From assembly GCF_004010195.1 (NCBI RefSeq), contig NC_057751.1, positions 11,275,649-11,295,648 on the forward strand: 20,000 nucleotides of DNA, in the 5' to 3' direction. Below the pieces are notes generated by a model, which worked only from the letters and a program-made list of their open reading frames with translations, searched no databases and was not told the DNA's origin. Shown here piece after piece: positions 1 to 20,000 of this stretch (positions are counted from its first letter, which is position 1; each line of letters opens with the position of its first letter). This DNA is from Chiloscyllium plagiosum (taxonomy: Eukaryota). The translations under genes and the position numbers were made by a program.

Positions 1-1393
1 CTTGCCCCAAGGTCCTTTCTATCCCCCTTCAGGTCACGATCCCAATCCCATTGCAAAGGCGCACACACTCAGGTACCACTGGCTGCTTGGTAAACCTTTC
101 TTCACACTGCACGGTTGTACACATGAGACCCAGCTTGCTGAGTTCTCTCTGCTAGGACCTGCCTTCGCTGACCATGGCGGCTGGCCCTGCAGCTAAATAT
201 GATAATCAGAAACCTCCAGCGGCTGCTTTCTACACTGGCCTCAAATGATGCAGAGAGCAGATTCATTTCATTGGCTCTGGTGGAATGGTCCCCCATGTGT
301 CACAGCGCACTACTCCATTCCAATCCTGACTCCAAAGACCTTGTTCACCATGACGGAGCGAATACACCGGACCCCGACCTCTGGGAACACAGGGGCTAAC
401 TTGTCAGCAAGCATGGGATAATATTGCCAGGAGTTCAACACCCCTCCAGCCCAGCCCCACTGACTTCAGCCAGAGGTCAATGCTCAATGCCAAAACATGG
501 GTTTTTGCAGAGTCGGGGGGCAGGGAGGTCTGGGGGTGAACTGAAGCTGTTCAGTCCATCAAGATCATGCTGGTTTGTTGACAGAGCTATCCAATTCCCT
601 GCCCACAGCACCCTTCAGCTTCTTCTACTGCTCAAAGAGTCATCTACCTCTCTTCTGACACTAGACTCTGTTCCTGCCAACTCTGAGGTTGGACTAGCTC
701 ATTGTGTCAAAATGCCTGAGCCCACCAATGAGTTGTTAACAAACTGTGTTCCATTCCGTCCGAACTAAGCCATGGATGGCACCGTCTCTCTGATGTAGAG
801 TTTACAATGAGGCAAGTGCAAGTATTCCCACTGTAGCTGTCTCCCAGTGTCTCCCCCCCACCTTCCTCAGCAGCATTATCATTGCTGCTAATCCTCCCAC
901 GCTTGAGGAAGAGCGAGTTTCACAAGCACTGTGTGGGGCCCTGTATTCCCACAGCTGTCAGACCTCTGCTTATCCTGGCAGCCCTACAAAGTGCTGGGGA
1001 AAGTGGCGCTCTGATCTGACAACATCAATACATTCATGTGTGTTACATAGAATGATCCTGAGGGCAGGGAGGAGGCTAAAAACAGATATTAACGCACCGC
1101 AGTCTGGGGGCGAACATGCCATTTTAAGCACGGCATCTGCAATTGCCTACAAATTCCACTCGGCTAGACAGCAGCGTGCTCCTGAAGACTCGCAAGCAGC
1201 TCATTACACACTTCAAAGGCAAAGATTTCACAAAGAATGTTCAACCATTTATAGCTAACGTGTGCAGGCTGGCAGGTAAGAGACACAGGCTTGCCATGTT
1301 CAGCACTACTCACCCCGACAATGAAAGAGTTCACGCAAATACACGTGACATTCAGTGGCAACAGCAAACCAGAAACTGTGACCAATAGGCTGG

Positions 1394-1667
1394 GGGTGGC
1401 ACCATGGCTCAGTGGTTGGCACTGCTGCCTCACAGCACCAGGGACCCAGGGTCAATTCCAGCCTTGAGCGACTGTCTGTGTGGAGTTTGCACATTCTCCC
1501 CGAGTCTGTCTGGGTTTCCTCCAGGTGCTCTGGTTTCCTCCCACAGTCCAGGTCAGGTCAGGCGGATTGGCCCATGGGAAATGCAGGGTTATGGGGTGGG
1601 TCCAGGTGGGATGCTCTTCGGAGGGTCCATGTGGATTAGGTCTGCTTCCACACTGTCGGGAGTCTCT
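1394..1667 (+). mobile_element. HE1-type tRNA-derived V-SINE, diverged copy
   Basis: Pol III A-box-like TGGCTCAGTGG and B-box-like GGGTCAATTCC. Central V-domain-like CTCTGGTTTCCTCCCACAGTCCA. 3' end resembles CTGTTTCCACACTGT. Aligns by eye with the copies at 10512 and 12484. Confidence 0.85.
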
Positions 1668-1751
1668 GGCTCTAACTGACATGACTTGGCTAACAAAAGG
1701 CTACATGGATTGGACCAGATTTGGACAGAGTCAAGATTCAACAAAGCTTGT

Positions 1752-2028
1752 GAGAAATTAAAAACAAATAAAAGAAATGGAATCATCTCTGGAGCTTAGG
1801 TTTGAGGTTGAACCCGTTCACAGCTCCTTGAAAGTGGAGTCACAGGTGGATAGGATAGTGAAGAAGGCATTTGGTATGCTTTCCTTTAGAGAAATTAAAA
1901 ACAAATAAAAGAAATGGAATCATCTCTGGAGCTTAGGTTTGAGGTTGAACCCCCGTTCATAGCTCCTTGAAAGTGGAGTCACAGGTGGATAGGATAGTGA
2001 AGAAGGCATTTGGTATGCTTTCCTTTAG
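1752..2028 (+). repeat. Direct tandem duplication, about 138 bp (1752-1889) and 140 bp (1889-2028)
   Basis: GAGAAATTAAAAACAAATAAAAG...GGTATGCTTTCCTTTAG occurs twice head-to-tail. The copies differ only by a CC indel and one C/T. Confidence 0.95.
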
Positions 2029-2645
2029 TGGTCAGAGTATTGAGTACAGGAGTTGGGAGGTCATGCTGTTGCTGTACAGGACATGGATTAGGCCACTTTT
2101 GGAATATTGTGTGCAATTCTGGTCTCCTTCCTTTTGGAATGATGTTGTGAAACGTGAAAGGGTTCAGAAAAGATTCACAAGGATGTTGCCAGGGTTGGAG
2201 GATCTGAGCTACAGGGAGAGGCTGAACAGGCTGGGGCTGTTTTCCCTGGAGCGTCAGAGGCTGAGGGGTGACCTTATAGAGGTTTGTAAAATCATGAGGG
2301 GCATGGATAGGATAAATAGACAAAGTCTTTTCCCTGGGTAGGGGGAGTCCAGAACTGGAGGGCAGAGGTTTAGGGTGAGAGAGGAAAGATAGAAAAGGGA
2401 CCTAAGGGGGAACTTTTTCACACAGAGGGTGGTATGTGTATGGAATGAGCTGCCAGATGCAGTGGTGGAGGCTGGTACCATTGAAACATTTAAGAGGCAT
2501 CTGGATGGGTATGTGAATAGGAAGGGTTTGGAGGGATATGGGCCGGGTGCTGGCAGGTGGGACTAGATTGGGTTGGGATATCTGGTCGGCATGGACGGGT
2601 TGGACCGAAGGGTCTGTTTCTGTGCTGTACATCTCTGTGACTCTC
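1955..2645 (+). mobile_element. 5'-truncated CR1-clade LINE (HER1-like), ORF2 C-terminus plus 3' UTR
   Basis: Translation gives LYRTWIRPLLEYCVQFWSP...RVQKRFTRMLPGLEDLSYRERLNRLGLFSLE..RLRGDLIEV, typical of the CR1 ORF2 C-terminus, with in-frame stops downstream. Ends in GGACCGAAGGGTCTGTTT...CTCTGTGACTCT. Confidence 0.93.
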
Positions 2646-2759
2646 TTTGTTGTGAAATCGGTTTTGTGATGGAAAACAGGCATCAGAGGCTGCTCCTTGT
2701 GAATGAAGTGCTCGACCAGCTTGTGGCTGCACCTCAGCACTCTCACACTGCCTGATGTC

Positions 2760-3075
2760 AGTGCGCTGACAACTCCAATCCTAAACATCCAGGGCAGTCC
2801 AGGCGAACACTTCAATGCTGTCTTTAAGAAGAGACCATGTAAACAAGCACTCCCCCCCACCCCCACCTGCCCTCTGCTGTAAAACATGCCACTTGGTAAA
2901 CCTAGCAAAAGTTCATTCCTCAACCACAAAGAAAGAAACAACTTTGAAGAGAGACTCTGCAGCTGGCAATGCTAACAGTGTGGTGCATTTCCTGTGTGGA
3001 AATTCCAACAGCAACTATGTTTCACCAGGTCCTTCAAGAGCTGTCAAGCGCTTTGGAATGAGCTTGGGAACACAG
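2760..3075 (+). mobile_element. Possible highly decayed Deu-domain SINE remnant (SacSINE1/AmnSINE-like)
   Basis: Patchy resemblance to a recalled consensus: GCTGACAACTCCA, TCCTCAACCA, CAACAGCAACTA...GCTGTCAAGCGCTTTGG. Not verifiable without an alignment. Confidence 0.3.
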
Positions 3076-3269
3076 TAAACACCAGCCTTACATTTCTTCC
3101 ACATCAGGCACCCAGTGTCAGGATGAAGCCTTTGCTGGTCAGGTTAGGTGAAGATTAGAGTACCTTCTCCTCTGCCTGACCTCCTCCACCAAGTACCGAT
3201 CTGAGTTTGAACTTCCCAATTCCCTGACCACAGACCCTTTCGCCTCTCGAGATTACTCTATCACCCAGA

Positions 3270-3447
3270 ACCATCATGGCTGATCTCTGACCTCAATTCC
3301 CCTGTGCCACTCATTCCTATGTCCTTTCATTCCCTGGGATTCCAGAATTCTTGGTGATCCCCACCTGACATGTACTCAACACAATCCTCTGGGGTAAAGC
3401 AGAGGACTCCAAAGATTTGCAATCATTTGAAGGAACCAGTGTTCCTC
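3270..3447 (-). mobile_element. Old antisense CR1 3'-region fragment, left part, interrupted by the younger LINE
   Basis: ATCATGGCTGATCT and CTCTGGGGTA...CTCCAAAGATT match the reverse complement of an older CR1 3' end. The sequence appears to resume at 5784. Confidence 0.5.
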
Positions 3448-4040
3448 GCTGGGACTGCCATAGTGTTAAAGGTTTAGATTGACAGGAATTTCTTAAGTGT
3501 GTACAAGACAATTTTCTGATTCAGTTTGTGAATGTACCTACGAGAGAAGGTGCAAAACTTGACCTACTCTTGGGAAATAAGGCAGGGCAGATGACTGAGG
3601 TGTCAGTGGGGGAGCACTTTGGGGCCAGCTCCCATAATTCTATTCGTTTTAAAATAGTGATGGAAAAGGATAGACCAGATCTAAAAGTTGAAGTTCTAAA
3701 TTGGAGAAAGGCCAATTTTGACGGTATTAGGTAAGAACTTTCGAAAGCTGATTGGAGGCAGATATTCGCAGGTAAAGGGACGGCTGGAAAATGGGAAGCC
3801 TTCAGAAATGAGACAACAAGAATCCAGAGAAAGTATATGCCTGTCAGGGTGAAAGGGAAGGCTGGTAGGTATAGGGAATGCTGGATGACTAAAGAAATTG
3901 AGGGTTTGGTCAAGAAAAAGAAGGAAGCATATGTCAGGTAGAGACAGGATAGATCGAGTGAATCCTTAGAAGAGTATAAAGAAAGTAGGAGTATACTTAA
4001 GAGGGAAATCAGGAGGGCAAAACGGGGACATGAGATAGCT

Positions 4041-4877
4041 TTGGCAAATAGAATTAAGGAGAATCCAAAGGGTTTTTACAAATATATTAAGGACAAAAGG
4101 GTAACTAGGGAGAGTATAGAGCCTCTCAAAGATCAGCAAGGCGGCCTTTGTGTGGAGCCACAGAAAATGAGGAAGATACTAAATGAATATTTTGCATCAG
4201 TATTTACTGTGGAAAAGGACATGGAAGATATAGACTGTAGGGAAATAGATGGTGACATCTTTCAAAATGTCCAACTTACAGATGAGGAAGTGCTGGATGT
4301 CTTGAAAGGGTTAAAGGTGGATAAATCCCCAGGACCTGATCAGGTGTACCCAAGAACTCTGTGGGAAGCTAGAGAAGTGATTGCTGGGCCTCTTGCTGAG
4401 ATATTTGTATATTCGATAGTCACAGGTGAGGTACTGGAAGACTGGAAGTTGGCTAGCGTGGTGCCACTGTTTAAGAAGGACGGTAAAGACAAGCCAGGGA
4501 ACTATAGACGAGTGAGTCTGTCCTCGGTGGTGGGCAAGTTGTTGGAGGGAATCCTGAGGGAAATGATGTACATGTATTTGGAAAGGCAAGGACTGATTAG
4601 GGATAGTCAACATGGCTTTGTGTGTGGGATATCATGTCTCACAAACTTGATTGAGTTTTTTGAAGAAGTAACAAAGAACATTGATGAGGGCAGAGCAGTA
4701 GATGTGATCTATATGGACTTCAGTAAGGCATTCAACAAGGTTCCCCATGGGAGACTGATTAGCAAGGTTAGATCTCATGGAATACAGGGAGAACTAGCCA
4801 TTTGGATACAGAACTGGCTCAAAGGTAGGAGACAGAGGGTGGTGGTGAGGGTTGTTTCTCAGACTGGAGGCCTGTGA
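4041..4877 (+). pseudogene. Longest open segment of the LINE ORF2 reverse transcriptase (278 aa); a non-functional fragment
   Basis: The ORF-track translation carries the N-terminal RT motifs but shifts frame before the PQGS and FADD motifs. Confidence 0.9.
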
Positions 4878-5088
4878 CCAGTGGAGTGCCACAAGGATCG
4901 GTGCTGGGTCCTCTATGTTTTGTCATTTACATAAATGATTTGGATGCGAGCATAAGAGTACAATTAGTAAGTTTGCAGATGACACCAAAATTGGAGGTGT
5001 AGTGGACAGCGAAGAGGGTTACCTCAGATTACAACAGGGTCTGGACCAGATGCGCCAATGGGCTGAGAAGTGGCAGTTGGAGTTTAAT

Positions 5089-5296
5089 NNNNNNNNNNNN
5101 NNNNNNNNNNNNNNNNNNNNNNNNNNNNNNNNNNNNNNNNNNNNNNNNNNNNNNNNNNNNNNNNNNNNNNNNNNNNNNNNNNNNNNNNNNNNNNNNNNNN
5201 NNNNNNNNNNNNNNNNNNNNNNNNNNNNNNNNNNNNNNNNNNNNNNNNNNNNNNNNNNNNNNNNNNNNNNNNNNNNNNNNNNNNNNNNNNNNNNNN
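5089..5296. other. Assembly gap (208 N) inside the LINE
   Basis: Run of N. Confidence 1.
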
Positions 5297-5783
5297 TTCA
5301 GAAAAGATTTAGAAGGATGTTGCCAGGGTTGGAGGATTTGAGCTACAGGGAGAGGCTGAATAGGCTGGGGCTGTTTTCCCTGGAGCATCAGAGGCTGAGG
5401 GGTGACCTTATAGAGGTTTACAAAATTATGAGGGCATGGATAGGGGAAATAGGCGAAGTCTTTTCCCTGGGATCGGGGAGTCCAGAACTGGAGGGCATAG
5501 GTTTAGGGTGAGAGGGGAGAGATATAAAAGAGACCTAAGGGGCAACCTTTTCACGGAGAGGGTGGTACGTGTATGGAATGAGCTGCCAGAGAATGTGGTG
5601 GAGGCTGGTACAATTGCCACATTTAAGAGGCATTTGGATGGATATATGAATAGGAAGGGTTTGGAGGTATATGGGCAGGGTGCTGGGAGGTGGGACGAGA
5701 TTGGGTTGGGATATCTGGTCGGCATGGATAGGTTGGACCGAAGGGTCTGTTTCCATGCTGTACATCTCTGTGACTATGACTCT

Positions 5784-5945
5784 AAAATGATGAACTCCAT
5801 TACTGTGAAGCTATGTCCCTGTGTTTTCAAGTAGTGAAAGCAGGCTGTCTCTCCTGCTCTTGCCAAAACCCCTTCAGTATTGGTCAGATTTCAATCAGGT
5901 CAGTCCTCATTCTTCCAAACACCACTGAGCATAGGTCCAACATGG
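5784..5945 (-). mobile_element. Old antisense CR1 fragment, right part of the element at 3270-3447
   Basis: CCCCTTCAGTAT...TTTCAATCAGGTCAGTCCTCATTCTTCCAAACACCACTGAGCATAGGTCCAA is the reverse complement of a degenerate LGL.S..FRRMRGDLIE segment of CR1 ORF2. Confidence 0.55.
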
Positions 5946-7794
5946 CACGGCCAGAAACAGGCATTATCCATGCTGGAGTCTGATTGACAGTGACAGGTTA
6001 TTGCAGCAGATTGCAAATAATCTCTGACTCTCGCAAGTGTTGGAGTCTCAGGCTGATCGGAGTTTAGTGTCCTCACTGAGCGATGAAGAGTTAATACTCC
6101 AAAGTGGGATGGCTCTTGGCAATGCTGGTTTGACGACACTGGGTTCCAGTGCAGTCCAGCTTGTTCAGAGGAACTTCACTGCTGGAGACTCCCTACCTTT
6201 CTGAGCGTGTGTGATATCAGGGACACCTTGGCAACCTGGCGCCAGTCCTTCAGCAACAGATATTACTTTGGAAGCAGTTGCGTTGAGGAACATACTGTGG
6301 AAACAGTGGACTGAACTCTCCCTATCAGCAAGGCCTTGACTGGACTCATTCCACAAGTTTAACCCTCACCTTGACACCACATGTGATGCACAATCCTTTT
6401 CAAATGGCAACTGCATTGAAGAGGACAGAAGCATCCTGTGAACGTGACTCAATCCCTTCCCTCCCAGCTCCTCAATGGAGACCAAACCCTTACAGTCAAA
6501 CCTGCAGGAATCTCATACGTCCAGCTTGCAATACCAATGCATGTGTTTGGATTCAAAACGTGCGTCTCGGAATTATAGGGAGGCCATTCACCCCATTCTG
6601 GTTATGCTAGCCCTTTCAAAGCTGTACAATTGGTCCGTGTTCCTTGTTCATTTTTGCCCAGCTGCAGCCTGAGGTTGTGTTTCCCTCTCATGGAAAAACT
6701 CCCAACTGCCTTTTTCTAAGTTTGGTCTGCTTTCATGAACCCATCTTGTTCCCCCAGACATGTGCCACTTCGGAAGGTCATCAGAAATAGGTGAAGGAAT
6801 CAGCTCTTTGATCTCAGTCCGGCCTGTCAACTTCTGACATGGAGCAAGAATCTGTCCCATGAGCCAGCTGCCGCTGCGGTTCTCTCGTCTGGACAACTTC
6901 AACAAAACCCCAACCTCAACAGAAGAGATTCCTCCTCATTTCCATATGAATTGGGTGAGCCCTTCCTTGGAAACCAGCTCTCGGCCTCTTCCCAACTTGC
7001 TGGGCCCCGGGCCCACTGATTAGTTTTGAATTCGTCCTCATCAACACAGAGTTCACATAAAGTTCAAGCCATTAAAGAGGGAAAGGCACACCAATGGATT
7101 TGCACATTTTCACTGGACCTTAATGTCAGGCTCTGGTTTGGATTACAGAGGCGTGAATTAGAAGGGAGACTGAGCAAAGCACTGACAAACAAAGGAAAGC
7201 TGTCGCTGACACTGCACTGTGTTGTTGCTCAGGCCGGCTGCTTTCATGTCAGCGCCAAGGTATCTACCAGAAGTGGAAATCTGAGCCCAGAGGGTTCAAA
7301 CACTTTCTGCAGAAAGCCACAGCGTTACCTGAGTGAACACAGTTGGGAAGAAAACAGGCTGGATCTTCTGGAGTTGAAGGGAAGCAACTAAGTTTTGCTG
7401 CAGATCTCTCACCTGGTGCCAACAGAGAGGGTGGTGTATTCAAATGGGTTGAATTTCCCAGCTGGCGGGAGGGACAAACTGCCTCACTGTGGCAGCAAAA
7501 TGTGGAGGGGCTGAAGCAGAAAACAAATGCTTGCACCCTGCGCAAATCATTACACTTAAGAGTTGTTAACCGAGCTTCAATCATGAAAGAAAAAAAAACA
7601 TTGATAATGCATGGCAAACCATAGCATCGTGTACACTTTTCCAGGTCGCGTGTACAAAAACACTCAAAATAACCACATATTCAGTCACAGCATCCAGTAT
7701 GTGTTTCCATATCTTTACATGTACAGACATACGATCTCAAATTGGTTCACTATCTGTTATTATTCCCGGATCTCATTGGGTTCTGGTCAGCAAG

Positions 7795-8122
7795 TCAGAG
7801 CTGTACAGCACAGAAACAGACCCTTCGGTCTAACCCATCCATCCAACCAGATATCCCAACTCAGTCTCGTCCCATTTGCCAGCACTTGGCCCATATCCCT
7901 CCAAACCCTTCCTATTCATATTCCCATCCAAATGCCTTTTAAATATTGTAATTGAACCAGCCTCCACCACTTCCTCTGGCAGCTCATTCCATACACGTAC
8001 CACCCAAATAGCCCCAGCCTATTCAGCCTCTGCCTGTAGCTCAAACCCTCCAACCCTGGCAACATCCTTGTAAATCCCTTTCAAGTTTCACAACATCCTT
8101 CCGATAGGAAGGGGACCAGAAG
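7795..8122 (-). mobile_element. CR1 3'-end fragment, antisense, with internal deletions
   Basis: Reverse complement of the same 3' UTR and ORF2 end seen at 2100-2640 (CAGAAACAGACCCTTCGGTC...CAGCTCATTCCATACACGTACCACC). It then jumps about 200 bp to CCCCAGCCTATTCAGCCTC...CCCTGGCAACATCCTTGT. Confidence 0.9.
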
Positions 8123-10270
8123 TGAACTTAGCCTTCCAGAAGATGCTTTAGAATATTGACAGAGTTGACAGAAGTAGAAGGAAAGATACTTTCCTTTGGC
8201 TCCATCTTACCACCAGGCTGCATGACAGCACAAGATCATGTGACTGCATCACTTCCTGTGACATACACCATTTAATTGGCATTCCACAGTCAGACCTCAT
8301 CCTTTATCCTACATCATCCTCAAGGTTTGGACTCACAGCTTACGGTCCAGTGTTAAGCACTGCAGCCCTCTGTGTAATTGTTATACATATATTTCCAATT
8401 CTTTCAGAATAAATTAGCAATAACAGAAGGTAAAGTGATAGGCTATCATCTCGGATGTGGGGCATGAGTGAGACAGTCAGGGACCACATGTAGGCTTCAC
8501 CTCAGAAAACTGGGGTCAATGTGCTTCACAAGCCAGTGTCTTCTCGATATTTATCAGATAAAGCGTCTCTCTGGCATAGAAAATCCCAGGGCAAGGCTTA
8601 CCTGCAGGACTAAGTGAGAGAGCATGGCAACAGTTGGTGCAACACCATCCTGAGCAACAATCCACAAAACCAGAGGCTTCCAGTCAGGGTAGGACTGAGG
8701 GAGCATTTCACCTCATGGAAGACACCACGTGGTTTCTCAAAGCGCTGTCTGATAAGGCTGAGCAACCCAAATCTCAAAAACGTTCCCTTCGACAGCATTA
8801 GCCTGCTCCGTCCCCTCCTTCTCCCTCATGCACACTGCAACAAGCTTCCCCTTCTGATAGTGGTGTGCTGACTGATTCTTCTCAAACCCCACAAGCCACA
8901 ACTTCCTTGGGCATGGAGCAAGAAGGGGAGGCCAAATTGCGACGCTGAGAGTGTGACATTGGGGTCAGAGTCACACACCAACCGATAAAGAGGGCAGAAT
9001 GGCGAGCTCAGGCAGTGTCCTGTGATTGACAGTGGGGACAGCAGCATTCTGTGATATCGTGCTAACTCATCCACGAAGTGACTTCAGACCTGCTTTGGCA
9101 TGCTGAGAAATGTGCCCTTCACTTCCTACGTGGAAGCTGTGAACATGAGTAGAAATAAGCTTTAGGCTTTTCTCAATAACCCAGACCAGGCCAGTCACAG
9201 CTGTAAGGGCCACCCATAGCAGCCAAGCAATCCACTCAAGCTGAGAAAACGCAGCGAACAGTAAAGCATGTCTGGCTTGAGAAATGTACCTTCAGGTGGC
9301 ACCTCGCCCAAGTCCTTCATGCCATCTCCTGCAGACCCTGCCATAACATGCAGAGTCATCCGACAATTTTGTTCCACAATCCCCAAGGAAGCATTGTCAC
9401 AAGCGATCAACACCCCTGCTCACTTCGCACAGCTGTCCACAGAGGAGAGAATCCTCAGTATTGACTCAGGACCTCAGCGATGATAACAGCAACATGGAGC
9501 CTTATATTTCTCTTAGAGAGAAGGGGGGGGGTAGAGAAAAAGAGAGCTTGTCTCATGTGTGGTAAAAATAGTTTCCCTGAGGATACAATGCTCACTTTAG
9601 AATAATCTTCATAATCCATTTTGAAATAAAGGTTTCAATACAACTACCCAGTAGTATGCATCTGAAGCCCATCTCGTCAATGGTTTCATGGAATTACGTG
9701 CAAAGCCTACCCAACTTTTGCCAGCTTTGGTTTACTCTGCTCCCCTCAGCCATGCCCTTTTGGACCATCTTATCACTGACTGCCACATTACTGGGTGAAC
9801 ACACAATGCACAGAGACTAATTGGCCTGGAAATTACCACCCAACTGCTTCGTCCATTTCCTGCATTATTCATTCGGTAACTACAGAAGGAGCTTTCAGAT
9901 AAATGAGCACGTGTGCACTGGAAGAGAACAGACCAGGAGTAAGGATCAGTGTGTTCAGGTTCTGCGAAACCCAGTCAGTTTGAGTTGTACAAGAGCTGTG
10001 CAAGCCAGCGTGGTTTCCACCAAAACTGCTGAAATCCTCATCTGTTCGTACAGTCTGAAAGATAGCCAGGCACCAAAGATATTCTGGGGCTGAGTCAAGG
10101 CTTTGTTTCAATGTCAAACTAAAAACAGAGGGGTGACCTGAAGTGAACACAGCCTTCAGCATGGGATTTGACCTACTTTAACACATCACCTCAGACCAGG
10201 AGAGGGAAATCTTCAACACAACCTCAAACTGGCCATCCACCCAATACCAGAGCTTCCCCTGTGACAAACC

Positions 10271-10460
10271 AACAGAGACATTGCTGGAGCAACGCAGCAG
10301 TCTGGCAGCATCTGTGGAGAGAGAAACAGAGACCCGTTCAGAACGGGACTCTAAATGGCCATGTTAACTCTGTTTGACCCAGTCCACAGACTCTGGCAGA
10401 CCTGCTGAGTTTCTCCAACAATTGGCTGTTTTTGTTTGAGATCCCCAGCACCCACAGTCG
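10271..10460. mobile_element. Decayed palindromic short element, Penelope-terminus-derived type
   Basis: Inverted arms TTGCTGGAG..CAGCAGTCTGGCAGCATCTGTGGA..AAACAGAG and CTCTGTTT..TCCACAGA..CAGACCTGCTGAGTTTCTCCAACAA. Related to the elements at 11065, 15582 and 18984. Confidence 0.7.
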
Positions 10461-10511
10461 CTTGTTTGTTAACCACAAACCCAACCCCAGCACCTGACCA
10501 GCTTCACTCTC

Positions 10512-10800
10512 AACATGGTGGCTCAGAGGTTAGCACTGCTGCCTCACAGCGCCAGGGACCCAGGTTCAATTCCAGCCTCGGGCGACTGTCTGAGTGGAGT
10601 TTGCATGTTCTCCATTTGTCTGCGTGAGTTTCCTCTAGGTGCTCCGGTTTCCTCCCACAGTCCAAAGGTGTGCAGGTCAAGTGAATTGGCCATGCTAAAT
10701 TGCCCACAGTGTTCAGGTTAGGTGCATTATTCAGGGTCTGGGTGGGTTACTCTTCAGAGGGTGGGTATGGACTTGTTGGCCGAACTGTAGGGAATCTAAT
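10512..10800 (+). mobile_element. HE1-type V-SINE
   Basis: A box TGGCTCAGAGG, B box GGTTCAATTCC, V domain CTCCGGTTTCCTCCCACAGTCCAAAG, and an AATCTAAT tail. Confidence 0.92.
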
Positions 10801-11064
10801 GCTGAAGGAATACAACTTGGTTTAACACCTCTCTTCAATATCATCACACTGCGGGTAGCTCAACCTAATCAGAGTGGTCAACAGAGTTCAAACACACAGC
10901 ATTCCCTGTCAGTATCCAAGGACACCTTGGGAACATCTCGGAGAAATATTCAGCCCAGGATTATCAGATGTTCTCTGCACTTGACATGTGGACACGTGTG
11001 CATCCAGATTGCAGCAGTAATCCCCCAGGGCTAACAAACCCTGGCCGTCCTCCAGGAACGGCAA

Positions 11065-11224
11065 GGGCTGCAGACACTGCAGAGTCAGACTCAGAAAGTG
11101 TGGCGCTGGAAAAGCACAGCAGGTCAGGCAGGCAGCATCCGAAGGATTCCTGATGAAGAGCTTATGACCGAAACGTCGGCTCTCCTCCTCCTCAGATGCT
11201 TCCTGACGTGTTGTGCTTTTCCAA
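11065..11224. mobile_element. Palindromic Penelope-like short element with a degenerate hammerhead motif
   Basis: Arms TGGAAAAGCACAGCAGGTCAGG..GCAGCATC and GATGCTTCCTGACGTGTTGTGCTTTTCCA flank CTGATGAAGAGCTTATGACCGAAACGTC. Confidence 0.8.
11150..11177 (+). ncRNA. Degenerate minimal type I hammerhead ribozyme motif
   Basis: CUGAUGA-A-GAGC-UUAU-GACC-GAAA-CGUC. The core is intact, but stem II has two mismatches relative to the GGGC/GCCC stem of the 19082 copy. Confidence 0.5.
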
Positions 11225-12483
11225 ATCCTCTGTGACAGCCGGTCCACTGCTCAGGTGTTGCTGTCACATCCAGGCAGCCGATAGGACAGGGATCATCAGA
11301 ATGAGAGAAACACACTGCCACATTCTGCTCCATTTCCAACAAACCGGGACAATTATCGCACGCAGACACAGAACCAACACAATCCCCTCACTTCATCGAA
11401 ATACACCAACAGCATGGTTCCAGCCTGAAGGAGACTGTTCAGCCCATCACATTCTCTGCTGCTTACAAGCAAAAGCAAGCTCTGATCACTCCCTGCTCTA
11501 CCATCACCCAGAGAGTACAGATTCTCACTCCATTCCCGGGGGCCACTGTCAGTAACCCTGGATGAAAAGGATTGAATGGACAATTGCTGGATTGCTTGGT
11601 TGAGAGCACTGGCTCATCAGCTCTGTCACCTTGCTTCAGAGACACCCCCTTCTGATGGCTGTCCAAGGAGGCCCAGCACCTACCTGAGTATTGCTCAGGA
11701 GGAGGAGGAGGCTAAGTCAACTTGCCCCTCTTCAAACCAGGAAACCATGGGCAAACCAGGATAGTCACACAACCTGCAGTCAGTCAGCCCAGCAGAGGCC
11801 AGGGGTTGGACGCTGCACTCTGTGCTCTCAGGAACAGACCCACGGACTTTGCTCAGCAGCTTCACGGGCAGAGAATGGGAAACAAACAGTTGCTGGGATT
11901 TTCAAAAAGAATTTTAAAAAAGCAGACGGAGAGAAGGCAGCATGACAGGAGCAGAGTATTCACCTCATTCCAACACCAAAGTCCTTCTTACAACATAACA
12001 AAGTCAATGCCCAAGCATTCTCTTCCATCACATCATTTAGTATTCATATAGCACCTTGAACAACACACAAAAATCCCAAGGGACTTCACAAGGCAACAAC
12101 CAGTAGTTCATGTTGGGCCATCTTATTCTGCACTAGCATGAGGAGATTGTGCACTGTATAATCACAGACATTTCATATTCGATCCCATCAAAACCTCGGA
12201 ACAGGCCACAGGGGAATAAGGATCCAAAACAGACAGGAGGACAGAATGGGATGCAACCTGCCCTCAGTTAGTGCCCTCTCTCCTGGGATCAGCATCCTCC
12301 CTATCAGGTTCCCTCAGGGTCTGTCCCCCATCTCCCCGGAGACCAGCCTGGTGATCCCTCTCTCCCTCAGGATCAGCCTCCTCCCCTCTCTCCCTCGGGA
12401 TCAGCTTCCTCCCCTCCCTCGGGATCAGCCTCCTCCCCTCTCTCCCTCGGGATCAGCCTCCTCCCCTCTCTCCCTCAGGATAA

Positions 12484-12794
12484 GGGCGGCACGTTGGCAC
12501 AGTGGTTAGCACTGCTGCCTCACAGCGCCAGAGATCCGGGTTCAATTCCCACCTCAGGCGACTGTGTGGAGTTTGCACGTTCTCCCCGTGTCTGCGTGGG
12601 TTTCCTCCGGGTGCTCCGGTTTCCTCCCACAGTCCAAAGATGTGCAGGTCAGGTGAATTGGCCATGCTAAATTGCCCGTAGTGTTAGGTAAGGGGTAAAT
12701 GTAGGGGTATGGGTGGGTTGCGCTTCGGCGGGTCGGTGTGAACTTGTTGGGCCGAAGGGCCTGTTTCCACACTGTAATCTAATCTAATCTAATC
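12484..12794 (+). mobile_element. Full-length, young HE1-type V-SINE inserted in the minisatellite
   Basis: Starts GGGCGGCACG. A box at 12495-12505, B box at 12539-12549, V domain, LINE-like 3' stem-loop GGCCGAAGGGCC and an (AATCT)n tail. Many CpGs are retained. Confidence 0.96.
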
Positions 12795-13139
12795 AGCCTC
12801 CTCCCCTCTCTCCCTCGGGATCAGCTTCCTCCCCTCTCTCCCACTCCCTCGGGATCAGACTCCTCCCCTTTTCCTCGGGATCAGCCTCCTCCCCACTCTC
12901 CCTCTCCCTCGGGATCAGCCTCCTCCCCTCTCTCCCACTCCCTCGGAATCAGACACCTCCCCTCTCCCTTGGGACCAGCCTCCCTACCCCCACTGTCCCT
13001 CTCCCTTGGGAGCAGCCTCCCTCTTCTCTGCCTCTCCCTCGGGATCAGCCTCCCTCTTCTCTGCCTGTCCCTCGGGATCAGCCTCCCTCTTCTCTCCCTC
13101 TCCCTTGGGATCAGCCTCCCGCTCCCTCAGGATCAGCCT

Positions 13140-14077
13140 NNNNNNNNNNNNNNNNNNNNNNNNNNNNNNNNNNNNNNNNNNNNNNNNNNNNNNNNNNNNN
13201 NNNNNNNNNNNNNNNNNNNNNNNNNNNNNNNNNNNNNNNNNNNNNNNNNNNNNNNNNNNNNNNNNNNNNNNNNNNNNNNNNNNNNNNNNNNNNNNNNNNN
13301 NNNNNNNNNNNNNNNNNNNNNNNNNNNNNNNNNNNNNNNNNNNNNNNNNNNNNNNNNNNNNNNNNNNNNNNNNNNNNNNNNNNNNNNNNNNNNNNNNNNN
13401 NNNNNNNNNNNNNNNNNNNNNNNNNNNNNNNNNNNNNNNNNNNNNNNNNNNNNNNNNNNNNNNNNNNNNNNNNNNNNNNNNNNNNNNNNNNNNNNNNNNN
13501 NNNNNNNNNNNNNNNNNNNNNNNNNNNNNNNNNNNNNNNNNNNNNNNNNNNNNNNNNNNNNNNNNNNNNNNNNNNNNNNNNNNNNNNNNNNNNNNNNNNN
13601 NNNNNNNNNNNNNNNNNNNNNNNNNNNNNNNNNNNNNNNNNNNNNNNNNNNNNNNNNNNNNNNNNNNNNNNNNNNNNNNNNNNNNNNNNNNNNNNNNNNN
13701 NNNNNNNNNNNNNNNNNNNNNNNNNNNNNNNNNNNNNNNNNNNNNNNNNNNNNNNNNNNNNNNNNNNNNNNNNNNNNNNNNNNNNNNNNNNNNNNNNNNN
13801 NNNNNNNNNNNNNNNNNNNNNNNNNNNNNNNNNNNNNNNNNNNNNNNNNNNNNNNNNNNNNNNNNNNNNNNNNNNNNNNNNNNNNNNNNNNNNNNNNNNN
13901 NNNNNNNNNNNNNNNNNNNNNNNNNNNNNNNNNNNNNNNNNNNNNNNNNNNNNNNNNNNNNNNNNNNNNNNNNNNNNNNNNNNNNNNNNNNNNNNNNNNN
14001 NNNNNNNNNNNNNNNNNNNNNNNNNNNNNNNNNNNNNNNNNNNNNNNNNNNNNNNNNNNNNNNNNNNNNNNNNNNNN
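13140..14077. other. Assembly gap (938 N) within the minisatellite
   Basis: Run of N flanked by the same repeat units. Confidence 1.
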
Positions 14078-14958
14078 CCCTCTCTCCCTCTTCCTCAGGA
14101 TCAGCCTCTCTCCCTGCTCCCTCTCCCTCAGGATCAGCCTTCCTACCTCCCCCCACTCCCTGATTCTGGGACCTGGGGGCCAGAATGAGACGGTGTACAA
14201 TCCCACTGTACCCCCCCGCTCACCATTGCCTCACTTCCCTCCCCATTTTGCGGGCTCAGAGCTGCAGTTGAAACGGGAGGAAAGGATTTCATGTTGGGAA
14301 TCTCGGTGGGGGGGAGACACAGGGACAGGATTGAGGAAGGAGCGAGCGTGGCTTTCTGTCCCGAAACCATTGTAAAATAATAAAACACACAGACAGAGAC
14401 AGACAGAGACACTGGGACACAGCAGAGCCCAGTTTCCATTCAACCGAAACAACCAGAAGGGGCTCAGCGTTTGCCAGAGATCCCGGGGTTTGCAGGGAGC
14501 GGGGGGGGGGCTCCCAAAGCCCGCCTTTCCCTCTCCCTCCTCTCTCCTTCCTTCTCCGGGTGCATCCAAGCTCCTTCCCCGGGAAAAGGTCCGTCTCGCT
14601 GCGTTTTCCCAGCGTCTGCCCTGAACCGGGGCTTGGAGGGGGGGAAGGACCACTTCCAACAGGGACCACCCCCGGGAATGGTGAGGAGATGGGGCCGGAA
14701 AAGGCTATGCGTTTCCATCCGAACCCGACTCCAAAGCCCCCTCCAGCCTGCAATCCCCCCCTCCCTGGGCGAGAGGGACGCGCGGGAGCACAGGCTCCAA
14801 ACAAAGGCAGCAGCCAAACTTTGGCTAACTTTTCTTTAGTTTCTCTCTCTCTCTCTCTCCCCACTCCCCTGGAAAGTTGCCTTTGTTCTGCGTGAGTCGG
14901 AGAGGAGTCTGTGTCTCTGTCTGTCCCCATTCCCTTGGAGCAGCAGCAACACACTCAC

Positions 14959-15110
14959 CCCCGGGCTCAGAGAGCCGAGCTTCGGGCAGCCTCTCAGTCC
15001 GCACCGCTCCCCCTTCTCGCTGCTGCCTCCATCGCTCCTGCGTTTTATCTTTCCTCCTTGGAGCTGGAGAGAGAGAGAGAGAGAGAGAGAAGGGGAGGGG
15101 GGTAGTAAAG
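14959..15110 (-). other. Candidate non-coding first exon of a minus-strand gene (5' boundary uncertain)
   Basis: Consensus donor GGG|GTGAGT with the intron starting at 14958, inside the CpG island. Contains a 12-aa uORF at 15032-14994. Confidence 0.4.
15067..15090 (+). repeat. (GA)n microsatellite
   Basis: About 11 GA units. Confidence 0.95.
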
Positions 15111-15268
15111 GGGGTGGTACACGTGATGCTGCTCACACTGAGATAGATAAAGAGGTAGGTTGGGTTTCTCCTTTGAGTGTTTGCTCTGAGCTGTGTGTGT
15201 GTCTCTCAGCAGTTGCAAGGTGCTGGGTATTTCCCCCCGCGAACCTCCCTCCCTCTCCCCCTCTCTCT

Positions 15269-15288
15269 CACACACACACACACACACA
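15269..15288 (+). repeat. (CA)n microsatellite following a (CT)n tract
   Basis: About 10 CA units. Confidence 0.95.
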
Positions 15289-15581
15289 AAGACCTTTCCC
15301 CCCCTCTCTGGTGTTCCTCCCGCTTCACGACCGAGGTGTGCTCCCCGCCTCAAAATAAAATCCAGAAAGCAACCCTCTCTCCCAGCGCCCTGCCCTGTCT
15401 GTGAGGGAACACAAACTTCCAGTGAAATGGGATCCCATTGGGATTGGCCTTGCTGTCTCTCCCTCCGGCACCGGGCCAGTGGCAGCCTGGCACCCCACAA
15501 CATCGGCACAGCAAGATCCCAACGGGATTTTTTTTTTTGCTCGAGGTGACAACTGAAAGCTGCACTCTTCAGTCTCTAATC

Positions 15582-15892
15582 CTGGAAAAGCACAGCAGGT
15601 CAGGCAGTGTCCTAGGAGCAGGAAAATCGACATTTCGGGCAAAAGCATCATGGTGGCTCAGTGCATTGCTGCTTCCAAGTGCCAGGGACCTGGGTTTGAT
15701 TCCAACTCTGGATGACTCTCTGTGCAGAGCTTACACATTCTCACTGTGTCTGCATGGGTTTCCACTGGGTGCTCTGGTTCCCTGAAACGTCGATTTTCCT
15801 GCTCCTCGGATGCTGCCTGACCTGCTGTGCTTTTCCAGCACTACTCTAATCTTGACTCTGATCTCCAGCATCTGCAGTAGCCACTTTCACCT
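15582..15892. mobile_element. Palindromic Penelope-like element whose centre is occupied by an HE1 SINE 5' fragment (about 15650-15781)
   Basis: Left arm CTGGAAAAGCACAGCAGGTCAGGCAG..GGAGCAGGAAAATCGACATTTCGGG pairs with right arm CCTGAAACGTCGATTTTCCTGCTCC..CTGCCTGACCTGCTGTGCTTTTCCAG. Flanked by AGTCTCTA(A/T)TCCTG at 15571-15584 and 15893-15906. Confidence 0.85.
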
Positions 15893-15951
15893 AGTCTCTA
15901 TTCCTGTACAGGTGTTCTGCAGAGAGCCAGTGAGAGGAGTTCTTCAGAGAT

Positions 15952-16270
15952 TTTTAGAACCTTTGCATGTGGAAGCAGGCCATCCAGCCCATTTCGTCGA
16001 CAGCATCCCACCCAGACTCATCCCCAACCCTATCCCTGTAACCCTGCACTTCCCATGGCTCATTGACCGAGCCTGCACATCCCTGGACATGACGGGACAA
16101 GTTCCCATGGCCAATCCACCCTAACCTGCACATCTTTGGACTGTGGGAGGAAACCCACACAGACACGGGGAGAATGTGTGAGCTCCACACAGAGAGTCGC
16201 CCGAGGTTGGAATCGAACCTGGGTCCCTGCCGCTGTGAGGCAGCAGTGCGCTGAGCCACCCTGATGCCAC
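15952..16270 (-). mobile_element. HE1-type V-SINE, antisense, diverged
   Basis: The reverse complement shows GTGGCTCAG, B box GGTTCGATTCC and TTTCCTCCCACAGTCCAAAGATGTGCAGG. Confidence 0.9.
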
Positions 16271-16711
16271 TCCCTCTGTTGCTTTGACTTGACCCCCACA
16301 TCTTGGATTTGGTGTCTTTCTGAATGAACCTTGTTGCATTTTGGTGGGCCATCGCTTAGCAGAGATGTTTGACTTCTTCAGGGGATGCTTTGACTGTTGC
16401 TTTTGATATCTGTCATTGAAAACTTTGTCTCAGAGTTCACTGGGAAAGAACATTGAGGGAGAATGAACAGTTCCAGTCACAATTGCTTTGGTATGGCGCA
16501 GATTGAGATCTGAAGAAACATTTGCAAATTGACGACCAAAGTCTTGGCCCTTAAAACTGTACACCTTCACAATAAAAAAACTTAATGCGGGTCAGATTTA
16601 AACAGAGACTTTGTGTAGTGCTCAGAACATTGGGGCGACACACCAAACCCCCCACCCCCCCAGATTTCTCAAATACTGTCACGGAATCTTACTTCCACTG
16701 AAGAGGGCAAG

Positions 16712-16880
16712 TAGAAACATAAGGAACAGTAAGAGGCCATTTGACCAGTTAAACCTGCTTCCCCATTCAATGAGATTGTGTCTAATTCTCCAACCTAACT
16801 CCTCAGATCCATCGGTTCCCCACATTCCTTTGTTTCTTTGGCGAATATGATATCTCTATCTCGGACTTAAAATGAATAAT
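16712..16880 (-). mobile_element. Old CR1-type 3'-end remnant
   Basis: AGGCCATT...AACCTGCTTCCCCATTCAATGAGAT...TCTATCTCGGACTTAAA resembles the reverse complement of older CR1 3' ends (recalled consensus). Confidence 0.45.
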
Positions 16881-17087
16881 TCATCTGCTGACTTCAGGTT
16901 AACATCTCATTGATGAACCAATGTCTTACACAGTGCTGTCCTGGTGTCAGCCTGCACGACATAGACAAGCCTTTGGAGTGGGACTTGAATTCTCATCTGT
17001 CTGGCCCAGGGCTGAGACTGTGAACAAGGACAAATCCCTTCTGGTTTTCAGCCAACCTAAGATGGTGCCCTTTCCTTGGTCAGCCCA

Positions 17088-17781
17088 GAACAGAGCATTG
17101 CAGCCATGACAATCAAGTGGACCGATAGTCGTCAAGATTAAGAGCTCGGTTTTAAACATGAATGGTTTCAGAGATCTCCAAATCCAGTGGTGCCCCCTCC
17201 TCACCAGAAGGTCCCAGATAGGGAAGGGTTAAATTCTGTCCTCACCTCTACTAAAACCTTGACTGATATCAACCTGGGATCTTTCTGTACAGCTCTATTC
17301 AAGCCACAGATATTTTTGTCTTGATTTTGATCCTAAAACCAATACTCTGGTAACAAGTACTGTGGTACTCTGCGTGGGTTTCCTCCGGGTGCTCCGGTTT
17401 CATCCCACAGTCACAAAGATGTGCGGGTCAGGTGGAACAGAGCATTACAGCCGTGACAATCAAGTGAACCGATAGTCATCAAGATTAAGAACTCGATTTT
17501 AAACATGAATGGTTTCAGAGATCTTCAAACCCAGTGGTGCCCCCTCCTCACCAGAAGGTCCCAGATAGGGAAGGGTTAAATTCTGTCCTCACCTCTACTA
17601 AAACCTTGACTGATATCAACCTGGGATCTTTCTGTACAGCTCTATTCAAGCCACAGATATTTTTGTCTTGATTTTGATCCTAAAACCAATACTCTGGTAA
17701 CAAGTACTCTGGTACTCTGCGTGGGTTTCCTCCGGGTGCTCCGGTTTCATCCCACAGTCACAAAGATGTGCGGGTCAGGTG
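17088..17781 (+). repeat. Direct tandem duplication of 347 bp (17088-17434 and 17435-17781)
   Basis: GAACAGAGCATT...GATGTGCGGGTCAGGTG occurs twice head-to-tail, with 9 substitutions and no indels. Confidence 0.97.
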
Positions 17782-17919
17782 AATTGGCCATGCTAAATTG
17801 CCCGTAGTGTTAGGTTAAAAGGGTAAATGTAGGGGTATGGGTGTGTTGCGCTTCGGCAGGTCGGTGTGGACTTGTTGGGCCGAAGGGCCTGTTTCCACAC
17901 TGTAAGTAATCTAATCTAA
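17716..17919 (+). mobile_element. 5'-truncated young HE1-type SINE; its first 66 bp are also present at 17369-17434
   Basis: CTGCGTGGGTTTCCTCCGGGTGCTCCGG...GGCCGAAGGGCCTGTTTCCACACTGTAAGTAATCTAATCTAA, close to the 12484 copy. Confidence 0.93.
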
Positions 17920-18983
17920 GAAGACAGCCAGCTTTTAAACCAGCACACATGTAAGCCTTTTTACCAGTATTGTAAAGCCTTCTGTTTTACATGAAACGAT
18001 ACCGGAAATCGGAGGATTCATTTGCGACCTTTTGGATTGAAAAAGAATAAACCTTGAACTCAAGTCACAGGATTTGTGACGGAACTTGCTCATACTGTTG
18101 TCAATCACCTATGCACACATTACATGTTAGCACAACAAGCAATTGCATCTTTCCATAAACTGTTGCGTTTACATTTACTTTAGTGCAAACAGTTATTTAC
18201 TGAAATATTTCATTTACAACATTCAGAAGGTCAGTTGAAAATGCAGCACAGGAAATGATTAGCATTAGACAAATAAAATGCAGATATATGTGTGTGTTCT
18301 TTCTGAACCCATCTGTACAGTTTTTGCTGCCTGTCCTGGCATTGTCCTCAGTCTGTGAAACTCCATCAGTCCATCTGTTTTTAGCTCCTGCTGTCAGGAG
18401 ATCTCCTGTCATGCTATGCACCATCCAAACACATCTTCTGTAGCCTGTCCACAACCACTGTATGACATCCATCATCCAACTCCACCCAGATCACCTCCTC
18501 TGTCTCTCTGCTGCCCTCTACTCTGCCCTCCAGGAGGAAGCTCTCCAGCTTCTCAGCTCAGATTAGATCTATCCAAGAAAACACACAACAGACACACCAA
18601 TACAGAGCGTGTTTTCATTGTCCGATAGATTGACAATGTAATATATTATGGACCAGACCGGACCATCTCAACAGATATGAAGAAGATAGCCCAGAGCCTA
18701 ACTTTTTCTTATTTTAAAGACAAGTGCAAGGTTTTGAATTGCATATGCAATTCAATTGGTCAAACAACCAGATTTGAAGCAAAACACACTTTATTCATTC
18801 ACAATAGTTAAAATACAACAAAAGAAAGAGGAAATTGGAATAACTGAACTCGATTGCAAAATTTAACAGAATAAAAGACTATTTTACAACAAGAAAGTAA
18901 CTGTTGCAACATAGTAACATCCCCAACAACACACACTTGACAAAAGCAAAGTCAATAAAATCGATTGTCTCCCATTCAATTCG

Positions 18984-19125
18984 GGGAGAAAGTGAGGACT
19001 GCAGATGCTGGAGATCAGAGCTGAAAATGTGTTGCTGGAAAAGCGCAGCAGGTCAGGCAGCATCCAGCGAACAGGAGAATCGACGTTTCGGGCATAAGCC
19101 CTTCTTCAGGAATGAGGAAAGTTTG
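18984..19125 (-). mobile_element. 142-bp young Penelope-like terminal fragment with a perfect 14-bp target-site duplication
   Basis: TCCCATTCAATTCG at 18970-18983 and 19126-19139. The body (CTGCAGATGCTGGAGATCAGAG...CTGGAAAAGCGCAGCAGGTCAGGCAGCATCC...TCGACGTTTCGGGC) is the reverse complement of the right arm of the 15582 element. Confidence 0.9.
19082..19109 (-). ncRNA. Minimal type I hammerhead ribozyme motif
   Basis: The minus strand reads CUGAAGA-A-GGGC-UUAU-GCCC-GAAA-CGUC. It has all core nucleotides, a perfect 4-bp stem II, a palindromic ACGU helix III and a GUC cleavage triplet. Confidence 0.7.
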
Positions 19126-19473
19126 TCCCATTCAATTCGAGCAGCCCAGGAGGAAAAACGTAATGAGAAAACTCCGAGAGAGAGTGAGAGTAGCAGGGAG
19201 AGATGCACTTCTGCTTCCAAACCCAGCCACAAGACCCCAACAATAATTGTGAGTGAAACAAAAGATCCCTAGTTCTGTGAGAGCTCAATCACACCCATTC
19301 AGGCTGCTTCTATTGTTCCAACTTTAAAAGAAACCTAAGGACTCACATAGTGTTTACTCCAGTGTTTACATTCTGTGCAGTTTGGAAGGTGAATTTGGTC
19401 AAAGTCATTGTGATATTCAGGTTAAAAATCACAGAACACCAGATTATAGTCCAACAGGTTTATTTGAAAGTAC

Positions 19474-19502
19474 AAACTTTCAGAGCACTGCTCCTTCATC
19501 AG
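19474..19502 (-). ncRNA. Second-family minimal hammerhead motif, partly degenerate
   Basis: CUGAUGA-A-GGAGC-AGU-GCUCU-GAAA-GUUU. Stem II is 5 bp with one G-U pair, and helix III AGUU is one change from palindromic AGCU. Confidence 0.55.
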
Positions 19503-19889
19503 TTAGCTAGTGGGGCAGGACCATAGGACACAGAATCTATAACAAAAGATCATTGTGCCATACAACTGAGATGATATGTTGAACAAACCTAGATTGCTGT
19601 GAAATCTTTTATCTTTTCGAATGGGTTGCAGGTTTCAATTCAGCGACACGTAAATCCCAGAACAACTTCCAAATCACAGTCCTGAGATAACTTAAGGTTT
19701 TATTAAAAAAAAGCGATATCTCAGCTCACATAATGCATTTAAGGTGTGAGGTTAGAGTCTGTCTGTATTCCAATCATGAGCCTTACTGGTTCTATTTCCA
19801 AAGTAGGAATTGATAAAATGTCACATGGATTGACTGCCGACAGACTGTGCTTTTTGAACAAAAGTGTGTCCGTGTGATGTAATACAGGC

Positions 19890-20000
19890 CAGTGAGAGTG
19901 TGAGTGTTTGTGTGTGTGCCTGAGAGAGAGTGTGTGTATGAGAGAGGGTCTGCGTGAGTGTGTGTGTATGTGTGTTTGCATGTGTGTGTCTGAGAGAGAG
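19890..20000 (+). repeat. Compound (TG)n/(GA)n low-complexity tract
   Basis: Interspersed GTGT and GAGA runs up to the window end. Confidence 0.9.

Follow-up and report, generated by a model that had tools for sequence, protein, structure and literature searches.

The window, by which we mean the whole 20-kb stretch of DNA analysed here, contains a 142-bp insertion on the minus strand (18984..19125) that is flanked by two plus-strand copies of a 14-bp target-site duplication, one at the element's 3' end (18970..18983) and one at its 5' end (19126..19139). The window contains just two exact copies of the 14-mer, starting at 18970 and 19126, in agreement with the perfect duplication described in a first-pass annotation of this DNA. 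Positions in the insert are numbered q1 to q142 along the minus strand, with q1 at 19125, q13 at 19113, q44 at 19082 and q141 at 18985. The insert carries, all on the minus strand, a minimal type I hammerhead motif (19078..19113), a 26-codon upstream reading frame that starts in loop II (19015..19095), and an optional tail of about 34 bp (18985..19018). A six-frame listing of 40 kb around the insertion gave no convincing coding exon of a host gene.

The ends of the insertion are blurred by microhomology. The last three bases of the duplication (GGA on the minus strand; 19126-19128, within the 5'-end copy) also match the element's upstream sequence, which leaves a 3-nt microhomology at the 5' joint, and the target starts with TCGAA, the same five bases as the element's continuation bar one mismatch at 18984. 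The minus-strand base at 18984 differs from both the element's continuation and the empty-site base, and is either a later substitution or a non-templated base. Read from sequence, the duplication could also be 15 bp long with one change.

We examined positions 18600-19400 in four DNA runs, X5 and X13 from organism B and X1 and X3 from organism A. Both organism-B runs, which come from two studies, yielded contigs (609 nt from X5, 334 nt from X13) that pass straight from 18969 to 19126 with 142-184 letters on either side; they hold a single copy of the 14-mer and lack the insert and one duplication copy. The flanks differ by about 2% (7 substitutions and 1 gap in 334 positions; 6 differences in 297). 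Runs X1 and X3 of organism A yielded a contig that extends from 19099, inside the element, into the right flank; with only 27 element letters it falls below the bridging threshold of 31, and it fits a filled site. The DNA run that covers the locus best may derive from the sample used for the assembly. A search of sequencing runs listed no RNA run containing this locus, which counts neither for nor against its transcription. Since the site is empty in organism B, the insertion is younger than the split of the two close lineages. The first-pass annotation had called this a recent retroposed insertion and had suggested looking for an empty site; both points are borne out by a relative about 2% diverged in the flanks. 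As a presence/absence marker, the insertion cleanly separates two closely related shark-like lineages. In itself it is of little import: tens of thousands of such copies exist, and no coding gene is evident close by.

Several other repeats lie in the window. Older pieces of the insert's repeat are found at 10281-10421, 11064-11223, 15582-15646 and 15781-15891. The piece at 11064-11223 is a head-to-head inverted pair with one broken pair in stem II, and another older inverted pair (15582-15891) is broken at about 15647-15780 by a further repeat piece, presumably resembling a tRNA-derived SINE, with additional copies at 1405, 10519, 12477 and 16146. A second, unrelated minimal-hammerhead repeat occupies 19410-19510 on the minus strand, 280 bp from the insert; its core spans 19502-19474, its stem II has 5 bp, and its palindrome is decayed. 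No reverse transcriptase (RT) or endonuclease (EN) reading frame was found beside it in the right part of the window and the next 10 kb. C-rich units of 24-34 bp form an array around an assembly gap (12274-13139 and 14079-14161), and next to it a GC-rich stretch (about 14400-15300) is a possible promoter region. Near-perfect tandem duplications (97%) of 347 bp at 17088-17781 and of 139 bp at 1752-2028 are either recent events or assembly artefacts.

Hammerhead Motif

The minus strand from 19109 to 19082 reads CUGAAGA-A-GGGC-UUAU-GCCC-GAAA-CGUC, with the predicted cut between 19082 and 19081. The 5' strand of helix I (19113-19110) is followed by CUGAAGA (19109-19103), an extra A (19102), stem-loop II (19101-19090), GAAA (19089-19086), CGUC (19085-19082) and the 3' strand of helix I (19081-19078). 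All the marks of a minimal hammerhead ribozyme (min-HHR) are present: CUGANGA, the extra base, a stem II with G10.1-C11.1, GAAA, a palindromic 15.2-16.2 and NUH. This matches the earlier description of an intact minimal core of the type I form known from Penelope-like elements (PLEs), in which an additional base follows A9, position 15/16 is palindromic and helix I is weak (G-C, A-U, U.U, U-A).

A 31-nt pattern of the intact core matches exactly at 64,938 places genome-wide and at none in a reversed control, so the hammerhead match is not due to chance. We also applied a relaxed hammerhead descriptor to 118 stretches taken at round coordinates (1,155,594 non-N bases), which returned 85 matches as opposed to 0 in each of five shuffles. 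These matches represent at least four families, including that of the repeat at 19410-19510 (18 of the 85), and their stem II and helix I sequences differ, as does the palindrome (CG or GC), with pairing kept. Features beyond the descriptor recur as well: the extra base follows A9 in all 85, G occupies 10.1 in 84, and positions 2.1-1.1 and 2.2-1.2 are paired in 70 and 77, respectively. Stem II and helix I thus covary between families, as the first-pass annotation had asked of stem II. Within the insert's own family (96 copies), variation is confined to the loop, N7 and one helix I position. The companion question, whether the core is better conserved than its surroundings, was answered modestly in its favour: non-CpG core columns score 0.958, the 3' flank 0.894, and N7/loop II 0.733 in these 96 copies, which share ancestry and are not independent. 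No hammerhead family appeared among the 11 weak Rfam matches in the window (E<=10).

One subfamily has the loop CUGU (L111, L181, L189, L196, L208 and L245). In these copies a change at helix I position 1.3 turns U.U into U-A and completes a perfect 4-bp helix I, and the subfamily would be the best candidate for cleavage among family copies.

Parent Element

A search of 3.56 Gb of genome DNA returned 320 candidates, of which 40, window included, were scored; the 39 other copies are full or near-full and 92-100% identical over most of the insert. The sequence continues upstream in 13 of 29 other best-matching loci, and an inverted partial copy lies directly on the 5' side in 11 of the 29. In longer copies, this upstream sequence runs into an ORF with GIY-YIG and RT, and a fragment of the RT found 76,375 first-look candidates in the genome. 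Among 20 stretches picked for long RT frames, 19 hold a piece of the unit, and four (L062, L066, L073 and L078) hold a nearly full unit (94-97%) on the same strand downstream of RT. The parent ORF encodes RT followed by GIY-YIG in one frame and contains DKG, YIDD, a Cx4CxxC linker and the GIY-YIG motif. Pfam RVT_1 scored above its cut-off in the longer ORFs, GIY-YIG just below (21.4-21.5 vs 22.6 bits), and PF01541 was found on several homologues of the ORF. Three short fragments gave no Pfam match, a PDB sequence search with the ORF gave none either, and an intact full-length ORF in one piece was not seen among the stretches inspected. The closest named proteins come from Chiloscyllium punctatum (up to 83%), Rhincodon, Stegostoma, Mobula and Hypanus, which marks the host as shark-like.

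The unit also lies on the other side of the ORF. At two of 30 loci walked to the 5' end (L085 and L087) it continues past q141 into the ORF, which is the partial tandem arrangement of PLEs, and at L073 it likewise flanks the ORF on both sides. The same 142 bp therefore form the end of copies with RT and GIY-YIG and, where copies stand in partial tandem, serve as 5' leader to the ORF that follows. The start codon of the main ORF, at q179, aligns with residue 1 of full-length homologues. Since it lies outside the 142-bp copy, the insert consists of 5' leader, or pLTR, and is non-coding bar the 26-codon upstream frame. At L085, putative-RNA contigs from two studies (X16 and X17) join position 880 to 619; the resulting 262-nt unit, which reaches from the fixed 5' start described below into the ORF start, may represent either a circular RNA or a tandem of the retrozyme kind.

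The family displays the features of EN+ PLEs: RT then GIY-YIG in one ORF, a partial-tandem pLTR, an optional tail of 30-40 bp, inverted 5'-truncated copies, a target-site duplication and an empty site. A spliceosomal intron, which occurs in the pLTR of some PLEs, left no splice joint in the RNA reads, where depth past q141 is below 10 reads. A CX2-5CxxC linker between RT and EN and CCHH in EN are present and suggest the Neptune clade, an assignment by motifs in which the layout is common to Neptune and Nematis and the linker also occurs in Nematis.

We are highly confident that the 142-bp insert is the 5'-truncated 3' end (pLTR plus the tail of about 34 bp) of an autonomous Neptune-type PLE, absent in a close relative, likely inserted by the element's own endonuclease and RT, with the hammerhead likely carried uncut. 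The idea of a stand-alone non-coding unit, put forward in the first-pass annotation, has to be given up: the sequence continues upstream into the RT/GIY-YIG ORF and, in partial tandems, downstream into the ORF start. Truncated ends of this autonomous element number in the tens of thousands, and the insert is one of them.

Ends of the Family Copies

Young copies have two preferred 3' ends, which delimit the tail: among 94 such ends, 41 lie at q141-143 and 25 at q104-108. An optional tail of 30-40 bp is known from EN+ PLEs (PMC8557442, in the available part of that account), and in PAc, a Poseidon element, it has been tied to two internal RT start sites (PMC11167929). An exact upstream repeat of at least 12 bases accompanies 22 of 47 tail-bearing ends. 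Once the insert itself and two tandem-array copies are set aside, 44 copies remain; 19 of them have exact duplications of 12-18 bp, and 11 of these 19 measure 14-15 bp, so the 14-bp duplication of the insert is typical of the family. We considered general priming by 3' microhomology and rejected it, since 45 of the 47 ends match the element's continuation by 0-2 bases; just two match by at least four. Inversions account for 27 of 71 young ends.

The 5' ends are concentrated as well. Eight of the 71 young copies end at gaps or edges; 29 of the other 63 start at q8-22, which corresponds to 1.9 starts per base as opposed to 0.04 from q-100 to q7 and 0.16-0.47 downstream (counts from random stretches in which arms of inverted pairs are not independent). 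Genome-wide, start-pattern matches number 7,190 at q13, 403 at q9 and 2,024 at q17; the A at q13 stands four bases before the core. The same position is the commonest 5' loose end in organism-A RNA reads, where the 169 reads concerned represent genomic junctions inside host transcripts. The initiator consensus is YYANWYY. The bases q11-17 conform to it with A+1 at q13 and form an initiator-like heptamer (19109..19115, minus strand) whose A at 19113, the commonest 5' end of the family, is the putative transcription start. The insert itself starts at q1, 12 bases upstream of q13, and because of this it must have come from a longer template by plain truncation. A second family, with AGTT in the same place, gave 72 matches at A -4, 19 at C3 and 93 with initiator-like upstream bases, although some of the 93 are possibly inversion joints and the preference is weaker than in the insert's family.

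Folding and Cleavage

In folding calculations, stem II forms with a probability of 0.96-0.99, and helix I reaches at most 0.006. In this model, which disregards core contacts, Mg and protein, the best dimer fold has -24.1 kcal/mol and the active one -9.5 kcal/mol, a difference of 14.6 kcal/mol. The motif is predicted to cleave only weakly, as a dimer or with protein help. PLE hammerheads reportedly cleave as dimers, an observation ascribed to Lunse et al. Such motifs have been described as inactive alone and weak as dimers (PMC4209133, as far as its available text goes), and a hammerhead of this kind is protein-assisted and dispensable for insertion in vitro (PMC11167929). The motif is selected in master elements, where it would likely cleave slowly as a dimer or with the element's protein; a lone copy with a helix I of 2-4 bp would likely be silent.

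Copies that start at the cut site (q45) are few: the pattern matches 201 times as opposed to 48 at q49, the one control position, and 16 of 30 inspected q45-start copies are inversion joints explained by helix I microhomology. RNA run X21 contains 1,917 reads from the family, of which 88% continue into unlike sequence; these reads therefore stem from genomic copies embedded in host transcripts and not from RNA of the element itself. Neither read starts nor read ends pile up on the element in this run; run X22 contributed 0 reads.

Discussion

We propose the following route for the 142-bp copy. An element RNA reaching past q141 would have been bound by its own RT-EN protein. The GIY-YIG domain would have nicked the target with a stagger of 14-15 bp, as the 12-18 bp duplications of the family and the work on PAc (PMC11167929) suggest. 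RT would then have primed within the RNA at the distal (tail) start site and copied 141 nt through the entire hammerhead, and the cDNA would have joined the other target end through the 3-nt microhomology. Because the copy spans q44/45, its template was uncleaved at the predicted site. Without an ORF, and without the ORF-start region further downstream that the protein of a related element needs on its RNA, the product would be dead on arrival and is likely inert.

A unit that multiplies independently, resembling a retrozyme or SINE and spreading through self-cleaved or circular RNA with a borrowed PLE enzyme, would account for the many copies in which fixed start and fixed end delimit about 129 bp, for the head-to-tail joints (19113 to 18985) of this 129-bp unit that each of the four DNA runs contains, and for the 262-nt head-to-tail joint in two putative-RNA contig sets; non-LTR retrozymes derived from pLTRs do exist (10.64898/2026.07.22.740005, in its available part). 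The insert, however, stands alone, begins 12 nt before the fixed start with 5' sequence that is just the element's own upstream sequence, and has no end at the cut site, where starts are few and about half of those inspected are the inversion joints mentioned above. For the insert itself we consider this origin very improbable and largely refuted. Capture of a fragment of element RNA or DNA during double-strand-break repair, without the element's endonuclease, would fit the microhomology at both joints (3 nt, and 4-5 nt with one mismatch), the more so as 3'-end microhomology of at least four bases is rare in the family (2 of 47). Against this, the 3' end coincides with the main start site of the family and the length of the duplication is the modal one; since the insert matches both family signatures, we regard break repair as extremely unlikely.

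What fixes the 5' start of the family is a separate question. We tentatively suggest, with a little less than even confidence, that the mRNA starts at the initiator, its +1 A being the first base of hammerhead helix I, and that RT primes inside the 5' leader; most insertions would then not be truncated at random but represent full run-off cDNAs, 95 or 129 nt long. On this model the simplest reading may be that the short copies were made by run-off from leader RNA left uncut. For PLEs, initiator-containing promoters have been located in the pLTR (PMC2377424 and PMC3846280, in the parts available). The same start could instead reflect an endonuclease nick or microhomology hotspot at ATT, or helix I pairing between two cDNAs, and to such a cause we would give a chance that falls just short of one in two. 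The PAc endonuclease prefers ATT (PMC11167929), and among 30 loci examined all five simple junctions with a duplication abutting q13 show 2-3 nt of AT or ATT microhomology and no cap-type extra G; the missing pile of starts in RNA reads points the same way. Yet the ATT at q46-48 and the one near q98 show no pile of starts of similar size, the second family prefers the A at -4 although it carries AGTT, and the site fits the initiator consensus, PLE promoters being located in the pLTR. If true, the run-off model would account at once for three things: the solo minimal hammerheads that swarm in vertebrate genomes, the inverted head-to-head insertions in which one arm has a tail, and the copying of an uncut ribozyme.

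The family is more telling than the insert. It comprises some 65,000 intact cores and has its 3' ends and 5' start fixed, which makes it a large natural record of how PLEs prime, copy and join, in a cycle that is still poorly understood.

Comparison with Known Systems

Minimal hammerheads in PLEs are already published; new here are the empty site and the initiator reading of the fixed start. In the papers searched we found neither a description of the shark family nor one of a start fixed at the edge of the hammerhead, although the supplements of PMC4209133 and 10.64898/2026.07.22.740005 may list the family; the latter study sampled one chondrichthyan, according to its available part. Cervera and De la Pena (2014, PMC4209133) described min-HHRs in the pLTRs of metazoan PLEs, including Neptune, Poseidon and Xena of fish. 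As far as that account is available, its motifs share with ours a type I core without helix III and loop 3, the extra base between 9 and 10.1, G10.1-C11.1, the palindromic 15.2-16.2, a short helix I and the occurrence mostly as single motifs on truncated PLEs. In contrast, stem II here has just 4 bp, and our one pattern matches exactly 64,938 times, compared with about 4,000 minimal motifs in coelacanth and about 9,000 in Xenopus; the available part names no shark family.

With the Neptune-clade EN+ PLEs of Craig et al. (2021, PMC8557442, likewise in its available part) the element shares a single ORF with RT then GIY-YIG, DKG, the CX2-5CxxC linker, 5' truncation, partial tandems, inverted 5' copies and a tail of 30-40 bp, whereas a strong fixed 5' start at the hammerhead edge does not figure in that part of the account. 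PAc, the Poseidon element of Anolis carolinensis (Frangieh et al. 2024, PMC11167929), resembles the shark element in its two internal RT start sites that define the tail, little 3' target homology, insertion from uncleaved RNA and a minimal hammerhead near the ORF start. In PAc, however, stem II marks the beginning of the ORF, within which RT starts; here 135 nt separate the cut site from the start of the main ORF, and the leader contains both RT start sites. PAc also belongs to the Penelope/Poseidon clade, described without a linker zinc finger, whereas the shark element has the linker. Non-LTR retrozymes (10.64898/2026.07.22.740005, in the part available) are likewise derived from pLTRs, non-coding and equipped with a type I hammerhead, but they are tandems of at least two consecutive hammerhead units, whereas the insert is a solo stub between unique flanks, bounded by a target-site duplication.
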